Part shown: piece by piece, positions 1 through 64,000 of the stretch
How positions within the stretch are numbered: the first letter of the stretch is position 1
How the letters are laid out: the number at the start of each line of letters is the position of its first letter
Source: an uncultured bacterium
Lineage (GTDB): Bacteria > Patescibacteriota > Minisyncoccia > UBA6257 > 2-01-FULL-56-20
Reading direction: 5' to 3'
Assembly (NCBI GenBank): GCA_963725235.1
Contig: CAVRXN010000002.1
Coordinates: 250,902 to 314,901 of the forward strand
DNA length: 64,000 nucleotides
Program-made: the position numbers and the translations under genes
Notes under the pieces: model-generated
Seen by the model: only the letters and a program-made list of their open reading frames with translations
Database searches by the model: none
What the model was told of the DNA's origin: nothing

Positions 1-770
1 AAGCTATTCTTCCACTGAAAGGCAAGATTTTAAACGTCGAACGGGCGCGTTTAGATAAGATGCTCGCCAACGTTGAAATTCGTTCTTTAGTCGTGGCCAT
101 CGGCACCGCGATCGGCGAAGAATTTAATCTCGAAAAATTACGTTATCACAAGATCGTCATCATGACCGATGCTGACGTTGACGGCGCACACATCCGGACG
201 TTATTGTTGACGTTGTTCTATCGCTATTTCAAATCAGTTGTCGAAGGCGGTTATATTTACATCGCCCAGCCGCCGCTTTATAAGGTTCAGTTTGGGAAAA
301 CGATTCGCTATGCGTTTTCGGATGATGAGCGCGATCGGGTGATTGCGGAGATGCAGAAAGTCTCGCCGGCGAGCATAAAAGCTGCGGCAGCGAAAGCGGG
401 AGGTAAAGGCAAAAAGGAAAAAGTTTTAGTGACTGACGCCGCAAGTTTGGCCGACGCGGCTGCTGCGATCGAAGGCGAGGAAGCGATGGCGGTCGGTGCC
501 GATGGTGAACTTACCGAGGGCGCACCGGCAGCCGATGGCCGCCGCATGCCGAACATCCAGCGCTACAAAGGTTTGGGTGAAATGAACGCCGATCAACTTT
601 GGGAAACGACGATGAATCCGGAGAATCGATTGATGCTACAAGTGACAATCGATGACGCTGAAAAAGCTGACAAGCTGTTTGATGTCCTGATGGGCGAAGC
701 TGTCGAGCCGCGCAAGAATTTCATTCAGGCGAACGCGGCGAATGTGAAGAATTTGGATTTGGTAGCGTAA
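1..770 (+). CDS. gyrB: DNA gyrase subunit B, C-terminal part (5' end outside the window)
   Basis: Frame of ORF 60..770 stays open to the window edge. Motifs [26 protein letters not shown] and [17 protein letters not shown] roughly 70-aa Ala/Gly/Glu-rich insert precedes QRYKGLGEM. Confidence 0.9.
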
Positions 771-785
771 AAATAGCCAAAACAA

Positions 786-847
786 AAAAGGCCCATTCCT
801 GGGACTTTTTTGTATCCAACACGATACTGATCCGGCTTGCGACCCGT
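786..847 (-). ncRNA. Candidate ~60-nt small RNA, antisense-complementary to the long arm of the neighbouring tRNA-like RNA
   Basis: It is bounded by the predicted promoter at 854-881 (minus) and the hairpin/T-run at 790-811. Its first 18 nt (846->829) are the perfect complement of tRNA-like positions 959->942. Confidence 0.25.
790..811. terminator. Weak bidirectional hairpin flanked by an A-run and a T-run
   Basis: aaaaaaGGCCCAttccTGGGACtttttt lies directly after the gyrB stop. The core stem is short (CCCA/TGGG), with an A-run upstream and a T-run downstream. Confidence 0.4.
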
Positions 848-853
848 AAATAC

Positions 854-881
854 ATTTTAGCAGGCATAAAATAGTTGTCAA
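854..881 (-). promoter_or_regulatory. Sigma70-like promoter, TTGACA-16 nt-TAAAAT, on the minus strand
   Basis: Minus-strand TTGACA at 881-876 and TAAAAT at 859-854. The predicted start near 847 coincides with the start of the inverted-repeat copy. Confidence 0.4.
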
Positions 882-910
882 TCCATGTCGGAAATATGCC
901 TTTTCTGCGG

Positions 911-989
911 TGGAAGCGCGGGGAGTCAAACCCCGTGGATCCGGGTCGCAAGCCGGATCCAGCAATCGTGCCGCTCCCACCGCGCCCCC
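911..989 (-). ncRNA. Atypical tRNA-Ala-like RNA (resembles a tmRNA tRNA-like domain)
   Basis: Minus strand has a 7-bp acceptor GGGGGCG/CGCTTCC with G3:U70 and discriminator A. T-arm is CGGGG-TTTGACT-CCCCG. The central arm is GGATCCGG-CTTGCGAC-CCGGATCC, whose loop contains CT-TGC-GA. There is no convincing D-arm, and the length is 79 nt without CCA. Confidence 0.45.
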
Positions 990-1100
990 AGTATACCAAA
1001 AAGGTGATTAAAAAATTCTAAAGATGGCAGCGAGGGAAAAATGGGAATTTATTCACATTTTTACCGAGCGAACCATCTTGAGCGCGAAGCGCTCTAAGAT

Positions 1101-1129
1101 TTGCATTTCCTCGCCATCCGCGCTATAAT
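1101..1129 (+). promoter_or_regulatory. Sigma70-like promoter upstream of secE
   Basis: TTGCAT (1101-1106), 17-nt spacer, TATAAT (1124-1129), 20 nt before the secE ATG. Confidence 0.5.
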
Positions 1130-1149
1130 CGTCCTATTGAGTCAAATAT

Positions 1150-1338
1150 ATGTGGACCCGTATTAAACGTTTCTTTGAAGAGTCACGGCAAGAGATCCGG
1201 CACGTCAACTGGCCGACCCGCACGGAGGCAACCCGCCTGACGCTGATCGTTATCGTCATCGCACTCGGCATGGCGGTATTTTTGGGTTTCTTCGACTGGC
1301 TGTTCACGAACCTTATTAAAAGCTTTATTCTTCAATAA
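1150..1338 (+). CDS. secE: Preprotein translocase subunit SecE
   Basis: 62 aa with a single C-terminal TM helix. Motif VNWPTRTEA. Immediately upstream of nusG, the conserved gene order. Confidence 0.85.
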   Translation: MWTRIKRFFEESRQEIRHVNWPTRTEATRLTLIVIVIALGMAVFLGFFDWLFTNLIKSFILQ

Positions 1339-1380
1339 AAATCGGCTATTATTAAAATTGTATTAACTAAAATCTACCCA

Positions 1381-1953
1381 ATGGCACTCTCTTCGCGACC
1401 AGGCAGCACGCAAAACGAAAAACCGGGCATCCGGCAGTGGTACGCCGTCCAGACCTACTCGGGCTACGAGGAGGCGGTTGCGCGCTATCTGAAACAGCGC
1501 GTCGAGTCGCTGACGATGGGCGATAAGATTTTTAATATTTTGGTGCCGAAGGAAAAGACGATCCGCGTAAAAGGCGGTAAGCGGCAGACGGTCGAGGAGA
1601 AGATCTATCCGGGCTACGTGCTCGTCGAGATGGTACTGACCGAGGATTCTTGGTATGTCGTGCGCAATACGCCGCGCGTCACCGGCTTCGTCGGTCCCGA
1701 CAACACGACGCCGACCGCGCTTTCGAAAGAAGAAGTCGATTCGCTCCTTGCCCGCGCCGAACATGACGAGACCAAGACTACTATTGACTTTGAGGTGGGT
1801 GATCTGGTAAAAATAACCGACGGTCCGTTTAAGGAATACGACGGCAAGATCTCCGAGGTCAACCGGGAGAAGGGAAGCATCAAGGTCCTCGTCCCAATCT
1901 TCGGCCGTGAAACCGCCGTCGAACTGGATTCCTTGCAGGTTAAAAAAATCTAA
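1381..1953 (+). CDS. nusG: Transcription termination/antitermination factor NusG
   Basis: NGN domain WYAVQTYSGYE. KOW domain GDLVKITDGPFKEYDGKISEV. Confidence 0.95.
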   Translation: MALSSRPGSTQNEKPGIRQWYAVQTYSGYEEAVARYLKQRVESLTMGDKIFNILVPKEKTIRVKGGKRQTVEEKIYPGYVLVEMVLTEDSWYVVRNTPRVTGFVGPDNTTPTALSKEEVDSLLARAEHDETKTTIDFEVGDLVKITDGPFKEYDGKISEVNREKGSIKVLVPIFGRETAVELDSLQVKKI

Positions 1954-1957
1954 ACTG

Positions 1958-2176
1958 ATGGAAAATTTCGAAAGAAAATTTAACGTGAATCCTGAAGGTG
2001 AGGCTGAAGAGGAGAAGCTTCCTGAAAAGGACAGATTAGAAAATTTTAAGAAGGTTCATGAAACGAAAGGGAAGGTCATTTTTAGAAAAGTAGGGAATGA
2101 GACTCGTCGGTTCGTCGTTGATGAGAATGGTGAAGCTAAAATAGAAGAATTAGATAAAGATAAAAAAGAATCATAA
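1958..2176 (+). CDS. Small acidic hypothetical protein
   Basis: ATG at 1958 inside track ORF 1907..2176, just after the nusG stop. Glu/Lys-rich with no recognisable motif. Confidence 0.4.
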   Translation: MENFERKFNVNPEGEAEEEKLPEKDRLENFKKVHETKGKVIFRKVGNETRRFVVDENGEAKIEELDKDKKES

Positions 2177-2178
2177 CC

Positions 2179-2379
2179 ATGCAACAGTGTTTCTTTTGCT
2201 CACAGAATTTAAAAAACATCGACTATAAAGAGACCGAGCTTTTGCGTCGGTTCGTTTCGAGCCAGGCAAAAATCATCGATCCGCGCCACACGCATATCTG
2301 CGCGAAGCATCAGCGGAAACTTGCTGAAGCGATCAAGCGCGCGCGGTTCATGGCGTTGCTGCCGTACGTGAGGAAATAA
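2179..2379 (+). CDS. rpsR: 30S ribosomal protein S18
   Basis: Motifs IDYKETELLRRFVS, RHTHICAKHQRKLAEAIKRARFMALLPY. Confidence 0.9.
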   Translation: MQQCFFCSQNLKNIDYKETELLRRFVSSQAKIIDPRHTHICAKHQRKLAEAIKRARFMALLPYVRK

Positions 2380-2427
2380 CTTGATGCACTTTTGGGTGTA
2401 TGCTATCTTTTCGATAGGAGGGTCTCT

Positions 2428-2670
2428 ATGATAGATAGTCTCTGGATTCGAGCCATTTTACTGGCAATCGGTGGATGTATCATTGGCGTACAATTTGCCC
2501 CGCACGTGTTGGGTTTGATGAGTGCGGCGGTAGTAACTCTAGCTCTTATCGTTGCCATGATAAACTCTTTCCGGGAAAGGGAACAGGCTGTCTTCGTACA
2601 TGGCATCCAGCTGGTGTCTTTCATTATTCCAATGTGGATTGTATGGCTCGGGTCGCATTCTTTTGCCTGA
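2428..2670 (+). CDS. Small membrane protein (hypothetical)
   Basis: GGAGG lies 7 nt before ATG 2428. About three hydrophobic helices. The overlapping antisense and alternative-frame ORFs look like shadows. Confidence 0.5.
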   Translation: MIDSLWIRAILLAIGGCIIGVQFAPHVLGLMSAAVVTLALIVAMINSFREREQAVFVHGIQLVSFIIPMWIVWLGSHSFA

Positions 2671-2752
2671 CCCAAATTGTGCAGATAGTCTCTATGCTTC
2701 GGCGTAGGGACTTTTTTTATTCAAATTTCTTTGAAGGTGTTAGAATGAATTC

Positions 2753-3289
2753 ATGTCCGCCCTCGCCCCCCTCAACCAGTCCCTCTTCCTCTGGCTCCAC
2801 CACTTCGCCGGCCGGTGGCCGTTGCTCGACGGCACGGCGATATTCTTCGCTGAGTGGTTGCCGTGGTTGCTATGCGCAGCATTTCTCGTTCTCGTCCTAT
2901 ACCAACCCGGCGCGCGCCGCAAACTCTATCTCTTCGCCGAGGGCGCGCTCGCGATCATCCTCGCGCGCGGCATCATCACAACCGCGATCCACTTCTTCTA
3001 TTACCACGCGCGCCCGTTCGTCGTTTACAGCTTCGCGCCGTTGATCAATGAGTCCGGCTCATCCTTCCCGTCGGCACATGCCGCATGGTTCTTCGCGCTC
3101 GCGACGACCGTCTGGTACGCGAACCGGACGTGGGGCTGGTGGTTCTTCGCGCTCGCGACGCTGATGGGCATCGCGCGCATCTACGCCGGCGTCCATTTTC
3201 CACTCGACATCATCGGCGGCGCAGTGATCGGCTGGGCGGCGGGGTGGTTTGTCCACTGGCTTTTGAAAAAACAGCGCGAGGCGATTTGA
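2753..3289 (+). CDS. PAP2-family lipid phosphatase (BcrC/undecaprenyl-diphosphatase-like)
   Basis: PAP2 motifs SFPSAHAA and ARIYAGVHFPLDIIGGA. Multiple TM helices. Confidence 0.8.
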   Translation: MSALAPLNQSLFLWLHHFAGRWPLLDGTAIFFAEWLPWLLCAAFLVLVLYQPGARRKLYLFAEGALAIILARGIITTAIHFFYYHARPFVVYSFAPLINESGSSFPSAHAAWFFALATTVWYANRTWGWWFFALATLMGIARIYAGVHFPLDIIGGAVIGWAAGWFVHWLLKKQREAI

Positions 3290-3356
3290 TGAAACAGAGT
3301 CAACGCAAAGAAAAAGCCCCCATCGGAATTTCAGGTGAGGGCTAAAAAATGACAGT

Positions 3357-4520
3357 TTATTTGTTCTTTCCCGCAGCCGCCCGCGAAGTTTTATTTCCCG
3401 ATACCGCGATCGGCTGAGGTGCCGGGGAAGGGCGATGTGATACTTCTTCTGGTCTCTGCGCCGTGACTTCACTGATCGGCAGATCTTCGCTCGATCTCGA
3501 GAAGACGAGCGAATGGATCTCATCGTAGTCGACATAGATGAAATCTCCCCGTCCGACTTGGTTGCTTGCTATCAGGTTTGAAAAAGGTGTAACGAGGTGA
3601 CGCTCGAGCGCGCGTTTGATATCCCGTGCGCCATATCTGATATCGGTACCTTCAGTTAGGAGAAAGTTCCGAGCCGAAGGGGTGAGTCGGAACAAAAATG
3701 GTTCAGCTATATTTCCGATTCTCCTCTGTATGTAATCGACTTCAATATCCAGGATTTGCTCAAGATCAATCGCTGTCAAAGGATGGAAGACGACAATCTT
3801 GTCGATACGGTTAATAAATTCGGGAGTGAATTTTTGCCGTGCCGCAGCATTGCCCACATTGCTGAGCTTTCGGTGCAGTTTGGTATCTGCGAGATCTGCA
3901 GGTTTACCCCCCGTGAATCCATATCCAGGATGGAGCATCTTACCCATTTCCACGGAGCCCAGATTGCTCGTCATGAAGATCATTGTCCGGGAAAAATCGA
4001 CCTTACGATTGTCGCCGAGTGTCAGTGTGGCTTTGTCGAGAATTCCCAGAAGGATATTCCAGAGGGCATCGCTTGCTTTTTCGATTTCATCGAAAAGAAC
4101 CAAGCTGAGCTTAATCGAATCGCCCCAGCAATGGTTCAGCACTTCTTGGCTCAAGAGCGGATGCGTCTCTCGATGCCCGAGATAGCCGGGAGGCGAACCG
4201 ATGAGCTTCGCAATTTCGTGGCTATGCTGGAATTCCGCGCAATCGATTTTTACAACCGCACGCGAGTTTTTGAACAGCGATTCCGCGGTTGCTTCGACGC
4301 TTCGCGTCTTTCCCGAACCCGTTGGCCCGAGAAAAAGAAAATTGGCAACAGGCCTTCCGAGAGCCGTCATGCCGGACAAAAATGATTGATACGCATCGGC
4401 AATCGCCCGAACTGCGGTATCTTGGCCAACGATCATCTTTCGGAGTTTCGTTAACAGTTCTTCACCTTCGGTGCCGCGTTGCGACGGGTCGAGCCGTTGC
4501 ATTTTGGGAGCCATAACCAA
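3357..4520 (-). CDS. Stand-alone AAA+ ATPase resembling the D2 module of ClpA/ClpB/ClpC
   Basis: Walker A GPTGSGKT, PPGYLGH, Walker B LVLFDEIEKA, FMTSNLG. No N-domain or D1 module within 387 aa. Confidence 0.8.
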   Translation of the reverse strand: MVMAPKMQRLDPSQRGTEGEELLTKLRKMIVGQDTAVRAIADAYQSFLSGMTALGRPVANFLFLGPTGSGKTRSVEATAESLFKNSRAVVKIDCAEFQHSHEIAKLIGSPPGYLGHRETHPLLSQEVLNHCWGDSIKLSLVLFDEIEKASDALWNILLGILDKATLTLGDNRKVDFSRTMIFMTSNLGSVEMGKMLHPGYGFTGGKPADLADTKLHRKLSNVGNAAARQKFTPEFINRIDKIVVFHPLTAIDLEQILDIEVDYIQRRIGNIAEPFLFRLTPSARNFLLTEGTDIRYGARDIKRALERHLVTPFSNLIASNQVGRGDFIYVDYDEIHSLVFSRSSEDLPISEVTAQRPEEVSHRPSPAPQPIAVSGNKTSRAAAGKNK

Positions 4521-4612
4521 CCTCGCTTTCTTGCCTGATGGCAGTATAAATATTACTATCTACTATTCTCACCCTACACCCAATACAATTTTTTTGCCAG
4601 TTCGTGTCTCCT

Positions 4613-6859
4613 CTACCATCCCTCCACCATCAACATCTTCTCCGGCCGGAAAATTTGGTACACCGCTTCCGTAATGTACGGCATGAACGGATGGAGCATC
4701 TTCAGCGACTCGAGTAATAAATATTCGAGCAGCGCATACGATGTCGCTTTCTCTTCGGCGCTGCCATCGCGCAACCGCGATTTTTCAGCTTCGATGATCT
4801 TATCCGCCAAAGTGTGCCAGATATAGTGGTAGATTTTTTCGGAGGCGAGATGGAATTCGTATGCATCGAGGTGCGCCGTAATCTCGGTTTTCAGCGCGGC
4901 GATTTCTTTTATATATTCATGTTCGGCGTGGGTATGCGCCGCAGTCGCGTTCCGGTCGGTCGTCTCTCCTGTCTCTTTGTCTCCTTGTCTCTGTGTCTCT
5001 CCTGTCATCTTCACAAACCTCGCAATATTCCAAATCTTCGTCGCAAAGTTGCGATAGCCCTTCACGCGCTGCTCGTCGAACTTAACATCATTGCCCGGCG
5101 CGGCGCCGACGATCAGCGCCATCCGCAGCGCGTCCGCACCGTACTTGTCGGCGAGCTCGACCGGGTCGATGCCGTTACCTTTCGACTTGCTGAACTTTTC
5201 GCCCTTCGCGTCGCGCACGATGCCGTGGATATAGACGGTTTTAAACGGCACCTCGCTGAGGAGCGCGCCACTCATCAGAATCATGCGGGACACCCAAAGA
5301 TAAAGAATTTCATAACCCGGAGCCATGAACGAATTAGGGAAATACGTTTTGAAATCTGCCGCCGAAGTATCCGGCCAGCCTAATGTAGAAAAAGGCCACA
5401 TTCCGGACGAGAACCAAGTGTCAAATGTATCTGGATCCTGCTGCCATCCATCACCATGCGGCGGTTCGATACCGATATAAATTTCTTCACCTTTATACCA
5501 AGCCGGTATTCGGTGGCCAAACCAAAGCTGACGCGAAAGGCACCAATCGCGAAGATTATCGATCCAATTGAAATAGTTTTTCTCAAATCGCTCCGGCAGG
5601 ATTTTTACTTTGCCGCTTTCGACCGCATCTCGCATCATCTCTTTAATAGTAATTTCCTGTCCATCCCTTTTAATTTTCGCATCCACGCTAAGGAACCATT
5701 GCAATTTCGGGAGCGGTTCGATAACAGCACCAGTGCGTTCGGCGATCGAGATATTCTGGGTAATATCCTCTTCCTTTTCTAACAAATCATCAGTCCGGAG
5801 CATTTCGACGATCTTATCTCGGGCTTCGGTTGTCTTTAGCCCATTTAAAGAACTCTCAGGCGCATTCGTTAATTCCATTCGCGCATGTTCATTAATGACC
5901 GGAATAACGGAGAGATAATGTTTTTGAGACATCTCCCAATCGATCATGCTATGGGCGGGCGTAACACCTAAGGCGCCAGTGCCAAAATCTTTTTCCACGG
6001 AATCGTCGCCGATAATTTTTATCGTAAGGGAAACATCACAGAATGTTCCGGTGAATTCTTTTCCAATCAAATAACGATAGCGTTCGTCGGTTGGATGAAC
6101 TGCAACAGCAGTATCGCCGACTTTGGTTTCGGGACGTGTAGTCGAGATCGAGATAGGGAAGTCCCTCCAATAACGGAAGGTATATAATTTTCCTTTGCGC
6201 TCTTCGTGGAGAACTTCGTCATCCGAGATAACCGTTTGCCCTTTTGGATCCCAGTTTACAACGCGCAAGCCCCGATAGATCAACCCGAGGTCATACATTT
6301 TTTTGAACGCAGTCCGGACGGCGAGCGAGCGCGGCGCGTCCAAAGTATACGCCTCGCGGCTCCAGTCGAGCGATGCGCCGAGCCGCTTCACCTGGCGAAC
6401 GATCGTGTCGTGCGATTCCTGGGCGAATGCTTCGACGCGGCGGAGGAATTCCTCACGGCCGAGGTCGTGCTTGGTCAGCTTATGCGTTTTTCCATCCGGA
6501 CCGACAGGCCCATCTTCCTTCGCCAAATCTTTTTCGACGCGCGACTGCGTCGCGATCGCCGCATGGTCCGTGCCCGGCACCCAGAGCGTCCGCTTGCCCC
6601 GCATGCGCTCGTAGCGGATGACCGCATCCTGGATCGAGTGCTCGAACGCGTGGCCGATGTGCAGCGTGCCGGTAACGTTCGGCGGCGGCAGGACGAGCGA
6701 GAACGGCTCCGCACCCGCGGCCGTCACCCCGCGCTCGACGCACACGTCCGGATTAAAAAACCCCGACTGCTCCCAGGCGGCGTAGATGCGTGCTTCGATT
6801 TCCTTGATGTCGTAGCGGGGGTCCATAGATTTGGCAGCGAATAGAGCCACGGTAACCAT
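4613..6859 (-). CDS. valS: Valine--tRNA ligase (compact form)
   Basis: PPPNVTGTLHIGHA (HIGH), KFSKSKGN (KMSKS), WCLSRQLWFGHRIPAWY. At 748 aa it lacks the long C-terminal coiled coil. Confidence 0.9.
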   Translation of the reverse strand: MVTVALFAAKSMDPRYDIKEIEARIYAAWEQSGFFNPDVCVERGVTAAGAEPFSLVLPPPNVTGTLHIGHAFEHSIQDAVIRYERMRGKRTLWVPGTDHAAIATQSRVEKDLAKEDGPVGPDGKTHKLTKHDLGREEFLRRVEAFAQESHDTIVRQVKRLGASLDWSREAYTLDAPRSLAVRTAFKKMYDLGLIYRGLRVVNWDPKGQTVISDDEVLHEERKGKLYTFRYWRDFPISISTTRPETKVGDTAVAVHPTDERYRYLIGKEFTGTFCDVSLTIKIIGDDSVEKDFGTGALGVTPAHSMIDWEMSQKHYLSVIPVINEHARMELTNAPESSLNGLKTTEARDKIVEMLRTDDLLEKEEDITQNISIAERTGAVIEPLPKLQWFLSVDAKIKRDGQEITIKEMMRDAVESGKVKILPERFEKNYFNWIDNLRDWCLSRQLWFGHRIPAWYKGEEIYIGIEPPHGDGWQQDPDTFDTWFSSGMWPFSTLGWPDTSAADFKTYFPNSFMAPGYEILYLWVSRMILMSGALLSEVPFKTVYIHGIVRDAKGEKFSKSKGNGIDPVELADKYGADALRMALIVGAAPGNDVKFDEQRVKGYRNFATKIWNIARFVKMTGETQRQGDKETGETTDRNATAAHTHAEHEYIKEIAALKTEITAHLDAYEFHLASEKIYHYIWHTLADKIIEAEKSRLRDGSAEEKATSYALLEYLLLESLKMLHPFMPYITEAVYQIFRPEKMLMVEGW

Positions 6860-6896
6860 TCGATTTTACCTGATTTTTCAGCATTTCCATAGGGGA

Positions 6897-6926
6897 TTGA
6901 CAAATCGTTGCCAAATGCTATATAAT
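6897..6926 (+). promoter_or_regulatory. Sigma70-like promoter for the DGR target gene
   Basis: TTGACA (6897-6902), 18-nt spacer, TATAAT (6921-6926). AAGGAGG Shine-Dalgarno before ATG 6974. Confidence 0.5.
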
Positions 6927-6973
6927 ATAAGTGTTCTTTAACAACTCTCTACGGAGAAAATTCAACAAGGAGG

Positions 6974-7873
6974 ATGATAACGATGACACCGTCGATTACA
7001 TCCAGCATCACCGAAGGTCAGGCGAAGCAGTATCGCCGTTTTGTCGAGGACGCGACCAAGAATGGTTGCGATCTCGCGCTGCAAGAAATTCCGCTCGATA
7101 AAGACGGATTGCAGAAACTCTTTGAGCGTGGCGACGAGTTCAGCGTGACCATCGCACGAGCAATCGCCGACACGACTCGCGAGTTGTCGCTCAGCAACCA
7201 GTTTGCGAACGAAGAAGTTCGTTCCAGCTGCACCTATCCGAAGAAGTATCGCGTCAGGGACATAATTGGGCAGACGAATGCCCTGCGTCAACTTTTCTCG
7301 GGCGTCGGATTTGCGGATGAGGAACTGGCCCAGCGGCCGCTTCCCGTCGGAGCTGAAGGATGGTTTGCCATCCCGCGCTGGGAAAATATCGCCGCGACTT
7401 ACAATGACGCGTTACAAAAAGTTCTCGCACTCATCAAATCCAAGCGGACATTCTACAATTTCCGTGAGGGCGAGTTGGGCGAGAACCAACTGAAGCAGAC
7501 CGAACGCGCCATTGCCGCATGGAAGAAACTTGGCGAATCGCAGAAAGGCGACATTCTGATTGTTGCGGCGCAATTCGGGTTGCGACATCGGGGACGTTCC
7601 GTCCGCCGCGCTCGCGAGGTGTTCATAGCCAATGAATTCGGCCTCGGCGCTTTCGCATCTGGTATTATGCTGCTCACCCATCCCGAACGGGAAGAGAAGT
7701 GGGAGCAACTCCATATCGACTGCGCCGGAGATGAGTTTAGTCCGGATGCGGGCGGCCGGTTCGTGAGGGCGCCGATCTTCTACTTCAGCGACGACAGGCT
7801 GGAGTTCCGCACCAGCGATGTGGGCAACGCCAACGAGGACGATGGCTCCGCGTCGGGCTTCCTCCCGCAGTAA
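6974..7873 (+). CDS. DGR target (variable) protein, no signal peptide
   Basis: The last 44 codons are the VR that matches the TR. The C-terminus ends GSASGFLPQ. The N-terminal ~250 aa have no recognised motif. Confidence 0.85.
   Translation: MITMTPSITSSITEGQAKQYRRFVEDATKNGCDLALQEIPLDKDGLQKLFERGDEFSVTIARAIADTTRELSLSNQFANEEVRSSCTYPKKYRVRDIIGQTNALRQLFSGVGFADEELAQRPLPVGAEGWFAIPRWENIAATYNDALQKVLALIKSKRTFYNFREGELGENQLKQTERAIAAWKKLGESQKGDILIVAAQFGLRHRGRSVRRAREVFIANEFGLGAFASGIMLLTHPEREEKWEQLHIDCAGDEFSPDAGGRFVRAPIFYFSDDRLEFRTSDVGNANEDDGSASGFLPQ
7738..7871 (+). repeat. DGR variable repeat (VR)
   Basis: 134 nt aligned without gaps to 8222-8355, with 14 differences. 13 of them fall where the TR has A. 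Confidence 0.85.
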
Positions 7874-8221
7874 ATCGCTCCTTGAGATCTCGAATGCTCG
7901 GGCCTTTGATTTTTTCTTTTTGATCCCTTGCATCCGAATTTTTCAGGCCATTCGCACTTATTGCGGGTGGCTTGCTTCTTTTCTATAATTCATTCGAGCT
8001 TAGGCCATTGCGCGGTTGTCTATGGATAGCCGTCGCCGAACTCTCTCTTCAAAAAGAGAAGCCAGAATCCGAACGATTACGATTTTTCGGAGCGTGCTGT
8101 CTTGGGGAGATTACTGCTTTGCTCCTGCCTTGCGCGGATGCTTTTTCCGAAGCTGCCGCCGAATAAGTTCAGGAATGAGAGGCTTGCCTCGAACTCCGGT
8201 GACGTGAATGGGCGGGGGCAA

Positions 8222-8355
8222 TAGTCCGAATGCGGACGGCCAGTTCGTGAAGGCGCCGATCTTCAACTTCAACGACGACAAGCTGAAGTTCAACACCAAC
8301 GATGTGGGCAACGCCAACGAGAACTATGGCTCCGCGTCGGGCTTCCTCCCGAAGT
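8222..8355 (+). repeat. DGR template repeat (TR)
   Basis: Non-coding copy of the VR, rich in AAC codons in the VR reading frame (aac ttc aac gac gac aag ctg aag ttc aac acc aac). Confidence 0.85.
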
Positions 8356-8375
8356 CGCTGCCCCAAGAGATGAGG

Positions 8376-8400
8376 ATGCCCCCGATCAATTCGGGGGCAT
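8376..8400. other. Perfect 10-bp GC-rich hairpin between the TR and the avd 3' end
   Basis: ATGCCCCCGA-tcaat-TCGGGGGCAT. It lies 20 nt after the TR and 7 nt beyond the avd stop. No clean T-run on either strand. Confidence 0.5.
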
Positions 8401-8407
8401 TGCTTCA

Positions 8408-8761
8408 TTACTGCTTTGTTGATCGTATCCATCCACCGATCTGCCGACCGATTTCATCAACGATTGTCTGAAGCGCGAGATACTTCTTTGCGTCGATCGC
8501 TTTCGTCTCTTTCATGAGCCGAATAAAAATGCGGAGAAAATTCAGTTTGATACTTGCACGCTCGAGAACGGCAGTTTTATCACTTCCAACTTTCGGCAAT
8601 TTGCTGGCCGTTAGGATACTTTCTAAGACATCGAGAATAATCAGCTCGCATCGTTCATAGATGGCATATCGGTCCTGTTTCGGAATAAGGTTTCGGTAGC
8701 TATAAAACGTTTTGTAGAGGTCGTAGGTTTGTTTGAAGATGGGTATATCAAAGTCGTCCAT
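8408..8761 (-). CDS. avd: DGR accessory variability determinant (Avd, four-helix-bundle family)
   Basis: 117 aa and helical. N-terminal IPIFKQTYDLYK and C-terminal EIGRQIGGWIRS fit the Avd / 23S-IVS four-helix-bundle pattern. Located between the TR and the RT. Confidence 0.8.
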   Translation of the reverse strand: MDDFDIPIFKQTYDLYKTFYSYRNLIPKQDRYAIYERCELIILDVLESILTASKLPKVGSDKTAVLERASIKLNFLRIFIRLMKETKAIDAKKYLALQTIVDEIGRQIGGWIRSTKQ

Positions 8762-8775
8762 ATAATTATTTTTTA

Positions 8776-9833
8776 ATGAAAATTTATCGCGACCTGTTCG
8801 ATCGTATCATCGCTCTCAAAAACCTATTCACCGCGTGGGAGACATTCAAGCAGGGGAAGAGAAGTAAGATCGATGTCATTGCGTTCGAGCGTGATCTTGA
8901 GCAGAATATTTTTCAGTTGCGACGAGATCTGCAGAGGAAAACGTACAGACATGGTTCGTACGCCGGCTTCTATATTCACGATCCGAAGCAGCGCCATATC
9001 CACAAAGCGGCGGTTCGCGATCGCGTTTTGCATCACGCCGTCTTCTCGGCGATCAATCCGATATTCGAGCCGACTTTTATCCCTACTTCGTTTTCCTGTC
9101 GCGTCGGATTCGGAACGCATAAAGGATTCGAAGTGCTTGTTGGCATGCTTCGGAAATGCGCTCAGAATAATACGCGCCCATGCTTTGTCTTGAAAGCAGA
9201 TATACGAAAATTCTTCGACAGCGTTGACCACGATATTCTACTCGAAATTTTGGCAAAACGGATTCAGGATGAAGACGCGATGTGGCTCTTGCGCGAAATC
9301 GTAAAAAGTTACGTAATTAAACAGAGAAGAGAGAGAGAGAGTTCCAAGTCGAATCCAAAAATGGCATTCCTATCGGTAATCTGACCTCGCAATTGTTCGC
9401 GAATGTCTATATGAATGAGTTTGATCAATTTATTAAGCATGAATTGCGAGTGAAAAATTATGTCCGTTATACCGATGATTTCGTGATCGTAAGCGACCGG
9501 CAAGAATATCTGGAAAAATTATTGCCGCGGATTGCAGAATTCTTACAATCTCGACTATCGCTCATACTACATCCAAAGAAAATCATACTTCGACCGTTTC
9601 ATCAAGGCATCGATTTTCTGGGCTATATAGCTTTACCAAAATATCGATCCATTCGCACGAAAACGAAGCAGAGAATTTTCAGGAAAATTGGCTACCGAAT
9701 CGCTGAATATGAACGAGGCCATCTTTCAAAAGATACGCTGAACCAGGTTTTCCAATCGTATCTTGGGGTTTTATCTCACGCCGATACGTATGAATTACAA
9801 AAGCGACTACTTAATGAATTTCCGTTGGGATAG
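8776..9833 (+). CDS. DGR reverse transcriptase, reading frame interrupted inside an (AG)7 tract
   Basis: Pieces 8776..9384 (frame 1) and 9321/9393..9833 (frame 0). Motifs KADIRKFFDSVDH, GIPIGNLTSQLFANVYMNEFD (DGR-type IGxxxSQ) and RYTDDFVIV (YxDD). Confidence 0.85.
9328..9341 (+). repeat. (AG)7 dinucleotide tract at the RT frameshift site
   Basis: agagagagagagag, preceded by agaga. Both RT reading frames are open only across this tract. Confidence 0.9.
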
Positions 9834-9895
9834 TAAAGGCATTGGGCAGATTGGAGCTCTTGCATCCCACTCCCATTTCTGCTATTCTATTCACC

Positions 9896-10111
9896 ATGGC
9901 AATCGAAGCACGAAAACGGGAAGGGGAAGCAGGCAACGCCCTCTTATACAGCTTCACCCGCAAGGTGAAGCGCAGCGGCATATTAAAAGAGGTGCGCAAT
10001 CGCAAGTTCTATAAGCGTACCGTCAGCCGCATCAAGCGCCGCTCATCCGCGATCCACCGCGAGGAGAAGAAAGCTGAAGTGGAGCGCATGAAGAAGCTTG
10101 GCCTGCTCTAG
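9896..10111 (+). CDS. rpsU: 30S ribosomal protein S21
   Basis: ATG 9896 inside track ORF 9842..10111. Motifs ALLYSFTRKVKRSGILKEVRNRKFYKRTVSRIK. Confidence 0.85.
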   Translation: MAIEARKREGEAGNALLYSFTRKVKRSGILKEVRNRKFYKRTVSRIKRRSSAIHREEKKAEVERMKKLGLL

Positions 10112-10152
10112 GACCTAGCGCACTCGCGTGGGCGACATGATATAATAGACGA

Positions 10153-10614
10153 ATGCTGTACGAACAGATCAACGCCGACCTGAAGACCGCAATGAAGGCG
10201 CACGAGCAATCGCGCGTCGAAGTTTTGCGTTTCGTGTTGTCAGGATTAAATAATGTTAAAAAAGAGAAAGAGATTAAAGAGCCAGGTGCGACGCTGACGG
10301 ACGAGGAAACGATTTCGACGCTGCAGAAAGAGGTGAAGCGCCGCCGCGACTCGATTGAACTTTTTAAGCAGGGGAATCGCGATGACCTGGTCACGAAAGA
10401 AGAAGGCGACCTCGCGATTATCGCAGCATACCTGCCGAAAGAATTGACGCGCGAGGAAATAGAAAAAATTGTCGACGATGCAATTGCCACGGTCAGCGCC
10501 GCCACCGGCGCGAAAGATTTTAACAGCGTAATGAAGGAGACGATGAAAGCGGTCAAAGGCCGCGCGGATGGGAAAGCGGTGGGCGAGATTATCAAGGCGA
10601 AATTGGGGAGTTAA
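10153..10614 (+). CDS. yqeY: GatB/YqeY domain protein
   Basis: N-terminus INADLKTAMKA...RVEVLR and the overall 150-aa helical pattern are typical of YqeY. Confidence 0.85.
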   Translation: MLYEQINADLKTAMKAHEQSRVEVLRFVLSGLNNVKKEKEIKEPGATLTDEETISTLQKEVKRRRDSIELFKQGNRDDLVTKEEGDLAIIAAYLPKELTREEIEKIVDDAIATVSAATGAKDFNSVMKETMKAVKGRADGKAVGEIIKAKLGS

Positions 10615-10615
10615 T

Positions 10616-11029
10616 ATGGCGAAGTCGATTCGAACGACGGTTACCGAAGCCCAGCTGCACAAGCTCGTCAAAAAAATATTGCTCCAGCTCAAAAAGCGAG
10701 GTTACACCCTCGATATTTTTTTACTTCCGCACGCGGAGATAAAAAAGCTGAAAGCGCGATTTATAAAAAAAAAGACTGAGCCGAACGTCCTGGCCTTCCC
10801 CGAGCCAATCGCATTCCCGCACCCAGAATCCAGCCGGAATAAAAAATATCTCGGTGAAATATTTTTGAATAAAGATATTCTGAAAAAATCCCCCGAACGG
10901 ACAGCGCCATTGCTCTTGCATGGAATCCTGCACCTGCTTGGATATGACCATATAAAGAAAGCCGATGCAGTGAAAATGGAAGGATTGGAGGAGAAGATTT
11001 TAATGAAAGTTTCATCCGCAGAAAGATAA
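10616..11029 (+). CDS. ybeY: rRNA maturation endoribonuclease YbeY
   Basis: Zinc motif HGILHLLGYDH. ATG 10616 chosen directly after the yqeY stop. Confidence 0.85.
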   Translation: MAKSIRTTVTEAQLHKLVKKILLQLKKRGYTLDIFLLPHAEIKKLKARFIKKKTEPNVLAFPEPIAFPHPESSRNKKYLGEIFLNKDILKKSPERTAPLLLHGILHLLGYDHIKKADAVKMEGLEEKILMKVSSAER

Positions 11030-11087
11030 AAAAGTCCACGCAACGGAGTTGCGCGGAAGGTAAAGGGCGATATCCCAGAAAGCGAAA

Positions 11088-11240
11088 TCAGCTGATGCCG
11101 AGCTCTTTTTGATCGTCCTTCCATTTGACGGTCTTACAATTGATACATGGCTCGCCGATGTAGAGCTCTCCGGTCGGGCCTTCGATTAAAGGGATCGGCG
11201 GTCGAAAAGCGTGCTCGCATTGAGAAGGATCAGTATCCAT
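11088..11240 (-). CDS. Possible 50-aa protein (CxxC)
   Basis: Below the track cutoff. GGAGG lies about 13 nt upstream of the ATG. Translation MDTDPSQCEHAF...GEPCINCKTVKWKDD. Confidence 0.3.
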   Translation of the reverse strand: MDTDPSQCEHAFRPPIPLIEGPTGELYIGEPCINCKTVKWKDDQKELGIS

Positions 11241-11337
11241 AATGATTGAAAACCTCCGAACTCATCCTACCGCCGGAAGCCGGTCTTTGTCCACTTTTCC
11301 ACTATCCTTTTTAACCCTTTCTTCATATAATTGAGAT

Positions 11338-12585
11338 ATGAAATTTGGAGGCATGAACCAGGGCGGCGATTTTATCACGGGCCTCGACGTTGGCACGTCG
11401 TCGATCAAGCTCGTCGTTGCCGAACGGCGCGCACATCGGCCGGCGCTCTTGCACGTCCATAAAGAAATGTGCGGCGGGATGCGGAAGGGTGCGATAACAG
11501 AAATTTCAGAAGTGTCGCAGGCGGTCAACCGTGCGCTGACCGAGGCAAAAAAAATCTCGAAAGCGGCAACGAAAAGAATTTACGTCAGCATCGGCACGCC
11601 ACTCGTTAAATTGCAATCATCGCGCGGCATCGTCGCCGTTTCGCGCGCCGACGCAGAGATTTATCAGGACGACATCGACCGCGCGAAGCGGGCAAGCGAA
11701 GCCGTCAATCTGCCGCAGAACCGGATGATTTTGCATACGATCGTAAAAGAATTCATGGTCGACGGCGTTGGCGATATCGCCGATCCACTCGGCCTTTCAG
11801 GCAGCCGTCTCGAAGTCCAGTCATTGATCATCGACGCTTTCGCACCGCATATCAAAACGCTCATCCACGCCGTCGAGCTCGCCGGCGGCGACATCGCCGG
11901 CATGATTTTCAGTCCGCTCGCTGCCGCCCGTGCCGCACTTTCGAAACGCCAGCGCGATCTCGGCGCCGCAATTATCGACATCGGTTTCGGAACGACCGGC
12001 GTCGCCGTCTTCGAAGAAAATAAATTGGTGACGACCGCAAAGTTTCCGGTCGGTGCCGGAAATATTTCGAACGACCTCGCGGTCGGATTAAAAATCGGCG
12101 TCGATGCCGCGGAAGCAGTCAAGCTCCACTATGGCTATGCGTTCGCAAAAGACGTCAACCAAAAAGAACAAGTCGAATTAAAAAAATTCACGCCCGAAGC
12201 GCGTTCGACGGTTTCGCGACGTTTCATCGCGGAGATTATAGAGAGCCGCCTCGAAGAGATTTTCGATCTTGTTAATAATGAATTAAAACTCGTGCAGAAA
12301 TTCGGTGAATTGCCGGGCGGTGTCGTCCTTGTTGGCGGGGGAGCAAAACTGCCGGGCCTGACGGATCTCGTCAAGCAGGAGATGCGACTGTCGACGCAGG
12401 TCGGCAGCGCGATTTCGAGCGAATGGGAAGCCGACGGCGGCGCATTCAAAGAATACCTCGAGGATCCAGAGTTTGTGGACGCTTTTGGCCTGGTTCTTGA
12501 AGGCATGAATATCGAGGGTTGGACGACCGAAAAGCAAGGCCCGAAGATTGATATCAAGGGGATTTGGAAGTATTTTACGCCGTAA
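11338..12585 (+). CDS. ftsA: Cell division protein FtsA
   Basis: Actin-like ATPase start ITGLDVGTSSIKLVV, plus GGGAKLPGL. Immediately upstream of ftsZ. Confidence 0.9.
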   Translation: MKFGGMNQGGDFITGLDVGTSSIKLVVAERRAHRPALLHVHKEMCGGMRKGAITEISEVSQAVNRALTEAKKISKAATKRIYVSIGTPLVKLQSSRGIVAVSRADAEIYQDDIDRAKRASEAVNLPQNRMILHTIVKEFMVDGVGDIADPLGLSGSRLEVQSLIIDAFAPHIKTLIHAVELAGGDIAGMIFSPLAAARAALSKRQRDLGAAIIDIGFGTTGVAVFEENKLVTTAKFPVGAGNISNDLAVGLKIGVDAAEAVKLHYGYAFAKDVNQKEQVELKKFTPEARSTVSRRFIAEIIESRLEEIFDLVNNELKLVQKFGELPGGVVLVGGGAKLPGLTDLVKQEMRLSTQVGSAISSEWEADGGAFKEYLEDPEFVDAFGLVLEGMNIEGWTTEKQGPKIDIKGIWKYFTP

Positions 12586-12614
12586 AAGAAGCATGCTAGA
12601 ATTATGAAAATTTC

Positions 12615-13925
12615 ATGAAAAAGAACAATAGCCAAGATAAGTTCCAGCCTCTGCGGGCAAACGTAAAAGTTATCGGCATCGGCGGCGGCGGTAGCAATGC
12701 GGTTTCGCGGATGGCAAAAGATTTTTATCGCGGCGTCGACTTTATCGCGATCAATACGGATCATCAGGACCTCGATCACTGCGCAGTCAAACACAAGCTC
12801 TACATCGGAAAAAGTTTGACGAAGGGATTGGGCACCGGCATGAACCCGGACATCGGCCGGCAAGCGGCTGAAGAAAATCGCTCGGAGATCGCGGAAGCGG
12901 TGCAGGGTGCGGATCTCGTTTTCTTGTCGGCGGGCCTCGGTGGCGGCACCGGTTCCGGCGCCACGCCAATTGTCGCGGAAGCCGCAAAACAGTCAGGCGC
13001 ACTGACCGTCGCGGTCGTGACGAAACCATTTTCATTCGAAGGCGCACAGCGCGAGCGGATCGCTGCAGAAGCGCTGATGAAATTAAAAGATAAAGTGGAC
13101 GCGATTATCGTCGTACCGAACGATCGCATCTTTACGATCATCGGCAAAGACACGCCGATCCTCAAAGCGTTCGAAGCGATCGATGATGTGTTGCGCCGCG
13201 CTTTGAAAGGCCTCGTCGAAATTATCGCAATGCCGGGCATTATCAATGTCGACTTCGCCGACGTAAAAAATATTATGCAAGACGCGGGCGTCGCGATCGT
13301 TGGCGTTGGCGTCGCGAGCGGGCCAGAGCGCGCCGTTAACGCGGTCAACATGGCACTCCATTCGCCGCTCCTCGAAACAAGCCCCGAAGGCGCGAAAGCA
13401 ATTTTGCTCGGCATCTCCGGCGGCCGCGATCTGAAAATGACGGAAATTAACGAAGCAGCGAAAGTTATCGGCCAGGTCGCCGACCCGGGCGCGCGAATAA
13501 TTTTCGGTGCGTATTACGACCGGACATTGAAAGCCGGCCAGATAAAAGTGACGGTCGTCGCAGCAGGTTTCAATTCGAGCCAGGCGAATTCTTTGTTTGG
13601 GAGTGCGAACGGACCGCTCGCCGGACATTTTGGCGGCGGTACCGCTCCCGGCTCGAACCGTGAGTCGATGTTCGGATCGCGTCCGGAAACGCCATCGTTC
13701 GGTTCTTCGAAAAAACCGTATCGCGATCTTGATGAGCCAGCCGAATCGAGCTTCGCCGATGACGCGGCCGTGACTCCTGCGCCGAAGTTTAATCCGTATC
13801 CGATGCCGGCGAAAAAAACGGAAACGACAAACACAAACAAAGAGACAAAGGACTCGAAGGACAAGAACGGAAAAGAAAGTGACCCGTGGGACATTCCGGC
13901 GTTCTTACGGCGGCGCAAGAGATAG
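12615..13925 (+). CDS. ftsZ: Cell division protein FtsZ
   Basis: Tubulin signature GGGTGSGATPIVAE, NTDHQDL, and the C-terminal peptide DIPAFLRRR. Confidence 0.95.
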   Translation: MKKNNSQDKFQPLRANVKVIGIGGGGSNAVSRMAKDFYRGVDFIAINTDHQDLDHCAVKHKLYIGKSLTKGLGTGMNPDIGRQAAEENRSEIAEAVQGADLVFLSAGLGGGTGSGATPIVAEAAKQSGALTVAVVTKPFSFEGAQRERIAAEALMKLKDKVDAIIVVPNDRIFTIIGKDTPILKAFEAIDDVLRRALKGLVEIIAMPGIINVDFADVKNIMQDAGVAIVGVGVASGPERAVNAVNMALHSPLLETSPEGAKAILLGISGGRDLKMTEINEAAKVIGQVADPGARIIFGAYYDRTLKAGQIKVTVVAAGFNSSQANSLFGSANGPLAGHFGGGTAPGSNRESMFGSRPETPSFGSSKKPYRDLDEPAESSFADDAAVTPAPKFNPYPMPAKKTETTNTNKETKDSKDKNGKESDPWDIPAFLRRRKR

Positions 13926-13974
13926 GTCTAGACAAGCGATAGATAATTCGGTAGTGTTTCCGAAGGAGGTTCAC

Positions 13975-14193
13975 ATGGCTGGAGTTAGTAATTTAGGAGG
14001 CGACGCGCCTGAGGTGTTTGGACATCTTCCAAACTTTCTCGAGGAACCAACCCAAACGTTAGTATCCGAAGAGGAAATCGTTCGTATCATTAAAAAAGTT
14101 GAGGACGATGCCAAAAAATCGGAATCGAATGCTACGGGCGTCATCATGATGCTCCGTAATGAATTCAGAAAAATCGGCGTCAACTTTCCGTGA
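13975..14193 (+). CDS. Small hypothetical protein
   Basis: GGAGG lies 6 nt before ATG 13975 (inside track ORF 13879..14193). Followed by a terminator. Confidence 0.4.
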   Translation: MAGVSNLGGDAPEVFGHLPNFLEEPTQTLVSEEEIVRIIKKVEDDAKKSESNATGVIMMLRNEFRKIGVNFP

Positions 14194-14218
14194 CGCGTAA
14201 GCAAGGGATGGTTCTCTA

Positions 14219-14245
14219 GGCGTGCCCTGCAAGCGCGCCTTTTTT
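14219..14245 (+). terminator. Rho-independent terminator
   Basis: GGCGTG-ccctgcaag-CGCGCC followed by TTTTTT. Confidence 0.55.
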
Positions 14246-14275
14246 GCGCAGAGGAATATATGTTAAAATTTCATT

Positions 14276-14983
14276 ATGTACAAACCAAAGCCAACGTTCG
14301 CGTGCGACATGCCGAACTGCAAAGCGGATCCGGCGACCGAGCCGATAAATGTGCTCGTGCTGAATGCGTCATTGAAACACAAAGACGATCCAGCGCCGTC
14401 GAACACGGAAGAGGTTGCGCAATTGGTTTTAGATGAAATGAAAGCGCTGGGAGAAGCGGCCGGAGCCGGCGCGGCTGCGATAACCACCGAAATAATCCGG
14501 CTCGCCGATAAAAACATTCCGGTCGGTTTGAAATTTAAAGAGAGCGACGACGACCAGTGGCCGGAGATTGCGACGAAGTTGCGCGCGGCGGACATCGTCA
14601 TTTTCGCGACGCCGATCTGGTGGGGCGGGCGATCGAGCTTGATGCAGCGCGTTATCGAACGCCTCGACGCGTTCGACGAAGAATATATCGCCGAAGGCCG
14701 CAGCGCTTTCTATAACAAAGTTGCCGGCATCGTTGTCACGGGGAGCGAGGATGGTGCACTTTCGGTCATGGGCACGATCATGATGGTTTTGACCTGGATG
14801 GGTTTCACGTTGCCACCCGAATGCGCAACGTACTGGATCGGCGAAGTCGGCCAGCCGACATCGACCGACCGCGCACGTCGCCTCGCGAACGCCGCGACGC
14901 CGCATATGGCCAAAAACATGGCACGGAATTTGTTGTACTATGCGCATTTGCTGAAGCAGCATCCGCTGGAGGCGAAGAAGTAA
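14276..14983 (+). CDS. Flavodoxin-like NAD(P)H-dependent FMN reductase family protein
   Basis: VLVLNASLKH and IVIFATPIWWGGRSS are typical of the FMN_red/flavodoxin-like fold. Confidence 0.7.
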   Translation: MYKPKPTFACDMPNCKADPATEPINVLVLNASLKHKDDPAPSNTEEVAQLVLDEMKALGEAAGAGAAAITTEIIRLADKNIPVGLKFKESDDDQWPEIATKLRAADIVIFATPIWWGGRSSLMQRVIERLDAFDEEYIAEGRSAFYNKVAGIVVTGSEDGALSVMGTIMMVLTWMGFTLPPECATYWIGEVGQPTSTDRARRLANAATPHMAKNMARNLLYYAHLLKQHPLEAKK

Positions 14984-14988
14984 CTTAG

Positions 14989-15063
14989 TGGTAGCCCCAC
15001 GGGGAATCGAACCCCGATTTACGCCGTGAAAGGGCGTCGTCCTAGCCATTAGACGATGAGGCC
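14989..15063 (-). tRNA. tRNA-Glu (anticodon UUC)
   Basis: Clean cloverleaf on the minus strand: acceptor GGCCTCA/TGGGGCT, anticodon arm ACGCC-CTTTCAC-GGCGT, 4-nt variable loop, T-arm CGGGG-TTCGATT-CCCCG, CCA encoded. Confidence 0.85.
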
Positions 15064-15441
15064 AAAGCGGCTGGTGCCTACTGCGAGCCGCGCTGCATAA
15101 CTTTGCTATTTTATGATTTTTTAAAGAATTTGGCAATCTAAATTCTTGGCCAGCTTGATATTTCCAGCTAACAGGAGTGTAATATGATACGTTCCTTTGG
15201 TCAGCTTTTTTGACATAACCCCATGAAAAGGAGATTAGAATGAATGCCAGAAAGAGCGTACGAACTTCTTCGCCCGACCTGCCGAGGGCTATTGTCACTG
15301 AAGTCCCTATTGTTTACGGGAGCAAACTCTATCATGATATTTTGGCACTGCTCCCGGTGTCGAAAAGACGGCGGTTCGAACGTTCCTGCCGACGCGGACC
15401 TGCTAAAAAAACCAAGAGATAATTAGTACAAGGTTTATCAA

Positions 15442-15468
15442 GGCCACTCCGAAAGGAGGGGCCTTTTT
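15442..15468. terminator. Hairpin terminator between the small-ORF region and the hydrolase gene
   Basis: GGCCaCTCC-gaaa-GGAGgGGCC followed by TTTTT. It abuts the stop of the minus-strand hydrolase gene. Confidence 0.55.
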
Positions 15469-15470
15469 CT

Positions 15471-16085
15471 TCAACATGATTTCATGTCCTCCACCAACTC
15501 CGGAAACGTCTCCTGATTGAAGTGTCCACGATCGGCAAAAGTTCGGGCGATAGCGGTTGGCAACGCTTTTTGATATTTTGCTAAATCTACAAACGGAACA
15601 ACTTTGTCGTCGCTGCTGTGGTAAAGAAAAATGCGCGGGCTTTGTTCAGCAAAATGATCGAGATTTTCCGGCAACACAAAATCTGCCAAAGAATAATCGG
15701 AGTTTTTATCATCATAACAAGCGGCGACCAGAAAAGTAGCAGCTATCGATTTCGGCAATGTATTTTCGGAAAGATATTCTGCCAAAAAGATTCCGCCGAG
15801 TGAATGGCCGACTAAAATAATTTCCGGCTCGAGATAGGGAGTGAATTTTTCAAACCAGATTTTCCATTCCTCATATTTCGCATTGCTCTTGTCCGGCATG
15901 TCGGGTGAAATGATTTCGTATCCATCGCCGAGCGCAAGGCCGAGCGTGCGTTTCCAATTCGGAGTATTGCTACGATAGCGCTCAAAGTCGATTTGGTAGC
16001 TATTCAAAAATGAGAGGTAATCCTCATAGCTGGCGAACGTGTCACCGCCATGGATGATGACAACCTGTTTTTTGGCGCTGGGCAT
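15471..16085 (-). CDS. Alpha/beta hydrolase (YdeN/RBBP9-like serine hydrolase)
   Basis: Nucleophile elbow VGHSLGG, plus HSSDD and GHF. Start set at ATG 16085 (MPSAKKQVVIIHGG). The longer track ORF extension runs antisense into parA. Confidence 0.75.
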   Translation of the reverse strand: MPSAKKQVVIIHGGDTFASYEDYLSFLNSYQIDFERYRSNTPNWKRTLGLALGDGYEIISPDMPDKSNAKYEEWKIWFEKFTPYLEPEIILVGHSLGGIFLAEYLSENTLPKSIAATFLVAACYDDKNSDYSLADFVLPENLDHFAEQSPRIFLYHSSDDKVVPFVDLAKYQKALPTAIARTFADRGHFNQETFPELVEDMKSC

Positions 16086-16124
16086 TGATGAAATTATAAT
16101 GAAAATAAGGTAAAATGATAAGCA

Positions 16125-16946
16125 ATGGCACGAGTGATTGCAATCTGTAATGCAAAAGGCGGCGTCGGGAAAACAACGACCGCCGTCAACCTTGGCGCGT
16201 ATCTCGCTGCCGCCGGCAAACGCACGCTCGTCATCGATTTTGACCCGCAGGCGAACGCGAGCTCGGCGCTCGGTTACGATCCGCGGACAACTGAGATGAG
16301 CGTCTACCACGGTGTCATCGGTGCGGTGGAACATGAAGAAATCATTAAACCGACCGTCCTCTACAATTTGCATCTCATCCCGTCCGCCCCGCATCTCGCC
16401 GGTGCACTTATAGAATTCGTCGACATGCCCGAGCGCGAATATTTTTTGCGAAAGTTCATCAATCGCATCCGTCATATGTACGACTATATTCTAATCGACC
16501 TGCCGCCGTCGCTCAGCTTGCTTACTGTCAATGGCCTTGTCGCAGCAGATGAAGTGCTGATTCCGGTGCAGGCCGAATATTACAGCTTGGAAGGTTTGGG
16601 CCAACTGCTCGACACGGTTCAGTTGATCCGCGAAAATTTGCAACATCCGTTACGTGTCGCGGGCGCGGTCGTTACGATGTTCGACAAGCGTGAGCATCTG
16701 AGCCGCGAGGTCGCTCGCAACTTGCGCGCAAATTTTCCGCATCACGTATTCGAAGTCGAGATCCCACGCAGCGTCGCGCTCGCCGAAGCGCCGAGTTTTT
16801 CAAAACCCGTCATTTTGTATGATTCAAATTCACCGGGTGCACACGGCTATCGTCGCCTCGCCGCCGAAATCATCGACCAGGAAAAAAGTTTCATGTTGCC
16901 CGCGACAGCGATCGCGAGCGAAAATTTTGGGGAATTAAATATTTAA
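16125..16946 (+). CDS. parA: Chromosome partitioning ATPase ParA/Soj
   Basis: Deviant Walker A NAKGGVGKTTTAVNL. Followed by parB. Confidence 0.9.
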   Translation: MARVIAICNAKGGVGKTTTAVNLGAYLAAAGKRTLVIDFDPQANASSALGYDPRTTEMSVYHGVIGAVEHEEIIKPTVLYNLHLIPSAPHLAGALIEFVDMPEREYFLRKFINRIRHMYDYILIDLPPSLSLLTVNGLVAADEVLIPVQAEYYSLEGLGQLLDTVQLIRENLQHPLRVAGAVVTMFDKREHLSREVARNLRANFPHHVFEVEIPRSVALAEAPSFSKPVILYDSNSPGAHGYRRLAAEIIDQEKSFMLPATAIASENFGELNI

Positions 16947-16958
16947 CGATTTTTTAAC

Positions 16959-18002
16959 ATGTTAGGAAAAGGTTTAGAATCTTTAATACCGCCTCAGAAA
17001 AATCCGGATCCGGGGAACGGGCTTGGCCAACCGACTCAGCCGACGGAGCCGCAGTCGGTCCAGCCGATCCGTCCGGAGCCAGAGGTTTTATATCCGGCGC
17101 CGATGAAAACGCCGCCAGTCGAGCCGCCAAAGGAAACGCAAGTTTTTGAAAAGGCGGTCGCATCGGTTTCGCAAACAGGACCTTCATCCGATTCGATCTT
17201 CCATATCGAAGTCGAAAAAATTGTACCAAACCCGAGCCAGCCGCGCCGCGACTTTAACCAGGACGCACTCCGCGATCTCGCGTCATCGATCCGCGAGTTT
17301 GGCCTCCTCCAGCCGCTCGTCGTTACAAAAATAGAAAAAGAAACCGTGAACGGCGTCGATGTCGAATATCAGATTATCGCGGGCGAACGCCGTTTTCTCG
17401 CATCGAAAATTCTCGGGCTGCGAACGGTGCCGGCGATCATCCGTCAGGTGAAACTCGAGCGCGAGAAGCTTGAACTGGCGGTCATCGAGAATATTCAAAG
17501 AGAAAATTTGAATCCTGTCGAAGTCGCGCGCTCATTCCAGCGCTTGCAAGAGGAGTTTCATTTAACCCAGCGCGAGATCGCGTCGAAGCTCGGCAAGAGT
17601 CGCGAGACCGTGGCGAATGCGGTTCGCTTGCTCGACTTGCCGGCATATATTCAAGAAGCGTTGCAGAAAGGGGAGATTACCGAAAGCCACGGCCGCTTAC
17701 TCCTCGCCGTCGACGATCCCGCCGCGCAGAAAAAATTGTTCGATGATATTTCGATGTATCGGCTAACCACGCGCGACGTAAAAGAGCGCGTCGAACGATT
17801 GAAGAAGCCGGGCGATGCGCGCGAGCGCGATGGTGAAAATCTCCCGCCCGAGGTGCAGGCGATGAAGGACTCGCTCAGTCAATCGCTCGGTGCGCCTGTC
17901 GAGATCAAGAAGGGCGTCAACACTGGCCGGATTTCGATAACGTTCTATTCGGAGGAGGAGCTCGAGAATATTTTGCGGCGGCTTGGGAAGGAGGGGGTGT
18001 AG
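16959..18002 (+). CDS. parB: Chromosome partitioning protein ParB/Spo0J
   Basis: ParB box IVPNPSQPRRDF, GLLQPLVV, AGERRFLASK, and HTH QREIASKLGKSRETVANAVRLL. Confidence 0.9.
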   Translation: MLGKGLESLIPPQKNPDPGNGLGQPTQPTEPQSVQPIRPEPEVLYPAPMKTPPVEPPKETQVFEKAVASVSQTGPSSDSIFHIEVEKIVPNPSQPRRDFNQDALRDLASSIREFGLLQPLVVTKIEKETVNGVDVEYQIIAGERRFLASKILGLRTVPAIIRQVKLEREKLELAVIENIQRENLNPVEVARSFQRLQEEFHLTQREIASKLGKSRETVANAVRLLDLPAYIQEALQKGEITESHGRLLLAVDDPAAQKKLFDDISMYRLTTRDVKERVERLKKPGDARERDGENLPPEVQAMKDSLSQSLGAPVEIKKGVNTGRISITFYSEEELENILRRLGKEGV

Positions 18003-18074
18003 GTTTGTTCGCATATGCACTTGTCTTTTGTCTGAGTATATGCTATAAAAATTACCGGTAGAGAAAGGATTGCC

Positions 18075-18473
18075 ATGTCAATAAAAATTGAATTCGATGG
18101 ACCTACACCTAGTGGCGTCTTAGCGATAACGGATCTTATCGGTCGGGGTCTTGCAGATTTCTCCGTCAAGCAGCTTTTCGAAGTTTATCGACCAGCGGTT
18201 GGAGCTCATCAAGACCTGGTTGCGGGCTATCTGGTTGATTGCGATGTTGCTAACGTCTACGCGGAGTATTTACAAGCGATGAGTTATGATGGTGGCGGTA
18301 ACTGGTTAACTCGCCAGGTGCCGGCGCTGACGGATGACTCGATAGTTTTTCCGTTTTTATCACTTGGTAAGGCGGGCAGGATGATCAACCTAGAGCACGC
18401 CCGGATCGAAGCCAAAAAATGGTTTTTGGGCAAGTTAACACACAGTCAGCAAGTTCTTCTTGAGTTGTTATAA
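18075..18473 (+). CDS. Hypothetical protein
   Basis: AAAGGA before the ATG. 132 aa with no motif recognised. Confidence 0.5.
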   Translation: MSIKIEFDGPTPSGVLAITDLIGRGLADFSVKQLFEVYRPAVGAHQDLVAGYLVDCDVANVYAEYLQAMSYDGGGNWLTRQVPALTDDSIVFPFLSLGKAGRMINLEHARIEAKKWFLGKLTHSQQVLLELL

Positions 18474-18582
18474 CTACGTCACCATGTTCTCAAATGGCTC
18501 GGATCCATGTATCCGAGCCATTTTCTATTTGCCAAAACGCCAAAAATGAATAATAATAGGAGAATTGCTGTATTAATCTCCT

Positions 18583-19842
18583 ATGGCGCGCAAAGCTACT
18601 AAACGAAAATTGACAAAAAAGCCCAAAACAACGGGACGGAAAGGGGCCAAGAAATCGTTAAAACCGAAGAAGCCGGCGGGGAAAAAGACGCCTAAGGCCG
18701 GTGCGAAAAAAGCACAAAAAAACCTGAAGCCGGCGAAGCCGCTTTCGAAGCTCGATAAGGCATTGAAGGCGAATGCGAAGGAGATTGATGAACTGATCGA
18801 GCGGGGCCGACCGCGCGGATTCGTGACAGACAACGAGATCCTCTATTATTTCCCAAAGATCGAGGACAACGTCGAGATGCTCGACGAAATTTATGACCGG
18901 CTCGAGAAGGCGGGGATTAAGGTTATCGAGACGAGCGCACTGATCGATTTTTCGAAGGATGAGAATGAAAAAGTACTCGATGATTCGATGGCGTTCGAGG
19001 GCGACGTGCCGGACGCGGTGCAAATGTATTTAAAAGAGATCGGCAAGACGCCGCTGTTGTCGAAGGATGAGGAGCGCGAGCTCGCGAAGCGGGCGGAGAA
19101 AGGAGAAGAGGAGGCGCGCCAGCGATTGATGAAGGCGAACTTGCGGTTGGTCGTTTCGATCGCGAAGCGGTATGTCAATCGGACGCCGCACTTGAGCATT
19201 TTGGATTTGATTCAAGAAGGCAATATCGGTCTCTCGCGCGCCGTCGAAAAATTCGACTATCGCCGCGGCTTTAAGTTCTCGACATACGCAACATGGTGGA
19301 TTCGCCAGGCGATCACGCGTGCCCTCGCCGACCAGTCGCGCACAGTCCGCATCCCGGTCCACATGGTTGAAACGATTTCGAAATACACGCAGGTTCGCCG
19401 CCAGCTGATCCAGGAACTCGGCCGTGATCCGCTCGCCGAAGAGATCGCCGCCGAGATGGGCATCGATGTCGACAAGGTTCGGCACATCCAAAAGATTTCG
19501 CAGGAAGTGCTGTCGATCGAAACACCGATCGGCGATGAGGATGATTCGACGCTGTCCGATTTCATCCAGGATGAAAAAAATCCGACGCCATCGCAGCTGA
19601 CCGCGCGCGCGATGCTCCGCGATCTTATAAAAGAAATTATGATCGACTTGTCCGAGCGTGAACAGCAAATTTTGAAAATGCGGTTTGGCCTCGAAGACGG
19701 CGTTTCGCACACACTCGAAGAAGTCGGCAAAGCGTTTGGTGTCACGCGCGAACGTATCCGCCAGATCGAAGCAAAAGCTCTCGAAAAAATCCGTGAACAC
19801 GGCAAGGCCGCAGCGCTCGAAGGATTTGAGAATTTAGGGTAG
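18583..19842 (+). CDS. rpoD: RNA polymerase sigma factor RpoD (lysine-rich N-terminus)
   Basis: Region 2 [13 protein letters not shown], region 4 [23 protein letters not shown]. Confidence 0.9.
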
Positions 19843-19874
19843 GGGTGGTAGAATAGGCTTTAGAGGAGGCGTAA

Positions 19875-20177
19875 GTGGAAACTACACTCAATCGTTATGG
19901 TTCGAATCAGATCGGGCTTGGTTGGATGGGCTCGGTGTTGGGCGGGCTTGCGGCAGTTGCTGTCGTGTTGTTTTTAGGAATTCAACTTTTCCTGAATGAG
20001 TATAACCAGCTCTTGGGTTGGTGGGCTGTCCTAACGTTCGTCGGGATTATTGCAAGCATGATCACGGCTTATCGGCTTGTAAGGCTCGGTCGATTTCGGT
20101 CGTGTTGGTGCGCGTTCAGCATCGCTGTCGTCGCAGGATGGGTCGTCGCGTTCCTGTGGTTTTGGCTGACGGCCTAG
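19875..20177 (+). CDS. Small membrane protein (hypothetical)
   Basis: GAGGAGG lies 6 nt before the GTG start. Three hydrophobic helices. Confidence 0.5.
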   Translation: METTLNRYGSNQIGLGWMGSVLGGLAAVAVVLFLGIQLFLNEYNQLLGWWAVLTFVGIIASMITAYRLVRLGRFRSCWCAFSIAVVAGWVVAFLWFWLTA

Positions 20178-20298
20178 TTACATTAACAAAACTCATCCGT
20201 AAAACTAGCCCGCCGCATTCGCGTCGGGCCTTTTCTTGTTTGCAAGGATGAAATTTTCAATAAATGAAGCTTGCGCGTAAACCTAAGAAAATGCTTAA

Positions 20299-22350
20299 AT
20301 GAACATTATGGAAATCGCTGAAATCCGCAAAAAATACCTCGATTTTTTTAAAGCGCGCCAGCACGTCATTATCCCGTCCGCACCGCTGGTGCCCGAGAAT
20401 GATCCGACGACGCTGTTCACGGGCAGCGGTATGCAGCCGATGATCCGTTATTTGCTTGGTGCGAATCATCCTGAGGGCGCGCGCATCGCGGATTCCCAGA
20501 AAGCTTTTCGGACGGGAGATATCGAAGAAATAGGCGACAATCGTCATACGACGTTTTTCGAAATGCTTGGCAATTGGTCGCTCGGAGATTATTTCAGAGA
20601 AGAACAATTGCCATGGATCTTTGAGTTTCTGACGGGAACATCTTCTGGCGGCGGCATCGGCCTCGATCCGAAACGGATCTATGTCACGGCGTTCGCTGGG
20701 GATGAAAAAAATAATTTGCCACGAGATACAGAAGCGGCCGAAATTTGGCAGCGGCTTTTTAAAGAGCGGGGAATTGATGCTACAGTTGCACTCATCGGTT
20801 CCGAGTCGGATGGCTATCAGCGCGGTATAAAATCTGGCGAGCGAATTTTTTATTACGACGCGAAAAAAAATTGGTGGAGCCGCGCTGGCGTTCCGGATAA
20901 TATGCCCGCAGGCGAACCGGGCGGGCCGGATTCGGAAATGTTCTACCGCTTCGACGATTCAGTACACACCCCCGCCGAGCAGAAAAAGTTTGGTATGCAT
21001 TGCCATCCGAACTGCGATTGCGGCCGTTTCGTTGAGATTGGCAATAGCGTTTTCATGCAATACGTTAAAAATCCCGATGGATCTTTTGGATTGCTTCCCA
21101 AAAGAAACGTTGATTTCGGTGGCGGTCTTGAGCGCATTGCGATGGCGGCAAACGTGCCCGACATTATCGCGGTATGCCATCGACCCATTATCGACGCGCT
21201 CGAAAAGGTTTCGGGCAAAAAATATGTTGGTGGGTTGCTTGCTTCCGAAGACGATATTTCTTTCCGCATCATAGCCGACCATATCAAAGCCGCGGCATTT
21301 CTGATCGGCGATGGTGTTTTACCCGGGAACGTTGAGCGCGGCTACTTCGTACGTCGATTGTTGCGCCGCGCGATACGGCATGTCCATAAGCTCGGCATCC
21401 GCGGTTTCAAAATAGCATCACTCGTCGATCCGGCACTCGAACAATATAAGAATGCGTATCCCGAAACGTATGTCGCGCGGGAAGCCATTAGGCAAGTTAT
21501 TGACGATGAAGCATTGAAATTCGGCAAAACACTGAAGAAAGCACTCTGGGCGTTCGATCGCGCTTTTGGTGTCGGGGATTCACCGGAACAGCCGTTTGGT
21601 CCGGAAGATTTCGATATGCCAAAAGATATTATCCGCAAACTTCCGAAAAAGGGTGCACCATCCGGCGAGAATCTTGGCGAACTGCTCTTTTATTTCAATC
21701 AGTCATTTGGTTTTCCGCTCGAGCTATCGCTCGAAAAAATCCACGAATATGGGATCAAATTTACGGAAGCAGACATCGAAAAAATAAAGCAAGATTATCA
21801 AACAGCAAACGATGAACATGTACTCAAATCACGCGCGAGCGTCGAGCAAAAATTTCGCGGTGGTCTTGCTGATCATTCCGAAAAAACGACGCGCTTGCAC
21901 ACGGCGCATCATTTATTATTACGCGCCCTGCAAACCGTTCTCGGCCCGCAAGTGAAGCAGCGCGGCAGTAATATAACGAGCGAACGTTTGCGGCTCGATT
22001 TTAATTACGATGGCAAGATGACGGATGAACAAAAGCGCGAGGTTGAAAAAATCGTCAACGAAAAAATTGCTGAGGACTTGCCCGTCATAAGAACCGAGAT
22101 GGCGCGCGAGGATGCGGAGAAGCTCGGCGCGGAACATGAGTTCGGCGCAAAATATCCGGAGCGTGTGTCGGTCTATTCGATCGGGCCGCGCGATGCGACG
22201 CAAGCCGACCCGAAATTTGCAGAGGCATTCTCGATCGAATTCTGCGGCGGCCCGCATGTCACGCGGACGAGCGAGGTCGGACATTTCAAACTGGCAAAAG
22301 AAGAGGCGGTTGCGGCAGGGGTGCGGAGGGTTCGCGGGGTGGTGGACTAA
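20299..22350 (+). CDS. alaS: Alanine--tRNA ligase (compact, no C-Ala domain)
   Basis: FTGSGMQP, HTTFFEMLGNWS, and editing-domain HTAHHLL and CGGPHV. 683 aa. Confidence 0.9.
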   Translation: MNIMEIAEIRKKYLDFFKARQHVIIPSAPLVPENDPTTLFTGSGMQPMIRYLLGANHPEGARIADSQKAFRTGDIEEIGDNRHTTFFEMLGNWSLGDYFREEQLPWIFEFLTGTSSGGGIGLDPKRIYVTAFAGDEKNNLPRDTEAAEIWQRLFKERGIDATVALIGSESDGYQRGIKSGERIFYYDAKKNWWSRAGVPDNMPAGEPGGPDSEMFYRFDDSVHTPAEQKKFGMHCHPNCDCGRFVEIGNSVFMQYVKNPDGSFGLLPKRNVDFGGGLERIAMAANVPDIIAVCHRPIIDALEKVSGKKYVGGLLASEDDISFRIIADHIKAAAFLIGDGVLPGNVERGYFVRRLLRRAIRHVHKLGIRGFKIASLVDPALEQYKNAYPETYVAREAIRQVIDDEALKFGKTLKKALWAFDRAFGVGDSPEQPFGPEDFDMPKDIIRKLPKKGAPSGENLGELLFYFNQSFGFPLELSLEKIHEYGIKFTEADIEKIKQDYQTANDEHVLKSRASVEQKFRGGLADHSEKTTRLHTAHHLLLRALQTVLGPQVKQRGSNITSERLRLDFNYDGKMTDEQKREVEKIVNEKIAEDLPVIRTEMAREDAEKLGAEHEFGAKYPERVSVYSIGPRDATQADPKFAEAFSIEFCGGPHVTRTSEVGHFKLAKEEAVAAGVRRVRGVVD

Positions 22351-22423
22351 AGTCATCGGATAAGGTATAATCTCCATTAGTTGGGTCCGTCGGTCATCAA
22401 TTCAATATCGTGGAGGAACAACA

Positions 22424-23188
22424 GTGATGCAGGTAAGTCACGTTTCGATCGGTGAACCGGTCGTTCAGTCAGTATTGAGCGGTCGTTTCAACAAGACGGC
22501 CGTGTACATTAACCGTCTGAACTGGAAGCTCTCATTCGATCAAATCATTGATCGGCTCCAAAAAGGAGATTCGTTGGCGTCCATTGCTAAGGATGCTGGC
22601 GTGACCAGGCAAGCTTTCCAGCATATGTATGATCTTCGACTCAGGAAGTGTCTTCCTGGCCGGCTGAGCGGAAGAGGTCGCCAAAGGGTTTTTCGAGAGA
22701 AGCATCGGGAAGAACGGTCGAAAAACGAAATTCCATCTAATCCCGAGTTCGCAAAGATTATAGAAGAGCTGCGCTCCCGGCAATCCGTGGTTAGCCTGAT
22801 TCGGACCGCTGATCACGCGAATGCTAAGTTTTGCGAAACTCATGCAGTCATCAATGGTCAATTGTGTTCGTTTCACTGCGTGACACGAAAGACCAAGCAC
22901 CCACGTGGTAAACGAGAATTTGCTCGTACGCATATTCGTTGCTCCCGGTTGAGAAAGGTAATGTTTGTAATTTTCGCTATTCGAATCGATGGGCTCGAAG
23001 CTCAGAATTTCGTCATCCCGGCTGTCGATCTTTTGGCGGACTGTCCAGAAGGTGGAAATAGCGTGGCGATCAGAGTCCCGCTGAAGGATTTGGAAGCCTA
23101 CAATAACATCAATCCGCGGCGGGATATGCTTAGTTATCAAGATGCATGGCATCTGATCACCGAGAGGATACATTCTTCGCCTCGCTGA
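22424..23188 (+). CDS. Hypothetical protein with an N-terminal helix-turn-helix
   Basis: GGAGG before the start. HTH-like SLASIAKDAGVTRQAFQHMY. The C-terminal half is unassigned. The antisense ORF 22532..23173 is judged a shadow. Confidence 0.55.
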   Translation: MMQVSHVSIGEPVVQSVLSGRFNKTAVYINRLNWKLSFDQIIDRLQKGDSLASIAKDAGVTRQAFQHMYDLRLRKCLPGRLSGRGRQRVFREKHREERSKNEIPSNPEFAKIIEELRSRQSVVSLIRTADHANAKFCETHAVINGQLCSFHCVTRKTKHPRGKREFARTHIRCSRLRKVMFVIFAIRIDGLEAQNFVIPAVDLLADCPEGGNSVAIRVPLKDLEAYNNINPRRDMLSYQDAWHLITERIHSSPR

Positions 23189-23271
23189 TCTCAGAACTAA
23201 AGGGCACCTTCCAAGCCGAGGGCGCCCGTTTTTTATTTTGCCTCGCCAAGAGATGATGCTAAACTAAACCT

Positions 23272-24465
23272 GTGACCCCTGTCTCCCAACTCTCCAAGAA
23301 AACCAAGCGCCTGCTTGCCCCGCGCGAGAAATTTCTGGTCCTCGAGGTGACGCCAGCAGGGACGAATGCGCTCTTCCTAAGTGTCGACGAGGATAATGTA
23401 TTGACGATCGAAAAATCGGTCGCCGGCGCAGACCTTAAAAAATTCTTAAATTCACCGTTTCGGAGCATTACACAAAAATCATGGGAAGGAAAATACTTTT
23501 TTAAATCACGCCGGAAAGTGATCGTCTCCGCCGACCCTTCGCTCGCGACGACGATGCCGATTCCGCTCGACCTCGCGCGCGACCGGACGAAATGGAAAGA
23601 TGAAATAACACTCGACGAGCTCGAAAATCTAATAGCACAGGCGATGCAAAAAGTGTTCACGCAGTGCCGCAGCGAAGCGGCAAAGCGGCTCGGCGTCGAT
23701 GACATCCATACGATTATGGTCGGCGCGAAAGTGAATCGGTTTAAAATCGACGGGCATGCCGTCATGAACCCGATCGAATTCACCGGCAAAAAAATCTCGC
23801 TCCTGCTTGAACTGACGTTTACGAGCCGCGACGTCTTCGAAAATTTGAAACAATTTTTCAGTGCGCCCGACGAATTCTTTTTTATAGAATCACCGCAGGC
23901 GGCGCTCCTTTCGATCGCCCGCGCCCGCGAATTGCCGATCAGCATCGTGATGGGCAACCAGCTTTTCGTCTTCCAAAAAGTCGAAGGTGACTATCCGGTC
24001 TTGTATCGCGAGCCGCTGCCGTGGTCATTCGCATCGATTTTTCGGCGGATCGCCGACGAATTCGGCGTGAGCGAAAAAGTAGCCAAGGATCTCTATTACG
24101 CATACCGGCGCGGCGAACTTTCAGAAAGCGCCAAACGCGGATTGAAAAAAGCGATCCAACCCGCGGTTGATAATTTCTTCGAAGCCATCGCAAAAGCAAA
24201 ACTGACCGGGACGGTGTATATCGATACGGCATATCCATTGCCGTTCGATGCGCCACATCGCGAGAGCGGCGCCAAGTTCGAGGAATTGCCGATTGGCGAA
24301 ATTTTGGCAGAACTCGGCCTGCAGTCGACGACCGACGGTTCAACCAACAGCGAGTTACAAGCGCTGTTCCGTAATCTTGCACCATTCCTCGAATCATATT
24401 TCGCAAAAAGCACATCCGAGATCAACCAGAAATTGCGCCGACGTCTGCACTGGCTGGCGGATTAA
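23272..24465 (+). CDS. Hypothetical protein
   Basis: 397-aa ORF with a GTG start. Coding-like composition and no motif recognised. Confidence 0.5.
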   Translation: MTPVSQLSKKTKRLLAPREKFLVLEVTPAGTNALFLSVDEDNVLTIEKSVAGADLKKFLNSPFRSITQKSWEGKYFFKSRRKVIVSADPSLATTMPIPLDLARDRTKWKDEITLDELENLIAQAMQKVFTQCRSEAAKRLGVDDIHTIMVGAKVNRFKIDGHAVMNPIEFTGKKISLLLELTFTSRDVFENLKQFFSAPDEFFFIESPQAALLSIARARELPISIVMGNQLFVFQKVEGDYPVLYREPLPWSFASIFRRIADEFGVSEKVAKDLYYAYRRGELSESAKRGLKKAIQPAVDNFFEAIAKAKLTGTVYIDTAYPLPFDAPHRESGAKFEELPIGEILAELGLQSTTDGSTNSELQALFRNLAPFLESYFAKSTSEINQKLRRRLHWLAD

Positions 24466-24505
24466 CTATGGTATAATTTTTAATGTAATCGCGTATTAAA
24501 AACAT

Positions 24506-26233
24506 ATGAAAAAAATAACCGTTGATAAAAACGAAGGGATTGCGGAAGTCATCGATCGGATGTTGGCAACCGAGGACGCTGAAGTATTGCTGATCATACC
24601 GAAGGGTTCGGCGCTCGGGAAATCGGCAAGCAATTTTCGCTTATTGAAGCGTGAAGCGGCAGCGGCCGAGAAAACAATCCAGATCGAATCAACCGACCAG
24701 GAGGTCGCCGCATTCGCGGAAATGCACGGGCTCGATATGGCGGACACGCGCGCCGGATCGAAGCGGGTTTCGGACATTATCCCGAAATCTGCCATGAATG
24801 AGGATGAGGCGGAGGATGAAGAGGGTGGCGAGGCGAGCCGGACGCGCAAGAAGGCAGGGATCAAGCTGACGGTGCATGCCGAGGCAAGCCCCGTCAATGA
24901 AGACGATAGCGAAGACGAGGATAAGGAGGAGGAAGAAAAGATGTTCTCCAGCGAGAACCGATTTTTCAAGCCGCGAACCAACATTAGTGCAGGCGCAGGA
25001 GCAAACAAGAATGACGACGATGACGATAACGAACGAACGGGCGGCGGCGCCGGAAAAGTAGTTGCCTGGATTGTCGGCGCAGTGATCGTCCTCGCTGCAA
25101 TATTCTACGGCGTGACGATATTTTTTGGCCATGCCCAAGTGACGATCGACTTCACGCAAACGCCGTGGAACTATCAGGGTAGTTTCATCGCCGCGAAGAA
25201 TGCGTCGGCTATCGAGGCGAATACGGCGAGCGCGTCGGGCGTTGGTACGATAACCATCCCGGCACAGGTTTTCACGGCGCAAAAAAATATTACCGAACTG
25301 TTTCCGGCAACCGGGCCGTCCGTCAGCGGTTCGACGAAGGCGCAGGGGACGATAACGATATATAACGATTACAGCTCGGCGCCGCAGGAACTCGTCGCGA
25401 CGACGAGGTTCGTAACGCCCGCCGGCCAAATTTTCCGGCTCGTAAACGGCGTCACGATTCCGGGCGCAACCGTCGCGGCAAATGGCGTAATAACACCGTC
25501 ATCGATAACCGCCGCGATCATCGCCGACCAGGGTGGCTCGGCGTATAACGTCGGCCCGATTGCGAAGCTTACCATCCCTGGATTCCAAAATGACCCGGGC
25601 AGGTATGCGGGTTTCTACGGTGCAATAACGGGCATGACGACCGGCGGTGGTTCGGGCACGCATCCCGTGGCGAGCGCCTCCGACATCGCCGCCGCGAAAG
25701 CGAGCACGACAGCAATCTTACAATCCGATCTGCAAAGTGGCCTCTCCGGCAGTTACACGAATAATTTTAAAATCCTCGACGGCGCAACCGACATCCAAGT
25801 CGGCAAGCTGACCGTCAATACCTCGACCGATGCAAACGGCGACTTCAGTGTCTTTGGTGAAGCATCGTTGACCGCGATCGGTTTCGATGAGAATGCGCTC
25901 GAAAACTACCTACTCGCCGCAGCGGAAGCCGCCGCAACGGGCGGCGACGCGAACGTCAGCTCGACGTTTAAGACAATCAATCTTAGCTACGCGAACGTCC
26001 AGGCAAATTTCAGCACCGGTCAAGTAAGTTTTTCACTGAACGGCACCGGTTCAATCGAACCCGCATTCTCGCCAACCGATTTTGCCGCCTCGCTCGCCGG
26101 CCAAAGCATCAGCAGCGCTCGGACCACGATCGCATCGCTTCCAGAGCTGTCCAACGGCACAATCTCCGTTTGGCCGATCTGGCTCTGGAGCATGCCCTCA
26201 AATCCAGACAAGATCGAAGTTACTGCGCAGTAG
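24506..26233 (+). CDS. Membrane-anchored hypothetical protein with an acidic linker
   Basis: Asp/Glu-rich tract, single TM helix VVAWIVGAVIVLAAIFYGVTIFF, then a large Thr/Ser/Ala/Gly-rich extracytoplasmic part. Confidence 0.55.
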   Translation: MKKITVDKNEGIAEVIDRMLATEDAEVLLIIPKGSALGKSASNFRLLKREAAAAEKTIQIESTDQEVAAFAEMHGLDMADTRAGSKRVSDIIPKSAMNEDEAEDEEGGEASRTRKKAGIKLTVHAEASPVNEDDSEDEDKEEEEKMFSSENRFFKPRTNISAGAGANKNDDDDDNERTGGGAGKVVAWIVGAVIVLAAIFYGVTIFFGHAQVTIDFTQTPWNYQGSFIAAKNASAIEANTASASGVGTITIPAQVFTAQKNITELFPATGPSVSGSTKAQGTITIYNDYSSAPQELVATTRFVTPAGQIFRLVNGVTIPGATVAANGVITPSSITAAIIADQGGSAYNVGPIAKLTIPGFQNDPGRYAGFYGAITGMTTGGGSGTHPVASASDIAAAKASTTAILQSDLQSGLSGSYTNNFKILDGATDIQVGKLTVNTSTDANGDFSVFGEASLTAIGFDENALENYLLAAAEAAATGGDANVSSTFKTINLSYANVQANFSTGQVSFSLNGTGSIEPAFSPTDFAASLAGQSISSARTTIASLPELSNGTISVWPIWLWSMPSNPDKIEVTAQ

Positions 26234-26702
26234 CGAGTGCCGTCGTCGAGCTCGGCTCGCTGATAATGACGATATTCGTATGGTCCATACCGAACCGGAT
26301 GGCCGCGTTAACCGACGGCATCCAGATGTCGATCGTATTCTTGATGCGCGTGCTCATGCGGTCCTCGATCGTAAAGATCTGGGCACCGAACAAGGCCGGG
26401 ATCTCGATCTTGGTGCCGAACGGCAGGATATTCGAGGCGGCTTCGCCGAAATAGACGTGCGTGCCATTTGCCGTTATAAACGGGGTACTGTCGGTCTCGT
26501 CGGGAACACTCGCATAGGCCGTCACGCGCATGTAGAGCGGCGTTGGGATAGCTGGGATGGCGTCAGCGGCACTGGCCGCAGTTGAGGCAGTATTGGTCGT
26601 ATCCACGCCGGGATTACCGCCGGCCTGGGCGACTACAAAGGGCAGGGCGGCATAATAAACGAGCGTAGCCGCCGTGACCAGGTATATAAAGTATTTTCTC
26701 AT
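26220..26702 (-). CDS. 3D-domain (RlpA/MltA-like) cell-wall protein
   Basis: Signal-like N-terminus. MRVTAYASVPDETDSTPFITANGT and IEDRM fit the 3D domain. Confidence 0.7.
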   Translation of the reverse strand: MRKYFIYLVTAATLVYYAALPFVVAQAGGNPGVDTTNTASTAASAADAIPAIPTPLYMRVTAYASVPDETDSTPFITANGTHVYFGEAASNILPFGTKIEIPALFGAQIFTIEDRMSTRIKNTIDIWMPSVNAAIRFGMDHTNIVIISEPSSTTALATAQ

Positions 26703-26838
26703 GTGATACAGCCAAATCTTCCAACAAAAAACGCCCTCGCGGGCATTTAAACGTTATCCAATTCAGTTGTAGGTAAAGTATAGCAAACCCACGGCCGAAG
26801 TCAAGTCCCCGTTTTGCGACAGATAACTAGACGGCCGT

Positions 26839-26867
26839 TTGACGGAAAAGGGGCGCCTTGCTATACT
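26839..26867 (+). promoter_or_regulatory. Sigma70-like promoter placing the start at or near the rpsP ATG (leaderless?)
   Basis: TTGACG (26839-26844), 17-nt spacer, TATACT (26862-26867), then only 7 nt to ATG 26875 and no SD. Confidence 0.4.
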
Positions 26868-26874
26868 TTTCTCC

Positions 26875-27285
26875 ATGTTATCCATCAAGTTACAGCGCAT
26901 AGGCAAGAAGCACCAGCCGAGCTATCGGCTCGTTGTCGCTGAAGCGCGCTCGAAGATGGCCGCTCCGCCGGTAGAGGATTTGGGTTCATATCAGCCACGC
27001 GGCAAAGCAGCTGCGTTTAAGAAGGATCGCGTCTCGTACTGGCTCGGCGTCGGCGCCCAGCCAACCGTCTCAGTCCATAACTTCCTCGTCGCACAGGGAA
27101 TCGTTACCGGCGGGAAGCTCGCCGTGAAGATGCCAAGAAAACTGGTAGAGCCGGCAGCGAAGGAGGCGGCGGTGGCGGAAGCCGCGGCGGCGCCGGAAAC
27201 GGCCACCCCAGCCGCGGAGGCCTCGACCGAAACTCCAGCAGAACCCGTTGCGGAAATTCCAGCAGAAGAAACACCGGCCGCGTAG
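26875..27285 (+). CDS. rpsP: 30S ribosomal protein S16 with an Ala/Glu/Pro-rich C-terminal tail
   Basis: MLSIKLQRIGKKHQPSYRLVVAEARS. ATG 26875 lies inside track ORF 26839..27285. Confidence 0.9.
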   Translation: MLSIKLQRIGKKHQPSYRLVVAEARSKMAAPPVEDLGSYQPRGKAAAFKKDRVSYWLGVGAQPTVSVHNFLVAQGIVTGGKLAVKMPRKLVEPAAKEAAVAEAAAAPETATPAAEASTETPAEPVAEIPAEETPAA

Positions 27286-27326
27286 CCGGTTTTTTCTTGT
27301 GCTATAATAAAATTTCTAAATCCCGC

Positions 27327-29145
27327 ATGACCCTTCTCTATTCCTATCTGAAGCGCTATCAAAAGCTGTTGTGGCTGACGCTCGTGTTCGCAACGATCAA
27401 CACGGTTTTTTCACTCGTCGATCCGCAAGTCTTCCGGTTGATCGTCGATAATTATGTTTCGCAGATCGGCACGATCTCCCGCGCCGACTTTTTGCGCGGT
27501 GTCGGGCTGCTCCTTGGCGCGAGCGTGGCCGCCGCATTCATCTCGCGCGTCGCGAAAAATTTCCAGCAATATTACGAAAATGTCGTCACGCAACGCGTCG
27601 GCACGGATCTCTACGCCCATAGCGTTGCGCACTCATTCTCGCTTCCGTACGCGATTTTCGAAGATCAGCGCTCCGGTGAACTCCTGCAAAAACTCCAAAA
27701 AGCGCGGCTCGATTCGCAGCAGCTGATCGTCAACTTTGTCGATATCGTCTTCGTCGCGCTCGTCGGCATCGTCCTCGTCATCGCGTACGCATTCTACATA
27801 AACTGGATCATCGGCCTGCTTATATTTCCTTGTCATTCCGATCCTCGGCACCGTTTTATTCTTCATCGGCCGTAAAATCAAGACGATTCAAAAAACCATC
27901 GTCGTCGAATCCGCGAACCTTGCCGGCTCGACGACTGAGACGCTAAGAAATGTTGAGCTCGTCAAAAGCCTAGGACTTGAAGACCAGGAAACAAAACGGT
28001 TGAATGCGGTCAATGATAAAGTGCTGGCGCTCGAGCTGTCGAAGCTAACGTTAATTCGAAAATTAAGTTTCACGCAGGGAACGACGGTCAACGCAATGCG
28101 TTCGGCGATTCTGTTTGCAATGCTGTGGCTGATTTTGATCGGTTCGATTTCGCTCGGTGAGTTTTTGACACTCTGGTTCTATTCGTTCTACATTTTCGCG
28201 CCGCTCGGTGATGTCGGCACGGTTGCCGCGCAGTACCAAGAAGCGAAAGGCAGCTTGGAGAAGCTCGAAGAAATTTTGGATATCAAGTCGGAAGAGAAGC
28301 CGGCTAATCCGGTCGCGATCGGGCAGTTGAAGGATGTTACGTTCGATCATGTCAGTTTTTCATACGGGGAAGCGGCTGTGGCAGCCGGCGGTAAGGATGG
28401 CTTGGTTGTCGCGCTCGCCGATGTTTCGCTCGAGATTCGCGGCGGCGAAGTCATCGCGTTCGCCGGCTATTCCGGTTCCGGCAAAACGACGATGATCAAA
28501 CTGCTCGTCGGGTTATACAAGCCGACCGTCGGAAATGTTTCCCTGAACGGCGTCGATGGTAACAATATCGATTACGACGTCCTGCGCCAGCACATCGGTT
28601 ATGTTTCGCAGGATACACAATTATTCGCCGGCACAATCCGCGAAAACTTGCTGTTCGTAAATCCGGATGCGACTGATGACGCGTGCTGGGAAGCGTTGCG
28701 CAGCGCCGCAGTCGCCGACGTCGCCGATCGCGGCGGCAAAGGACTCGATACGAAAATTGGCGAAGGCGGTTTGAAATTGTCCGGCGGCGAACGCCAGCGC
28801 CTCGCGATCGCGCGCGCGCTCGTTCGTAATCCCGATTTAATAATTTTTGACGAGGCAACGTCGTCACTCGATTCAATAACCGAGCGCTCGATAACCGACA
28901 CGATCAAGGAGATCACCCGTTCACGGCCGAACCTGATTACCGTGATGGTCGCACACCGTCTTTCGACCATCGCACACGCCGACCGTATCTACGTTTTGCA
29001 GAAAGGCAAAATCATCGAGTCGGGCTCGCATGATGCATTATTAAAAAATCATGATGGATTGTATGCGGCGCTGTGGAAAGAGCAGAGTGGTGCGGCTGCC
29101 GAACGTGGCGGCGCGACGGCGGGCGCTATCACCGCTGCGGTATAA
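27327..29145 (+). CDS. ABC exporter (fused permease + ATPase, MsbA-like), interrupted by one frameshift
   Basis: Walker A GYSGSGKTT, signature LSGGERQRLAIARAL, Walker B IIFDEATS. The TMD reads in frame 0 up to about 27825 and continues in frame 1 (open from 27802). The junction is in tatatttcc. Confidence 0.85.
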
Positions 29146-29152
29146 TAACAAC

Positions 29153-30367
29153 ATGTATACACCCGACAAAAAGATCATTGAGCGATATGCGGATGTCCTC
29201 GTTAATTTTGCATTAAATAAGGGGAAGGGAATAAAGAAGGGCGAAGTGGTGCATCTGATCGCCGAGGAGAGCGCTAAGCCACTTTTTGTCGCAACGCTCG
29301 CATCCATTACGAAAGCCGGTGGCCATGCGTTGACGCATTATTCACCGGATCACGATAAGAATTTCAATACCTCACGCGATTTTTATCTGAACGCGAAAGA
29401 CCATCAACTGAATTTTTTTCCGGCGAAATATTATCGCGGGTTGATTGATGAAATTCATCATACGATCTTCATCGAAAGCGAAGCGGACGTCGAAGCACTG
29501 CGCGGCCTTGATCCGAAAAAGATTATGACGAAGCGTCGATCGATGAAGCTGTATCGCGAGTGGCGAGACGAGAAAGAAAATCGCAACGCGTATTCTTGGA
29601 CGCTCGCGCTCTACGGAACGCCGGCGATGGCGCGTGAAGCCGGCCTCAGCGAAAAGGAATATTGGAAGCAGATTATCGATGCATGCTTTTTGAACTCATC
29701 CGATCCGGTGGGCGAATGGCGTCGGACCGTCGCGCGAATCAATGTTATTAAAAAATCGTTAAATAATTTACACATCGAAAAATTACATGTCGTCGGCCCG
29801 GATGCAGACCTTTGGGTAATGCTCGGCGAGAAACGAATCTGGGAAGGCGGCCGCGGTGCAAACATCCCAAGCTTCGAAATTTTCACGTCGCCCGACTGGC
29901 GCGGGACGGAAGGTTGGATGCGATTCAATCAGCCGTGCTACTCGGGCGGCAACCTAATCAAAGGAGTCGAGCTCGAATTTAAAAAAGGCAAAGTGGTCCG
30001 CTCGAGCGCGCGCCAAGGTGAAAAATTCCTTAAGGAACTCATCAAAACCCCGAACGCCGACAAGATCGGCGAATACTCGCTGACCGACAAACGGTTTTCG
30101 CGGATAACGAAATTCATGGCGACGACCTTGTACGACGAAAACATCGGTGGCCCGAACGGCAACACGCATCTCGCGATCGGTAGCTCGTACCACGACTGCT
30201 ACGACGGCGATCCTTCGAAACCGACCAAAGCGCAGTGGGCCAAACTCGGTTTTAACAATTCCGCCGTCCACCAAGATTTCATCTCGACCGCACCGCGGAC
30301 CGTGACGGCGTACCTGCAAAACGGCAAAGAGAAAGTGATTTATAAGAACGGGATGTTTACGATATAG
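29153..30367 (+). CDS. M29-family aminopeptidase (AmpS/PepS-like)
   Basis: ATG 29153. The N-terminus RYADVLVNFALN..KGEVVHLI and the ~400-aa length fit the M29 family. Confidence 0.75.
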   Translation: MYTPDKKIIERYADVLVNFALNKGKGIKKGEVVHLIAEESAKPLFVATLASITKAGGHALTHYSPDHDKNFNTSRDFYLNAKDHQLNFFPAKYYRGLIDEIHHTIFIESEADVEALRGLDPKKIMTKRRSMKLYREWRDEKENRNAYSWTLALYGTPAMAREAGLSEKEYWKQIIDACFLNSSDPVGEWRRTVARINVIKKSLNNLHIEKLHVVGPDADLWVMLGEKRIWEGGRGANIPSFEIFTSPDWRGTEGWMRFNQPCYSGGNLIKGVELEFKKGKVVRSSARQGEKFLKELIKTPNADKIGEYSLTDKRFSRITKFMATTLYDENIGGPNGNTHLAIGSSYHDCYDGDPSKPTKAQWAKLGFNNSAVHQDFISTAPRTVTAYLQNGKEKVIYKNGMFTI

Positions 30368-30435
30368 TAATCACCGCCGCTTTCTCTTGCAAAAACAAAC
30401 TGCACGGAGTAAAATCCCCGCAGAAGGAGTTCAAA

Positions 30436-31104
30436 TTGAATACACCGCAACTGAAAGTTATACCGATGCCGACGAACGGAAAGGAAATGACGGCGACGCA
30501 CTACGAGCAAATGTTCCAACTGTCGCGCTCTCCGTTGACGCGCCTGGAAGTGTTTGATCATCAGATACGGCTACTAACCGAAGCATTGCGGCCGTATGGT
30601 CTTTTTTATCCGCAGGATATGCTGCCATTGCGCGACCGTTTGGATGAGCTTCCGAACGATCGGTTTCTCGTCGTCCCGTACCAACCGGAGCAGCTCGATT
30701 TCGATATGCTGATGTCAAAAGTACATATCGCTGGTCGAACGGGGACTAGCAAAATTCAACGGCGATATCTGGAGGATGTAATGTTATTTCCGAAAGAGCC
30801 GATGTTGCTGACCGATGTAGAAGACGGGAGAAGTCGGCTCGGCGTGCCGCTGCAGTTGGCCTACGAAAATATCCGCGATGAGGAGCGTTATCCGTATTGC
30901 GTATGGTGGAGTATCATACACGCAATCGTGTTTCGCTGGGTGATGAACCATCACTGCATCAGCCCCGTCGGCTCTCGCCACGACGGATATTTTATCGAAA
31001 TCAACAAGCGTGGATATACGCCGAGTTTGCACGGTCTCTTCAATCCGTGCACTCCATATCTCGGCGCACCTTCGGCCGGGGGTATTATCCCAATTCGTCG
31101 GTGA
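30436..31104 (+). CDS. Hypothetical protein
   Basis: GAAGGAG lies 7 nt before the TTG start. 222 aa with no motif recognised. A terminator hairpin at 31138-31170 follows. Confidence 0.5.
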   Translation: MNTPQLKVIPMPTNGKEMTATHYEQMFQLSRSPLTRLEVFDHQIRLLTEALRPYGLFYPQDMLPLRDRLDELPNDRFLVVPYQPEQLDFDMLMSKVHIAGRTGTSKIQRRYLEDVMLFPKEPMLLTDVEDGRSRLGVPLQLAYENIRDEERYPYCVWWSIIHAIVFRWVMNHHCISPVGSRHDGYFIEINKRGYTPSLHGLFNPCTPYLGAPSAGGIIPIRR

Positions 31105-31197
31105 GCGCGCTGCCGTCGTCCGCGCGGGTATCGGGTATGCGGCAGGGGAGAAATCCTCCGCCGCTTTTTTGTTGTCCGCGAAACAAAAAAAGACGCC

Positions 31198-31962
31198 TCA
31201 TTGCGGCGTCTGTTCTCCTTTCGGAAAGAAGAAATGATCGAGGTCGGCACCCCATCGGACCGGAAACGGATTCGATGGGTCGTCCGGACGATATGTCCTG
31301 GCACTCAAGGGTACCGTGCGAAAAGCATCGAGATCATGGATGCATCCGCCATACGCCGGCTCTTTCAAGAATGAGAACCCGATATCGTGAAGGCGACTGC
31401 GGATGCGAAGCCATCGTTCGTATATTCTCCCACGCAACGATGCTCGAGGGGCGTCGGCTACTAACTGAATGCGTTCGACTCCGCTGATGGGCTGATAGTT
31501 TTTACCTTGTCGCCATGCGATAAGCATCCAATCGGTGAGGCAGTTGCCATGGATCCCATGTCCACTCGCGATGACGCCGCAGCGATCAGCCGGAACCCCA
31601 TTCGTGATCATAAGTTTGATCAAGTTATAGGAGTAGCAGCATTCGCTGACGACGAGCACCCGATTGGGTAGCGAGCCGATTATTTCAACCAAAAGCTTAA
31701 AAAGCATCTGTTCGCCATCACTCGAATATGCCCATCCGATCTGGCTGCCGTGGCCGCAGTATCCGAGCAGGATAACGTCGTCCGGGTTAGTTTCCGTCAA
31801 GAACGCACTGATACTCATACGTAATTCGAATGGTGACGAGTATGCTGGTTTAGAGAGTTCGATTGTATCGACACCCGCTTCATTTTTGAGAAAATCCCTA
31901 AATTCCAGGGCAGTGTCGAGGAATCTCACGCCTGCCCCAATAACTAACAATGCTTTTGTCAT
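31198..31962 (-). CDS. Putative clan-CD (caspase-like) cysteine peptidase
   Basis: GGAGG directly upstream of ATG 31962. Candidate His/Cys dyad in ILLGYCGHG ... VLVVSECCYS, about 40 aa apart after beta-strand-like segments. Confidence 0.4.
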   Translation of the reverse strand: MTKALLVIGAGVRFLDTALEFRDFLKNEAGVDTIELSKPAYSSPFELRMSISAFLTETNPDDVILLGYCGHGSQIGWAYSSDGEQMLFKLLVEIIGSLPNRVLVVSECCYSYNLIKLMITNGVPADRCGVIASGHGIHGNCLTDWMLIAWRQGKNYQPISGVERIQLVADAPRASLRGRIYERWLRIRSRLHDIGFSFLKEPAYGGCIHDLDAFRTVPLSARTYRPDDPSNPFPVRWGADLDHFFFPKGEQTPQ

Positions 31963-32078
31963 ATGCCTCCTGAGAGTTGCTGGTTGTGTTATAGCACGGC
32001 GGTGGATTGGGGGCAATGTTTTTTGTCTCAAAAAACTTTAGAAAGATTTAATGCCCTTTTTGTTATGATGGACGCATT

Positions 32079-32324
32079 ATGACAAAAAATGAAATAACCC
32101 AGTTTATTGGTTCATTCGATGAAAAGTGGGAGCGGACGATCGTAATTGTTGATTTCGGGAATGTGGTCCGATGGGATCGAAGCTTGCGGTGGCGCCGTGA
32201 AGCGTATCCTTTACGCCGACGACTTCGAATATCGCTTGAGTATGGACAGATTCCGTTAAAATCAGAAATCCGCCCGAAGGCGGATTTCGATCAAAGTCGA
32301 GCAAGCTTGATGCTTACGCAGTAA
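32079..32324 (+). pseudogene. Possible NYN/LabA-like gene remnant
   Basis: Only the N-terminus (TIVIVDFGNVVRWD) looks domain-like. The remainder is Arg-rich nonsense-like sequence and contains a perfect hairpin at 32264-32287. Confidence 0.25.
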
Positions 32325-32429
32325 GTATAGCGGATTGAATGTAGGTGTCAAATAAAAAAGAGCCAGCCAATGCGGCCGGCTCGGATTGCTGCGGGAAACA
32401 GGGAGGAACAAGGAGGCGGGGAAGTACGA

Positions 32430-32735
32430 TCAATCGTCGAGTTTAACTTTCATAGCGATCAGAAACTCGTTGTCCTCATCGGTGACCGCTTGCTTCGGCA
32501 ACGGGGGCACGACTTGGAGGGCCATCTCGGTATTCACCGGGCTGGGGCAATTCGCGTTCAGTTCGGCAATGGGAAAGTCGCAAAATAGATACGCATCGCA
32601 ACTTTTACAGTGCCCCTGAAGACGAAGCTTTTGCTCACTTGTTGGCCCCCACCTCTCGATATTCAAGACGCCGCCACACTCATCTGCCGTATGAACGATC
32701 TCAGGGTAAAAGTTAACTGAAGCATAGTTGCTCAT
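32430..32735 (-). CDS. Hypothetical 101-aa Cys-rich protein
   Basis: AAGGAG before ATG 32735. The longer track ORF 32430..33464 continues antisense through the HAD gene and is not believed. Confidence 0.45.
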   Translation of the reverse strand: MSNYASVNFYPEIVHTADECGGVLNIERWGPTSEQKLRLQGHCKSCDAYLFCDFPIAELNANCPSPVNTEMALQVVPPLPKQAVTDEDNEFLIAMKVKLDD

Positions 32736-32834
32736 GCGGACTCCTTTCTGATTACATTGTACAACACGATGCAATTTCTTGCATTTTCCCCAAGGGGTTT
32801 CTCGCAAGGGAGGCCCTTTTGTTATACTACCTCC

Positions 32835-33473
32835 ATGCGCATAGGAATCGATTTCGATGATACGATTGCCGCGGCGACCAAGGCAATTATCAAGCTGCAT
32901 AACCGGCAGTACGGGACGAACTATAAATGGGAGGAGGCGACGGATCATCATCTCGAAAATGTTTTGGAGGGAGCCGGAACCAAGGAGGAATGGGAGGCGA
33001 AGCTCAACGAGTTCTTTTCGGCGAAGAATATCGAGCATCTCGATCCGGTTGCGGGCGCGATTCCGGCGATCGACGCACTGAAGAAGGCCGGCCACGAGCT
33101 CTATATCATCACCGCTCGCTCGGACAGTGATGTCGAGGCGACCGAGCTCTGGCTCGCGCGACACTTCTTTTCTTCTTGGCCGACGACGTTCGCCGGCGTC
33201 CACTACGGCCGATCCCGCGACGCAGATCCCACGCGGCGGCGCCTGAAGTCCGCACTCTGCCGCGAACTCGGCATCGAGCTCATGATCGACGACACGCTCG
33301 GCAACGCCCGCGATTGCGCCGAGGCAGGGATCCGCGTGTTGCTGCTGGATCAGCCGTGGAATCAGGTTGGCGGCGCTGGTGCTGGCGAGCCGCCGCTGCC
33401 TGCGGGTGTGGAGCGGGTGAGGGGATGGGAGGAGGTGGTGGAGAGGGTGGTAAATAATTCTCAAAAGACTTAA
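32835..33473 (+). CDS. HAD-superfamily 5'(3')-nucleotidase-like phosphatase
   Basis: Motif I IGIDFDDTI, motif II IITARS, motif IV LMIDD. ATG 32835 lies inside track ORF 32757..33473. Confidence 0.7.
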   Translation: MRIGIDFDDTIAAATKAIIKLHNRQYGTNYKWEEATDHHLENVLEGAGTKEEWEAKLNEFFSAKNIEHLDPVAGAIPAIDALKKAGHELYIITARSDSDVEATELWLARHFFSSWPTTFAGVHYGRSRDADPTRRRLKSALCRELGIELMIDDTLGNARDCAEAGIRVLLLDQPWNQVGGAGAGEPPLPAGVERVRGWEEVVERVVNNSQKT

Positions 33474-33482
33474 AATTCCTGT

Positions 33483-34388
33483 ATGCCAACCGCGACAGGT
33501 TTAAAAAAAGCAAAAATAAATGCGCAAAAGAAGCCTGCAAAATCTTTAGAAAAATTTAATGGTGTTTTTGGTAATCTTAAGGAAAAGATTATGCAAAAAC
33601 CTTATTACGATAATCCAAGTTTTGTTCTCTACAATGGAGATTCTCTAAATATCTTGGCTCAGTTGCCGGAGAATTCAATAGATATGATATTTGCCGATCC
33701 GCCATATAACCTTTCAAATGGAGGATTTTCGGTTCATGCGGGCAAAATGGTCAGTGTAAATAAAGGAGATTGGGATAAAAGCAAAGGTTTCCAAGATGAT
33801 TATGATTTTCACTATAAATGGCTTGAAGCGGCTAGGCGTGTTTTAAAGCCGCATGGAACATTGTGGGTGAGTGGTACTTATCATTCGATTTATCAGTGCG
33901 GTCATGCCATTCAGGCGCTTGGATATCATATTTTAAATGATGTAGCTTGGTTCAAACCGAATGCTGCGCCGAATTTGAGCGCTCGATATTTTACGGCAAG
34001 TCATGAAACATTGATTTGGGCGCGTAAAGATAAAAAAGCAAAACATATCTTCAACTACAATTTGATGAAGAATGGAGATTGGAATGAAGATTTTCTCAAA
34101 AAACCGAATATGCAGATGAGATCGGTTTGGGCGATTGGAACTCCGAAGCCGGCAGAGAAAATTTTTGGCAAACATCCGACACAAAAACCGAGCGCGTTGC
34201 TCAACCGCATCGTTCTTGCGAGTACTAATAAAGGAGATATCATCCTCGATCCGTTCACTGGGAGCTCGACGACCGGTTTGGCGGCTCATCTTCAAGATAG
34301 AAAGTTTATTGGCATCGATACTGAAAAACAATTCTTAGATTTGTCAATAAAACGGTTCGAACAGTTATCCAGTGTTATGCTAGCTTGA
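33483..34388 (+). CDS. Type II DNA methyltransferase (N6-adenine or N4-cytosine, beta class)
   Basis: Motif IV FADPPYN precedes motif I ILDPFTGSSTTG, plus HPTQKP. The true start may be the internal ATG near 33591. Confidence 0.9.
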   Translation: MPTATGLKKAKINAQKKPAKSLEKFNGVFGNLKEKIMQKPYYDNPSFVLYNGDSLNILAQLPENSIDMIFADPPYNLSNGGFSVHAGKMVSVNKGDWDKSKGFQDDYDFHYKWLEAARRVLKPHGTLWVSGTYHSIYQCGHAIQALGYHILNDVAWFKPNAAPNLSARYFTASHETLIWARKDKKAKHIFNYNLMKNGDWNEDFLKKPNMQMRSVWAIGTPKPAEKIFGKHPTQKPSALLNRIVLASTNKGDIILDPFTGSSTTGLAAHLQDRKFIGIDTEKQFLDLSIKRFEQLSSVMLA

Positions 34389-34427
34389 TCTTCTGCCCGA
34401 TTGCTATATATTTGATCCGTACATACC

Positions 34428-34841
34428 ATGCCCCGAGATACTCGAACAGGCGGTGTTCTGGAAGCAATGATTTTGCCGTCTTTGGCTAGGGGCGGTTATC
34501 AAGCTCAATCACAGGTGCAAGTTGGCATCCGGTTGGGCGGTGGTGGCCGGCATTTTGTCGATGCAACGGCTCAGAAGGAAGAAAAGAAATATCTCGTTTC
34601 TTTAAAATGGCAACAAACCTCCGGAACCGCAGAGCAAAAAGTTCCGTTTGAAATTATTTGCTTAATTGATGCTGTCGAAACTCATGGATACGATAAGGCG
34701 TATTTAGTGCTCGGCGGAGAAGGATGGACCTTGAGAGATTTTTATGTTGGAGGTGGGCTGAAGAAATATCTGCCTCATGATAAAGTAGAGGTTATGACGT
34801 TGGAAGGATTTGTGGCGAAGGCGAATAAGGGATTGCTGTAA
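34428..34841 (+). CDS. Putative type II restriction endonuclease (PD-(D/E)XK-like)
   Basis: Lies 39 nt downstream of the MTase on the same strand. HFVD ... VSLKWQ fits a D...(S/E)xK nuclease core. 137 aa. Confidence 0.55.
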   Translation: MPRDTRTGGVLEAMILPSLARGGYQAQSQVQVGIRLGGGGRHFVDATAQKEEKKYLVSLKWQQTSGTAEQKVPFEIICLIDAVETHGYDKAYLVLGGEGWTLRDFYVGGGLKKYLPHDKVEVMTLEGFVAKANKGLL

Positions 34842-34978
34842 TTATTTGACTTTTTATCCTTTGACGAACAGAATGCCACAACACATTATAGAAAGGGCTT
34901 ATAAAACTCATCAACTGAGGCATTTTGTTGTAAATCGTAATAAGATAAACTAAAAGAATATTTTAGGAATTAAAATTT

Positions 34979-37084
34979 ATGATAGACGTAATTCGCGGAG
35001 CTAATAAGAAGGAGAATTCGACGGCACAATTGGTTGAATACCTCCAGAAATATTTTTCATCAGGCACAGAAGCAGTCGTTTATATAGGATATCCCATCTT
35101 AAGCACTGCTGTTGGGGGGATAACACTTGACGCCGTTCTTGTCGCAGAATCTTATGGAATAATCGTTTTTGATTTAGTTGAAGGTACGTCATGCGGTGAT
35201 AGGACCGAGCAGAGAGATCAGTTGTTTGCCAATATGAAATCAAAGCTGATCCAAAACCCTGAACTAATGGAAAAGCGGGACCTCGGAGTTAGTTTAGAAG
35301 TTCTTACTTTTGCTCCTCAGGTAAAAAGTTCAGATGACATATCTGAAGACTTTATTAATACCTTAGATCTTTTATCGAAACGCCTTGATAAAATTAAAAA
35401 TGAGAAAAATGAGAAATATATCAGAAGTCTTATTTCGGTGATACAGGTAGTCACTAAACTTAACAGTTCACGGAGGCGACGTGTAAACAAACCTGATTCA
35501 AGAGGTGCTAAACTGAAAGAGCTTGAGGAATCTATAGCTAATCTGGATAGTAGGCAAAATCGAGCGGTTATCGAAACGGTAGACGGGCCACAGCGTATCA
35601 GGGGATTGGCAGGATCGGGAAAAACAATTATCTTAGCCTTGAAGGCTGCATACTTGCATTCTAGATATCCAGAATGGGACATTGCCATCACTTTTAATAC
35701 TCGATCCCTGAAACAGCAATTTGTTGATTTGGTTACCAAATTTACCATCGAGCAAAAGCGGGAAGATCCCGATTGGACCAAATTGAAGATTCTTCAATCT
35801 TGGGGTAGCCATGCATCAACTGGAATATATTATGAATTCTGTATGGCAAATAACGTGGAACCTCTTGATTATAAAAACGCAAACGCAAAAGCGCGAAATT
35901 TGTCTCCCCTTGGGTACGCCTGCTTAACAGCTTTAAATCATTTGATTGCAAGGAAAATAGAACCTATTCAAAAATACGATGCAATTTTGATAGATGAAGC
36001 TCAAGATTTATCGCCTCTATTTCTAAAGCTTTGTTACAAATTCTTGAAACCACCAAAAAGAATTATTTGGGCATATGATGAGTTACAAAATCTCAGCTTG
36101 TTAAGGATGCAGTCGCCACGGGAATTATTTGGAATTGAACTAAGCAACGACCAAGAAGCTGCCCAGCAAGATATAATACTTGATAGATGTTACCGAAACT
36201 CTCGGCCAGTTCTTGTTACTGCTCATGGCTTAGGTTTTGGAACTGTGCGTGAAGAAGGTTTAGTTCAGATGTTTGACGAGCCGTCGCTTTGGAAGGAGAT
36301 TGGCTATGAAGTAGAAGGGAAACTAGCTCAAAAAAATAAAGTTTCTCTATATAGAACAAAAGTAACCAGCCCACCCTTTTTAGAGGTACACTCTTCTGAG
36401 GATGATTTAATACAATTTCATAAGTTTACAGGCAGAGAAGAAGAAAGTGATTGGATTGCAGAGCAAATAGAAAAGAATTTAAGAGAAGACGAATTAACAA
36501 CTCGTGACATCGTGGTGATTAATTTAAATTCTCTTACGACGAAAGAAGACACTGCCCTTTTGAGGGCAAAACTTCTCGAGCGTGATATAAATAGCCACAT
36601 TGCTGGATTAACAACGTCGCCTGATCAATTCTTCAAAGATGATTCCATTGCGGTGACAGGCATTTATCGTGCTAAGGGCAATGAAGCTGCAATGGTTTAC
36701 GTTATGAATAGCGAATATGCGTATGGAGGAATTGAGTTGATAAAAAAGAGAAATATGTTATTTTCCGCAATTACTCGTAGTAGGGCGTGGGTTCGTGTGG
36801 CCGGTTGTGGATTACAAATGGACGCACTAATTAAGGAGTTTGAAGGTATAAAAAATGCAGGGTTTAGGCTATCTTTCATATATCCAACTCCAGAAGAAAT
36901 GCAGCGAATGAGGTTGATTAATAGGGATCTTACTGAAAATGAAAAAAAGAGGAAACAAAAATCACTTTACGACATTGAACAGCTTACCGCAGCACTTGAA
37001 AGTGGAGATGTTCTCATTGAAGATATTGACCCACAGACAAAGCAAAAATTATCCTTATTACTGAAACAATCAAACGATGAGTAG
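34979..37084 (+). CDS. SF1 (UvrD-like) helicase with an N-terminal NERD-like domain, defence-type
   Basis: Walker A GLAGSGKT, Walker B ILIDEAQD, CYRNSRP, YRAKGNEA, ITRSRAW. The N-terminal ~110 aa are nuclease-related-domain-like. Confidence 0.8.
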   Translation: MIDVIRGANKKENSTAQLVEYLQKYFSSGTEAVVYIGYPILSTAVGGITLDAVLVAESYGIIVFDLVEGTSCGDRTEQRDQLFANMKSKLIQNPELMEKRDLGVSLEVLTFAPQVKSSDDISEDFINTLDLLSKRLDKIKNEKNEKYIRSLISVIQVVTKLNSSRRRRVNKPDSRGAKLKELEESIANLDSRQNRAVIETVDGPQRIRGLAGSGKTIILALKAAYLHSRYPEWDIAITFNTRSLKQQFVDLVTKFTIEQKREDPDWTKLKILQSWGSHASTGIYYEFCMANNVEPLDYKNANAKARNLSPLGYACLTALNHLIARKIEPIQKYDAILIDEAQDLSPLFLKLCYKFLKPPKRIIWAYDELQNLSLLRMQSPRELFGIELSNDQEAAQQDIILDRCYRNSRPVLVTAHGLGFGTVREEGLVQMFDEPSLWKEIGYEVEGKLAQKNKVSLYRTKVTSPPFLEVHSSEDDLIQFHKFTGREEESDWIAEQIEKNLREDELTTRDIVVINLNSLTTKEDTALLRAKLLERDINSHIAGLTTSPDQFFKDDSIAVTGIYRAKGNEAAMVYVMNSEYAYGGIELIKKRNMLFSAITRSRAWVRVAGCGLQMDALIKEFEGIKNAGFRLSFIYPTPEEMQRMRLINRDLTENEKKRKQKSLYDIEQLTAALESGDVLIEDIDPQTKQKLSLLLKQSNDE

Positions 37085-37712
37085 ATTAGCAAATGAAATA
37101 AGAAGTGAGATATCATCCCTGACTCAGCTTTTGACTCAGGAAAGTCTATCTATCGATTCTCGTATTGCGCAACTCCAGATGCGAAATGGTATCTGCGAGG
37201 TGGGATGGTCAAAAAATGGACCCAATATTGCTTTAGCATTAAAAGATATCGGCTATTCGGAGTGTCATAAATATTTTTTTAGCAATCAGCAATATAATTT
37301 AATCTTACCTGACGGCGCGTTACTTCAGTTTCTTTACAGATTCGAAAAAGAGAAATTAATAGAGCATAGGGTTTCTTATATGCCCGCCCCTACAGATTTT
37401 GATGACAATGAGGAATTCGATATTGCTTCGAACGCAGCTCTACCGATTAGAATCGATTTTTCTCCAGATCAAGCTGTGCTCATAAATCACTCTGCGGCTC
37501 ATGTTCATTTGGGACACAATGTAGACTGGCGAATTCCGACTTCGGCTCCCATAACGCCTAAAGATTTTACACTTTTTATATTAAGAAGTTTTTATGCAGA
37601 TAAGCTTTCGCCAAAAATTATAACTGCCCTGTGTCAATCGCGTTCAGCCTTCCCCGAATCCATTGAAGAGATCGAAAAAGAAGCCATATATATTAAAGTA
37701 CCGAGCATTTGA
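37077..37712 (+). CDS. Hypothetical protein translationally coupled to the helicase (possible DUF2290-type partner)
   Basis: The start overlaps the helicase stop by 8 nt (ATGAGTAG). 211 aa. The family assignment rests on the two-gene architecture only. Confidence 0.55.
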   Translation: MSRLANEIRSEISSLTQLLTQESLSIDSRIAQLQMRNGICEVGWSKNGPNIALALKDIGYSECHKYFFSNQQYNLILPDGALLQFLYRFEKEKLIEHRVSYMPAPTDFDDNEEFDIASNAALPIRIDFSPDQAVLINHSAAHVHLGHNVDWRIPTSAPITPKDFTLFILRSFYADKLSPKIITALCQSRSAFPESIEEIEKEAIYIKVPSI

Positions 37713-37811
37713 AAAATCTTTAATGTATGTAGGTTTACAATGAAATAATCTTTTATGAAGAGATTATTCGAAATATTACGGGTTATTAAAACGATTCCGC
37801 ACTCATTTGCT

Positions 37812-37921
37812 ATCTTGTTTCCTCCACCCCCGCACGCCGTGAGCACGGTCGGACGTGATGGGTAAGGTGTTGTGGGCGATGTCGCAACTGCCGGGTCACG
37901 GGGGATTGGTGAGAGGAAGAT
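37812..37921 (+). repeat. GC-rich long-hairpin element, copy C
   Basis: ATCTTgtttCCTCCACCCCCG ... CGGGGGATTGGTGAGAGGaAGAT. A C-rich 5' arm pairs with a G-rich 3' arm, set in AT-rich surroundings. Confidence 0.6.
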
Positions 37922-38008
37922 TTAGATAAATAAAAGGGGGAGTAACCTGGATGGCACTCCCCGGCGGTGACATATTCTTTTTTTGAACAGGATTCACTGC
38001 CATTGAGG

Positions 38009-38173
38009 TTATTTGCGTTTCTCGTCTCGCGCTTTAAACTTCACCTCAACTTTTTCCTTAACCATTTCATGCGCCTTGAAAGAAACAGGGCCGTTCTTGG
38101 TTTCAAACGAAACCCGTATGGGCTCTTTCTTTGGCTTTTCGGCGTAGAAATCAACTAAATGTTTTTTAGCCAT
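38009..38173 (-). CDS. Possible 54-aa lysine-rich protein downstream of lexA
   Basis: Translation MAKKHLVDFYAEKPKKEPIRVSFETKNGPVSFKAHEMV... No clear SD. The opposite-strand track ORF 37967..38158 looks non-coding. Confidence 0.25.
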   Translation of the reverse strand: MAKKHLVDFYAEKPKKEPIRVSFETKNGPVSFKAHEMVKEKVEVKFKARDEKRK

Positions 38174-38236
38174 GGAAATTTTATTAATTTTGGGTAGCTA
38201 CCGTCGACCTTCGCGGTAGATTAATTTCTAGGATAA

Positions 38237-38845
38237 TCATTGGGAGATATTTTTAATAACATCGATGACCACTCCTTGAATTGCGAATCCAGTATTCCCG
38301 CTTCTTACGATAATCGGCTCCATTTTTTTATTTGCTGGTTGCAGGCGAATATGATCTTTTTCTTGGAAGAATGTTTTTAGTGTTGTTTCATAGTTATCGA
38401 TGAGAGCAACAACTTTTTCGCCATTATGCGCGATAGACTGATCTCTAACTAAGATGATGTCGCCATCATTGATATGTTCATCAATCATGCTTTCTCCAAC
38501 AACTTTTAATGCATAGATTCCTTCTAGGGACTGAGGTAATCTACTTCTTGGGACGGCGATAATTTCCTGTCCTTCTGTTATCGCTTCAATCGGCTGGCCC
38601 GCTGCAACTCTGCCAAGTAAAGGTATCTGAATTAAGTGATCTGATTTGATATGGAGAGAGCGTGCTTTATTTATCCCCGTGCCGAGATAGCCTTTCTCGC
38701 GCAATTTTTCTATATGCTCTTGGACGGTTCCTAAAGAGGTGACACCTAAATGATTGGCGATTTCCCTGAGAGATGGAGCTACGCCTCGTTTAGTGATCTG
38801 TATTCCAATAAAATCGAGGATTTCTTTTTGACGTTTAGTTAACAT
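38237..38845 (-). CDS. lexA: LexA-like S24 autopeptidase repressor
   Basis: Winged HTH PSLREIANHLGVTSLGTVQEHIEKL, Ala-Gly cleavage site VAAGQP, Ser nucleophile GESM, Lys in TTLKTF. Confidence 0.85.
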   Translation of the reverse strand: MLTKRQKEILDFIGIQITKRGVAPSLREIANHLGVTSLGTVQEHIEKLREKGYLGTGINKARSLHIKSDHLIQIPLLGRVAAGQPIEAITEGQEIIAVPRSRLPQSLEGIYALKVVGESMIDEHINDGDIILVRDQSIAHNGEKVVALIDNYETTLKTFFQEKDHIRLQPANKKMEPIIVRSGNTGFAIQGVVIDVIKNISQ

Positions 38846-38878
38846 GATGTTTTAATATGGTTAATATTGACCTATGGC

Positions 38879-38907
38879 TTGACTTGCGGGTCATTTACGG
38901 GTACTAT
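38879..38907 (+). promoter_or_regulatory. Sigma70-like promoter of the cyclase operon
   Basis: TTGACT (38879-38884), 17-nt spacer, TACTAT (38902-38907). Confidence 0.45.
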
Positions 38908-38910
38908 CTC

Positions 38911-38939
38911 ATTGTAATTCAGGAATGCTGTTTTGGCAA
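38911..38939 (-). promoter_or_regulatory. Sigma70-like promoter of lexA, overlapping the cyclase promoter
   Basis: Minus-strand TTGCCA (38939-38934), 17-nt spacer, TACAAT (38916-38911). The two -10 boxes are 3 bp apart on opposite strands. Confidence 0.45.
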
Positions 38940-38978
38940 GGAATGATAATTGCTTTATAAAATTAATCAAAAACTAAC

Positions 38979-39800
38979 ATGAATGATTTTGAAGAAAAGC
39001 TTTTCGTCGATGGCGTTTTAGAAATAGTCGATGAAGCCGATAAGAGATACGCGGCAGGTGTATCCATCGAAAAAAAAGATTTTATACCCCTGACGGATTC
39101 TATGCCGCTGGAAACAAATACTTGGTGGAGGGTGGATGACGTGGTGTGCTTGTACATCGACATGAAAGATTCAACCAAGCTATCCGTCCAGCATAAAGAT
39201 AAAGTTGCGGCAAAGATATATCAATATTTTACGGGAACGGCAGTAAAAATTCTGGATCACTTCGGGGCTTCTTATATCGATGTTCGCGGTGACGGAGCGT
39301 TTGGTTTGTTTGACAAAAATAAGATTTATCATGCATTTTCTGCTGCTATAACTTTTAAAACTATCGTTATGAAATATCTCAGCGAGGCCACAAAGGATGA
39401 CGATGTAAAAATTACTTGCCATCTCGGTATGGATATAAAAACTGTTTTGGTTAAGCGAATTGGTATGCGAAAGGTGGCTGGAAAATCAACAAAACAAAAT
39501 GAAGTATGGGCAGGGAAGCCGGTTAATATGGCTGCCAAGCTGGCATCAAAAGGAGATGCTAATCAATTGTTAATTTCCGAGCGGGTGTATTCAATTTTCG
39601 AGAAAGATGGGTCGGATCTAATTTTGTGGACTTGTGGATGTGGCAACATCGAAAAACCAGGCGAAAAAGTTCCGATTTGGAAGAAGATGGAATTAGAATC
39701 ACCGATTTTTGATTTTGCAGAAGCTTATTCCATGGAAAATTGTTGGTGCGAAAGTCATGGTAGCGAGTTTTGTTTTGGCATAATGGATTTGGATAAATAA
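38979..39800 (+). CDS. Class III nucleotidyl cyclase (Pycsar PycC-like), paralogue 1
   Basis: Metal Asp motifs LYIDMKDSTKL and VRGDGAFGLF, GKPVNMAAKLAS (Asn present, Lys where Arg is usual), LLISERVY. Confidence 0.8.
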   Translation: MNDFEEKLFVDGVLEIVDEADKRYAAGVSIEKKDFIPLTDSMPLETNTWWRVDDVVCLYIDMKDSTKLSVQHKDKVAAKIYQYFTGTAVKILDHFGASYIDVRGDGAFGLFDKNKIYHAFSAAITFKTIVMKYLSEATKDDDVKITCHLGMDIKTVLVKRIGMRKVAGKSTKQNEVWAGKPVNMAAKLASKGDANQLLISERVYSIFEKDGSDLILWTCGCGNIEKPGEKVPIWKKMELESPIFDFAEAYSMENCWCESHGSEFCFGIMDLDK

Positions 39801-39807
39801 TACTTAC

Positions 39808-40311
39808 ATGGGAAATACTCACAAAGAAATTACTATTGGGCGCGCAGAAAGCAATCTACAGCGGCAACTAGATTGGATCGGTCGATATGACGCCAGAATT
39901 TCGTTTGTAACGGGCATATGCATAGGTATGATTGGTTTATTGGTCGGTATAGTTCCTGCACCCGATAAGTGGACAACGGTTCTATGTATATCATTTTTTG
40001 CCACTATTGGCTTACTGATCGTGAGTCTTGTCTATGTTTACCTAGGTCAATATCCAAAAACGGATTCACCGAATCAATCCCTTCTTTTCTTTGGCACGAT
40101 TGCCAAGTTAAAACATGATGAATTCAATAAAAATTTTAAAGCAGCTTCAGACGATGATTATTTAGAGGATTTGCTTTCGCAGTGTCATATTAATGCTCAA
40201 ATCTTAAGTAAGAAATTTTATGTTTTTAAAAGAGCCTTGATATTAATGCTAATTGCGGTTGTTCCGTGGGCGATAGCTATTTATATAGTTAAATTGATAC
40301 CAGTGTCATAA
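39808..40311 (+). CDS. Three-TM small membrane protein (candidate PycTM-type effector)
   Basis: 167 aa. TM helices ISFVTGICIGMIGLLVGIV, WTTVLCISFFATIGLLIVSLVYVYL and ALILMLIAVVPWAIAIYIV. There is no room for a CAP-type cNMP-binding domain. Lies 7 nt after cyclase 1 and 4 nt before cyclase 2. Confidence 0.6.
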   Translation: MGNTHKEITIGRAESNLQRQLDWIGRYDARISFVTGICIGMIGLLVGIVPAPDKWTTVLCISFFATIGLLIVSLVYVYLGQYPKTDSPNQSLLFFGTIAKLKHDEFNKNFKAASDDDYLEDLLSQCHINAQILSKKFYVFKRALILMLIAVVPWAIAIYIVKLIPVS

Positions 40312-40315
40312 TCAA

Positions 40316-41023
40316 ATGGATTGGCCCGAAATATTAACAAATGAAGCCGAGGAAATCTTGACGACTAAATGGGATGAACGCGCTGGAAGTGTTGTCCCAG
40401 AATCCGATAGCGTTACCCTTAAGGATGGAGCGGTTAAAATTGATGCTACATTTTTATATGCTGATCTTGCTGGATCGTCGAAATTAGCAAGATTTTGTCC
40501 ATGGCAGACTACTGCAAAAATAATCCGTGCATATCTTTCGTGTTCGGTTCGGTTAATCAAAGCTTATGGAGGAGAGGTTCGTAGTTTTGACGGCGACCGT
40601 GTGATGGGTATTTTTATGGGAGATTTGAAAAATACTTATGCAGTAAGATGTGCACGGGAAATTGATTGGGTGGTAGAAAAGATAATCAATCCGAAAGCCA
40701 AGGAAAAATTTGAATCAGTAAGGAAGAACGGAATTGCAATTCGACATTGTGTTGGAATAGATACAGGAGAAACAGTCGCTGTACGTGCGGGGGTTCGCAA
40801 CAATAACGATCTTATCTGGATTGGGCGAGCGCCTAGCTTAGCGGCAAAACTTTCCGACATTCGCGCCTTTCCATATACTATCTATATAAGCAAAGATATA
40901 TATGGAGTTTTAGGAGCTACGGAAAAAGTTGTGAATAATACGCTGATTTGGGAGGAGGAAAATTTTATCTTCGCTGGTGATAATTTATCTGTTTACAGAA
41001 CTTCGTATTATCGAACTCCTTAA
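40316..41023 (+). CDS. Class III nucleotidyl cyclase, paralogue 2 (divergent catalytic set)
   Basis: LYADLAGSSKL, FDGDRVMGIF, GRAPSLAAKLSD (Ser at the usual Asn position), IYISKDIY. Confidence 0.75.
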   Translation: MDWPEILTNEAEEILTTKWDERAGSVVPESDSVTLKDGAVKIDATFLYADLAGSSKLARFCPWQTTAKIIRAYLSCSVRLIKAYGGEVRSFDGDRVMGIFMGDLKNTYAVRCAREIDWVVEKIINPKAKEKFESVRKNGIAIRHCVGIDTGETVAVRAGVRNNNDLIWIGRAPSLAAKLSDIRAFPYTIYISKDIYGVLGATEKVVNNTLIWEEENFIFAGDNLSVYRTSYYRTP

Positions 41024-41029
41024 TTTTAT

Positions 41030-41168
41030 CTTACCCACCCCTCCCAGCCCCGCACCCGCACCCACCTCCAATCTGCCCACGGCGTTGTGGTAGCGCACGG
41101 TCATCGTCTGCCGCACCCGCCGGGCCCGCGCGTGCGTGGCGGGAGGGGGATTGGGGGAGGGAATTAAG
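41030..41168 (+). repeat. GC-rich long-hairpin element, copy A (contains a G4 motif)
   Basis: CTTACCCACCCCTCCCAGCCCC ... GGGAGGGGGATTGGGGGAGGGaatTAAG. A 55-nt core (41108-41162) matches copy B at 53/55 positions. Confidence 0.7.
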
Positions 41169-41185
41169 AGATGTTGACACGATAT

Positions 41186-41213
41186 AAAAAGGGCCTCGAC
41201 TGGAGTCGGGCCC
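41186..41213 (-). terminator. Rho-independent terminator of the minus-strand two-gene operon
   Basis: Minus strand reads GGGCCCGACTccAGTCGaGGCCC followed by TTTTT. Confidence 0.55.
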
Positions 41214-41246
41214 GTGAAGTATGAACAGAGTGAAAGAACGGGTTGG

Positions 41247-41495
41247 TTAGGCGATTTTCTTTTCTTCATGCAGCCATCTGGAGTGTAATTTTACACCTTC
41301 GACGCTGCAAGAGTCGTGGATGACATAGCGGATGCTCCCCTCATTGAGATGATCTTCGATCCCATAGAGCAGCATCGACAGCATCTTCACGGGATCTTCA
41401 TCGACCGCTCGTTGGTTGCCGGTAAAAGCCACGATGCGGCGAAGGCGATCAATAATGTCCTTTGGCAGTTCATTCGGGCGTTGCGGTTCATTCAT
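41247..41495 (-). CDS. Hypothetical 82-aa protein
   Basis: Overlaps the upstream 287-aa gene by 8 nt, implying translational coupling. No motif recognised. Confidence 0.5.
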   Translation of the reverse strand: MNEPQRPNELPKDIIDRLRRIVAFTGNQRAVDEDPVKMLSMLLYGIEDHLNEGSIRYVIHDSCSVEGVKLHSRWLHEEKKIA

Positions 41496-42351
41496 CTGAT
41501 TGCTCCTTTGCCTGTGCTGCGTCCATTATAGCACGCTCCAGGGATTCCGAGCGCGGCTTCATGATGTTGATATTGAAATGGAAGATACTGCTGACCCAAA
41601 TTTCATCTTCCAATTTCTTGCCTTCTTCGGCTTCGGCTACTTGCACGACGCGTTTCCAAAGTTCCCGGACGAGGAAACCAAAGATAAAGAGTCCGCAGTC
41701 GTCGATCCATTTGGTGATTGAGCCCGCTAGCCGTTTGTAATTTTCTTCGGCATAGCGTCGTTTATCGGCTTTCCATTCTTGATGACGCCCGAGGAAGCGA
41801 CCCATTTCGCCGTCGCTCCAATAGGCGTCATAGTCGGTATGCCCGTAAATACTCATTACCCAATACAAAATGGCACGATACACGTCGAGATGTCCTGCTT
41901 CGATCGCCACCTTTTCTTCGTCGTGATTGAAAACGAAGATGAGCCGGATGATCTGCGTACGCTCCTCATCGATCCGTTGTTTGCCGTCTTGTCCTTTTTT
42001 GGCAAGAAATACGCCATCGACTTCATGCATCGACCATCCATGAAAAGGGGATGTATACATCTTCATCCGCGCTTCTGCTTGCTCAAGTGTTGGCCGAACT
42101 TTGGACGATTCGGACGATGTGTAACGATCCGGATCGAACCAATGAGGATAGACAGACAGTTCGGTCTCAAGGAGGAGTTGCGCAAGTTTGATGAGCCTCA
42201 TTCTTACGCGCTCCTCATCAAGGCCATTGCTTAGAGCTTCAAATATCGCGCCTTGATAAGCAACTTTCTTCGGAAAATAAATTTCCGTGAAAATACTTCG
42301 CTTGCCTGGCTCGAATTCGTACGAGATAGGCGTTGTCCCATCATTTGTCAT
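41488..42351 (-). CDS. Hypothetical 287-aa protein
   Basis: AAAGGA before the ATG. The promoter at 42402-42430 is upstream. No motif recognised. Confidence 0.6.
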   Translation of the reverse strand: MTNDGTTPISYEFEPGKRSIFTEIYFPKKVAYQGAIFEALSNGLDEERVRMRLIKLAQLLLETELSVYPHWFDPDRYTSSESSKVRPTLEQAEARMKMYTSPFHGWSMHEVDGVFLAKKGQDGKQRIDEERTQIIRLIFVFNHDEEKVAIEAGHLDVYRAILYWVMSIYGHTDYDAYWSDGEMGRFLGRHQEWKADKRRYAEENYKRLAGSITKWIDDCGLFIFGFLVRELWKRVVQVAEAEEGKKLEDEIWVSSIFHFNINIMKPRSESLERAIMDAAQAKEQSDE

Positions 42352-42401
42352 TATTCATCCTTTCTGTTGTCGGTTATATCAAAGAACTGAAATTCGGCAT
42401 G

Positions 42402-42430
42402 ATTATACGATAATTTTGACCGAGAAGCAA
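42402..42430 (-). promoter_or_regulatory. Sigma70-like promoter of the 287-aa/82-aa operon
   Basis: Minus-strand TTGCTT (42430-42425), 17-nt spacer, TATAAT (42407-42402). Confidence 0.5.
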
Positions 42431-42445
42431 ATTGTCGCGCGTCTG

Positions 42446-42537
42446 CCTCCCGCCCCTTTCGCCTCATTCACCACCCTGCCGCACCCGCCGGGCCCGCGCG
42501 TGCGTGGCGGGAGAGGGATTGGGGGAAGGATGTTTAG
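42446..42537 (+). repeat. GC-rich hairpin element, copy B
   Basis: CCTCCCGCC ... GGCGGGAGAGGGATTGGGGGAAGGA. The core at 42476-42530 matches copy A at 53/55 positions. Confidence 0.7.
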
Positions 42538-42619
42538 GAGAATACGTCCTTTTCAGGATTACCTCCGTCTGTTATGCTAGAAGAAGATTTTCGCAGTAAT
42601 AATCCGTGTAGAAAGGAAT

Positions 42620-43057
42620 GTGGGCATGTCTCAGCCGAACAAGAAGAAGCCGGAAAAGAAGTATCTCTATCTGGTAGATCTTATCTGCCTTGAGAATCTG
42701 GATCCCCCGATTATAATCCGCGGGTATCTCACGGGGGCCAGTAAGTTTTCCCTTTTGAAAAAAGCTATTAGGTGGCGCGACTTCAAGAGGGAGGAATTTA
42801 TGAAGGAAAAAGGGGAAGCGGTTCAAATTGCATCATTCGTTCGTTGGAACGATGATGGTAAGCTAAAGACCGCACCGGATCTTACGGGAGTTGAGAACAT
42901 CGAGGATTTCCTGCGGGTCTTGGATGAGCTGGAAGAGGTGCTAGCGGCAACAGAAGAGTCAGCTCCGCAAGCGGTTCCCGAAGCGTTTCAATCTTTCGAG
43001 AGCCAGATGCAGCAATTTCTCAGCCAATCTTCCGGGCAGTCCGAGGGCAGTGATTAG
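42620..43057 (+). CDS. Hypothetical protein with an acidic C-terminus
   Basis: 145-aa ORF with a GTG start (or ATG 42626). Followed by a strong terminator. Confidence 0.5.
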   Translation: MGMSQPNKKKPEKKYLYLVDLICLENLDPPIIIRGYLTGASKFSLLKKAIRWRDFKREEFMKEKGEAVQIASFVRWNDDGKLKTAPDLTGVENIEDFLRVLDELEEVLAATEESAPQAVPEAFQSFESQMQQFLSQSSGQSEGSD

Positions 43058-43063
43058 TTCTGT

Positions 43064-43095
43064 AGAGCGCTTCTTTTCGGAGGAGCGCTCTTTTT
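43064..43095 (+). terminator. Rho-independent terminator
   Basis: AGAGCGCT-tcttttcggagg-AGCGCTCT followed by TTTT. Confidence 0.6.
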
Positions 43096-43455
43096 GTCTG
43101 TGCGTGCTCTGAAGATGTTATAATAAATCCAATGCCTTTTGATTATTATTCACTCGGCTCCAACGCACCGTTTCTTTTCCTGGGCATCCTTCTCGCGGCG
43201 ATCTTATTGTTCCTGCTTCTGCGCGAGCTCGTGACGTGGTATTGGATATCAATGAGACGATTGAGGTTTTGAAAGAGATCAACCTGAGCCTAAGACATAT
43301 CGCGGCTGCCATCGTCCAGCACACTAACCAGTCATCAAAATCCCAGTTACCAAATTGACTTCTACGACATCTCCGACGCGGATCATACCCGCTTTGCCGG
43401 AGCAAGATAAAAAAGCAGGCGACCGGATGAACGGGCCGCCTGCGGAATATCGCGC

Positions 43456-43761
43456 CTAAACCGCAGCTGCGAGAATTTGGTTCGCAGATATTGTCGCTTT
43501 TGGCGCTGGGCGATAGCAGCAAAGGATCAAATAAGGATTCTTTTGTTCGTCCCTTCGAGGAGCAATGCGGAATGCTTTTCCTTGGTGCACGAATCTCTCG
43601 TCGAGCGCTTTGGCCAGGCCGCTCAGCCAGAAAGCGATCGCGCAATCCTGCGTCGTCGGGATAAACGGCCATTCCATCACCCGATTCTCGTCGGGTGACA
43701 TGTCGTTCGCTGGCTGCTCGAATAGTTCAACCAACTCTTCCAAATAGGGTTTTTCTGACAT
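43456..43761 (-). CDS. Hypothetical 101-aa protein
   Basis: GGAGG about 12 nt upstream of the ATG. No motif recognised. Confidence 0.5.
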   Translation of the reverse strand: MSEKPYLEELVELFEQPANDMSPDENRVMEWPFIPTTQDCAIAFWLSGLAKALDERFVHQGKAFRIAPRRDEQKNPYLILCCYRPAPKATISANQILAAAV

Positions 43762-43816
43762 CGACAGAGTATGCCTCCAAAAAAGATTTAACTATTATTT
43801 AATATATCACATTCGG

Positions 43817-44317
43817 GTGGGCAATGATAAAATGGTTATTATGCTTTTCTTTACCCGTCCCAGCGCGCAGTCGCGTCCTCGCCGCCTGACGCGTCTAACC
43901 CGCGCCGACTATCTCCGCAACAAGCCGGCCGCCGCCGCGCTCGTCAGGCAAAAAATCGCGCAGCTGAATACTGCGTACGGTTTCGAATTTCGCGCCGTCG
44001 CGATCCGCAACCAAAAAACGCGATGGGGGAGTTGCTCACGCCGCGGCAACCTGAGTTTCAACTGGCGGATCGTGCTGCTCGACGAGCCCGCGCAGAATTA
44101 TCTGATCGTGCACGAGCTCTGCCACCTCGCCGAGTTCAACCACTCACCGCGCTTCTGGGCGCTCGTCGCACGGACCGTGCCGGAGTATGCCGCGATCCGG
44201 CGCCGGCTACGACGCGTGCGACTCGCGGATTTAGTTGCGAGCGTTGAGTCCCAGCGGCCAGCGGATCCGGAGCCGACTTCGCCAGCGCAACCTTCTGCGT
44301 CCGTGGCCATTTCTTAA
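43817..44317 (+). CDS. YgjP/SprT-like zinc metallopeptidase-fold protein (DUF45-type)
   Basis: WGSCS..GNLSFNWRI and the zinc motif HELCHLAEFNHS. Confidence 0.75.
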   Translation: MGNDKMVIMLFFTRPSAQSRPRRLTRLTRADYLRNKPAAAALVRQKIAQLNTAYGFEFRAVAIRNQKTRWGSCSRRGNLSFNWRIVLLDEPAQNYLIVHELCHLAEFNHSPRFWALVARTVPEYAAIRRRLRRVRLADLVASVESQRPADPEPTSPAQPSASVAIS

Positions 44318-44510
44318 TCTCTGCCTCGCGCTTCAGAGCTGCACTCCGCGTCGCGCGCCTTTCAAAATACAAAATTCGCCGCGCACCATGCGCCCGCGTA
44401 TACGCACCACCCTTGCCGCGCCGATGTTCCTCGAACCGCCGCGCGACATCCGTCGTTATGCCGGTATATATAGTGCGGTCAGCGCATTCAAGGAGGTAGA
44501 CGTAGTACAT
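44136..44510 (-). CDS. GIY-YIG nuclease-domain protein
   Basis: YYVYLLECADRTIYTGITTDVARRFEEH ... EAEIKKW. The ORF has no stop until 44136, so its tail overlaps the convergent YgjP-like gene by about 180 nt. Confidence 0.65.
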   Translation of the reverse strand: MYYVYLLECADRTIYTGITTDVARRFEEHRRGKGGAYTRAHGARRILYFERRATRSAALKREAEIKKWPRTQKVALAKSAPDPLAAGTQRSQLNPRVARVVAGAGSRHTPARSVRRAPRSAVSG

Positions 44511-44660
44511 ATATAGATATTCTACCATTGGCGCTTCGCGGATTTTTCTGCTATACTTCTTCAGTACTGACCCCCTATGAGCCGAGCTCGGGGGCATTTC
44601 ACGCATTAGCGAGATTAAATTTTTATTAAATTCGCGCGGCGTAAATTTAACAAAATTTTC

Positions 44661-47296
44661 ATGAAAGACAAAATCATCATCAAAGGTGCGCGGGAACACA
44701 ATCTGAAAAATATCTCGCTTGAATTGCCGCGGGACAAGATGATCGTGTTCACTGGGCTTTCGGGTTCGGGGAAATCGTCGCTCGCGTTCGACACGATTTT
44801 CGCCGAAGGCCAGCGCCGCTATATCGAATCGCTGTCCGCTTACGCGCGGCAGTTTTTGGGCCGCCTCGATAAGCCGGACGTGGACGACATCGAGGGCTTG
44901 TCGCCGGCGATTTCGATCGACCAGAAATCGCCATTCGGCGAATCCGCGCTCGACGGTCGCGACGATCACGGAAATTTACGATTATCTTCGCGTGCTTTTT
45001 GCGCGCGCGGGAAAGCCGTATTGCCCGACGCTGCGGCCGAGAAATCCGCAAACTGACGAACGAAGAGATCGTCGACGTCGCGATCGAGTTCGCGGATGAG
45101 AGTAATGACAGGCAAGAAGCAAGTTGAAGTCGCGGTCGGAAAAAAGCGCATCATCGGCGGAAATTTATTGATCCTGGCGCCGGTCGTCCGCGGCCGGAAA
45201 GGGGAGTATTACCAGATGCTCTATGATTTCCTGAACGCCGGATTCAGCGAAGTGCGCGTCGACGGCAAATATCATTCGCTCCGCGAGCGCGTCGAACTCT
45301 CGCGCTACAAAGCGCACAACATCGATCTCGTCGTCGACCGCATTCCGGGCGGCATGGATTTCAAAGAAAAAGATAATCGGTTGCGCTTGTCCGAAGCGAT
45401 CGAGTCCGGCTTGAAATATGGCGAAGGCGTCGTCACGATCATTGCGAGCGGCACGGTGCAAGAGAAGAAGCGCCGCTGGAACAAAGAGGTTTCGTTGTCC
45501 GCAAAATTCACCTGTCCGAACGACGGCTTTTCGTTCCCGGAAATCGAGCCGCGCCTGTTCTCTTTCAATAGCCCGTATGGCGCATGTCCGGAATGCCATG
45601 GCCTCGGCACGAAAGATTTATGGTCCGAAGAAATTTGTCCGGTCTGCGACGGCAAGCGTCTGCGCGAAGAAAGTTTGAACGTTTTGATCGATGGAAAAAA
45701 TATCGTTACCGTCACGGCATATTCGATCGAGGACGCGCTCGAGTTTTTTAAAAAACTGGAATCATCGTTTTTCGCGCAAAAAAAGAATGCGTCGCTTGCC
45801 GAAGTTGCCGAAGCGCCGCTCCGAGAGATTAAAGCCGATTAAAATTCATGATGGATGTCGGTCTGGAATATCTGACGCTCGACCGCAAAGCGGGGACGCT
45901 CTCCGGCGGCGAAGCGCAGCGAATCCGGCTCGCGTCGCAGATCGGCTCGCGCCTCGTCGGCACGCTCTATATATTAGATGAGCCGACGATTGGCCTGCAT
46001 CAGCGCGACAACGCGAAACTGATCAAAACGCTCCAGGATCTGCGCGATCTCGGCAACACGATCATCGTCGTCGAACACGACGAAGACACGATCCGCGCGT
46101 CGGATTATCTCGTGGACATCGGCCCGGCGGCGGGCGTGCATGGCGGCCAAGTCGTCGCGCAGGGCCCGATCCCGGAAATATTAAAAGATCCTGAAACAAA
46201 ATTCGCTCGACGCTGCAATATTTGCGCGGCAAGAAATTTATCGAGGTGCCGGAAAAGCGGCGGCAAGTCGATTTCAAGAAAATCGAGAGTATCAAAGATC
46301 CGCGGCGCGCACGCAGAACAATTTAAAAGATGTTAACGTCGATATTCCGTTGCGACGCTTCACGGCGGTGACCGGCGTTTCCGGCTCCGGCAAAGTCGAG
46401 TTTGGTCTACGACGTTTTGTACAAAGCGGTTGCGGACAAGCTCAATCGATCAGCGTGAACCGGCTACAAACCGGTCGGCTACAAATCCATCCTCGGCCTC
46501 GAATACATCAAGCGCATCATCAACATCGACCAGGCCGCGATCGGCCGCACGCCGCGCTCGAACCCCGCGACCTACGTCGGCGCGTGGACGCACATCCGCG
46601 ACCTGTTCGCCTCATCCGAAGACGCGCGCGTGCGCGGCTACAAGCCGGGCCGGTTCAGCTTCAACGTTCCCGGCGGCCGCTGCGAAAATTGCGAAGGCCA
46701 TGGCACGATCGCGATCGAAATGCACTTCTTGCCGACGGTTTACGTCACGTGCGACATCTGCAAAGGCAAACGCTTCGACCGTGAAACGCTCGAAGTGGAA
46801 TACAAAGGCAAAAATATTTATGACATCCTCCAGCATGACGGTCGAGGAAGCCGTCAAATTCTTCGAAGATATTCCGTGGCTGTTCGAGAAATTTAAAATC
46901 CTCGAAGAGGTCGGCTTGGGATATCTCGAACTCGGCCAGTCGGCGACGACGTTGTCCGGCGGCGAAGCACAACGGATTAAGCTTTCCGCCGAGCTCGGCA
47001 AGCGCGACACGCGCCGGACGTTATACTTACTCGACGAACCGACGACCGGTTTACATTTCGCCGACATCGACCAACTATTAAAAGTTTTACAGCGCCTCGT
47101 CGACCGCGGCAACACAGTCGTCGTTATCGAACACAATCTCGATGTCATCAAGACCGCCGACTGGGTCATCGACCTCGGTCCCGAAGGCGGCGCGCGCGGC
47201 GGCAAGATCATCGCGACTGGAACGCCGGAAGAGATCGCACGGAAGGCGGGGAGCTTTACGGGGCAGTACTTGCGGAAAGTGTTGCAGAAATCATGA
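44661..47296 (+). pseudogene. uvrA: Excinuclease ABC subunit A, heavily disrupted (about 9 frameshifts plus 1 in-frame TGA)
   Basis: UvrA motifs are spread over three frames. They include [129 protein letters not shown] and [12 protein letters not shown]. Track pieces are 44661..45056, 45096..45842, 45848..46336, 46350..46784, 46630..46896 and 46430..47296. Confidence 0.9.
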
Positions 47297-47346
47297 ATTT
47301 ATGGTAAGATAGAATCCGGACCTTAGATTCGAAAGGGGGATTACAT

Positions 47347-47745
47347 TTGAAGACGATAATATCTGTGTTTGCCGGCCTTTTGGGCACAACGGCAACTATT
47401 GGGGGAGGCCTCATGGTGGGATGGATTTGGTATTTCACGAAGCTTCCGCCAAACGTCGTGTTACTGTTCGATTTTTTCGAGCAGTCGTTGCCCGACCCAC
47501 ATAGCTTGACGGGCAAAGTAGTCGGAACAATAATCGGGGTGCTGTTTATGATCGGAGGCCTCTACTGCCTAAAATCAGTTAAGTCTTTCAGATCAAAAGA
47601 TTCCGAGGAGGACTACGACTATCGCTGCGAATCGGAACAATCACCTCGTGATGCAGCTCGTCGCAGGCAAACCATTTACGACAGGTATTGCGCTGCCAAT
47701 GGCGATGCAGAGCCGCGACCCGTGCGACCCATAGCGCGGCAGTGA
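47347..47745 (+). CDS. Membrane protein (hypothetical)
   Basis: AAGGGGG before the TTG start. Three hydrophobic segments and a charged tail. Confidence 0.45.
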   Translation: MKTIISVFAGLLGTTATIGGGLMVGWIWYFTKLPPNVVLLFDFFEQSLPDPHSLTGKVVGTIIGVLFMIGGLYCLKSVKSFRSKDSEEDYDYRCESEQSPRDAARRRQTIYDRYCAANGDAEPRPVRPIARQ

Positions 47746-47829
47746 ATGATCTTTGGCTCCAACTATCCGCGGCCCGCTCTGTGCGCGGCCGCTTTTTCTT
47801 TCTGTCGGATTGCGGTACATTAAAGAATC

Positions 47830-49107
47830 ATGAAAAACCCATTTGCAAAAACATCAATTCCATACAAAAAGCTTCCGGACTCACCGGGCGTCTACATTAT
47901 GAAAGACGCGGGCGACCGCGTGCTCTACGTCGGCAAAGCAGGCAACTTACGCCGGCGGGTTTCGAGCTACTTCGAGCGGCCACATGATGTCCGGATCGAA
48001 ACACTTGTCAACAAAATTGCAACAATCGACCACGAAAAAACCGACACCGCACTCGAAGCGTTGATCCTCGAAGCGGAGTTGATTCGGAAGCTGACACCGC
48101 CATTCAACATCAAAGAAAAAGATGACAAAAGTTTTTTGTATGTCGGGATAACGCGCGACAAATTTCCGCGCGTGTTACTCGTTCGCCGGACCGACGCTGC
48201 ATTTTCTTCGCGGACCGCCGCGCAGTACGGCCCATTCACGTCGGCCTCGTCCGCCCGCGAGGCGATGAAAATCTTGCGGAAAATTTTCCCGTGGTCAACA
48301 CATGATCCCGAACGCATCGGCACATTCGAGCGGCCGTGTTTCGACTACGAAATCGGTTTGTGCCCGGGGACATGCATTGGCGCGATCACGCGTGAGGATT
48401 ATCTGAAGAACATCGACCGGCTAAAATTATTTTTCGAAGGCAAGAAGAAGCAAGTGATCCGAGCAATCGAAAAAGATATGGCTACCGCAGCACGGGCACT
48501 CGACTTCGAACGCGCCGCGAAGCTGCGCCACCAGCTCTTCGCGTTAAAACATATCCGCGATACCGCGTTGATTTCTGATGCGAGCGCGACAATCGTTTTG
48601 CCCACCGATGATGAAAAAAATATTAAAACAGGAGGCGTCGGCACACCCTACCGCATCGAGGGCTACGACATCTCAAACATCTCCGGCACATCGGCCGTCG
48701 GCTCGATGGTGGTTTTTGAAAATGGCGAACCAAACAAAAACGAATATCGAAAGTTCAAAATTCGCACGATTTTCAAACCGAATGACGTCGGCATGTTGAC
48801 CGAAGTGCTCGAGCGGCGATTTAAACATGGCACCGAACCAACCGGCTGGTCGCTGCCAAACTTGATATTAATAGATGGCGGTATCGCGCAGGCGAACGCC
48901 GCGAAAAAAGTGCTGATGCGGGCTGGATTGCGCATCCCGATCCTCGGTATTGCGAAGGGTGCAGAGCGAAAACGGAACGATATCCTCGGCGCGATCCCGC
49001 GCGGCAGCGGCGTTACGAAGGAAATTTTAATCCGCGTGCGCAACGAGGCGCACCGGTTTGCGATCGGGTATCATAAAAAGCTCCGCGCGTGGACGACGCT
49101 GCAATAA
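47830..49107 (+). CDS. uvrC: Excinuclease ABC subunit C (compact, no C-terminal HhH2)
   Basis: GIY-YIG domain GVYIMKD..VLYVGKAGNLRRRVSSY. UVR domain FERAAKLRHQL. RNase H-like endonuclease domain IEGYDISNISG. Confidence 0.85.
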   Translation: MKNPFAKTSIPYKKLPDSPGVYIMKDAGDRVLYVGKAGNLRRRVSSYFERPHDVRIETLVNKIATIDHEKTDTALEALILEAELIRKLTPPFNIKEKDDKSFLYVGITRDKFPRVLLVRRTDAAFSSRTAAQYGPFTSASSAREAMKILRKIFPWSTHDPERIGTFERPCFDYEIGLCPGTCIGAITREDYLKNIDRLKLFFEGKKKQVIRAIEKDMATAARALDFERAAKLRHQLFALKHIRDTALISDASATIVLPTDDEKNIKTGGVGTPYRIEGYDISNISGTSAVGSMVVFENGEPNKNEYRKFKIRTIFKPNDVGMLTEVLERRFKHGTEPTGWSLPNLILIDGGIAQANAAKKVLMRAGLRIPILGIAKGAERKRNDILGAIPRGSGVTKEILIRVRNEAHRFAIGYHKKLRAWTTLQ

Positions 49108-49114
49108 TTAATAT

Positions 49115-49705
49115 TTAGTTAATAATTGTAAATGCCGGGCTGACGATCGGCTTCAAATTGTTGCCGTCGAATGAAACTTCGATCTTATAGCTGCCCGGCA
49201 CGACATCGGTTTTTTGCGGATCGCTGCGATTGAGGAAAACGTCGCGCGTGTTCCATGTATACGACGTTTGCTTCGGACCGATTTCCGGCAAGATGATGCC
49301 GATCGATTGGCCGGTTGCAGCGCTCAAAAGCGAGATCGCACCGCTGACGTTCGGCGCAGCGCTCCACGCAATCGGGTTTTGGTTGCCAATCGTCCAGATG
49401 TCGTTCACGACGGGGGTGACGAATTTGATGACCGGGGCGGCTGGCGCAGCTACGATAGGGGCGGAGGTTTTACCGCCGGCGCTGGCAGGGTTTTCGCCCG
49501 TGGAAGGGGCTGTTCCGGTTGGGGCGGGGGCGTTCGCGCCGAGCAACGTGCTACCGATCGAATCAGTTGCAGTCGATGACGCGTCTAGGGCGGCCGTTTG
49601 GCTGCTGCCCGTGCTTGCGACGATGATCCAAATGATAAGGACGGCTGCGACGACAGCGACGATGATTACCTTGGCGACGTTGCTTAATTTGCCCGTTCCA
49701 TTCAT
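49115..49705 (-). CDS. Secreted/anchored hypothetical protein
   Basis: N-terminal TM anchor VAKVIIVAVVAAVLIIWIIVA, a Ser/Thr/Ala/Pro-rich linker, and a beta-rich C-terminal domain. Confidence 0.55.
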   Translation of the reverse strand: MNGTGKLSNVAKVIIVAVVAAVLIIWIIVASTGSSQTAALDASSTATDSIGSTLLGANAPAPTGTAPSTGENPASAGGKTSAPIVAAPAAPVIKFVTPVVNDIWTIGNQNPIAWSAAPNVSGAISLLSAATGQSIGIILPEIGPKQTSYTWNTRDVFLNRSDPQKTDVVPGSYKIEVSFDGNNLKPIVSPAFTIIN

Positions 49706-49742
49706 GCTTAAACAGTAACAAGGATACTATGAGGAGGCAACT

Positions 49743-49874
49743 CTTGACTGAAAAATTAAAAAAAGGTGAAATCGGCGTCATGCCGACCGACACGATTTAT
49801 GGCATTGTCGGTTCTGCGCTGCGCCCTTCGATGGGGGAGAGCGAAATTCAAAGCCGTCAACACTTATTAAAATA
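49743..49874 (+). pseudogene. tsaC: Remnant of L-threonylcarbamoyladenylate synthase (TsaC/YrdC/Sua5 N-terminus)
   Basis: Only KKGEIGVMPTDTIYGIVGSAL (YrdC motif PTDTxYG) is retained, followed by a stop after about 43 codons. Confidence 0.4.
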
Positions 49875-49934
49875 GAAAATGGGATAGTCGTTACATTGCG
49901 CCGATAGATAAAAGTGAGCATGGATTTTGAAAAT

Positions 49935-49974
49935 AAAAAAGGGCGCGCAGGAAAGAGTCTGTTCTTGCGCGCCC
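49935..49974 (-). terminator. Rho-independent terminator of the deaminase-like gene
   Basis: Minus strand reads GGGCGCGCA-16 nt-TGCGCGCCC followed by TTTTTT. Confidence 0.55.
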
Positions 49975-49988
49975 AGCTCTGCGACCTA

Positions 49989-50561
49989 CTAATGTTGACT
50001 ATCCCGCGTCCATTCTCTCTCAAGTTCAAGTAGGTCCTTAGATGGCCTCGATCGCCTACGTTCCGCGTAAACTTGTGGATATAATATATCGATCGGAAGT
50101 TTCACAAGGTTATCTGCTTCCAGAGCCGAGATCCATCTAGAATCATCGATTCCAAATGGAACAATAAATTTAAGAAAGGGCTGACATTGGCGGGCAACCT
50201 CACGACACCGTGCGCATGGATACACGACGTGGGTCTTCTGAATGATCCCAAGAGAGCCATCTGCCCGGACGGTAACAATCGCAGTGAGTCCAACTTGCAG
50301 CTTCTCTGCGACATTGACGATGAGATCAAATTCCGCGCACTGAGAATGCTGCGCGATTTTGGAATCGAATTGCAAACCATAGATAATCTCTTTTCCTCGG
50401 GTTAGGGCTGCCGAAGCCAACTGATGATATCCTTTGTCAAAGTGCTTTCGGATGTATTCATCCGCGCTTACCACCAATTTCTTGTCATCGGAGGTAAATG
50501 GGTTGAGTGAAACTATTCTCTCAAGGGCATCAAGATAGATTCTTTTAGCCAGATCGTCCAT
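49989..50561 (-). CDS. Cytidine/deoxycytidylate deaminase-fold zinc protein
   Basis: GGAGG before ATG 50561. Zinc motifs CAE (HSQCAEFDL) and PCARCRE (PCxxC). Confidence 0.6.
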   Translation of the reverse strand: MDDLAKRIYLDALERIVSLNPFTSDDKKLVVSADEYIRKHFDKGYHQLASAALTRGKEIIYGLQFDSKIAQHSQCAEFDLIVNVAEKLQVGLTAIVTVRADGSLGIIQKTHVVYPCARCREVARQCQPFLKFIVPFGIDDSRWISALEADNLVKLPIDILYPQVYAERRRSRPSKDLLELEREWTRDSQH

Positions 50562-50639
50562 ATGTACCTCCTGTGGAGAGTTATAACAAATCGTATATTG
50601 TACGTCAACCATTTGTTATTTTATGGTAAACTATGACTA

Positions 50640-52358
50640 ATGCTCTCCGCCGACCTCAAAAAACTCATCCACGGCGACATCGCAACCGACGACGCAACGC
50701 TCGCGAAATTCAGCCGCGACTACTCGATTTTTAAAGTCCGCCCGACAGTCGTCGTATCGCCGAAGGACGTCGACGATATAAAAAACTTGGTGAAGTTCGT
50801 AACCGCGGCAAAACAAAAGGGCGAAAACATTTCCTTAACAGGAAGGTCGGCCGGCACCGACATGACCGGCGGCCCGTTGACCCAATCTATCGTCGTCTCA
50901 TTTACAAAATATTTCAACCGCATCGTTGGCATCGGCCCAGCCGAGCACTCCGCGGGTCCCGATGCAAAAAACGACGCTGCCGAAGTCAAAGTCCAACCGG
51001 GCGTCTACTTCCGGGACCTCGAAAAAGAGCTAACGGCAAAAGGATTGTTGTACCCACCCTATCCAGCATCGAAAGATCTCTGCGCACTTGGCGGGATGGT
51101 TAACAATAATTCCGGCGGCGAGAAGACGCTCGCGTACGGCAAAACGGAAAATTATGTCCGCGCGGTAAAAATAGTTCTCGCCGACGGCGAAGAACACACG
51201 ATCTGGCCGCTCGGCCGCACCGACCTGCAGTCGAAACTCGCCGAGCAAAGCTACGAAGGCGATCTCTATCGTCGCCTCTACGAATTGATCACGACAAATT
51301 ATGAAATAATTATGAAAGCGAAGCCGACCGTCTCGAAAAACTCGGCCGGCTATTATCTCTGGAACGTGTGGGACAAAGAAAAAGGAATATTCGACCTGAC
51401 AAAATTGATCGTCGGTTCGCAGGGAACATTCGGCTTGCTGACCGAAGCGAAGCTTGGCGTCGTGCCGCTTAAAAAACATTCACGCCTCGCCGTCGTGTTT
51501 TTGAAAACGCTCGATCCGGTCGGCGATCTTGTTAATGAAGTATTAAAATTTCATCCGGAAAGCATCGAGTCATACGACGATAAAACGATTCAGGTCGCGG
51601 TCAATCTCTGGCGGCAGGTGCTCGGTTCGATGAAGGGAAATATTTTCAAACTCGCGTGGCAATTCTTGCCGGAGTCTTGGATGGTTTTGCGCGGCGGTAT
51701 GCCGAAGATGATTATGCTTATCGAGCTGACGGGGGATGATGAGAAAGCACTTGTCGAAAAACTCGAAAAGCTCGGCGACGCGATTAAAAGTTTTGAAAAA
51801 ACACATGCTGGTGTCCAGTTAAAATTGCTGAAGCGCGAGAGCGACGAAGAAAAATATTGGACGATTCGTCGCGAAAGTTTTGCCCTGCTCCACAACAATT
51901 CCGTCGGCCGCGACACGGCGCCCTTTATTGACGACTTCGTTATCCAGCCGAAAGACATCCACGAAGTCCTGCCGAAGGTAAACGCGATTCTCGATAAGTA
52001 TAAACGCGACCTGATTTACACGATCGCCGGCCATCCCGGCAACGGCAATTTCCACATCATCCCGTTGATGGACTTGAAATCCGAACGCGTCCGTGCGTTG
52101 ATCCCAAAAATTTCCGATGAGGTTTACAAAGTTATTTTCCAATATCACGGTTCAATGACTGGCGAGCACAACGACGGCATCATCCGCACGCCGTATCTCG
52201 AAGAAATGTACGGCCCGAAAATTGTCGGACTATTTGCTGCGACCAAAAAGATTTTCGACCCGCTCGATATCTTTAACCCCGGCAAGAAGGTCGGTGGGAG
52301 TTTGAAGTACGCCGAAGAACATATTGCGGCGACGATCGAGGCGACGCCGGTGAAATAG
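50640..52358 (+). CDS. FAD-binding oxidoreductase (GlcD / D-lactate dehydrogenase-like)
   Basis: PCMH-type FAD domain GRSAGTDMTGG and GGMVNNNSGGEKTLAYG. C-terminal GEHNDG. Confidence 0.85.
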   Translation: MLSADLKKLIHGDIATDDATLAKFSRDYSIFKVRPTVVVSPKDVDDIKNLVKFVTAAKQKGENISLTGRSAGTDMTGGPLTQSIVVSFTKYFNRIVGIGPAEHSAGPDAKNDAAEVKVQPGVYFRDLEKELTAKGLLYPPYPASKDLCALGGMVNNNSGGEKTLAYGKTENYVRAVKIVLADGEEHTIWPLGRTDLQSKLAEQSYEGDLYRRLYELITTNYEIIMKAKPTVSKNSAGYYLWNVWDKEKGIFDLTKLIVGSQGTFGLLTEAKLGVVPLKKHSRLAVVFLKTLDPVGDLVNEVLKFHPESIESYDDKTIQVAVNLWRQVLGSMKGNIFKLAWQFLPESWMVLRGGMPKMIMLIELTGDDEKALVEKLEKLGDAIKSFEKTHAGVQLKLLKRESDEEKYWTIRRESFALLHNNSVGRDTAPFIDDFVIQPKDIHEVLPKVNAILDKYKRDLIYTIAGHPGNGNFHIIPLMDLKSERVRALIPKISDEVYKVIFQYHGSMTGEHNDGIIRTPYLEEMYGPKIVGLFAATKKIFDPLDIFNPGKKVGGSLKYAEEHIAATIEATPVK

Positions 52359-52427
52359 GCAAAAACACAGTTTTGCTGGCGATTTTTCTTGAGAATTTTT
52401 TAATGAGGTTTTTGGTATGATAACACC

Positions 52428-52901
52428 ATGCTGGAATATATTTTCGCCATACTTGAATGGTGCAGGGTTATTATTACTCTTCGAGCCGAAGATAAGAAGG
52501 TCCTTTTCAAAGAAGGCGAGATTTGGTGGTGCAGCATCGGGATGAATGTCGGCACTGAGATTTTTGGCAAAGGTCGGCGATTTACCAGGCCAGTTTTGGT
52601 TTTTAAGAAATTTGGCTCATATTCTTTTCTCGGTATTCCTATAACAAGCCAAGAAAAAGAAGGTGAATGATATGTGCCAGTACGGTATAACGATCGAAAT
52701 GATAAAGCGGTCTTGGTACAGGTGAGATCTTTGGATGTTCGACGCTTGATCAAACGAATGGGCACTCTTGGGAGTGAGAATTTTAAGGAGATTCAAGCTG
52801 CATTTCTTGCGTTCTATGGGGACGAAACAATAATCGATGAGAGTGAAGTTCTATCTCCGGATAGTATTCACCCCGCCAATGGGGCGGGGATCGGTGGATA
52901 A
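52428..52901 (+). pseudogene. PemK/MazF-family toxin-like gene with an in-frame TGA
   Basis: Track ORFs 52428..52670 and 52674..52901 share one frame, separated by TGA at 52668-52670. Motifs FKEGEIWWCSIGMNVGTE and RPVLVFKKF. Confidence 0.6.
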
Positions 52902-52966
52902 TTCCAAAAATATACCCTTATTCTACCCCTTTGAATATTCTTGTCAAATAGTTGTAGGATTGCAGT

Positions 52967-53236
52967 ATGCGGCGCGTCAATATAAAAATCTACGGTGAGG
53001 TGCAAGGCGTCGGTTTTCGCGACGCGGCATATTGGAAGGCGCGCAAATCGCAGATCGCCGGCTTCGTCATGAATGAACCTGATGGCTCGGTCTATATTGA
53101 GGCAGAAGGAGACGAGGACGCGCTGAAAGAGTTCGTCGAATGGTGCGGGAAGGGACCATTCCCGGCAAAAGTGGAAAAAATTGAAACGGAATGGACGGAA
53201 GCCGGCGGGAAGTTCACTGGATTCAGAATCGCTTAG
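52967..53236 (+). CDS. acyP: Acylphosphatase
   Basis: Signature IYGEVQGVGFR and GFVMNEPDGSVYIEAEG. Confidence 0.85.
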   Translation: MRRVNIKIYGEVQGVGFRDAAYWKARKSQIAGFVMNEPDGSVYIEAEGDEDALKEFVEWCGKGPFPAKVEKIETEWTEAGGKFTGFRIA

Positions 53237-55186
53237 TTATTCCAAGTGATACACAAACATCGTCGTCCCAATGCGGTAATCCGGCGTCGGCACGTTGCCC
53301 ATCGTGCTGCCGAACCAGTTCGTCGTAGTCGCGATTGGTCGCAGCGCGGTCAGCCAGGAATACGTATCACTCGCACTGCGGCTATCGGACGCTTCATCGG
53401 CACCAAGCGGCTCGATGGCACCTTGAAGTTGGTTAACCGAAACGGCGAACCAATGGATGCCTTGCGCAGCGGGATTGCCGTCAGACGATGACCAGTTAAC
53501 CTCGCGCGATCCGAGATAATAGCTCGGATCACCGCCGCCAAAATAATCGACAGCAATTTTGTCATTCGGACCGATGACACCCGACGTCGCGACCCAATTT
53601 TGCAATCGCAGTAAATCTTGCCCCCAGTCATAGTTCGAATCGGTGACGTAATGGTAGCCACCCCAAACGCCGCCGCCGAATTCATTAAAATATGATAAAA
53701 AGTATGGCGCGGCGAAGAGGGTTTCGAGGATGAGCCAAATGAATAAAGCGAGCAGAAGGATATATTTGAAGGCGATCGAAATAACGCTGCGCCGCAACGC
53801 GAAAATATTAAATTGCATAACCCATTTTTTCCAAACGCCGGCGGCGAGGATGTATATCAGCGGCAATGTCGGGAGAATGTGGCGGATGCCGATGTTGAGG
53901 GGCGACTGGATGCTGTAGGCCCAATAGATGACGATGAATGAGGCGAGAGAGAATTCGGTCAGATGGCTGCCGAGGTAATCACAGAAATTTTTTAGATCTT
54001 CTCCCGACGTCGTGTTCGATGAAATTTTCTTAAAAATTCCATACAGCGCTAAAGCGAGCGCGACAAAGATAATAATCAACGTCGGGATCGGCTCTTTTAA
54101 TAGGAAGAGTACGGGGAAATAGATCCAGCCGCCTGTGTTGACGACCCGGCCCAAGAAATAGATCGTGTTACCGCCGGCGGAGCGTTGGAGTGACATCAAT
54201 AAGCCGAGCAGATATTCCGCGTAAGGCCGCGTCAGGGCGTGCCCTGCACCCCAGATGTCGAGATCGGCGAGGCAGCGCATGCCTTTGCAGAGTTGGCCTG
54301 CCGGCGTCGGGCCGTTCGCAAATGAGGTCAGGATCGCCGTCGTATCAGAGACCTGTTTCGCGACAGGGTAATGAACCGTAAACAACGTGTAGACGGGGTA
54401 GACAACGAAGACATAGCCGATGACAATCATTAAAATTAACTTAAAAAGCCAGCGGCCGCCGCGCCAGCTCCACCGGCGCTGGACAACGATCATTTCGCGC
54501 GCCCATAAAACGAGTGCGATGAAAAGAAACGCGACCGTGATCAAAGGCGTCGAAAATTTCGTTATCTGGCCGATGCCGAACGCGAGGCCGGCGAGCCAGA
54601 GGTTACCCGTCGACGGGCGTTCGAGATATCGCAGGAAAAAGAAAAATGACAAAACAGTTGCGAACGCGGCGCCGACGTCGGTCGTAACGTAATGGCCGTG
54701 CGCGAGAATCGTTGGGTCGAGAGCGAACAAAAACGAAGGCAGTAAGCTCCACCACGCGCCGAGCCGCCGCCGTGCCAATAAATATATTAAAATAATTGTT
54801 AAAATTGTCAGCAGAATCGGGAAAATGCGCGCGGTCTGTATAATCGCATTCGCATCATTGCCGGACTGATACAAAAACTGCGTGCCCATAATCCACTCAC
54901 CATTGATCGCCGTCGTCCACGCCGCCGACGCCGTCGGAAAATTCGGATGCTCGAACAACAAAACCGGCAGCATCGCGAGTGCTTTCACCAACGGCGGATG
55001 CTCCGGGTTGAGATCATATGAAAGCTGGCTGACGTAGCCATAGCCTGCGGGAATATGCGCGAGCTCATCATCAATCGCCGAGTCTGTCCGCGAAGCCCAG
55101 AACATCAGCGCGAACGACGCGATGCAAATTAAGGCCAGTGCCCACCAGGCGAGCGAGGATGAGATTTTTCGGAGCTGCGGGAACAT
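53237..55186 (-). CDS. GT-C family glycosyltransferase (ArnT/PMT-like, GT39/83)
   Basis: More than 10 TM helices. The first-loop DE motif is AIDDELAHIPAGYGY. Large C-terminal periplasmic-type domain. Confidence 0.8.
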   Translation of the reverse strand: MFPQLRKISSSLAWWALALICIASFALMFWASRTDSAIDDELAHIPAGYGYVSQLSYDLNPEHPPLVKALAMLPVLLFEHPNFPTASAAWTTAINGEWIMGTQFLYQSGNDANAIIQTARIFPILLTILTIILIYLLARRRLGAWWSLLPSFLFALDPTILAHGHYVTTDVGAAFATVLSFFFFLRYLERPSTGNLWLAGLAFGIGQITKFSTPLITVAFLFIALVLWAREMIVVQRRWSWRGGRWLFKLILMIVIGYVFVVYPVYTLFTVHYPVAKQVSDTTAILTSFANGPTPAGQLCKGMRCLADLDIWGAGHALTRPYAEYLLGLLMSLQRSAGGNTIYFLGRVVNTGGWIYFPVLFLLKEPIPTLIIIFVALALALYGIFKKISSNTTSGEDLKNFCDYLGSHLTEFSLASFIVIYWAYSIQSPLNIGIRHILPTLPLIYILAAGVWKKWVMQFNIFALRRSVISIAFKYILLLALFIWLILETLFAAPYFLSYFNEFGGGVWGGYHYVTDSNYDWGQDLLRLQNWVATSGVIGPNDKIAVDYFGGGDPSYYLGSREVNWSSSDGNPAAQGIHWFAVSVNQLQGAIEPLGADEASDSRSASDTYSWLTALRPIATTTNWFGSTMGNVPTPDYRIGTTMFVYHLE

Positions 55187-55239
55187 TGCTTAGATTATAG
55201 CAAATTTCGACGAGCCGTTTTTCATGCTAAAATAAACCC

Positions 55240-57297
55240 ATGGCCAAGCTCCATAGCGACGAAGAAATCCGCGCGAACGACCTCGCGAAGATCATTCAAA
55301 AAGAAAAGCCGGATGCGGGCGGCGAGAAATTAAAAGATATCGACCCGACGCCGGAAAATTATAAAAAATTCCATGGCGAAGAACGGTCGCATAAGCCATT
55401 GCCGCCTAGCATTAAATGGGGCGTCGCCGGCCTCGTCGTTTTATTTGTCGCCGGCTCGATAATATCATTCTACGTCATTAAAGCGAAGGTGAAAGCGACG
55501 ATCGCATCGCAGGTCGGGACGCTGCAGGCCGGTGTCGCGGATCTGCAAAATTTCGACACGCAGGATGCGCAGCAGGAATTCGCAATGCTCTCGAGTACCA
55601 GTTCCACGCCGAGCTGGGAAAGTGTCCTCGGCATGTTCGGTTTCCTCTATAAAGGTGGCAGCAGCGCCGTCTCATCCTTTACCGACCTCGCCACGCAATT
55701 GACGGCGCTCTCGCAAGAAGCCGGCTCGCTCGAGTCCGGCGTTTTCAGTTTTACCGCAAACGGCCAAGGCGGTAATTTGATAACCGGCCTAACCCAGGTC
55801 CGCAGCACGCTCGCCGCGATCGACAACGACAGCAACCAGCTTTCGAGCGCCGCATCGCTCGTCGGCGTGAGTGCGAGCTCGACCATCGGCGGCAGCAATT
55901 TCTATTTGCCACTTAAAACGCAGATCGAGGGCGCTGAAAATTTCCTGAATGTGTTCATCCCATGGCTCGCGACGTCGACGCCGCATCACGTGCTCGTTCT
56001 GTTGCAAAATCCGTCCGAGATGCGCCCGGGCGGCGGCTTCCTCGGCAGCTATGCCGACGTGACGTTGGCCAACGGCAATATAACAAACATTTCCGTACAT
56101 GACATAACCGATGTCGATAAGGCGTTCACGCAAAAAATAATCCCGCCTGCGCCACTGCAACTCGAGAATAATAATTTCCGTCCCGCCGATGCGAATTGGT
56201 TTTTCGACTTTCCGACATCGGCGTCGAAGACGATTGAATTTTTCGAAGACGCGACGTCGACACAATACGACAGCGCGATCGCCGTTTCGCCGCAGGTCGT
56301 GAGCGACTTGTTATCGGTCACCGGGCCGATTACAATTTCTTCTACAACATTCACCTCGACCAACTTGCTGACACAGATCCAAAATATCGTCCAGCAGGGG
56401 CAAGCAACGACCGCAACCTATCCGAAAGCCGTTATCGGCGACTTGGCACATGCGATCTTCACGCAGCTCGCGGCATCATCGACCGACGAAGCGCAAAGCC
56501 AGGAATTACTCGCGATGGCGCTCGATTGGGTGAATAAGCGAAACGTCATGGCGTACTTTACGGATCCGGCGTTCGAAGGATTCGTGCAAAGTTATGGCGC
56601 AGGCGGCGATGTCTATCAGTTGCCACAGAATTTCAACGGCGACTATCTCGCGCTCGCCGATGCGGATATTAATAGTGACAAATCGGAATTATATGTTTCT
56701 CAGACTGTTGACTGGACGGCGCAGATCAATGCGGATAATACGATAACAGACAGTGTGGTGATAGAAAAAACACATACCGGCAACCAAAGCCCGTATTGGT
56801 GGTATCAGACGACGAACCAGGATTATCTCCAGCTCTTCGTTCCGGATGGGGCGGCGCTGACGAATGAAACTGGCGGGTTTTTGAAAAAGATCACGCCGCC
56901 GATTAACTATGCCCACAGCGGTTACTCGACCGACCCGATGATCGCCGCAATCGTATCGTCGACCCAGCCGTACTTGTTATATCCGAACGTAACGACGCAT
57001 GAAGAAGATGGCAAAGAAGTGTTCGCCGCGTGGACACGCGTGGCGAAAGGGCAGTCGACCTCCATCGAGTTCGATTATACGCATCGCGCATTCCTCCCGC
57101 CCGTCGCCGGCACGCAGTATCAATTCGTTTTCGAAAAGCAGGCCGGCTCCGCGCGCTCATACAACTTTACCATCGACGCCCCGCTCGGCTTCATCTTCGC
57201 CGAGAACGGCCTCGCAACCTATCAATATTCATCCGACGATCCGCCGGGGCGATTGATTATTACACTAACACTGGAGGCGATTGGGGCGGGGGAGTAA
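55240..57297 (+). CDS. DUF4012-type membrane-anchored protein
   Basis: Single N-terminal TM helix. HVLVLLQNPSEMRPGGGFLGSYADV is the hallmark stretch of DUF4012 proteins. Confidence 0.75.
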   Translation: MAKLHSDEEIRANDLAKIIQKEKPDAGGEKLKDIDPTPENYKKFHGEERSHKPLPPSIKWGVAGLVVLFVAGSIISFYVIKAKVKATIASQVGTLQAGVADLQNFDTQDAQQEFAMLSSTSSTPSWESVLGMFGFLYKGGSSAVSSFTDLATQLTALSQEAGSLESGVFSFTANGQGGNLITGLTQVRSTLAAIDNDSNQLSSAASLVGVSASSTIGGSNFYLPLKTQIEGAENFLNVFIPWLATSTPHHVLVLLQNPSEMRPGGGFLGSYADVTLANGNITNISVHDITDVDKAFTQKIIPPAPLQLENNNFRPADANWFFDFPTSASKTIEFFEDATSTQYDSAIAVSPQVVSDLLSVTGPITISSTTFTSTNLLTQIQNIVQQGQATTATYPKAVIGDLAHAIFTQLAASSTDEAQSQELLAMALDWVNKRNVMAYFTDPAFEGFVQSYGAGGDVYQLPQNFNGDYLALADADINSDKSELYVSQTVDWTAQINADNTITDSVVIEKTHTGNQSPYWWYQTTNQDYLQLFVPDGAALTNETGGFLKKITPPINYAHSGYSTDPMIAAIVSSTQPYLLYPNVTTHEEDGKEVFAAWTRVAKGQSTSIEFDYTHRAFLPPVAGTQYQFVFEKQAGSARSYNFTIDAPLGFIFAENGLATYQYSSDDPPGRLIITLTLEAIGAGE

Positions 57298-57309
57298 AAG
57301 AAAAATAAG

Positions 57310-59028
57310 CTACACCAACTTATAGCTCACCTCCTTCACGCCCTTGATCTTCTTGATCCTCACGATAAGTTTTGCGATTTTGGGTACGTCAACGGTCTGC
57401 AGTTCAACCCGTTCGAACGAAAGTTTGCCGCCCTTCGGATGCTCGGCGTGATAACTTAAAATATTTATATGATTTCGTGCAATCAAAGTCGAGAGATCCT
57501 GAATGAGGCCGATGCGATCTTCGATGACGATCTTCATCGAGCAGCGCGACGGTTTGTGCCATTTTTGCACGAACTCATCCTTCGCGCGTAAAGCGGCGCG
57601 GATGTGGTTGCGCGCGGCTTCGGTTTTGGCAAATTTTAACCAATCCTCGGACGGTTTCTTGCCACGCTGGCGTACGATTTCCACCATATCGCCCGATGCG
57701 AGTTCATGGTCGAGGGGCATTAAAATTCCATTAACCCGAGCGCCGGTTGCCTGGTCGCCAAGCTCCGAATGAACGTGGTACGCAAAATCGATCGGCGTTG
57801 CGCCGGCGGGAAGGTCGATGACGTCGCCGCGGGGGGTGATGACGAAGATGCGATGCCGGAAGAAATCGATTTTCATCGCCTCGAGAAAATTTTCCGCGTC
57901 GACTTTGCCTTCCGCGTCGCCGCCTTCGCTGCCGAACACGCGATCCTGCCATTCGCGCAGCTGCCGCACCCACGCGATATCATGCGCCAGTTTTTCCGGC
58001 GACACGCCGCGCCGCTTATCCTTCTCTTTATATAACCAATGCGCCGCGACCCCGTATTCGCTTTCCTCATGCATTTCGCGCGTGCGGATCTGGAATTCGA
58101 CGAGATGCTCATCCGGGCCGATGACGGTCGTATGCAAGCTGCGATATGCGTTTGGTTTCGGCAACGCGATATAATCTTTGATCCGGCCGGGGACCGGCGG
58201 CCATGCTTCGTGGATGACGCCGAGGACGGCGTAGCATTCGGCGACAGTGCCGACGATGATGCGCATCGCGACGAGGTCGTGGACGCTGCCGATGTCCATG
58301 TTCCGCTTTAATAATTTTTTGTACAAGCTGCTGTAGCGTTTCGCGCGAAAATCAATCCTGAAATTTTTTATTTCATGTTTTTTTAACAATGCCTCGACCT
58401 CAGGTTTGATCGATTCGAGATAGGCGAGTCGCTCGGCATATTGTTCCTCGGTCGTCCGTTTCAACCATTCATATTCTTTCGGCGAGAGATACGCGAATGC
58501 GATGTCTTCGAGCTCGCCGCTGACACTATACATCCCAAGCCGGTAGGCGAGCGGTGCATAAATTTCGCTCGTCTCGAGCGCTATACGTTTTTGTTTCACG
58601 GGCGGGAGCGCGTCGAGCGTATGCATGTTGTGCATCCGGTCGGCGAGCTTGATAAAAACGACGCGAAGATCTTGCGACAGCGCCAAAACCATCTTCCGCA
58701 TATTTTCCGCCTTGCTCTCGACGCCCCGATATTTCAGCCGGCCGAGTTTCGTCACGCCATCGACAAGGAACGCGACCTCGTCGCCAAACTCGGCGCGAAT
58801 CTTTTCGAGTGACACGCCCGTATCCTCGACGGTGTCGTGCAACAAGCCAGCCGCGATCGTCGCTTCGTCCATATGCCACTGGCTCAGGATCTCCGCCGTC
58901 GCGAGGACGTGGTTAAAGTACGGTTCGCCAGAGCGGCGCTTTTGCGCGCGATGTGCTTTTTCGGCAAACGCGTACGCGCGGGCGATCAGAGTGTCCGGAT
59001 GAGTTTTGAGGGATTCGCGGAGGGACAT
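57310..59028 (-). CDS. relA: Bifunctional (p)ppGpp synthetase/hydrolase RelA/SpoT homologue
   Basis: HD domain HDTVEDT, synthetase domain YRSLHTTV, then TGS and ACT-like C-terminal regions. Confidence 0.9.
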   Translation of the reverse strand: MSLRESLKTHPDTLIARAYAFAEKAHRAQKRRSGEPYFNHVLATAEILSQWHMDEATIAAGLLHDTVEDTGVSLEKIRAEFGDEVAFLVDGVTKLGRLKYRGVESKAENMRKMVLALSQDLRVVFIKLADRMHNMHTLDALPPVKQKRIALETSEIYAPLAYRLGMYSVSGELEDIAFAYLSPKEYEWLKRTTEEQYAERLAYLESIKPEVEALLKKHEIKNFRIDFRAKRYSSLYKKLLKRNMDIGSVHDLVAMRIIVGTVAECYAVLGVIHEAWPPVPGRIKDYIALPKPNAYRSLHTTVIGPDEHLVEFQIRTREMHEESEYGVAAHWLYKEKDKRRGVSPEKLAHDIAWVRQLREWQDRVFGSEGGDAEGKVDAENFLEAMKIDFFRHRIFVITPRGDVIDLPAGATPIDFAYHVHSELGDQATGARVNGILMPLDHELASGDMVEIVRQRGKKPSEDWLKFAKTEAARNHIRAALRAKDEFVQKWHKPSRCSMKIVIEDRIGLIQDLSTLIARNHINILSYHAEHPKGGKLSFERVELQTVDVPKIAKLIVRIKKIKGVKEVSYKLV

Positions 59029-59106
59029 GGGTTTATAGTACTATTATTTACAAATTTATTCATATGGATTATAATAGGCGGCAGATTCGGAAAATTGGAG
59101 GTTATC

Positions 59107-59487
59107 ATGGAAATTTGGCGAGTTAAGGATGGACAATGGGAGAAAAAACCATTTGTCTCGACCGAGTATGGCAGGATAGATGATTGTTTTTCGGGTGGAG
59201 TTTCGCTTGCGCGACTCGTTACTGAAGAGGCTCGAGGTGAGAATGAAAATTACGGGAAACGCTGGATAGTGTTCAGTGAAAGCGAGACCGGCAAGCTAAC
59301 GGCGCCCAGCGATAAGTTGGCCGGACGACAAACTCATGCGGTTTTGGACGCGGTGATTATCAGTGTTCGACGGCTTCTCACGGGGAAAACCATAGGGCTA
59401 AGCGTTATAACCGTGAATTCAAGCAACCCAATCGCAGTACCCGAACGCATGGGTCGACATCAGTTTGCCATCCAGATAGAGGATTGA
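59107..59487 (+). CDS. Hypothetical protein
   Basis: GGAGG 6 nt before ATG 59107 (inside track ORF 58837..59487). 126 aa. Confidence 0.45.
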   Translation: MEIWRVKDGQWEKKPFVSTEYGRIDDCFSGGVSLARLVTEEARGENENYGKRWIVFSESETGKLTAPSDKLAGRQTHAVLDAVIISVRRLLTGKTIGLSVITVNSSNPIAVPERMGRHQFAIQIED

Positions 59488-59506
59488 AGTTCCTCAGCGC
59501 TGGTTC

Positions 59507-59535
59507 CCGGACTCCTAAGGAGTCCGGACTTTTTT
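59507..59535. terminator. Bidirectional hairpin terminator
   Basis: CCGGACTCC-taa-GGAGTCCGG followed by acTTTTTT. It overlaps the topA stop codon. Confidence 0.6.
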
Positions 59536-61789
59536 ATCCTTCGCCCCCTTCTTCTCCGCTTTCGGCTTCGGCGGATTTTCTTTCCAATTTTTCCATGCCG
59601 CGTCGAGCTCTTCCTGCGTCTCCGGCTTTTTGTTCATGACGAACGTGCAGTCAGGGAAGCGCGTGCAGGCGTAGAACGGTTTGCCGCGTCCGCGGGATTT
59701 TTTCTCGACGACATCGCCGGGTTTCTCGGCGCGTTCCGGCGTATGCAAACACTCCGGGCACTTGAAGCCGGTTTTGTTCCAGATTTTCGTAATGCCTTTG
59801 CATTTTGGATAATCGATGCAGCCGAGGAAGTAGCCGAACCGACCGCGGCGCACTTTCATCGGCTTGCCGCAGATCGGGCAAAGTTCGTCTTTCGTTTTTT
59901 CCTCCAGCGCTTTGATCTCGGCCGCTTCTTCCGGCATCGGCAACGTGACTTTCACGCCCGGCTCGGGGCACGCGAGGAATTTGCCCATGCGCCCGAATTT
60001 TATGATCATCGGCTTGCCGCAGTGCGGGCAGGGGACATCGGAAATTTCGATCTGTTTTTCCACGCTCGCTTCTTTTTCTTTCAGATTCTTTTTGAACGGG
60101 TCGTAAAATTCGCGCGCGACATCGGTCCACTTGATTTTACCTTCGGCGATATCATCGAACTCCTCTTCGATGCGCGACGTGAATTTTAGGTCGACGATTT
60201 CGGGAAAGTTTTCGACGAGCAGGTCGTTCACCAAAATGCCGATCTCGGTCGGCGAATATTTCTTGTCAATTTTTTCAACGTAGCCGCGCTCCTGGATCGT
60301 CGAAAGCGTCGGCGCGTAGGTCGACGGGCGGCCGATGCCTTCAGCTTCGAGCGCTTTCACGAGCGTCGCGTCGCTGTAGCGCGCCGGCGGTTCGGTGAAA
60401 TGTTGGATCGGATCGAGCTTCTCGAGTTTCAAGACATCGCCCTTTTCGAGCTTCGGCAATTGGCCTTCGATCTCGCTCGGCGCATCGTCATCATCGCGGC
60501 CTTCGGTGTATGCCCGGATGAAGCCGTCGAATTTTACCGTCTGGCCGTTCGCGCGGAAATTTTCTGCGCCGCTCGGTGTCCGCTTCGATATCGACCGCGG
60601 TTTGCTCGAGGACAGCCTCGCGCATCTGCGACGCGATCGTGCGCTTCCAGATCAGCTCGTAGAGCTTGTCCGCGCCGCGCGCCGAAGCCGCAAAACCGCG
60701 TCCGGTCGTAACGGTCAGATTCGTCGGGCGGATCGCCTCGTGCGCTTCCTGCGCGCCTTTGCTGTGCGTCGCATAGCGGCGCGGCCCTCCGAGCTGATAT
60801 TCCTCTCCGAACTCCGCGCCGATCACTTCGCGCGCTTGCGCAAGAGCCGACTCGGCGAGGTTCACACTGTCGGTACGCATGTACGTAATATGTCCGTTTT
60901 CGTACAGCTTCTGCGCGACCATCATCGTTTGCTTCGCCGACCAGCCGAGTTTGCGCGCCGCTTCCTGTTGGAGCGTCGAGGTCGTGAATGGCGCCGACGG
61001 ATTCCGGCGCACTTCTTTCATCGTAATTTCCGCGATATGATATTTCGCGCCGGCGAGCTCCTCTATAATATGCTTCGCGTCAGCTTCGTCCGTAATGCCC
61101 ATTTTGCCGACCGCTTTGCCGTTGATAGCTTGCAAAACGGCAGGGAACGGCGTTTTGCCACGCGCAGCGGGCGGCAAAAACTCCGCCTCAATCGTCCAGT
61201 ATTCCTCTTTATTAAACGCCTGGATCAGGCGTTCGCGTTCGACAACAAGCCGAACCGCAACGCTCTGCACGCGTCCGGCCGACAAGCCGTAACGGATCTT
61301 GCGCCACAAGAACGGCGATAGCTCATAGCCGACAAGCCGATCGAGAACGCGCCGTGCCTGTTGAGCGTCAACGAGATTGAGATCGAGCGCGCGCGGATTT
61401 TCAAGGGCGTGCAAAATCGCATCCTTTGTAATTTCATGGAAGACGATGCGCTCGATCGGGCGAGCAGTCTTTTTGCCATCACCTTCCTTACCGTCGAGGT
61501 CGAGCGCCTTGATCAAATGCCACGCGATCGCTTCGCCTTCGCGGTCTTCGTCGGTTGCGAGAATGACACGCGTCGCTTTTTTTGCGAGCGCTTTCAGATT
61601 CTCGACGACGGGTTCGGCTTTCTTCGGAATGACATAGGTCGGCTCGAAATCGTGTTTTACATCGATGCCAATTTTGCTTTTTGGAAGATCGCGAACGTGG
61701 CCGTACGATGATTCGACGACGTAGTCCTTGCCGACAAATTTTCCAATCGTTTTCGCTTTGGTTGGTGATTCAACAATAACTAATTCCAT
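59515..61789 (-). CDS. topA: DNA topoisomerase I, interrupted by one frameshift
   Basis: N-terminal piece 60491..61789 has TOPRIM VIVESPTKAKTI and the Tyr region YENGHITYMRTDS. C-terminal piece 59515..60459 has four CxxC zinc ribbons. The C-terminal frame is readable from about 60585 (TPSGAENFRANGQTVKFDGF). Confidence 0.9.
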
Positions 61790-61811
61790 AATTTTGTTTG
61801 CGTTCGCAAGT

Positions 61812-62972
61812 TTACTCTATTATATAGCCCGATTCCGTTTCTTTGACTAATCGCTTGAGTAAAAGGAATGAAATCGTTTGGCTTACGACACGGGGTTCTA
61901 GTTTAGTCAGTTCGATAATTTTGTCAACATCGAGAGGATGCCGTGCGCCGTGCAGCGCAATTAAAACCTGCTTTTCTTCGGCGGTTGCATCGCGCAGCGC
62001 TCGCTCGAACTTCTCTTTTTTGCCGAAACCATACGCTTCGAGAATATGTTCCGGTTCCGTGACGAGCGTAGCCCCTTGACGGATTAAATTATGGGACTCG
62101 AAAAAGTTCGGATGCGTGATTGGGCCGGGGACGACGAAGACGTCGCGATTCTGCTCGAGTGCGAAGTTTGCAGTCGCATACGAGCCCGACCGGGCCGGGC
62201 ATTCTATAATAAGCGAACCGCGCGACAAGCCGCTGATAATCCGATTGCGTTCGATAAATCGGTCCGGATACGGTGGTTCGCCGGGCGGGTATTCCGATAT
62301 AATTGCGCCGCCGGAATCGAGAATTCGCCAGCCCAAATCTTCGTGCTCGCGCGGATAAACCTTGTCGACACCTCGCGCGAGAACGACGACCGTTTTACCC
62401 GCCCCGCTGCTCGCCTCGCCGGCCTCCAGGCATCCTTCGTGTGCTGCTGCGTCGATCCCGAACGCGAGGCCGCTGACGATCGTAAAGCCAGCGGCGGCCA
62501 AGTCGCGTGCGAAGCGGTGGGCAATCAGTTTGCCATCCGGAGTCGCACGGCGGGTACCGACGATCGTGAGGGACAGCGCGGCGATCGTCGCCGGCAACTC
62601 ACCGCGAACATATAAAGCGAGCGGCGCGTCGTGAATATGCCGCAGCAACGCCGGGTACTCCGGTTCATCCAAGAAAATTATACGAATCCCGCGCTGCTCC
62701 AAATTTTCCTGCTCGAGCTCAACATCCGCCATATTTTCCGAGTAAGGCTTCGGCGGCGGTCCACCTTTCTTGCCGGCCCGCCGCCCCTGCGGTCCAAGGC
62801 CACCATCCGCCGCACCGCTCGCCAAATATTCATACGCCGCCACCCAGCCCGGGAAAACGCCGTCGTTCAGTTTCTTCAATCGCTCGACAAGCAGCCGCAT
62901 CCCATATGGACTACCCTCAAGCGTCACCGCAACCGCATTATAAAATATTTTTTCTTGCGTTTTTGTATTCAT
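61812..62972 (-). CDS. dprA: DNA processing protein DprA/Smf
   Basis: VGTRRATPDG and SGLAFGIDAAAHEG, plus a C-terminal winged-helix-like tail. Confidence 0.85.
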   Translation of the reverse strand: MNTKTQEKIFYNAVAVTLEGSPYGMRLLVERLKKLNDGVFPGWVAAYEYLASGAADGGLGPQGRRAGKKGGPPPKPYSENMADVELEQENLEQRGIRIIFLDEPEYPALLRHIHDAPLALYVRGELPATIAALSLTIVGTRRATPDGKLIAHRFARDLAAAGFTIVSGLAFGIDAAAHEGCLEAGEASSGAGKTVVVLARGVDKVYPREHEDLGWRILDSGGAIISEYPPGEPPYPDRFIERNRIISGLSRGSLIIECPARSGSYATANFALEQNRDVFVVPGPITHPNFFESHNLIRQGATLVTEPEHILEAYGFGKKEKFERALRDATAEEKQVLIALHGARHPLDVDKIIELTKLEPRVVSQTISFLLLKRLVKETESGYIIE

Positions 62973-63050
62973 ACTCTCACCATACTCATCCCCAAAAAAA
63001 GCGCAAAAGTTTCTTTAGATTTTTTTAATTTTGTTGTACTATAGAGCGAT

Positions 63051-63611
63051 ATGACTCAGGCGGACCAATATATAAAAGACCTCGATGCGGCACTCGCGGG
63101 CGTTATCGGCAAGCTGAAGCAGGACATTGGCGGTATTCGCGGCAACCGGCCATCGCCGGAAATGTTGCAGGATGTTCGCGTTAACGTTTACGACCAGTCG
63201 CTGTCGATCCGCGAGTTAGGTTCGTTGTCGGTTTTGCCGCCGCGAACGATCCAGATAACGCTATGGGATAAAGATGCGGTGCCGGCCGTTATGAAAGCGA
63301 TCGAAGCTGGACATATGGGGCTCACGGTTTCGAATGATGGCGTGAATATTCGCGCGACGTTGTCGCAGCTTGGCGACGAGCGGCGGGATGAGATGGTGAA
63401 GCTCGTGAAGAAAACGACGGAGGCGGCGCGCATCGACATCCGCCAGCGCCGCGAGACGGCGATCAAGCAGTTGAAGGATGCAGAGGCGCGCAAGGAGATA
63501 ACGGAGGACGATGCGTTCAAAGGACGCGAGCGCGTGCAGAAAGCCGTGGACAAAGCGAACAAGGACGCGGAGGCGATGATGGATGGGAAGATAGGGGAGC
63601 TGGGGGAGTGA
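63051..63611 (+). CDS. frr: Ribosome recycling factor
   Basis: GNRPSPEMLQDVRV, and LPPRTIQITLWDK. 186 aa. Confidence 0.95.
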   Translation: MTQADQYIKDLDAALAGVIGKLKQDIGGIRGNRPSPEMLQDVRVNVYDQSLSIRELGSLSVLPPRTIQITLWDKDAVPAVMKAIEAGHMGLTVSNDGVNIRATLSQLGDERRDEMVKLVKKTTEAARIDIRQRRETAIKQLKDAEARKEITEDDAFKGRERVQKAVDKANKDAEAMMDGKIGELGE

Positions 63612-63683
63612 ATGCCGCCGGAGGGCGGGGCGCCGGAAATAAAAATGGCTCCATCCTGGCGTGTGCTATGGATGAGTCGTGTG

Positions 63684-63932
63684 CTAATAGAGGCTTGCTT
63701 GCGATTCTACGTATGCCGCCATTCGCTTTTCAAGAGATTCGACGAATGTGTTTTTGACATCAAGAGGCAGGAAAATGAATTGCTTCGCTTCTTCCTGCTG
63801 CCGCGGCAACCAGGGGAACACATCGTCATCGACGCTGTCGCATGCGATGACGATGAGCATTATGACAGCCGAAGATGGAACGACCAGGACGAACCAAATG
63901 GCCTGCGCTACGAGCGCTAACAGGTTGACCAC
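63684..63932 (-). CDS. Possible small membrane protein
   Basis: The minus-strand ORF has a plausible TM N-terminus (LLALVAQAIWFVLVVPSSAVIMLIVIA). The competing plus-strand ORF 63612..63920 is Arg/Cys-rich and less protein-like. Confidence 0.3.
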   Translation of the reverse strand: MVNLLALVAQAIWFVLVVPSSAVIMLIVIACDSVDDDVFPWLPRQQEEAKQFIFLPLDVKNTFVESLEKRMAAYVESQASLY

Positions 63933-64000
63933 CGTTATAGCGACTACTTCAGCTATACAAGCGGGGAATCGTACGAAAACAACGTGGGGACGATGTACAG

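What the first reader, a model, noticed from the sequence alone, without database searches (positions are those of the whole stretch)
786..989. Atypical tRNA-Ala-like RNA plus an inverted partial copy that would yield a complementary small RNA
The minus strand at 989-911 folds into an acceptor stem with the alanine identity pair G3:U70 and discriminator A, plus a normal T-arm. It has no recognisable D-arm. Its central arm is either an 8-bp stem with the 8-nt loop CTTGCGAC, or a 5-bp stem with a C-C mismatch and the 7-nt loop CT-TGC-GA. That architecture resembles the tRNA-like domain of tmRNA without an mRNA-like domain. About 95 nt downstream, an inverted copy of 18 nt of this arm (829-846 versus 942-959) plus CACGAT (820-825 versus 965-970) lies directly behind a near-consensus promoter (TTGACA-16-TAAAAT). 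It is followed by a terminator-like hairpin. The predicted ~60-nt RNA would begin with 18 nt perfectly complementary to the arm and loop of the tRNA-like RNA.
Basis: partly seen in the sequence, partly recalled or inferred. Interest (0 to 1): 0.6.

Follow-up and report, generated by a model that had tools for sequence, protein, structure and literature searches.

The report
tRNA-Ala-like RNA with matching antisense partner
Between gyrB and secE this candidate-phyla bacterium carries a small tRNA-alanine-shaped RNA gene and, beside it, a promoter-driven short RNA that is complementary to its central arm. The same two-gene pairing recurs and co-evolves in related genomes, so it looks like an undescribed RNA-RNA control module, not a broken tRNA.

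Summary
On the minus strand, 983-907 folds (z = -4.1) into a 12-bp end-to-end stem containing G3:U70 and A73, an 8-9-bp hairpin with an 8-nt loop, and a T-arm. There is no D-arm. An 18-nt perfect inverted copy (829-846 vs 942-959) plus CACGAT lies 7 nt behind TTGACA-16-TAAAAT and ahead of a terminator hairpin. ARAGORN and Rfam call nothing here.

It is not an orphan. About 25 related Paceibacteria loci carry a homologous tRNA-Ala-like gene, nearly all in the same gyrB-secE spacer. Shared features are an invariant G3:U70 with covarying neighbours, a family-specific leader-trailer helix, its own extended -10 promoter and an aberrant anticodon loop. In all but two lineages a nearby promoter- or terminator-bounded segment is complementary to the loop and stem of that arm, and it covaries between species: 9-10 contiguous pairs are kept in 14 of 14 distinct sequences, with compensatory changes at 9 positions.

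The order of the two genes differs between lineages, but the pairing persists. One relative has a standard tmRNA, so this is not ssrA.

Best reading: a tRNA-Ala-derived small RNA controlled by a dedicated antisense RNA. Neither expression nor function has been tested.

The parts
990..1003 (-). Predicted extended -10 promoter of the tRNA-like gene (CTTTTTGG-TATACT; TG at 998-997, -10 at 995-990). The predicted start lies about 6-8 nt downstream, at the first base of the leader helix (~983).
   Evidence: Read. It is homologous in sequence and position to CTTTTTGtTAatCTG upstream of every relative's element (TGnTAnnnT, 7 nt before the leader; alignments) and to L168. The simple promoter scan did not flag it because there is no -35.
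907..983 (-). tRNA-Ala-like RNA. Parts in order: leader GCGGU 983-979; acceptor 5' strand GGGAGCG 978-972 (G3 = 976); connector G+CACGAUUGCU 971-961 (no D-arm); central stem 960-953 / 944-937; 8-nt loop CUUGCGAC 952-945; A936; T-stem 935-931 / 923-919; T-loop UUUGACU 930-924; acceptor 3' strand CGCUUCC 918-912 (U70 = 914); A73 = 911; trailer CCGC 910-907.
   Evidence: MFE fold z = -4.1. Sub-threshold Rfam tmRNA and mascRNA alignments use the same acceptor and T-arm. A covariance model built only from six relatives finds it full-length at 27.8 bits, E ~0.008 in 0.66 Mb.
854..881 (-). Near-consensus sigma-70 promoter of the partner RNA (TTGACA-16-TAAAAT, with TG).
   Evidence: 11 of 12 matches. 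Identical hexamers, the same spacer and the same 7-nt distance to the complementary block occur in the distant relative L059.
780..847 (-). Predicted ~65-nt partner (antisense) RNA. Its 5' end is CGGGUCGCAAGCCGGAUC (846-829), followed by AUCGUG (825-820), a small hairpin and then the terminator.
   Evidence: Predicted heterodimer gain is -14.2 kcal/mol over the separately folded RNAs, against 0 with shuffled seeds. It is the best duplex partner of the arm in 5 kb, z = -7.1.
829..846 (.). 18-nt block, a perfect inverted copy of 942-959 (5' stem strand, whole loop and 3 nt of the 3' strand of the central arm).
   Evidence: I1.
820..825 (.). Second short block (CACGAT), an inverted copy of 965-970 in the connector of the tRNA-like RNA.
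   Evidence: Read.
782..813 (.). Bidirectional terminator-like hairpin (A6-stem-loop-stem-U6). It would end both gyrB (+) and the partner RNA (-).
   Evidence: I3; fold.
1018..1097 (.). Composite hairpin (10-bp outer and 15-bp inner stem, 1018-1082) plus a small GC hairpin (1083-1097), lying between the tRNA-like promoter and the secE promoter. It may act as an insulator or terminator. Whether it belongs to the module is uncertain.
   Evidence: I2, I10.

Best explanation
The spacer holds a two-gene RNA module.

Gene 1 is a tRNA-Ala-derived small RNA. It keeps the alanine identity set (G1-C72, G2-C71, G3:U70, A73) and a T-arm. It has lost normal decoding features: an 8-nt loop and no D-arm in the window, and a pyrimidine at position 37 with a freely drifting 'anticodon' in relatives. 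It is transcribed from its own extended -10 promoter, and its 5' leader pairs with its 3' trailer.

Gene 2 is a short RNA with a strong promoter and an intrinsic terminator. Its seed is complementary to the anticodon-like arm of gene 1. In the window the seed is the first 18 nt plus a further 6 nt.

Proposed mechanism (inferred): the partner RNA nucleates on the exposed loop and invades the stem. The arm is converted into a ~20-bp intermolecular duplex, which masks or inactivates the tRNA-like RNA, for example as an RNase III substrate. This is dedicated antisense control with species-specific, co-evolving specificity.

Shown: the sequence and structure features, the homology, conservation of the arrangement, and covariation of the intermolecular helix.
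Inferred: that two separate transcripts are made, that they pair in vivo, which RNA controls which, and recognition by AlaRS.
Unknown: the cellular role of the tRNA-like RNA.
For: Family. A model built from relatives only recovers 10 members in 80 genome loci and 13 in 80 metagenome loci, nearly all in the same gyrB-secE spacer, plus the window element.

Identity elements. G3:U70 is G:U in 16 of 16 sequences, while the adjacent pairs change CG to UA.

Leader-trailer helix. It shows compensatory changes and is absent from genuine tRNAs in the same loci.

Partner in relatives. Every member with enough flank, except L024/L131 and L168, has a 9-18-nt exact complement of the loop and stem.

Specificity. 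Cognate complementary runs average 11.4 nt (minimum 10). Non-cognate runs average 5.4 nt.

Covariation. In the anchored alignment of 14 distinct pairs, positions 4-12 pair in 14 of 14. Overall, 11 of 13 pairs show double changes, 91% of cells pair against 33-43% when the partner is slid, and 0 of 500 shuffles reach the observed score. A second block (A') is 86% paired, with 7 of 9 pairs showing double changes.

Separate transcription units. The partner has consensus-like promoters. Its terminator is 95% paired and covaries. A conserved TGnTAnnnT sits before each tRNA-like gene.

Gene order. Two different orders (window and L059 versus the others) keep the same pairing target.

Energetics..

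No known family. No Rfam family explains either RNA.
Against: No expression data exist for either RNA. The promoters and terminators are consensus matches only.

In the window there is no terminator between the two genes. A single ~205-nt transcript in which the two segments pair in cis is therefore equally possible; the MFE of the read-through RNA is the long hairpin.

In most relatives the two complementary blocks lie in permuted order (A' is 5' of B'), so both cannot form one continuous duplex. A' may merely be the partner RNA's own stem.

L024/L131 show no partner within the sequence held. L168, which has an identical NusG protein, shows none in the 126 nt available.

L169 has an identical NusG protein and lacks the cassette. 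L081 (98% NusG identity) shows no element in the 195 nt held upstream of secE. The module is therefore dispensable and patchy.

The model score of the window element (27.8 bits) is no better than that of an ordinary tRNA. Its homology rests also on position and on the shared promoter sequence.
Confidence: 0.55

Rival explanations
1. The module works in cis, not in trans. The complementary segment is part of the same primary transcript as the tRNA-like RNA and acts as an intramolecular alternative structure. It could be a folding, processing or stability switch for the tRNA-like RNA, comparable to the a1/b1 copies around phage P1 C4 RNA. In this reading it is not an independent small RNA.
For: In the window no terminator separates the tRNA-like gene from the partner. 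The 209-nt read-through RNA folds into the long-range duplex at -91.1 kcal/mol, z = -6.6. The covariation proves pairing but does not say whether it is intra- or intermolecular.
Against: Window and L059 have a near-consensus promoter placed so that transcription would start 7 nt before the complementary block. In the other relatives a strong, covarying terminator and a conserved promoter lie between the partner and the tRNA-like gene. The gene order is reversed between lineages, which a cis-folding device would tolerate poorly.
Confidence: 0.17
2. The signal is at DNA level. The inverted repeats are recombination sites of a site-specific inversion switch, or ends of a small mobile element. In the window they flank a ~95-bp segment carrying the promoter. 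The between-species covariation would reflect homogenisation of the two sites, not RNA pairing.
For: In the window the 18-nt perfect repeats bracket the TTGACA-16-TAAAAT promoter. The whole cassette is in opposite orientation in window and L168 compared with the other relatives. The spacer is a rearrangement hot spot.
Against: In about 16 relatives the complement is split into two blocks in permuted order (A' is 5' of B'), so it is not a collinear inverted repeat, and the partner's promoter lies outside the repeats. Blocks of 10-13 nt are too short for homology-driven gene conversion (general knowledge). The repeat sequence itself is not conserved, as a recombinase site core would be. No recombinase was found among the ten ORFs scanned in the first 8 kb. 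Inverting the window segment would not rebuild a tRNA-like gene (worked through).
Confidence: 0.07
3. The element is a decaying tRNA-Ala pseudogene, or the remnant of an integration site, with a fortuitous partial inverted duplication. It has no function.
For: The window copy lacks a D-arm, has U56 in the T-loop and an 8-nt loop. The cassette is absent from some very close relatives. ARAGORN and Rfam reject it.
Against: The family persists across NusG identities of 71-87% to the window. It keeps an invariant G3:U70, compensatory changes in four helices, a conserved dedicated promoter and a covarying partner. None of this is expected of pseudogenes.
Confidence: 0.05
4. The element is a minimal tmRNA: a tRNA-like domain only, as in jakobid mitochondria, or the acceptor piece of a split tmRNA whose coding piece is the partner RNA.
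For: G3:U70, A73, a T-arm and no D-stem in the window. The best clan hit in Rfam is tmRNA at E = 1.9e-4.
Against: The tmRNA score is 15.9 bits against a gathering score of 47, and ARAGORN is negative. Relatives have a regular D-arm. The partner RNAs carry no conserved reading frame ending in a stop (window: no stop in any frame before the terminator; relatives are inconsistent; read). Relative L064 encodes a standard tmRNA with tag ANNSYASAPALAYA*.
Confidence: 0.03

Closest known systems
Bacterial tRNA-Ala (UGC)
   Same: It shares G1-C72, G2-C71, G3:U70, A73 and a T-arm. Relatives also have a D-arm with GG and a Y32-U33 loop start. Several members still carry UGC in the loop (window, L030, L059, L117, L121). 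The family probably derives from this tRNA.
   Different: It has a leader-trailer helix that sequesters A73 and the 3' tail, and its own promoter. The loop is 8-13 nt, or 7 nt with C37. The 'anticodon' drifts between species (UAA, UAG, GAG, CGA, UAC, UGG, CGC). The D-arm is lost in window and L168. It falls below the tRNA detection thresholds. It has a dedicated complementary neighbour.
tmRNA tRNA-like domain, including the TLD-only mitochondrial tmRNA of jakobids
   Same: An alanine-identity acceptor stem plus a T-arm, with a helix in place of a decoding anticodon arm. There is no D-stem in the window copy.
   Different: There is no mRNA-like domain and no pseudoknots. The score is far below the Rfam threshold. 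Relatives keep a tRNA D-stem. The clade has a normal tmRNA (L064).
Phage P1/P7 C4 antisense RNA (immI region)
   Same: A small structured RNA with tRNA-like ends, reported to be an RNase P substrate (my knowledge; the primary paper was not read here). It acts through two short complementary blocks (a'/b') on a neighbouring transcript, and those blocks covary between related elements to set specificity.
   Different: There is no sequence or Rfam similarity. The structured RNA here is a near-complete tRNA mimic with AlaRS identity elements. No protein-coding target is evident. The host is a CPR chromosome, not a prophage.
Plasmid antisense pairs ColE1 RNA I/RNA II and R1 CopA/CopT
   Same: A cloverleaf-like or hairpin RNA is recognised loop-first by a complementary RNA, followed by stem invasion. 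Loop sequence defines specificity. The antisense promoter is strong.
   Different: Those pairs are cis-encoded on opposite strands of the same DNA, so complementarity is automatic. Here the partner is a separate locus that must co-evolve. No replicon function is evident.
Type I and type VIII toxin-antitoxin systems (hok/sok; SdsR/RyeA; CreT/CreA)
   Same: A compact, patchily distributed two-gene RNA module sits in a variable hot spot. A dedicated antisense RNA from a strong promoter faces a weaker target promoter. Specificity co-evolves rapidly.
   Different: No toxin open reading frame is present. Toxicity of the tRNA-like RNA is pure conjecture. No known RNA toxin is a tRNA mimic.
mascRNA / MALAT1 tRNA-like element
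   Same: It is the best-scoring Rfam alignment, at 24.6 bits. It is a reduced tRNA-like fold (the Rfam model has only a 3-bp first hairpin where a D-arm would lie). A leader-trailer interaction is described for its processing (PMC8457004; title and abstract only).
   Different: mascRNA is eukaryotic and is made by RNase P/Z from a long ncRNA. The hit is below the gathering score of 42.5 and there is no homology.

Membership tests
canonical tRNA-Ala | Cloverleaf with a D-arm (G18 G19) and a T-loop U54-U55-C56 | tested here: not met
   The window has a 10-11-nt connector in place of a D-arm, and its T-loop is UUUGACU (alignment). Relatives do have a D-arm and UUCGA.
canonical tRNA-Ala | 7-nt anticodon loop with U33, purine 37 and an alanine anticodon | tested here: not met
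   The window loop is 8 nt, CUUGCGAC, on an 8-9-bp stem. Relatives have 7-13-nt loops, C37 in most, and a triplet that varies between species. ARAGORN labels them Leu, Ser, Val, Pro, Ala or nothing.
canonical tRNA-Ala | AlaRS identity set G3:U70 with A73 | tested here: met
   Present in the window (G976:U914, A911). G:U in 16 of 16 aligned relatives, with covarying neighbours.
canonical tRNA-Ala | Called by tRNA detectors at their thresholds | tested here: not met
   ARAGORN finds none. Rfam tRNA is not reported for the window element. Among relatives, L004 scores 23.6 bits, below 29, and only L018 passes, at 38.6 bits.
canonical tRNA-Ala | Charged with alanine and used by the ribosome | not testable with these tools
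   This needs in vitro AlaRS assays and acid-gel Northern blots.
tmRNA (ssrA), including TLD-only forms | tRNA-like domain with G3:U70, a T-arm and a D-loop without a stem | tested here: inconclusive
   Met by the window copy, but the homologous relatives have a tRNA-type D-stem.
tmRNA (ssrA), including TLD-only forms | mRNA-like domain with a resume codon, a tag ORF and pseudoknots, or a match to a tmRNA model | tested here: not met
   ARAGORN is negative. Rfam tmRNA scores 15.9 bits against a gathering score of 47. There is no frame with a stop in the partner RNA (read).
tmRNA (ssrA), including TLD-only forms | It is the lineage's only ssrA | tested here: not met
   Relative L064 has a standard 328-nt tmRNA with tag ANNSYASAPALAYA*. 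The window's own genome outside the 64 kb could not be checked.
trans-encoded antisense RNA pair | Two transcription units, each with promoter and terminator signals | tested here: met
   This is prediction only.
trans-encoded antisense RNA pair | Extended complementarity maintained by compensatory change across species | tested here: met
   91% paired against 33-43% in slid controls, and 11 of 13 pairs with double changes.
trans-encoded antisense RNA pair | Both RNAs accumulate and interact in cells | not testable with these tools
   This needs RNA-seq or Northern blots, plus structure probing or EMSA.
phage C4 antisense RNA (Rfam C4) | Match to the family model | tested here: not met
   No C4 hit at E <= 10 in the window spacer or the L004 spacer.
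invertible promoter switch | Collinear inverted repeats flanking a promoter, with an adjacent recombinase | tested here: not met
   The window repeats do flank a promoter. In about 16 relatives, however, the complement is two blocks in permuted order and the promoter lies outside them. No recombinase domain was found in the ten ORFs scanned in the first 8 kb.

The most novel reading that the evidence does not exclude
The module could be an RNA-only addiction or defence cassette (type VIII-like toxin-antitoxin). In this reading the 'toxin' is a non-decoding tRNA-Ala mimic. It might be chargeable by, or might titrate, AlaRS, or it might be able to enter the translation machinery. The 'antitoxin' is a strongly expressed, co-evolving antisense RNA that unzips its anticodon arm.

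A related reading is also open. The RNA could be a dedicated non-ribosomal alanine donor, as in cell-wall or lipid aminoacylation, whose availability is gated by its own antisense RNA.

Either would be a previously unknown use of tRNA mimicry in bacteria.
Probability: 0.2. Interest if true: 0.9.

Novelty: new variant of a known kind. Interest (0 to 1): 0.7.

Why it matters
If both RNAs are expressed, this is, to my knowledge, the first bacterial case of a tRNA-shaped RNA that keeps the alanine identity elements and has its own dedicated, co-evolving antisense RNA aimed at the anticodon arm.

It would add an uncurated RNA family (no Rfam match) to the very poorly characterised non-coding repertoire of Candidate Phyla Radiation bacteria.

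It would also be a natural example of specificity 'barcoding' between two trans-encoded RNAs.

It opens a directly testable question. What is a non-decoding, AlaRS-recognisable RNA used for in cells with minimal genomes: regulation, non-ribosomal alanine transfer, or an RNA toxin?

There is also a practical point for annotation. ARAGORN labels family members as tRNA-Leu, -Ser, -Val, -Pro or -Ala. These calls could be mistaken for mistranslating tRNAs or for codon reassignment.

Tried and rejected
1. blastn and nhmmer with the window element or the whole spacer against the 80 genome loci found nothing. Homology only appeared through structure and position.

2. Whole-molecule RNAduplex matrices of cognate versus non-cognate pairs were uninformative, because long sequences give large energies everywhere. 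They were replaced by longest-exact-complement and anchored covariation tests.

3. Split or minimal tmRNA was rejected. There is no tag frame, and relative L064 has a standard tmRNA.

4. T-box-like antitermination of secE-nusG by the tRNA-like RNA was considered. It fails for window and L059, where nothing lies downstream of the partner's terminator, and no antiterminator alternative was seen.

5. An invertible promoter was rejected, mainly because of the permuted A'/B' order in relatives.

6. A constant protein partner was sought. Inserts in the spacer are heterogeneous and have no Pfam hits.

7. Phage or mobile-element origin was checked with one IMG/VR pattern scan. It returned only ordinary phage tRNAs and one unrelated high-GC tRNA-like sequence.

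8. Same-species contigs were sought through exact NusG. L168 has the element but its contig ends 126 nt downstream. L169 lacks the cassette. L170 is too short. Exact SecE was not on record.

9. Four literature searches found no description of such a module.

10. Y RNA/YrlA-type tRNA mimicry was considered. The topology is the opposite (ends at the acceptor, not at the anticodon side), and there is no Rfam hit.
Full report
**Context.** The window comes from a Candidate Phyla Radiation bacterium. The NusG relatives are all MAGs labelled Paceibacterota, Parcubacteria, Liptonbacteria or Minisyncoccia. The finding lies in the 379-nt spacer between the end of gyrB (60-770, +) and secE (1150-1338, +), followed by nusG (1381-1953, +). 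Pfam confirms these genes. The gyrB-secE-nusG order is conserved in nearly all of the 160 related loci fetched. The spacer, however, ranges from 31 nt to about 2.5 kb, so it is a rearrangement hot spot.

**Checking the observation.**
- The minus strand 992-905 folds well beyond shuffled controls: -50.4 kcal/mol, z = -4.1.
- The fold consists of a T-arm (CGGGG-UUUGACU-CCCCG), an 8-9-bp hairpin with the 8-nt loop CUUGCGAC, no D-arm, and an acceptor-type stem with G3:U70 and A73.
- The register supported by the MFE fold, the sub-threshold Rfam tmRNA alignment and homology starts at 978 (GGGAGCG with CGCUUCC).
- The flanks GCGGU (983-979) and ACCGC (911-907) extend this stem to 12 continuous base pairs.
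- The 18-nt perfect inverted repeat (829-846 vs 942-959) and the TTGACA-16-TAAAAT promoter (881..854, 11 of 12 matches, with TG) are confirmed.
- CACGAT at 820-825 and 965-970, and the A6/U6-flanked hairpin at 782-813, are visible in the sequence.
- ARAGORN finds no tRNA or tmRNA here. Rfam has nothing at gathering score. The best sub-threshold hits are mascRNA at 24.6 bits and tmRNA at 15.9 bits.
- Exactly 7 nt separate the -10 hexamer from the first complementary base, so the predicted RNA would begin with its seed.

**Relatives.** Plain sequence searches with the element found nothing.
- Reading the larger spacers of relatives revealed a tRNA-like gene on the secE strand.
- A covariance model was built from six of these, without the window. 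It recovered 10 members among the 80 genome loci and 13 among the 80 metagenome loci.
- All but L059 lie in the gyrB-secE spacer. The model also found the window element, full length, at 27.8 bits.
- That score alone is weak, since a real tRNA scores about the same. But the window shares the position and also the upstream promoter block. Window CTTTAGAATTTTTTAATCACCTTTTTGGTATACTG compares with relatives' TTTTAGATAGTTTTAAT...CTTTTTGTTAATCTG.
- L168 encodes an identical NusG protein. It has the same D-arm-less version in the same inverted orientation, with the same promoter.

**What defines the family.**
1. G1-C72, G2-C71, G3:U70 and A73 are invariant, while positions 4-7 covary. G:U is present in 16 of 16 sequences, and the neighbouring pairs change CG to UA.
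2. A 5-7-bp helix forms between the 5' leader and the 3' trailer, and it includes A73. It shows compensatory changes, for example CCUGUGG/CCACAGG in L006. In the window and in L121/L125 it stacks directly on the acceptor stem. Genuine tRNAs in the same loci have no such helix.
3. A conserved TGnTAnnnT extended -10 lies 7 nt before the leader.
4. Most members have a normal T-arm and D-arm. The loop follows the formula Y32-U33-NNN-C37-A38, flanked by weak pairs. Its central triplet differs between close relatives, so ARAGORN calls them Leu, Ser, Val, Pro, Ala or nothing.

These are not ordinary decoders. They are under purifying selection, including on the alanine identity pair. No Rfam family matches them.

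**The partner.** In most relatives ('type 2') the order is:
- gyrB stop,
- promoter TTGACT-16/17-TAAGAT,
- block A',
- a small hairpin,
- block B',
- a strong terminator,
- the tRNA-like promoter,
- the tRNA-like gene,
- a GC hairpin,
- the secE promoter.

B' is 10-13 nt and ends one base before the terminator stem. It is exactly complementary to the loop from position 34 through the 3' strand of the anticodon-like stem. A' is complementary to the 5' strand up to position 32. Only U33 is left uncovered.

The sequences differ from species to species and change together.
- The longest cognate complement averages 11.4 nt (minimum 10). Non-cognate pairs average 5.4 nt.
- In an alignment anchored independently of pairing, 14 distinct B'/loop pairs are 91% paired, against 33-43% when the partner is slid.
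- Positions 4-12 pair in all 14 sequences. Eleven of 13 pairs show changes on both sides, and no shuffle out of 500 reaches the observed score.
- A' is 86% paired, with 7 of 9 pairs showing double changes. The terminator is 95% paired.
- The long-range helix is better conserved in that alignment than the local anticodon-like stem, which is 67% paired, partly because of register shifts.

**A second arrangement.** The window and the distant relative L059 (71% NusG identity, element at a different genomic site) share the opposite order ('type 1'). The tRNA-like gene comes first. About 26-38 nt later comes TTGACA-16-TAAAAT, then 7 nt, then the complementary block, then a terminator. In type 1 the block covers the 5' strand and the loop. 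Two gene orders, at different loci and with unrelated partner sequences, hit the same target. This argues for selection on an RNA-RNA interaction. It argues against an accident of duplication.

**Energetics in the window.**
- The partner's first 27 nt pair with 970-942 as 18 bp, an internal loop, then 6 bp.
- The predicted heterodimer is 14.2 kcal/mol more stable than the two RNAs folded separately. Shuffled seeds give no gain.
- Among all 30-mers in the first 5 kb, the partner is the outlier at z = -7.1.
- A read-through transcript would form the same duplex in cis.

**What it is not.**
- *tmRNA.* The score is far below threshold. There is no tag frame. Relatives have a D-stem. Relative L064 carries a standard tmRNA.
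- *A DNA inversion switch.* This is unlikely. In type 2 the complement is two blocks in permuted order, and the promoter lies outside them. No recombinase was found among the ten ORFs scanned in the first 8 kb.
- *A pseudogene.* This is contradicted by the covariation.
- *A protein-dependent module.* No constant protein gene accompanies the cassette.
- *A phage-borne element.* One IMG/VR scan found no family member.

**Mechanism proposed.** A tRNA-Ala-derived small RNA is made from a modest promoter with its ends paired. A dedicated antisense RNA is made from a stronger promoter. It binds the exposed loop and invades the stem, masking or destroying the arm. Plasmid and phage antisense systems (CopA/CopT, RNA I/RNA II, C4) work loop-first in this way (established knowledge, not tested here).

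Several points are open.
- Whether the partner acts in trans (favoured, 0.55) or in cis (0.17).
- Which RNA is the regulator.
- Whether AlaRS charges the RNA. The paired trailer would first have to be removed and CCA added, because only A73-C74 is conserved at the 3' end.
- What the RNA is for.

Three features invite, but do not prove, a toxin-antitoxin-like reading. The distribution is patchy: the cassette is absent from L169, and there is none in the short stretch of L081 that is held. It sits in a hot spot. The promoter strengths are asymmetric.

**Limits.**
- There are no expression data.
- E-values from the home-made model are rough.
- L024/L131 and L168 show no partner in the sequence held.
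- A' may simply be the partner's own stem and not a second contact.
- The rest of the window's genome could not be searched for a canonical tRNA-Ala or ssrA.

Noticed in passing
L004 3760-3776 (also L007, L008, L014, L018, L023, L038 spacers): Relatives, but not the window, carry a conserved secE 5'-leader hairpin ACCGCGAGUAUAGCGGU followed by a U-rich run just before the ribosome-binding site. The scan flags it as terminator-like. It may be an attenuator of secE-nusG.
   Followed up: no
gyrB-secE spacers of L001-L160 (for example L001/L085 571 nt, L125 ~2.5 kb): The spacer between two conserved housekeeping genes varies from 31 nt to ~2.5 kb. Its inserts are unrelated: a Cys-rich HNH-like ORF in L025/L054, ABC-transporter fragments in L030, orphan ORFs in L168/L169 with no Pfam hit, and long GC-rich inverted repeats in L001.
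   Followed up: partly
L168 128-211 (-): A contig encoding an identical NusG protein (~87% DNA identity) has the D-arm-less tRNA-like gene in the same orientation as the window. Its loop differs (AUCGUCAC) and its T-loop is canonical (UUCAACU). No complementary partner is seen in the 126 nt before the contig ends. L169 also has an identical NusG protein and lacks the cassette.
   Followed up: partly
L064 4046-4373 (-): A standard one-piece tmRNA with tag ANNSYASAPALAYA* lies downstream of nusG in a relative.
   Followed up: no
window 1018-1097: A composite hairpin (10-bp outer stem, 15-bp inner stem) plus a GC hairpin sits between the tRNA-like promoter and the secE promoter. There is a weak Rfam 'lactis-plasmid' hit at 24.1 bits against a gathering score of 70. 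Its function is unknown.
   Followed up: no
L161 6946-7027 (+) and L165 3890-3957 (+) (IMG/VR contigs): A phage tRNA-Lys(UUU) has a 5-bp leader-trailer extension (UCGGU/ACCGA) like that of the window element. A high-GC viral contig has a G3:U70 tRNA-like sequence whose anticodon arm is replaced by a CCGC-UGCG-GCGG tetraloop hairpin.
   Followed up: no
window 34000-42000: GC content drops to 0.39-0.45, against 0.50-0.55 in the rest of the window. This may be a horizontally acquired island.
   Followed up: no
window 1953-2380: nusG is followed by a small Glu/Lys-rich orphan ORF (89 aa from the GTG at 1907, about 72 aa from an internal ATG, no Pfam hit) and then rpsR (S18). The usual rplK-rplA genes do not follow.
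   Followed up: no

What the first reader, a model, noticed from the sequence alone, without database searches (positions are those of the whole stretch)
9321..9393. DGR reverse transcriptase frame is broken exactly in an (AG)7 tract: possible slipped-strand on/off switch
The N-terminal RT piece (frame 1) ends at 9384. The C-terminal piece with the catalytic motifs is open in frame 0 from 9321. The only region where both are open is agagaAGAGAGAGAGAGAG (9323-9341). Loss of one AG unit (2 nt) would fuse them into a single RT of about 350 aa. Dinucleotide repeats of this length are classic contingency loci. A phase-variable RT would toggle mutagenic retrohoming on and off at population level, which I am not aware of being described for DGRs. 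The alternative is an assembly or sequencing indel, since other single frameshifts exist in this window.
Basis: partly seen in the sequence, partly recalled or inferred. Interest (0 to 1): 0.65.

Follow-up and report, generated by a model that had tools for sequence, protein, structure and literature searches.

The report
Repeat-tract on/off switch in DGR reverse transcriptase
The reverse transcriptase gene of this targeted-hypermutation element (a DGR) is thrown out of frame at an AG repeat, and the same repeat-plus-frame-break occurs in about three quarters of over a hundred related genes in ultra-small bacteria and archaea, which points to a slippage switch that turns hypermutation on and off.

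Summary
A complete DGR (target gene with VR, TR, Avd, RT) sits at 6974-9833, and its RT is split into two frames around AGAGA(AG)7 (9323-9341). Losing one AG unit, or gaining 1 nt, gives a 351-aa RT.

It is not a local assembly error.
- Of 115 species-representative CPR/DPANN genomes with an (AG)≥6 tract in this RT loop, 87 (76%) are out of frame exactly there. In 63 of 69 untruncated cases both halves are otherwise complete.
- In an unbiased sample of 114 RT loci, all 11 split genes carry a simple repeat in this loop: (AG)n, poly-G, (CAGT)n or (AGAC)n. None of the 94 repeat-free genes is split.
- One population shows (AG)13, (AG)14 and (AG)15 alleles across ten samples. Only (AG)14 is intact, and the one (AG)14 contig that spans the VR carries a different VR from the two OFF contigs.
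- Repeat-free RTs from the same assemblies are invariant.

Best explanation: a slipped-strand contingency switch gating mutagenic retrohoming, currently OFF here. I found no prior description, but Paul et al. 2017 could not be read. For this window, the exact indel site and read-level heterogeneity remain unproven.

The parts
6974..7873 (+). DGR target gene (299-aa ORF; no Pfam family) with the variable region at its 3' end
   Evidence: ORF list; no Pfam hit; VR lies at its 3' end. The same gene is called as 296 aa in the independent Logan assembly.
7738..7871 (+). Variable region (VR)
   Evidence: 134-nt direct repeat with the TR, 90% identical. It has 14 mismatches, of which 13 are at TR adenines and one is TR T / VR G.
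8222..8355 (+). Template region (TR)
   Evidence: It is adenine-rich at the mismatched positions. The 87-aa ORF 8208-8471 over it has no family hit and is probably spurious.
8408..8761 (-). Avd accessory protein gene (117 aa)
   Evidence: Pfam PF22296 bAvd, E 1.3e-16. An identical protein is found in Logan sample ERR11523662.
8776..9384 (+). RT N-terminal half (202 aa, fingers part). It reads through the tract and ends at TGA 9382-9384.
   Evidence: RVT_1 positions 8-106; matches RT profile positions 1-188.
9323..9341 (+). Simple-sequence repeat AGAGA(AG)7, the proposed slippage switch. It encodes Arg-Glu repeats and has no stop codon in any forward frame.
   Evidence: A homologous tract sits at the same loop in 119+ genome loci. 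It encodes residues 182-188 of the fused protein, inside the segment 182-192 that has pLDDT below 50.
9321..9381 (+). Zone where both RT frames are open. Any -2 or +1 nt change here restores a single ORF.
   Evidence: Three-frame translation and ORF list.
9357..9362 (+). AAAAAT run between the tract and the GIPIGN codons. It is a possible secondary slippage site: adding one A, or a -1 slip of tRNA-Lys, would also restore the frame.
   Evidence: Read directly from the sequence. The analogy is with the (A)5T rescue site in the M. bovis mod1 study. No stable RNA structure lies downstream (z = -0.03). This is inference only.
9321..9833 (+). RT C-terminal half (palm and thumb: GIPIGNLTSQ at 9363-9392, then YTDD). 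There is no start codon before the motif.
   Evidence: RVT_1 positions 112-204; RT profile positions 185-345. The first start codon in this frame is TTG at 9393, downstream of the motif.

Best explanation
The AG tract is a hypermutable simple-sequence repeat placed in a disordered, length-tolerant surface loop of the DGR reverse transcriptase, just upstream of the catalytic palm motifs.

Proposed mechanism:
- Slipped-strand mispairing during replication adds or removes AG units.
- Because the unit is 2 nt, each step moves the downstream catalytic half into or out of frame.
- An in-frame allele makes a full RT with an (Arg-Glu)n loop, and mutagenic retrohoming of the TR into the VR can proceed.
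- An out-of-frame allele makes only a truncated fingers fragment, and the VR is frozen.
- Every OFF allele is one slippage step from ON.

The window's copy is in an OFF state and needs -2 or +1 nt.

The same device is a property of a large set of DGR RTs in CPR (Patescibacteria) bacteria and DPANN archaea. It uses AG repeats or, in other lineages, poly-G or tetranucleotide repeats. About three quarters of consensus genomes are OFF.

Shown here: the tract and frames; the recurrence; the link between repeat and frame break; length polymorphism with ON and OFF alleles in one natural population; the integrity of OFF cassettes.

Inferred: that switching is by replication slippage, is reversible, is selected for, and actually gates retrohoming.
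For: 1. This locus is a complete DGR.
- Avd is present (PF22296).
- The TR/VR pair has 13 of 14 mismatches at TR adenines.
- The RT's best solved relative is the Bordetella phage DGR RT 8ub7 (hmmsearch E 1.5e-60; Foldseek TM 0.84/0.89).

2. Recurrence.
- The pattern (AG)6 + 4-34 nt + GxPxGNLT codons found at least 119 loci in species-representative genomes. About 80 are CPR and about 30 are DPANN.
- It found none in 2.9 million viral contigs.
- Of 115 loci with both RT halves recognised, 28 are in frame, 47 are offset +1 and 40 are offset +2.
- In 85 of 87 split genes the tract lies inside the zone where both frames are open.
- Archaea (7/27 in frame) and bacteria (21/88) behave alike.

3. These are not pseudogenes.
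- Among untruncated loci, both halves are complete and free of stops in 36/38 and 27/31 out-of-frame genes, against 20/21 in-frame genes.
- TR/VR pairs are found in 61-67% of loci in every class.
- The fraction of mismatches at adenines is 94.1% (in frame), 94.0% and 96.8%.

4. Unbiased control: 114 RT loci picked only by the GIPIGNLTSQxFAN codons.
- Repeat in the loop and split: 11. Repeat and in frame: 9.
- No repeat and split: 0. No repeat and in frame: 94. Fisher p = 2.6e-10.
- The split genes without a long AG tract carry G10, (CAGT)11, (AGAC)15 or (GA)4 at the same loop.

5. Specificity. In 800 kb around the 115 loci, the RT tract is essentially the only dinucleotide repeat of 6 or more units: 113 loci have one and 2 have two.

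6. Divergence. Repeat-bearing RTs share a median of 45% amino-acid identity (minimum 31%) and are scattered on a crude tree.

7. Direct polymorphism.
- Ten contigs from ten samples carry an identical Avd (P0191). Sequence within about 1.4 kb upstream and 0.9 kb downstream of the tract is near-identical (0-2 mismatches) in 9 of the 10 contigs; L266 differs further upstream.
- Their tracts are (AG)13 in 2 contigs, (AG)14 in 5 and (AG)15 in 3.
- All three (AG)14 contigs that span the whole RT give one 356-aa RT. The (AG)15 contigs give 214 + 143 aa, and the one (AG)13 contig that spans the gene is also broken (189-aa piece called).
- The ON contig has a VR that differs at TR-adenine positions from the VR shared by two OFF contigs.
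- Negative controls: two repeat-free RT loci, partly from the same assemblies, are identical and intact in 10/10 and 9/9 contigs.

8. This organism. An independent assembly (Logan ERR11523662) is identical on both sides, apart from one SNP at 12048, but breaks at 9310 and restarts inside the tract with pure (AG)8 where the window has GA(AG)7.

9. Structure. The tract encodes residues 182-188 of the fused RT, inside the segment 182-192 that has pLDDT below 50, between a helix and GIPIGN. The Bordetella RT lacks 9 residues there.
Against: For this window:
- No reads were available, so length heterogeneity in this population is only hinted at.
- The tract is short, (AG)7, and interrupted.
- Compared with the closest intact homologue (77% identity, L001), the N frame stays in register through the tract (AGT TCC AAG against AGT TCC AGG). 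The 13-nt length difference lies between the tract and GIPIGN. The offset could therefore have arisen outside the tract.
- The VR is identical in the two assemblies of this organism, so there is no sign of ongoing diversification here.

For the family:
- In-frame alleles are not enriched: 24%, slightly below one third (p = 0.047). That fits a mostly-OFF switch, but also fits a repeat whose frame does not matter because of transcriptional or translational slippage.
- Reversibility, switching rate and the effect on retrohoming are untested.
- The link between the ON allele and a different VR rests on three contigs.
- Two relatives with 90.7% identical flanks have tracts of 71 and 35 nt in the same OFF frame.
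Confidence: 0.7

Rival explanations
1. Recoding rather than a DNA switch. RNA polymerase or the ribosome slips on the (AG)n tract, or on the adjacent A-run, so out-of-frame alleles still yield some full-length RT. The repeat would then act as an expression attenuator or noise generator, and the DNA frame would be nearly neutral. This is not exclusive of the main explanation.
For: - Frames are close to random, with no excess of in-frame alleles: 28/47/40, chi-square p = 0.09.
- Tracts reach 71 nt, longer than an RNA-DNA hybrid.
- (AG)n-frameshifted M. bovis mod1 reporters leak through frameshift suppression, including at an (A)5T site (bioRxiv 10.64898/2026.04.01.715767).
- The window has AAAAAT at 9357-9362, where a -1 slip or an added A restores the frame.
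Against: - The direction of the offset is not fixed (47 at +1, 40 at +2, 28 at 0), unlike programmed frameshift or realignment sites.
- Poly-G and tetranucleotide repeats occupy the same loop in other lineages. What these share is DNA-level frameshift mutability.
- DNA-level length alleles exist in one population.
- There is no stable RNA structure downstream of the tract in the window (z = -0.03).
Confidence: 0.2
2. Consensus or assembly error confined to this window. The real population carries an in-frame tract, for example pure (AG)10, and the deposited AGAGA(AG)7 lacks one G.
For: - The window's tract is exactly a pure (AG)10 minus one G, and AAAC(AG)10TTCC would be in frame.
- The independent Logan assembly shows pure (AG)8 or longer at the 3' side of the tract and breaks on both sides.
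- The 202-aa N-terminal product is on record only from the source genome.
Against: - The flanks are 100% identical between the two assemblies over about 9 kb, apart from one SNP, so the assembly is otherwise accurate.
- 76% of related genes, from many studies and assemblers, are out of frame at the same loop. The figure is unchanged when four Nanopore MAGs are excluded.
- Repeat-free RTs from the same assemblies are never broken.
- An out-of-frame consensus is therefore the expected state, not an anomaly.
Confidence: 0.12
3. The frame offset in this window arose outside the tract, by an indel in the variable segment between the tract and GIPIGN (9342-9362, for example in the A5 run). The AG tract would be a bystander that merely encodes an Arg-Glu loop.
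For: - From the conserved Ser-Tyr codons to TTCCA, the window and the closest intact homologue L001 both have 29 nt.
- Both read AGT TCC ARG after the tract.
- Between that point and GGNATTCC the window has 14 nt and L001 has 27 nt, a difference of 13, not a multiple of 3.
Against: - L001 is only 77% identical, and the loop varies in length and sequence among all homologues. The ON frame of this segment may therefore differ between lineages.
- Across the family, a frame break is tied to the presence of a repeat (0 of 94 repeat-free genes are split), so the repeat is not a bystander.
- The mutation rate of a 7-unit dinucleotide repeat should exceed that of the flanking 20 nt. This last point is established knowledge of slipped-strand mispairing, not tested here.
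Confidence: 0.15
4. A decaying DGR. The RT is a pseudogene, and the repeat expanded under relaxed constraint.
For: - One of the 14 VR/TR mismatches is not at an adenine.
- Relatives exist with Avd, TR and target but no adjacent RT (L006-L008).
- Wu et al. 2017 discarded over half of candidate DGRs for premature stops, truncations and similar defects (PMC5758913).
Against: - Both RT halves in the window are full length and match the profile as well as intact genes do (338 + 271 bits).
- Across the family, 63 of 69 out-of-frame genes have no other lesion.
- TR/VR adenine bias is equal in all frame classes.
- In-frame alleles with long tracts exist, up to 46-51 nt.
- ON and OFF alleles coexist in one population, and that population has two VR variants differing at TR-adenine positions.
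Confidence: 0.05
5. A split RT. The two halves are translated separately and assemble, with the purine-rich tract serving as a ribosome-binding site for the second half.
For: The tract is purine-rich and lies upstream of the C-terminal half.
Against: - Only 10 of 87 split genes have any ATG, GTG or TTG in the C frame between the tract and the GxPxGN motif (ATG in 2 of 87).
- In the window the first start codon in that frame is TTG 9393, after the essential motif.
- In-frame alleles encode one continuous protein.
Confidence: 0.03

Closest known systems
Simple-sequence-repeat contingency loci (slipped-strand phase variation). Examples are the (AG)n tract in the Mycoplasma bovis type III mod gene, tetranucleotide repeats in Haemophilus influenzae genes, and poly-G tracts in Neisseria and Campylobacter.
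   Same: - A repeat whose unit is not a multiple of 3 sits inside a coding sequence.
- ON and OFF alleles differ by single repeat units.
- Both states are found in natural populations.
- Different repeat types serve the same purpose.
- The (AG)n unit is the one studied in M. bovis mod1.
   Different: - The switched gene is not a surface antigen or a restriction-modification enzyme. It is the reverse transcriptase of a targeted hypermutation system, so one mutational switch gates another mutator.
- The repeat lies mid-gene in a disordered loop between the fingers and the palm, rather than near the 5' end.
- The hosts are uncultivated CPR bacteria and DPANN archaea, not host-adapted pathogens.
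- Switching rates are unmeasured.
Diversity-generating retroelement of Bordetella phage BPP-1 (bRT, Avd, TR, VR; PDB 8ub7)
   Same: - The parts are the same: a DGR-clade RT with the GIPIGxLTSQ motif, Avd, and a TR/VR pair with adenine-specific differences at the 3' end of a target gene.
   Different: - bRT has no repeat and is 9 residues shorter at this loop.
- To my knowledge, no frame switch is described for it.
- The gene order here (target, TR, Avd on the opposite strand, RT) appears to correspond to the arrangement Wu et al. call B3, which accounts for 90% of their CPR set (PMC5758913). I did not check this against their figure.
CPR/DPANN DGRs as catalogued by Paul et al. 2017 (Nat Microbiol 2:17045) and Wu et al. 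2017 (PMC5758913)
   Same: Same organisms, same RT clade and same cassette architecture.
   Different: [quoted passage not shown] They do not mention repeats in the RT.
- Roux et al. 2021 (PMC8144416) do not mention frameshifts.
- Paul et al. 2017 could not be read here, so I cannot exclude that they noted it.
Rescue of frameshifted genes by polymerase slippage: poly(A) tracts in insect endosymbionts, and programmed transcriptional realignment in IS elements (from my own knowledge)
   Same: Genes that are out of frame at a repeat in the DNA can still be expressed at a low level. This would explain why the frame looks unconstrained.
   Different: - Those cases use homopolymers, and for programmed sites a fixed shift direction.
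- Here the units are di- and tetranucleotides, the direction is not fixed, and DNA-level alleles differ between samples.
Phasevarions (phase-variable DNA methyltransferases that control regulons)
   Same: A phase-variable enzyme whose ON or OFF state changes a downstream, population-wide source of phenotypic diversity.
   Different: The downstream effect here would be genetic (rewriting of a variable region), not epigenetic.

Membership tests
Diversity-generating retroelement (DGR) | Reverse transcriptase of the DGR clade, with the motif-4 signature (I/L)GxxxSQ | tested here: met
   GIPIGNLTSQLFAN is encoded at 9363-9404. The best solved relative is the Bordetella phage DGR RT 8ub7 (E 1.5e-60; TM 0.84/0.89).
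Diversity-generating retroelement (DGR) | A TR/VR repeat pair whose differences fall at TR adenines | tested here: met
   VR 7738-7871 against TR 8222-8355: 13 of 14 mismatches are at TR adenines.
Diversity-generating retroelement (DGR) | VR at the 3' end of a target protein gene | tested here: met
   The VR ends 2 nt before the end of ORF 6974-7873. The fold of the target was not examined.
Diversity-generating retroelement (DGR) | Accessory protein Avd next to the RT | tested here: met
   PF22296 bAvd, E 1.3e-16, at 8408-8761 on the minus strand.
Diversity-generating retroelement (DGR) | An uninterrupted RT reading frame | tested here: not met
   In the window's consensus the RT is in two frames. 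This is the feature under study. 76% of repeat-bearing relatives share it.
Diversity-generating retroelement (DGR) | Demonstrated mutagenic retrohoming | not testable with these tools
   There is only indirect evidence. The VR differs from the TR at adenines. In a related population, contigs carry different VRs at TR-adenine positions.
Simple-sequence-repeat contingency locus (slipped-strand phase variation) | A repeat with a unit that is not a multiple of 3, inside the coding sequence and long enough to slip (about 5-6 or more dinucleotide units) | tested here: met
   (AG)7 preceded by AGAGA, at 9323-9341. Relatives have tracts of 12 to 71 nt.
Simple-sequence-repeat contingency locus (slipped-strand phase variation) | Repeat-number polymorphism among otherwise identical genomes | tested here: inconclusive
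   For this organism, two assemblies differ at 9326-9327 and the second breaks on both sides of the tract, but no reads were available. For a relative (the P0191 locus) the feature is met: (AG)13, (AG)14 and (AG)15 in ten samples, with 0-2 mismatches in the adjoining 1.4 kb and 0.9 kb in 9 of 10 contigs.
Simple-sequence-repeat contingency locus (slipped-strand phase variation) | Both ON and OFF alleles of an otherwise intact gene occur | tested here: met
   28 in frame and 87 out of frame among 115 genomes. 63 of 69 untruncated OFF genes have both halves complete. ON and OFF alleles occur in one population.
Simple-sequence-repeat contingency locus (slipped-strand phase variation) | The repeat is localised to the gene beyond the genomic background, or recurs independently | tested here: met
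   - It is the only dinucleotide repeat of 6 or more units in the 64-kb window.
- It is essentially the only one in 800 kb around the 115 loci.
- Five repeat unit types occur at the same loop.
- Repeat-bearing RTs are only 45% identical at the median.
Simple-sequence-repeat contingency locus (slipped-strand phase variation) | High-frequency reversible switching measured, with a phenotype | not testable with these tools
   This needs cultures, reporters or deep time-series reads.
Programmed ribosomal frameshift or programmed transcriptional realignment | The same direction of shift conserved among homologues | tested here: not met
   Offsets are +1 in 47, +2 in 40 and 0 in 28 of 115 loci.
Programmed ribosomal frameshift or programmed transcriptional realignment | A slippery site with a stimulatory downstream RNA structure | tested here: not met
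   The window has an A5T run, but the 99 nt after the tract fold no better than shuffled sequence (z = -0.03). This was not examined across the family.

The most novel reading that the evidence does not exclude
A large group of DGRs in CPR bacteria and DPANN archaea put their reverse transcriptase under a hypermutable repeat switch: (AG)n, poly-G or tetranucleotide repeats, all in the same disordered loop. At any time most cells hold their variable protein fixed while a minority diversify it. This would be a stochastic, heritable, reversible gate on targeted hypermutation, convergently evolved in two domains of life. Annotation pipelines have so far read it as 'broken RT'.
Probability: 0.6. 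Interest if true: 0.9.

Novelty: new variant of a known kind. Interest (0 to 1): 0.85.

Why it matters
How DGR hosts control diversification is poorly understood: when to mutate a ligand-binding protein, and how to keep a variant that works. A repeat switch in the RT gives a simple, testable answer for the lineages where DGRs are most abundant. Mutagenesis would be ON in a subpopulation and OFF, and heritably so, in the rest.

It also has practical consequences.
- Surveys that require an intact RT ORF will discard or mis-score roughly three quarters of these elements.
- Estimates of DGR prevalence and 'activity' in CPR/DPANN should therefore be revisited.
- The tract length becomes a readable marker of DGR state in metagenomic time series.
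- More broadly, it would extend contingency-locus biology from pathogens to uncultivated episymbionts, and to archaea.

Tried and rejected
1. Placing the window's indel with the closest intact homologue (L001, 77% identity). The comparison puts the length difference downstream of the tract. The homologue is too distant and the loop too variable for this to decide anything.

2. Exact look-up of the 202-aa N-terminal piece to find other assemblies. It is on record only from the source genome. The TTG-start C-terminal piece is not on record.

3. Other frameshifts in the window. Five overlapping same-strand ORF pairs scanned with Pfam gave no split gene.

4. Viral origin. The tract pattern gave 0 hits in viral contigs.

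5. Separate translation of the C-terminal half. Rejected, because start codons are lacking.

6. A frameshift-stimulating RNA structure. None found.

7. Close pairs among species representatives, to see tract changes. Only L011 and L063 qualified (tracts of 71 and 35 nt, same frame), which is uninformative.

I used Avd homologues from a protein search instead.
- P0166 turned out to have no adjacent RT.
- P0176 showed one OFF allele in two samples, plus a contig that ends inside the tract.

9. Literature. Six full-text searches and targeted reading found no description of repeats or phase variation in a DGR RT. Paul et al. 2017 is not held.
Full report
**What is in the window.**
Positions 6974-9833 hold a complete diversity-generating retroelement.
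- A 299-aa target gene (6974-7873) ends in a variable region (VR, 7738-7871).
- The VR is a 134-nt, 90%-identical copy of a template region (TR, 8222-8355).
- Of the 14 mismatches, 13 are at TR adenines.
- An Avd gene lies on the minus strand (8408-8761; PF22296, E 1.3e-16) and is followed by the reverse transcriptase.
- The RT is in two pieces. One is 8776-9384 (202 aa, RVT_1 positions 8-106). The other is a frame open from 9321 to 9833 (RVT_1 positions 112-204) that carries GIPIGNLTSQ and YTDD.
- Between them lies AGAGA(AG)7 at 9323-9341, the only dinucleotide repeat of 6 or more units in the 64 kb.
- Removing one AG unit gives a 351-aa protein that aligns end to end with 341-357-aa homologues from Patescibacteria.
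- Its best solved relative is the Bordetella phage DGR RT (8ub7; E 1.5e-60, TM 0.84/0.89).

- Both frames are open from 9321 to 9381, not only in the tract.
- A +1-nt change would repair the gene as well as a -2-nt change. Examples are restoring a G to make pure (AG)10, or A5 to A6 at 9357-9361.
- The closest intact homologue (P0001/L001, 77% identity) has G(AG)9 followed by TTCCAGG.
- From the conserved Ser-Tyr codons to TTCCA, both sequences have 29 nt, and both read AGT TCC ARG after the tract.
- The 13-nt length difference lies between the tract and GIPIGN.
- So the site of the offset in this window cannot be fixed from the sequence.

**An independent assembly of the same organism.**
- Logan contigs from ERR11523662 match the window exactly over 4408-9310, and over 9328-13614 apart from one SNP.
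- The first contig ends at 9310. The second starts inside the tract with pure (AG)8, where the window has GA(AG)7.
- The flanks are therefore reliable, and the tract is the one place where the assemblies disagree and break.
- Why the left contig stops 12 nt before the tract is unexplained.

**The tract is a family feature.**
- In the protein alignment, many homologues have Arg-Glu repeats at this loop. In the two whose DNA was fetched (P0001/L001 and P0013/L002) these are encoded by pure AGA-GAG runs.
- A relative with an Avd at least 90% identical (L005) has its RT split around (AG)13.
- I then scanned one genome per species (GTDB) for (AG)6, 4-34 nt, then GxPxGNLT codons. This pattern is blind to frame.
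- It returned none from 2.9 million viral contigs.
- I matched an RT profile to the three forward frames. In 115 loci with both halves recognised, the C-terminal half is in frame with the N-terminal half in 28, offset +1 in 47, and offset +2 in 40.
- In 85 of the 87 split genes the tract lies in the zone where both frames are open.
- Archaea (7/27 in frame) and bacteria (21/88) behave alike. Dropping four Nanopore MAGs changes nothing.
- In-frame alleles are, if anything, fewer than one third (p = 0.047).

**Not decay.**
- Among loci not cut by a contig or block end, both halves are complete and stop-free in 36/38 and 27/31 out-of-frame genes, against 20/21 in-frame genes.
- TR/VR pairs are detected equally often in the three classes (61-67%).
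- The share of mismatches at TR adenines is 94.1%, 94.0% and 96.8%.
- Start codons for a separately translated C-terminal half are lacking: 10 of 87 have any start codon, and 2 of 87 have ATG.

**Control without any repeat requirement.**
- I picked 120 metagenome contigs only by the codons for GIPIGNLTSQxFAN. Of these, 114 had both halves.
- With a non-triplet simple repeat in the 120 nt before the motif, 11 were split and 9 were in frame.
- Without one, 0 were split and 94 were in frame (Fisher p = 2.6e-10).
- The four split genes without a long AG tract carry G10, (CAGT)11, (AGAC)15 or (GA)4 at the same place. In-frame examples carry (CAGC)13, (AGAC)17 and (GA)25.
- Different repeat units converge on one loop. 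What they share is frameshift mutability, not the encoded peptide. This is the strongest argument that the property is selected.
- In 800 kb around the 115 genome loci, the RT tract is essentially the only dinucleotide repeat of 6 or more units.
- Repeat-bearing RTs are only 45% identical at the median and are scattered on a crude tree.

**Polymorphism in nature.**
- Using Avd homologues as handles, one Avd (P0191) was found with an identical protein sequence on contigs from ten samples.
- Sequence within about 1.4 kb upstream and 0.9 kb downstream of the tract differs by 0-2 nt in 9 of the 10 contigs; L266 has more mismatches further upstream.
- The tract is (AG)13 in two contigs, (AG)14 in five and (AG)15 in three.
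- The three (AG)14 contigs that span the whole gene encode one 356-aa RT. The (AG)15 contigs encode 214 + 143 aa, and the (AG)13 contig that spans the gene is also broken.
- Three contigs reach the VR. The (AG)14 contig has a VR that differs at TR-adenine positions from the VR shared by the (AG)13 and (AG)15 contigs.
- Two repeat-free RT loci, partly from the very same assemblies, are identical and intact in 10/10 and 9/9 contigs.
- A further repeat-bearing locus shows the same OFF allele in two samples, plus a contig that ends inside the tract.

**Why this loop.**
- In an AlphaFold model of the repaired RT (pLDDT 82), the tract encodes residues 182-188, inside the only internal low-confidence stretch besides residues 64-74 (182-192, pLDDT below 50). 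It lies between a helix and GIPIGN.
- The Bordetella RT lacks 9 residues there.
- (AG)n encodes Arg-Glu in all frames and contains no stop codon.
- The loop can therefore absorb any in-frame length, while any out-of-frame length cuts off the catalytic palm.

**Mechanism and rivals.**
- The best-supported reading is a slipped-strand contingency switch on the RT, and so on mutagenic retrohoming. The window's copy is OFF and one step from ON.
- A partly compatible rival is that transcriptional or translational slippage lets OFF alleles leak. It is supported by the near-random frames and by the M. bovis (AG)n study.
- The window's AAAAAT at 9357-9362 could serve as such a leak site, but no stimulatory RNA structure is present.
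- The shift direction is not conserved, so a programmed recoding site is unlikely.
- A consensus error at this one site cannot be excluded without reads, but it would not change the family-level result.

**Literature.**
- Full-text searches, and reading of Wu et al. 2017 and Roux et al. 2021, found no description of repeats or phase variation in a DGR RT.
- Paul et al. 2017, the main CPR/DPANN DGR paper, is not held. Novelty is stated with that reservation.

Noticed in passing
L006:3400-3753, L007:1582-1935, L008:1582-1935; also L269-L272 (Avd at 2501-2851): Close relatives of the window's Avd (91% identical) keep Avd, a TR-like ORF and a target gene. Next to Avd they have a 151-160-aa gene of unknown family instead of an RT. 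These are either RT-less DGR remnants or cassettes served by an RT encoded elsewhere.
   Followed up: no
window 9357-9362: An AAAAAT run lies 15 nt after the tract. Adding one A, or a -1 slip of tRNA-Lys, would also restore the RT frame (reading ...SSKSNPKNGIPIGN). An (A)5T motif is the rescue site reported for (AG)n-frameshifted M. bovis mod1 constructs.
   Followed up: partly
window 7841 (VR) / 8325 (TR): One VR/TR mismatch is not at a TR adenine (TR T, VR G; alignment column 122). Wu et al. note that CPR DGRs often have such substitutions.
   Followed up: no
L011:4813-4881 and L063:7090-7158: Two Wolfebacteria RTs with 90.7% identical flanks carry AG tracts of 71 nt and 35 nt. They differ by 36 nt and are in the same out-of-frame state.
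   Followed up: partly
L043:4902-4943 (minus strand): A composite repeat, (CT)7 directly followed by (GA)6, sits in the RT loop of a Nanopore-derived MAG. The RT is out of frame.
   Followed up: no
L129, L132, L162, L170, L245 (RT loop just upstream of the GIPIGN codons): Non-AG repeats occur at the same RT loop: (CAGT)11, (AGAC)15, G10, (CAGC)13 and (AGAC)17. The first three RTs are out of frame and the last two are in frame.
   Followed up: partly
window 9310/9311 and 12048: The Logan left contig stops at 9310, 12 nt before the tract begins, which tract-length variation alone does not explain. The only other difference between the two assemblies is a G/A SNP at 12048, inside the FtsA-like gene.
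   Followed up: no
window 4613-13925: The DGR is embedded among housekeeping genes: valS (4613-6859, minus strand), rpsU-like S21 (about 9896-10111), YqeY/GatB-like (10153-10614), YbeY, ftsA and ftsZ. A related tract-less DGR (L249) also lies next to S21 and YqeY genes. This suggests a conserved chromosomal position rather than a mobile element.
   Followed up: no
window 6974-7873: The DGR target protein (299 aa) has no Pfam family. Its fold and function were not examined.
   Followed up: no

What the first reader, a model, noticed from the sequence alone, without database searches (positions are those of the whole stretch)
38237..41023. Cyclase / 3-TM protein / cyclase operon: a Pycsar-like cassette with two divergent class III cyclase paralogues
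Three genes are packed with gaps of 7 and 4 nt. They are a 273-aa cyclase, a 167-aa three-TM protein and a 235-aa second cyclase. Both cyclases carry the two metal-binding Asp motifs (IDMKDST/RGDGAF and ADLAGSS/FDGDRVMG). They differ at the transition-state motif: paralogue 1 keeps Asn (PVNMAAKL) and paralogue 2 has Ser (APSLAAKL), and both have Lys where Arg is usual. Described Pycsar systems pair one cyclase with one effector, so I do not recognise a two-cyclase layout around a minimal TM protein. Class III cyclases act as dimers, so an obligate heterodimer with one asymmetric active site, or production of two different cyclic nucleotides, are both testable ideas. The TM protein is too short for a canonical cNMP-binding domain, so how a signal would be sensed is open.
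Basis: partly seen in the sequence, partly recalled or inferred. Interest (0 to 1): 0.8.

Follow-up and report, generated by a model that had tools for sequence, protein, structure and literature searches.

The report
Two-cyclase Pycsar phage-defence operon
This is a Pycsar anti-phage operon in a candidate-phyla-radiation bacterium in which two unrelated pyrimidine-cyclase genes flank a single membrane-effector gene, an uncharacterised but recurrent variant of a known defence system.

Summary
The three genes are real: C1 38979-39800, TM 39808-40311, C2 40316-41023, with gaps of 7 and 4 nt. The stated start, 38237, wrongly takes in a divergent lexA gene.

All three match Pycsar models strongly. 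C1 is a clade-D PycC with a zinc ribbon (closest structure 8JSZ). C2 is a clade-B-like PycC (closest structure 7R65). The middle gene is a 3-TM PycTM effector.

The layout is not unique. Every sampled relative in C1's own subclade carries a second cyclase. About 16% of clade-D loci and 7% of C2-type loci have two cyclases. A 2026 preprint mentions such loci in one sentence.

The window is a chimera. Its TM and C2 are 60% and 74% identical to a plain two-gene TM-C2 system. They are only 22-33% identical to the partners usual for C1's subclade.

The Asn-to-Ser change in C2 is the norm for its family, including two-gene systems. It therefore does not indicate an asymmetric heterodimer.

Both cyclases keep their clade's uridylate-type pocket residues or conservative variants. 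My best reading is two autonomous sensor cyclases feeding one effector. A heterodimer is not excluded.

This is a new variant of a known kind, of moderate interest.

The parts
38979..39800 (+). C1: PycC cyclase of clade D type (273 aa). Metal-binding Asp61 and Asp105, Asn183 and Lys187, and a C-terminal Cys-Cys-Cys-His zinc ribbon.
   Evidence: PADLOC PycC model PDLC00763 at E 3e-92. Pfam Guanylate_cyc at 1.2e-8, above the curated cut-off. Matches PDB 8JSZ, a uridylate cyclase (AnPycC), at E 1.8e-60 over residues 8-272. The catalytic and zinc-binding residues are invariant or nearly invariant in alignment A1.
39808..40311 (+). PycTM effector (167 aa, three predicted TM helices)
   Evidence: Pfam PycTM PF18967 at 4e-13, 50.1 bits against a cut-off of 27.2. 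PADLOC 2TM effector and PycTM models at 1e-40 and 2e-36. Hydropathy scan shows three hydrophobic segments. It is 60% identical to the TM protein of the two-gene system in L165.
40316..41023 (+). C2: PycC cyclase of clade-B-like type (235 aa). Asp50 and Asp94, Ser174 in place of the transition-state Asn, Lys178, and pocket residues Tyr48, Asp92 and Arg95.
   Evidence: PADLOC PycC model PDLC00766 at E 1.7e-85. Matches PDB 7R65 (BcPycC) at E 2e-39. Pfam Guanylate_cyc scores only 14.8 bits, below the cut-off of 21.9. It is 74% identical to the cyclase of the two-gene TM-C2 system in L165.
38846..38978 (.). 133-nt intergenic region shared by lexA and the operon. It holds a promoter-like site, TTGACT-17-TACTAT, at 38879-38907 on the + strand, and an imperfect palindrome, GGTTAATATTGACC, at 38859-38872.
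   Evidence: Consensus scan, inverted-repeat search and the sequence itself. These are pattern matches only. Function is inferred.
38237..38845 (-). LexA repressor gene, transcribed divergently from the operon. It is a possible regulator of the operon (inferred, not shown).
   Evidence: NCBIfam TIGR00498 lexA equivalog at 185.7 bits against a cut-off of 110.95. Pfam LexA_DNA_bind plus Peptidase_S24. LexA-family genes adjoin related Pycsar cassettes in L001, L004, L081, L169 and L170.
33483..41023 (.). Low-GC defence island that carries the operon. In order: type II methyltransferase (33483-34388), PD-(D/E)XK nuclease (34428-34841), helicase (34979-37084), DUF2290 protein (37077-37712), lexA, then the Pycsar operon.
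   Evidence: GC is 0.37-0.46 per gene against about 0.52-0.56 in the flanks, with sharp edges at about 33.48 and 41.02 kb. Pfam and PADLOC hits support the gene identities.

Best explanation
This is a three-gene Pycsar abortive-infection operon on a horizontally acquired defence island in a Patescibacteria (Paceibacteria-like) chromosome. Two catalytically competent PycC cyclases of different clades share one 3-TM PycTM effector.

**Shown**
- The family assignments of all three genes.
- Intact catalytic residues in both cyclases.
- Tight operon packing.
- C1 belongs to a cyclase subclade that always travels with a second cyclase.
- The window's TM and C2 come from a different lineage, one that normally forms two-gene systems. 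The operon is therefore a recombinant in which the TM-cyclase pair was replaced.

**Inferred**
- Each cyclase works on its own as a homodimer and is silent until infection.
- Each responds to its own phage cue.
- Both make the same messenger, most likely cUMP.
- Either one can trigger PycTM to damage the membrane and abort the infection.
- Two sensors on one effector would widen the range of phages detected or make escape harder.
- The divergent lexA may tie expression to DNA damage.
For: **Identity**
- PADLOC PycC models match at E 3e-92 and 1.7e-85, and PycTM/2TM effector models at 1e-40.
- Pfam PycTM is above its cut-off.
- Closest solved structures are 8JSZ and 7R65.
- Restriction-modification and helicase-DUF2290 genes lie alongside on a low-GC island.

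**Autonomy of each cyclase**
- C1 is a close relative of AnPycC. That enzyme is a homodimer, makes cUMP alone in vitro, and defends with AnPycTM alone (PMC11224242).
- C2's nearest relatives (58-74% identity) sit in two-gene TM-C2 operons with no other cyclase.

**Catalytic residues and pocket**
- Both cyclases keep both metal-binding Asp residues.
- C2 keeps the BcPycC pocket residues Tyr50, Asp94 and Arg97.
- C1 has Tyr, Arg and Phe at the AnPycC positions Phe60, Lys104 and Phe109.
- Clades A-D are reported to make cUMP (PMC11224242).

**Module replacement**
- Window TM and C2 are 60% and 74% identical to L165, but only 22-30% and 26-33% identical to the TM and second cyclase of C1's own subclade.
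- C1 nevertheless nests inside that subclade in a neighbour-joining tree.
- A partner only about 30% identical could be swapped in with the gene order kept. This fits communication through a diffusible messenger better than a co-evolved protein interface.

**Recurrence**
- All 12 leaves of C1's subclade have a second cyclase or its remnant.
- Second cyclases arose at least five further times elsewhere in clade D.
Against:
- Class III cyclase cores can heterodimerise even at low identity; the mammalian C1 and C2 domains do (my own knowledge). The partner swap therefore does not rule out a C1:C2 heterodimer.
- In the related loci L001 and L163 the second cyclase has lost the transition-state Asn and Lys but kept the metal-binding Asp residues. 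That is the pattern expected of a heterodimer partner or a pseudo-enzyme.
- Substrate specificity cannot be read safely from clade membership, because a sister branch makes cGMP (preprint).
- This exact C1 + TM + C2 combination was seen only once, in this genome, so it may be recent and not yet tested by selection.
Confidence: 0.5

Rival explanations
1. C1 and C2 form an obligate or preferred heterodimer with two non-equivalent active sites. One site would use C1's Asn/Lys with C2's Asp pair. The other would use C2's Ser/Lys with C1's Asp pair.
For: - The genes are packed closely enough for translational coupling.
- C1's whole subclade is always found with a second cyclase.
- In L001 and L163 the partner cyclase keeps the Asp pair but has Tyr and Glu in place of Asn and Lys. 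This resembles the division of labour in heterodimeric class III cyclases.
Against: - In the window both proteins keep the full residue set typical of their own families.
- The Ser is the family norm in two-gene systems.
- The main three-gene family (L003, L004, L161, L168, L169, L171, L172) shows no complementary loss of residues.
- C2 replaced a partner only about 30% identical to it.
- Relatives of both proteins work, or are encoded, as lone cyclases (PMC11224242).
Confidence: 0.2
2. The two cyclases act in sequence or make two different messengers. One could be activated by the other's product, giving a relay or amplification. Alternatively PycTM could integrate two different cyclic nucleotides, or one cyclase could guard against phage cNMP-degrading enzymes.
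For: - The Pucsar preprint raises relay-like or locally amplified signalling for multi-cyclase loci.
- Second cyclases in the main three-gene family have FNGDG where BcPycC has the pocket motif YDGDR and C2 has FDGDR. Partners of C1-type cyclases could therefore differ in substrate.
Against: - The window's C2 keeps the FDGDR pocket and C1 keeps a clade-D-like pocket, so both are predicted to be uridylate-type.
- Neither cyclase has an identifiable cNMP-binding or regulatory domain beyond the catalytic core and the zinc ribbon.
Confidence: 0.12
3. C1 is a passenger. The working system is the canonical TM-C2 pair, and C1 is a leftover of a recombination event that removed its own partners and contributes nothing.
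For: - This exact combination was found only in this genome.
- TM and C2 are a co-inherited pair in many two-gene loci.
- L170 shows that members of this family do decay, since its second cyclase is reduced to a 92-aa remnant.
Against: - The C1 ORF is intact, with all catalytic and zinc-ribbon residues.
- It lies 7 nt upstream of TM behind the only intergenic promoter-like site.
- The C1-TM-cyclase order typical of its subclade is preserved.
Confidence: 0.12
4. It is an ordinary housekeeping cAMP/cGMP signalling module unrelated to phage defence.
For: The Pfam hit is to the generic Guanylate_cyc domain, and source databases label relatives 'class 3 adenylate cyclase'.
Against: - Matches to Pycsar-specific models are very strong.
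- A PycTM effector lies between the cyclases.
- The setting is a low-GC island with restriction-modification and helicase-DUF2290 genes.
- Relatives sit beside restriction systems and serine recombinases.
Confidence: 0.02

Closest known systems
Clade-D Pycsar of Anabaena sp. (AnPycC + AnPycTM; PDB 8JSZ; Hou et al. 2024, PMC11224242)
   Same: C1 matches AnPycC at E 1.8e-60 across the full length. It shares the two metal-binding Asp residues, the Asn/Lys pair and the Cys-Cys-Cys-His zinc ribbon. The effector is a small PycTM protein.
   Different: The Anabaena system, and the cyanobacterial loci in my survey, have one cyclase and one TM gene. Here a second, unrelated cyclase follows the TM gene. 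The TM protein is at most 36% identical to any TM protein that sits next to a clade-D cyclase.
[quoted passage not shown]
   Same: C2 matches it at E 2e-39. It keeps the pocket residues Tyr50, Asp94 and Arg97 and both metal-binding Asp residues.
   Different: C2 and its family have Ser where BcPycC has the transition-state Asn. C2's family pairs with PycTM. I could not determine whether C2 belongs to clade B or clade C of Tal et al. 2021, because that paper is not held in the library.
Two-gene TM-C2 Pycsar operons (for example L165, L081, L083, L085, L174)
   Same: The window's TM and C2 are 45-60% and 58-74% identical to these pairs. They share the TM-then-cyclase order and very short gaps.
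   Different: None of these loci has a clade-D cyclase upstream.
Three-gene C1-TM*-C2* family in Patescibacteria and related metagenome contigs (L003, L004, L161, L168, L169, L171, L172)
   Same: Same gene order, and the same C1 subclade at 52-65% identity to the window's C1. The packing is equally tight or overlapping.
   Different: Their TM and second cyclase belong to other lineages, 24-30% and 29-33% identical to the window's. Their second cyclase has Asn rather than Ser, and an FNGDG rather than FDGDR pocket motif.
'Multiple cyclases' in Pycsar-1 loci (bioRxiv 10.64898/2026.08.12.744502)
   Same: The preprint states that some Pycsar-1 loci encode several cyclases, and that PycTM-type effectors are 3-TM proteins of the pJV1-spdB3 family.
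   Different: It is a single sentence suggesting relay or amplification. The text I read gives no architecture, phylogeny, partner analysis or experiment for these loci.
Thoeris systems with several TIR sensor genes and one effector
   Same: The logic is the same: several sensor-synthases feed one effector. PMC13069673 cites this arrangement as a way to recognise different phages.
   Different: The enzymes and messengers are unrelated. The likeness is in how it may work, not in family membership.
Heterodimeric class III cyclases (mammalian adenylyl cyclase C1 and C2 domains; from my own knowledge)
   Same: Two divergent class III catalytic domains are encoded together.
   Different: Those partners have complementary losses of catalytic residues. 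The window's two cyclases do not.

Membership tests
Pycsar | A PycC-type class III cyclase with the two metal-binding Asp residues | tested here: met
   Both cyclases match PADLOC PycC models (E 3e-92 and 1.7e-85) and solved PycC structures. Both Asp residues are present in each.
Pycsar | An adjacent effector of PycTM or PycTIR type in the same operon | tested here: met
   Pfam PycTM at 50.1 bits against a cut-off of 27.2. PADLOC effector models at 1e-40. Same strand, with gaps of 7 and 4 nt.
Pycsar | One cyclase paired with one effector, as in all characterised systems | tested here: not met
   Two cyclase genes flank a single effector gene. This is a matter of layout, not of membership.
Pycsar | Synthesis of cCMP or cUMP on phage infection | not testable with these tools
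   Indirect evidence only. C2 keeps BcPycC Tyr50, Asp94 and Arg97. C1 has Tyr, Arg and Phe at the AnPycC positions Phe60, Lys104 and Phe109.
Pycsar | Protection against phage by abortive infection | not testable with these tools
   Needs heterologous expression and phage challenge.
Pycsar | Location among other defence genes | tested here: met
   A low-GC 7.5-kb island also carries a type II methyltransferase, a PD-(D/E)XK nuclease and a helicase-DUF2290 pair that matches PADLOC models.
PycC clade D (C1) | C-terminal Cys-Cys-Cys-His zinc ribbon, as in AnPycC C221, C223, C260 and H263 | tested here: met
   The alignment to 8JSZ shows TCGC and CWCESH. C219, C221 and C257 are invariant and H260 is at least 90% conserved in A1.
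PycC clade D (C1) | UTP pocket residues Phe60, Lys104 and Phe109 | tested here: inconclusive
   C1 has Tyr59, Arg103 and Phe108, that is two conservative changes. Arg is the majority residue at that position in A1.
PycC clade B-like (C2) | Pyrimidine-selecting residues Tyr50, Asp94 and Arg97 of BcPycC | tested here: met
   Tyr48, Asp92 and Arg95 are present in C2 and invariant in A2.
PycC clade B-like (C2) | Transition-state Asn in the GRAAN motif | tested here: not met
   C2 has Ser174. This residue is at least 90% conserved in C2's family, including two-gene systems.
Heterodimeric class III cyclase | Complementary loss of catalytic residues in the two partners | tested here: not met
   C1 has Asp, Asp, Asn and Lys. 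C2 has Asp, Asp, Ser and Lys, as do its lone relatives. Complementary loss is seen only in the partner cyclase of L001 and L163.
Heterodimeric class III cyclase | Physical association of the two chains | not testable with these tools
   The structure tool predicts single chains only and accepts only window or database sequences.
LexA-regulated (SOS) gene | A bona fide LexA and a LexA operator in the promoter | tested here: inconclusive
   The LexA assignment is solid (TIGR00498 at 185.7 bits). No recognised LexA box was found. There is only an imperfect 14-nt palindrome at 38859-38872.

The most novel reading that the evidence does not exclude
C1-type cyclases may be a dedicated 'add-on' lineage of clade-D PycC that has given up its own effector. 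Such a cyclase would work only in partnership with a resident TM-cyclase pair. The partnership could be a true heterodimer, or a second sensor plugged into another cyclase's effector through a shared messenger. The partner pair would be exchangeable between lineages, and in candidate-phyla-radiation bacteria the whole cassette would be placed under a LexA-family repressor, making cyclic-pyrimidine immunity responsive to DNA damage.
Probability: 0.25. Interest if true: 0.65.

Novelty: new variant of a known kind. Interest (0 to 1): 0.45.

Why it matters
How Pycsar cyclases sense infection is not addressed in any of the papers I could read, and every system studied in those papers has one cyclase and one effector. 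A lineage that keeps two cyclases on one effector offers a natural experiment on sensing. This locus shows that the effector-cyclase pair in such an operon can be exchanged. Single and double catalytic mutants should show whether the two enzymes detect different phages, back each other up against phage nucleases, or form one composite enzyme.

The second cyclase falls below Pfam's threshold. Pfam-only annotation therefore misses it, which may be why the layout has drawn little attention.

The repeated link to LexA-family repressors suggests a testable route for controlling this immunity in bacteria with very small genomes.

Tried and rejected
- **Founding paper.** Tal et al. 2021 (Cell) could not be read by DOI or PMC id. 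I cannot say whether it already lists two-cyclase operons. PADLOC's PycC models match all the second cyclases I tested (E 1e-38 or better), so such genes were probably already in the known PycC catalogue.
- **Literature searches.** Searches for two, second, dual or tandem cyclases with Pycsar, and for PycC1 or PycC2, returned only the one-sentence mention in the 2026 preprint. A LexA + Pycsar search found nothing specific.
- **NCBIfam.** It has no model for C1, TM or C2.
- **Rfam.** Only a tRNA was found in the window, so there is no riboswitch or regulatory RNA near the operon.
- **LexA operator.** The shared TTGACT/AAGTCAA elements in the window, L001 and L081 are best read as the -35 boxes of back-to-back promoters. 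I found no recognised LexA box. The three co-directional loci share a repeated TGTCAAC/GTTGACA motif upstream, which I did not validate.
- **Island ends.** No convincing att-like direct repeats bracket the island and no integrase lies within it. The only tRNA is 18 kb away.
- **Alternative genetic code.** I considered UGA read as Gly because uvrA is fragmented. I rejected it: the breaks include frameshifts and TAA stops, and island genes end in all three stop codons.
- **Multimer modelling.** Not attempted. The structure tool takes single chains drawn from the window or the database only.
- **Single-chain models.** Judged unnecessary, given the strong sequence matches to solved structures.


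Full report
**What is at the coordinates**

The ORF listing confirms three same-strand genes:
- C1 at 38979-39800 (273 aa).
- A middle gene at 39808-40311 (167 aa).
- C2 at 40316-41023 (235 aa).

The gaps are 7 and 4 nt. All three genes start with ATG and end with TAA. The middle protein has three hydrophobic segments. C1 and C2 are only 23% identical over 176 residues.

The finding's start coordinate is wrong in one respect. The stretch 38237-38845 is a lexA gene on the opposite strand (TIGR00498 at 185.7 bits against a cut-off of 110.95; Pfam LexA_DNA_bind plus Peptidase_S24). It is transcribed divergently across a 133-nt spacer.

The same operon also appears on a 2.8-kb contig assembled from sequencing run ERR11523662 (L190). 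This argues that the ORFs are not assembly artefacts. That matters because uvrA, a few kb away, is broken by frameshifts.

**Family assignment**

| Gene | Pfam | PADLOC | Closest solved structure |
|---|---|---|---|
| C1 | Guanylate_cyc, 1.2e-8, above cut-off | PycC PDLC00763, 3e-92 | 8JSZ, clade-D uridylate cyclase AnPycC, E 1.8e-60 |
| TM | PycTM, 50.1 bits against cut-off 27.2 | 2TM effector / PycTM, 1e-40 | none searched |
| C2 | Guanylate_cyc, 14.8 bits, below cut-off 21.9 | PycC PDLC00766, 1.7e-85 | 7R65, clade-B BcPycC, E 2e-39 |

- C1 shares the Cys-Cys-Cys-His zinc ribbon that Hou et al. (PMC11224242) describe as specific to clade D.
- The weak Pfam score for C2 explains why second cyclase genes carry no Pfam label in the precomputed annotations.
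- NCBIfam has no model for any of the three proteins.

This is a Pycsar system.

**Context**

The operon closes a 7.5-kb low-GC island, 33.48-41.02 kb. Its genes have GC of 0.37-0.46 against about 0.52-0.56 in the flanks. The island also carries:
- a type II methyltransferase;
- a PD-(D/E)XK nuclease;
- a helicase-DUF2290 pair that matches PADLOC models at E 1.5e-272 and 8e-40;
- lexA.

The flanks hold housekeeping genes: ftsA, ftsZ, alaS, uvrC, topA and relA/spoT. The named relatives of FtsZ are Candidatus Paceibacterota and Minisyncoccia. The host is therefore a Patescibacteria (candidate phyla radiation) bacterium, and the island is chromosomal.

**Is the two-cyclase layout conserved?**

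I anchored one survey on C1 and one on C2. The C1 survey used 80 loci from species-representative genomes. The C2 survey used 80 metagenome loci. I annotated all loci with profiles for C1, C2, TM and LexA.

| Survey | Loci | With a second cyclase next to the system | Notes |
|---|---|---|---|
| Clade-D (C1) anchored, genomes | 80 | 13 | Most loci are plain two-gene TM + cyclase systems |
| C2 anchored, metagenomes | 80 | 6 | Most are two-gene TM-C2 systems; none has a clade-D cyclase |
| C2-type on viral contigs | 14 | 3 | L177 is again cyclase-TM-cyclase |

All nine have a second cyclase or, in L170, a 92-aa remnant of one.

A neighbour-joining tree of 87 clade-D cyclases puts the window inside a 12-leaf clade in which every member has this trait. 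Second cyclases appear at least five more times elsewhere in the tree: L064, L051, L018, L041 and a Flavobacteria group.

The layout is therefore recurrent, and in C1's subclade it is ancestral. It is not unique to this window.

**The window is a recombinant**

Within C1's subclade the usual operon is C1-TM*-C2* (L003, L004, L161, L168, L169, L171, L172). The three genes co-vary. For example, L004 against L169 gives 78%, 63% and 82% identity for the three genes. A second form, C1-C2**-TM**, is found in L001, L002 and L163.

The window's C1 is sister to L161 at 65% identity. Its other two genes tell a different story:

| Window gene | Identity to partners usual for C1's subclade | Identity to two-gene system L165 | Identity to other two-gene TM-C2 loci |
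|---|---|---|---|
| TM | 22-30% | 60% | 45-52% |
| C2 | 26-33% | 74% | 58-69% |

The other two-gene loci compared are L081, L083, L085, L106 and L174. No TM protein next to a clade-D cyclase exceeds 36% identity to the window's.

The simplest history is that a TM-C2 pair from the two-gene lineage replaced TM*-C2* behind C1, with the gene order kept. I found this exact combination only in this genome.

**Catalytic residues**

An alignment of all the cyclases shows the following.
- C1 and its subclade keep both metal-binding Asp residues plus Asn and Lys.
- The usual partners (C2*) keep all four as well.
- The window's C2 has Asp, Asp, Ser and Lys.
- That Ser is at least 90% conserved across C2's family, most of which is in two-gene systems. 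It is a family trait, not a sign of a degenerate half-site.
- Lys in place of the canonical Arg is found in both solved PycC structures and in all but a few divergent second cyclases aligned.
- The only complementary-looking degeneration is in L001 and L163. There the partner cyclase keeps the Asp pair but has Tyr and Glu in place of Asn and Lys.
- For substrate choice, C2 keeps the BcPycC residues Tyr50, Asp94 and Arg97 as Tyr48, Asp92 and Arg95.
- C1 has Tyr59, Arg103 and Phe108 at the AnPycC positions Phe60, Lys104 and Phe109 (residues named in PMC11224242).
- Hou et al. state that clades A-D make cUMP and only clade E makes cCMP.

**How it most likely works**

Both window cyclases descend from lineages that function, or are encoded, as lone cyclases.
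- AnPycC is a homodimer that makes cUMP in vitro and defends with AnPycTM alone (PMC11224242).
- C2's relatives sit alone with their TM gene.

Both cyclases are catalytically intact, and both are predicted to be uridylate-type. A partner only about 30% identical could be swapped in.

I therefore favour two autonomous sensor cyclases that make the same messenger for one PycTM effector. This is analogous to Thoeris systems with several TIR sensors, as cited in PMC13069673. The effector step, membrane damage and abortive infection, follows from what is published on Pycsar. It was not tested here.

The rival explanations are:
- a C1:C2 heterodimer;
- relay or two-messenger signalling, which is the preprint's suggestion;
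- C1 as a non-functional passenger.

None of these can be excluded without multimer modelling or experiments.

**LexA link**

LexA-family genes adjoin Pycsar cassettes in two arrangements.
- **Divergent, canonical LexA type:** the window; L001 and L081, where LexA is fused to a DNA methyltransferase in an ORF of about 500 aa; and a fragment in L018.
- **Co-directional, first gene of the operon:** L004, L169 and L170, which carry a second LexA-like type. Its stop overlaps or abuts the start of C1, and it co-varies with C1 (73% against 78% for L004 and L169).

None of the other roughly 160 loci has such a gene. The loci are phylogenetically related, so this is suggestive and not proof. I found no recognised LexA box.

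**Prior knowledge and verdict**

The papers I could read describe Pycsar as one cyclase plus one effector (PMC11224242, PMC13069673). The only mention of multi-cyclase loci I found is one sentence in bioRxiv 10.64898/2026.08.12.744502. I could not read Tal et al. 2021.

The claim that the layout is unrecognised is softened. The argument from Ser to a heterodimer is not supported.

This is a new variant of a known kind, of moderate interest. Its most useful feature is the evidence for an exchangeable TM-cyclase module behind a cyclase lineage that always has a partner.

Noticed in passing
window 38237-38845 (-); L001 3378-4907; L081 2930-4438; L004 4346-4990; L169 3348-4004; L170 3355-3999: LexA-family repressor genes sit next to Pycsar cassettes in 5 of 11 loci of C1's subclade, and in one two-gene relative (L081). 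Some are divergent. Others are the first gene of the operon, with a stop that overlaps the C1 start. Apart from a fragment about 4 kb from the cassette in L018, none of the other roughly 160 surveyed loci has one.
   Followed up: partly
L001 3378-4907 (-) and L081 2930-4438 (-): These are single ORFs of about 500 aa. Each joins a complete LexA (DNA-binding domain plus S24 peptidase) to a DNA methyltransferase domain. I did not check whether they are true fusions or missed stop codons.
   Followed up: no
L001 5813-6529; L163 4813-5529: In the C1-cyclase-TM form of the system, the second cyclase keeps both metal-binding Asp residues. It has Tyr and Glu where the transition-state Asn and Lys should be. 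This is the pattern expected of a heterodimer partner or a pseudo-enzyme.
   Followed up: partly
L165 3504-4708 (also L166, L167): The two-gene TM-C2 Pycsar closest to the window's TM and C2 is inserted between the genes for elongation factors G and Tu, inside the conserved ribosomal-protein and translation-factor cluster.
   Followed up: no
L172 118-2442; L174 1405-2880; L170 1-454: Large serine recombinase genes lie directly beside related Pycsar cassettes. In L172 there is also a Rep-like gene, on a 5.7-kb contig. This suggests carriage on small mobile elements.
   Followed up: no
window 33483-37712: The same low-GC island carries a type II methyltransferase with a PD-(D/E)XK nuclease. It also carries a 701-aa UvrD-like helicase with a DUF2290 protein whose genes overlap by 8 nt. 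The helicase and DUF2290 match PADLOC models PDLC03002 (E 1.5e-272) and PDLC02999 (E 8e-40).
   Followed up: partly
window 41108-41162 and 42476-42530: A GC-rich 55-nt direct repeat, 96% identical, brackets a 1.37-kb segment immediately right of the island. The segment holds two minus-strand ORFs of 82 and 287 aa; the 287-aa ORF has no Pfam or PADLOC hit and the 82-aa ORF was not searched.
   Followed up: partly
window 44661-47700: uvrA is split into at least three pieces by frameshifts and in-frame stops (TGA and TAA). It is either a pseudogene or carries indel errors from the assembly. uvrC at 47830-49107 looks intact.
   Followed up: partly
L177 221-2174; L182 and L183 4998-7013: Contigs classed as viral carry multi-cyclase Pycsar cassettes built from two clade-B-like cyclases. 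L177 has the order cyclase-TM-cyclase, and L182 and L183 have cyclase-cyclase-TM.
   Followed up: no
L004 about 4270-4320; L169 about 3270-3320; L170 about 3280-3320: Upstream of the co-directional LexA-like genes there is a conserved repeated motif, TGTCAAC ... TGTCAAC ... GTTGACA. It overlaps a -35-like TTGACA and is a candidate operator.
   Followed up: no
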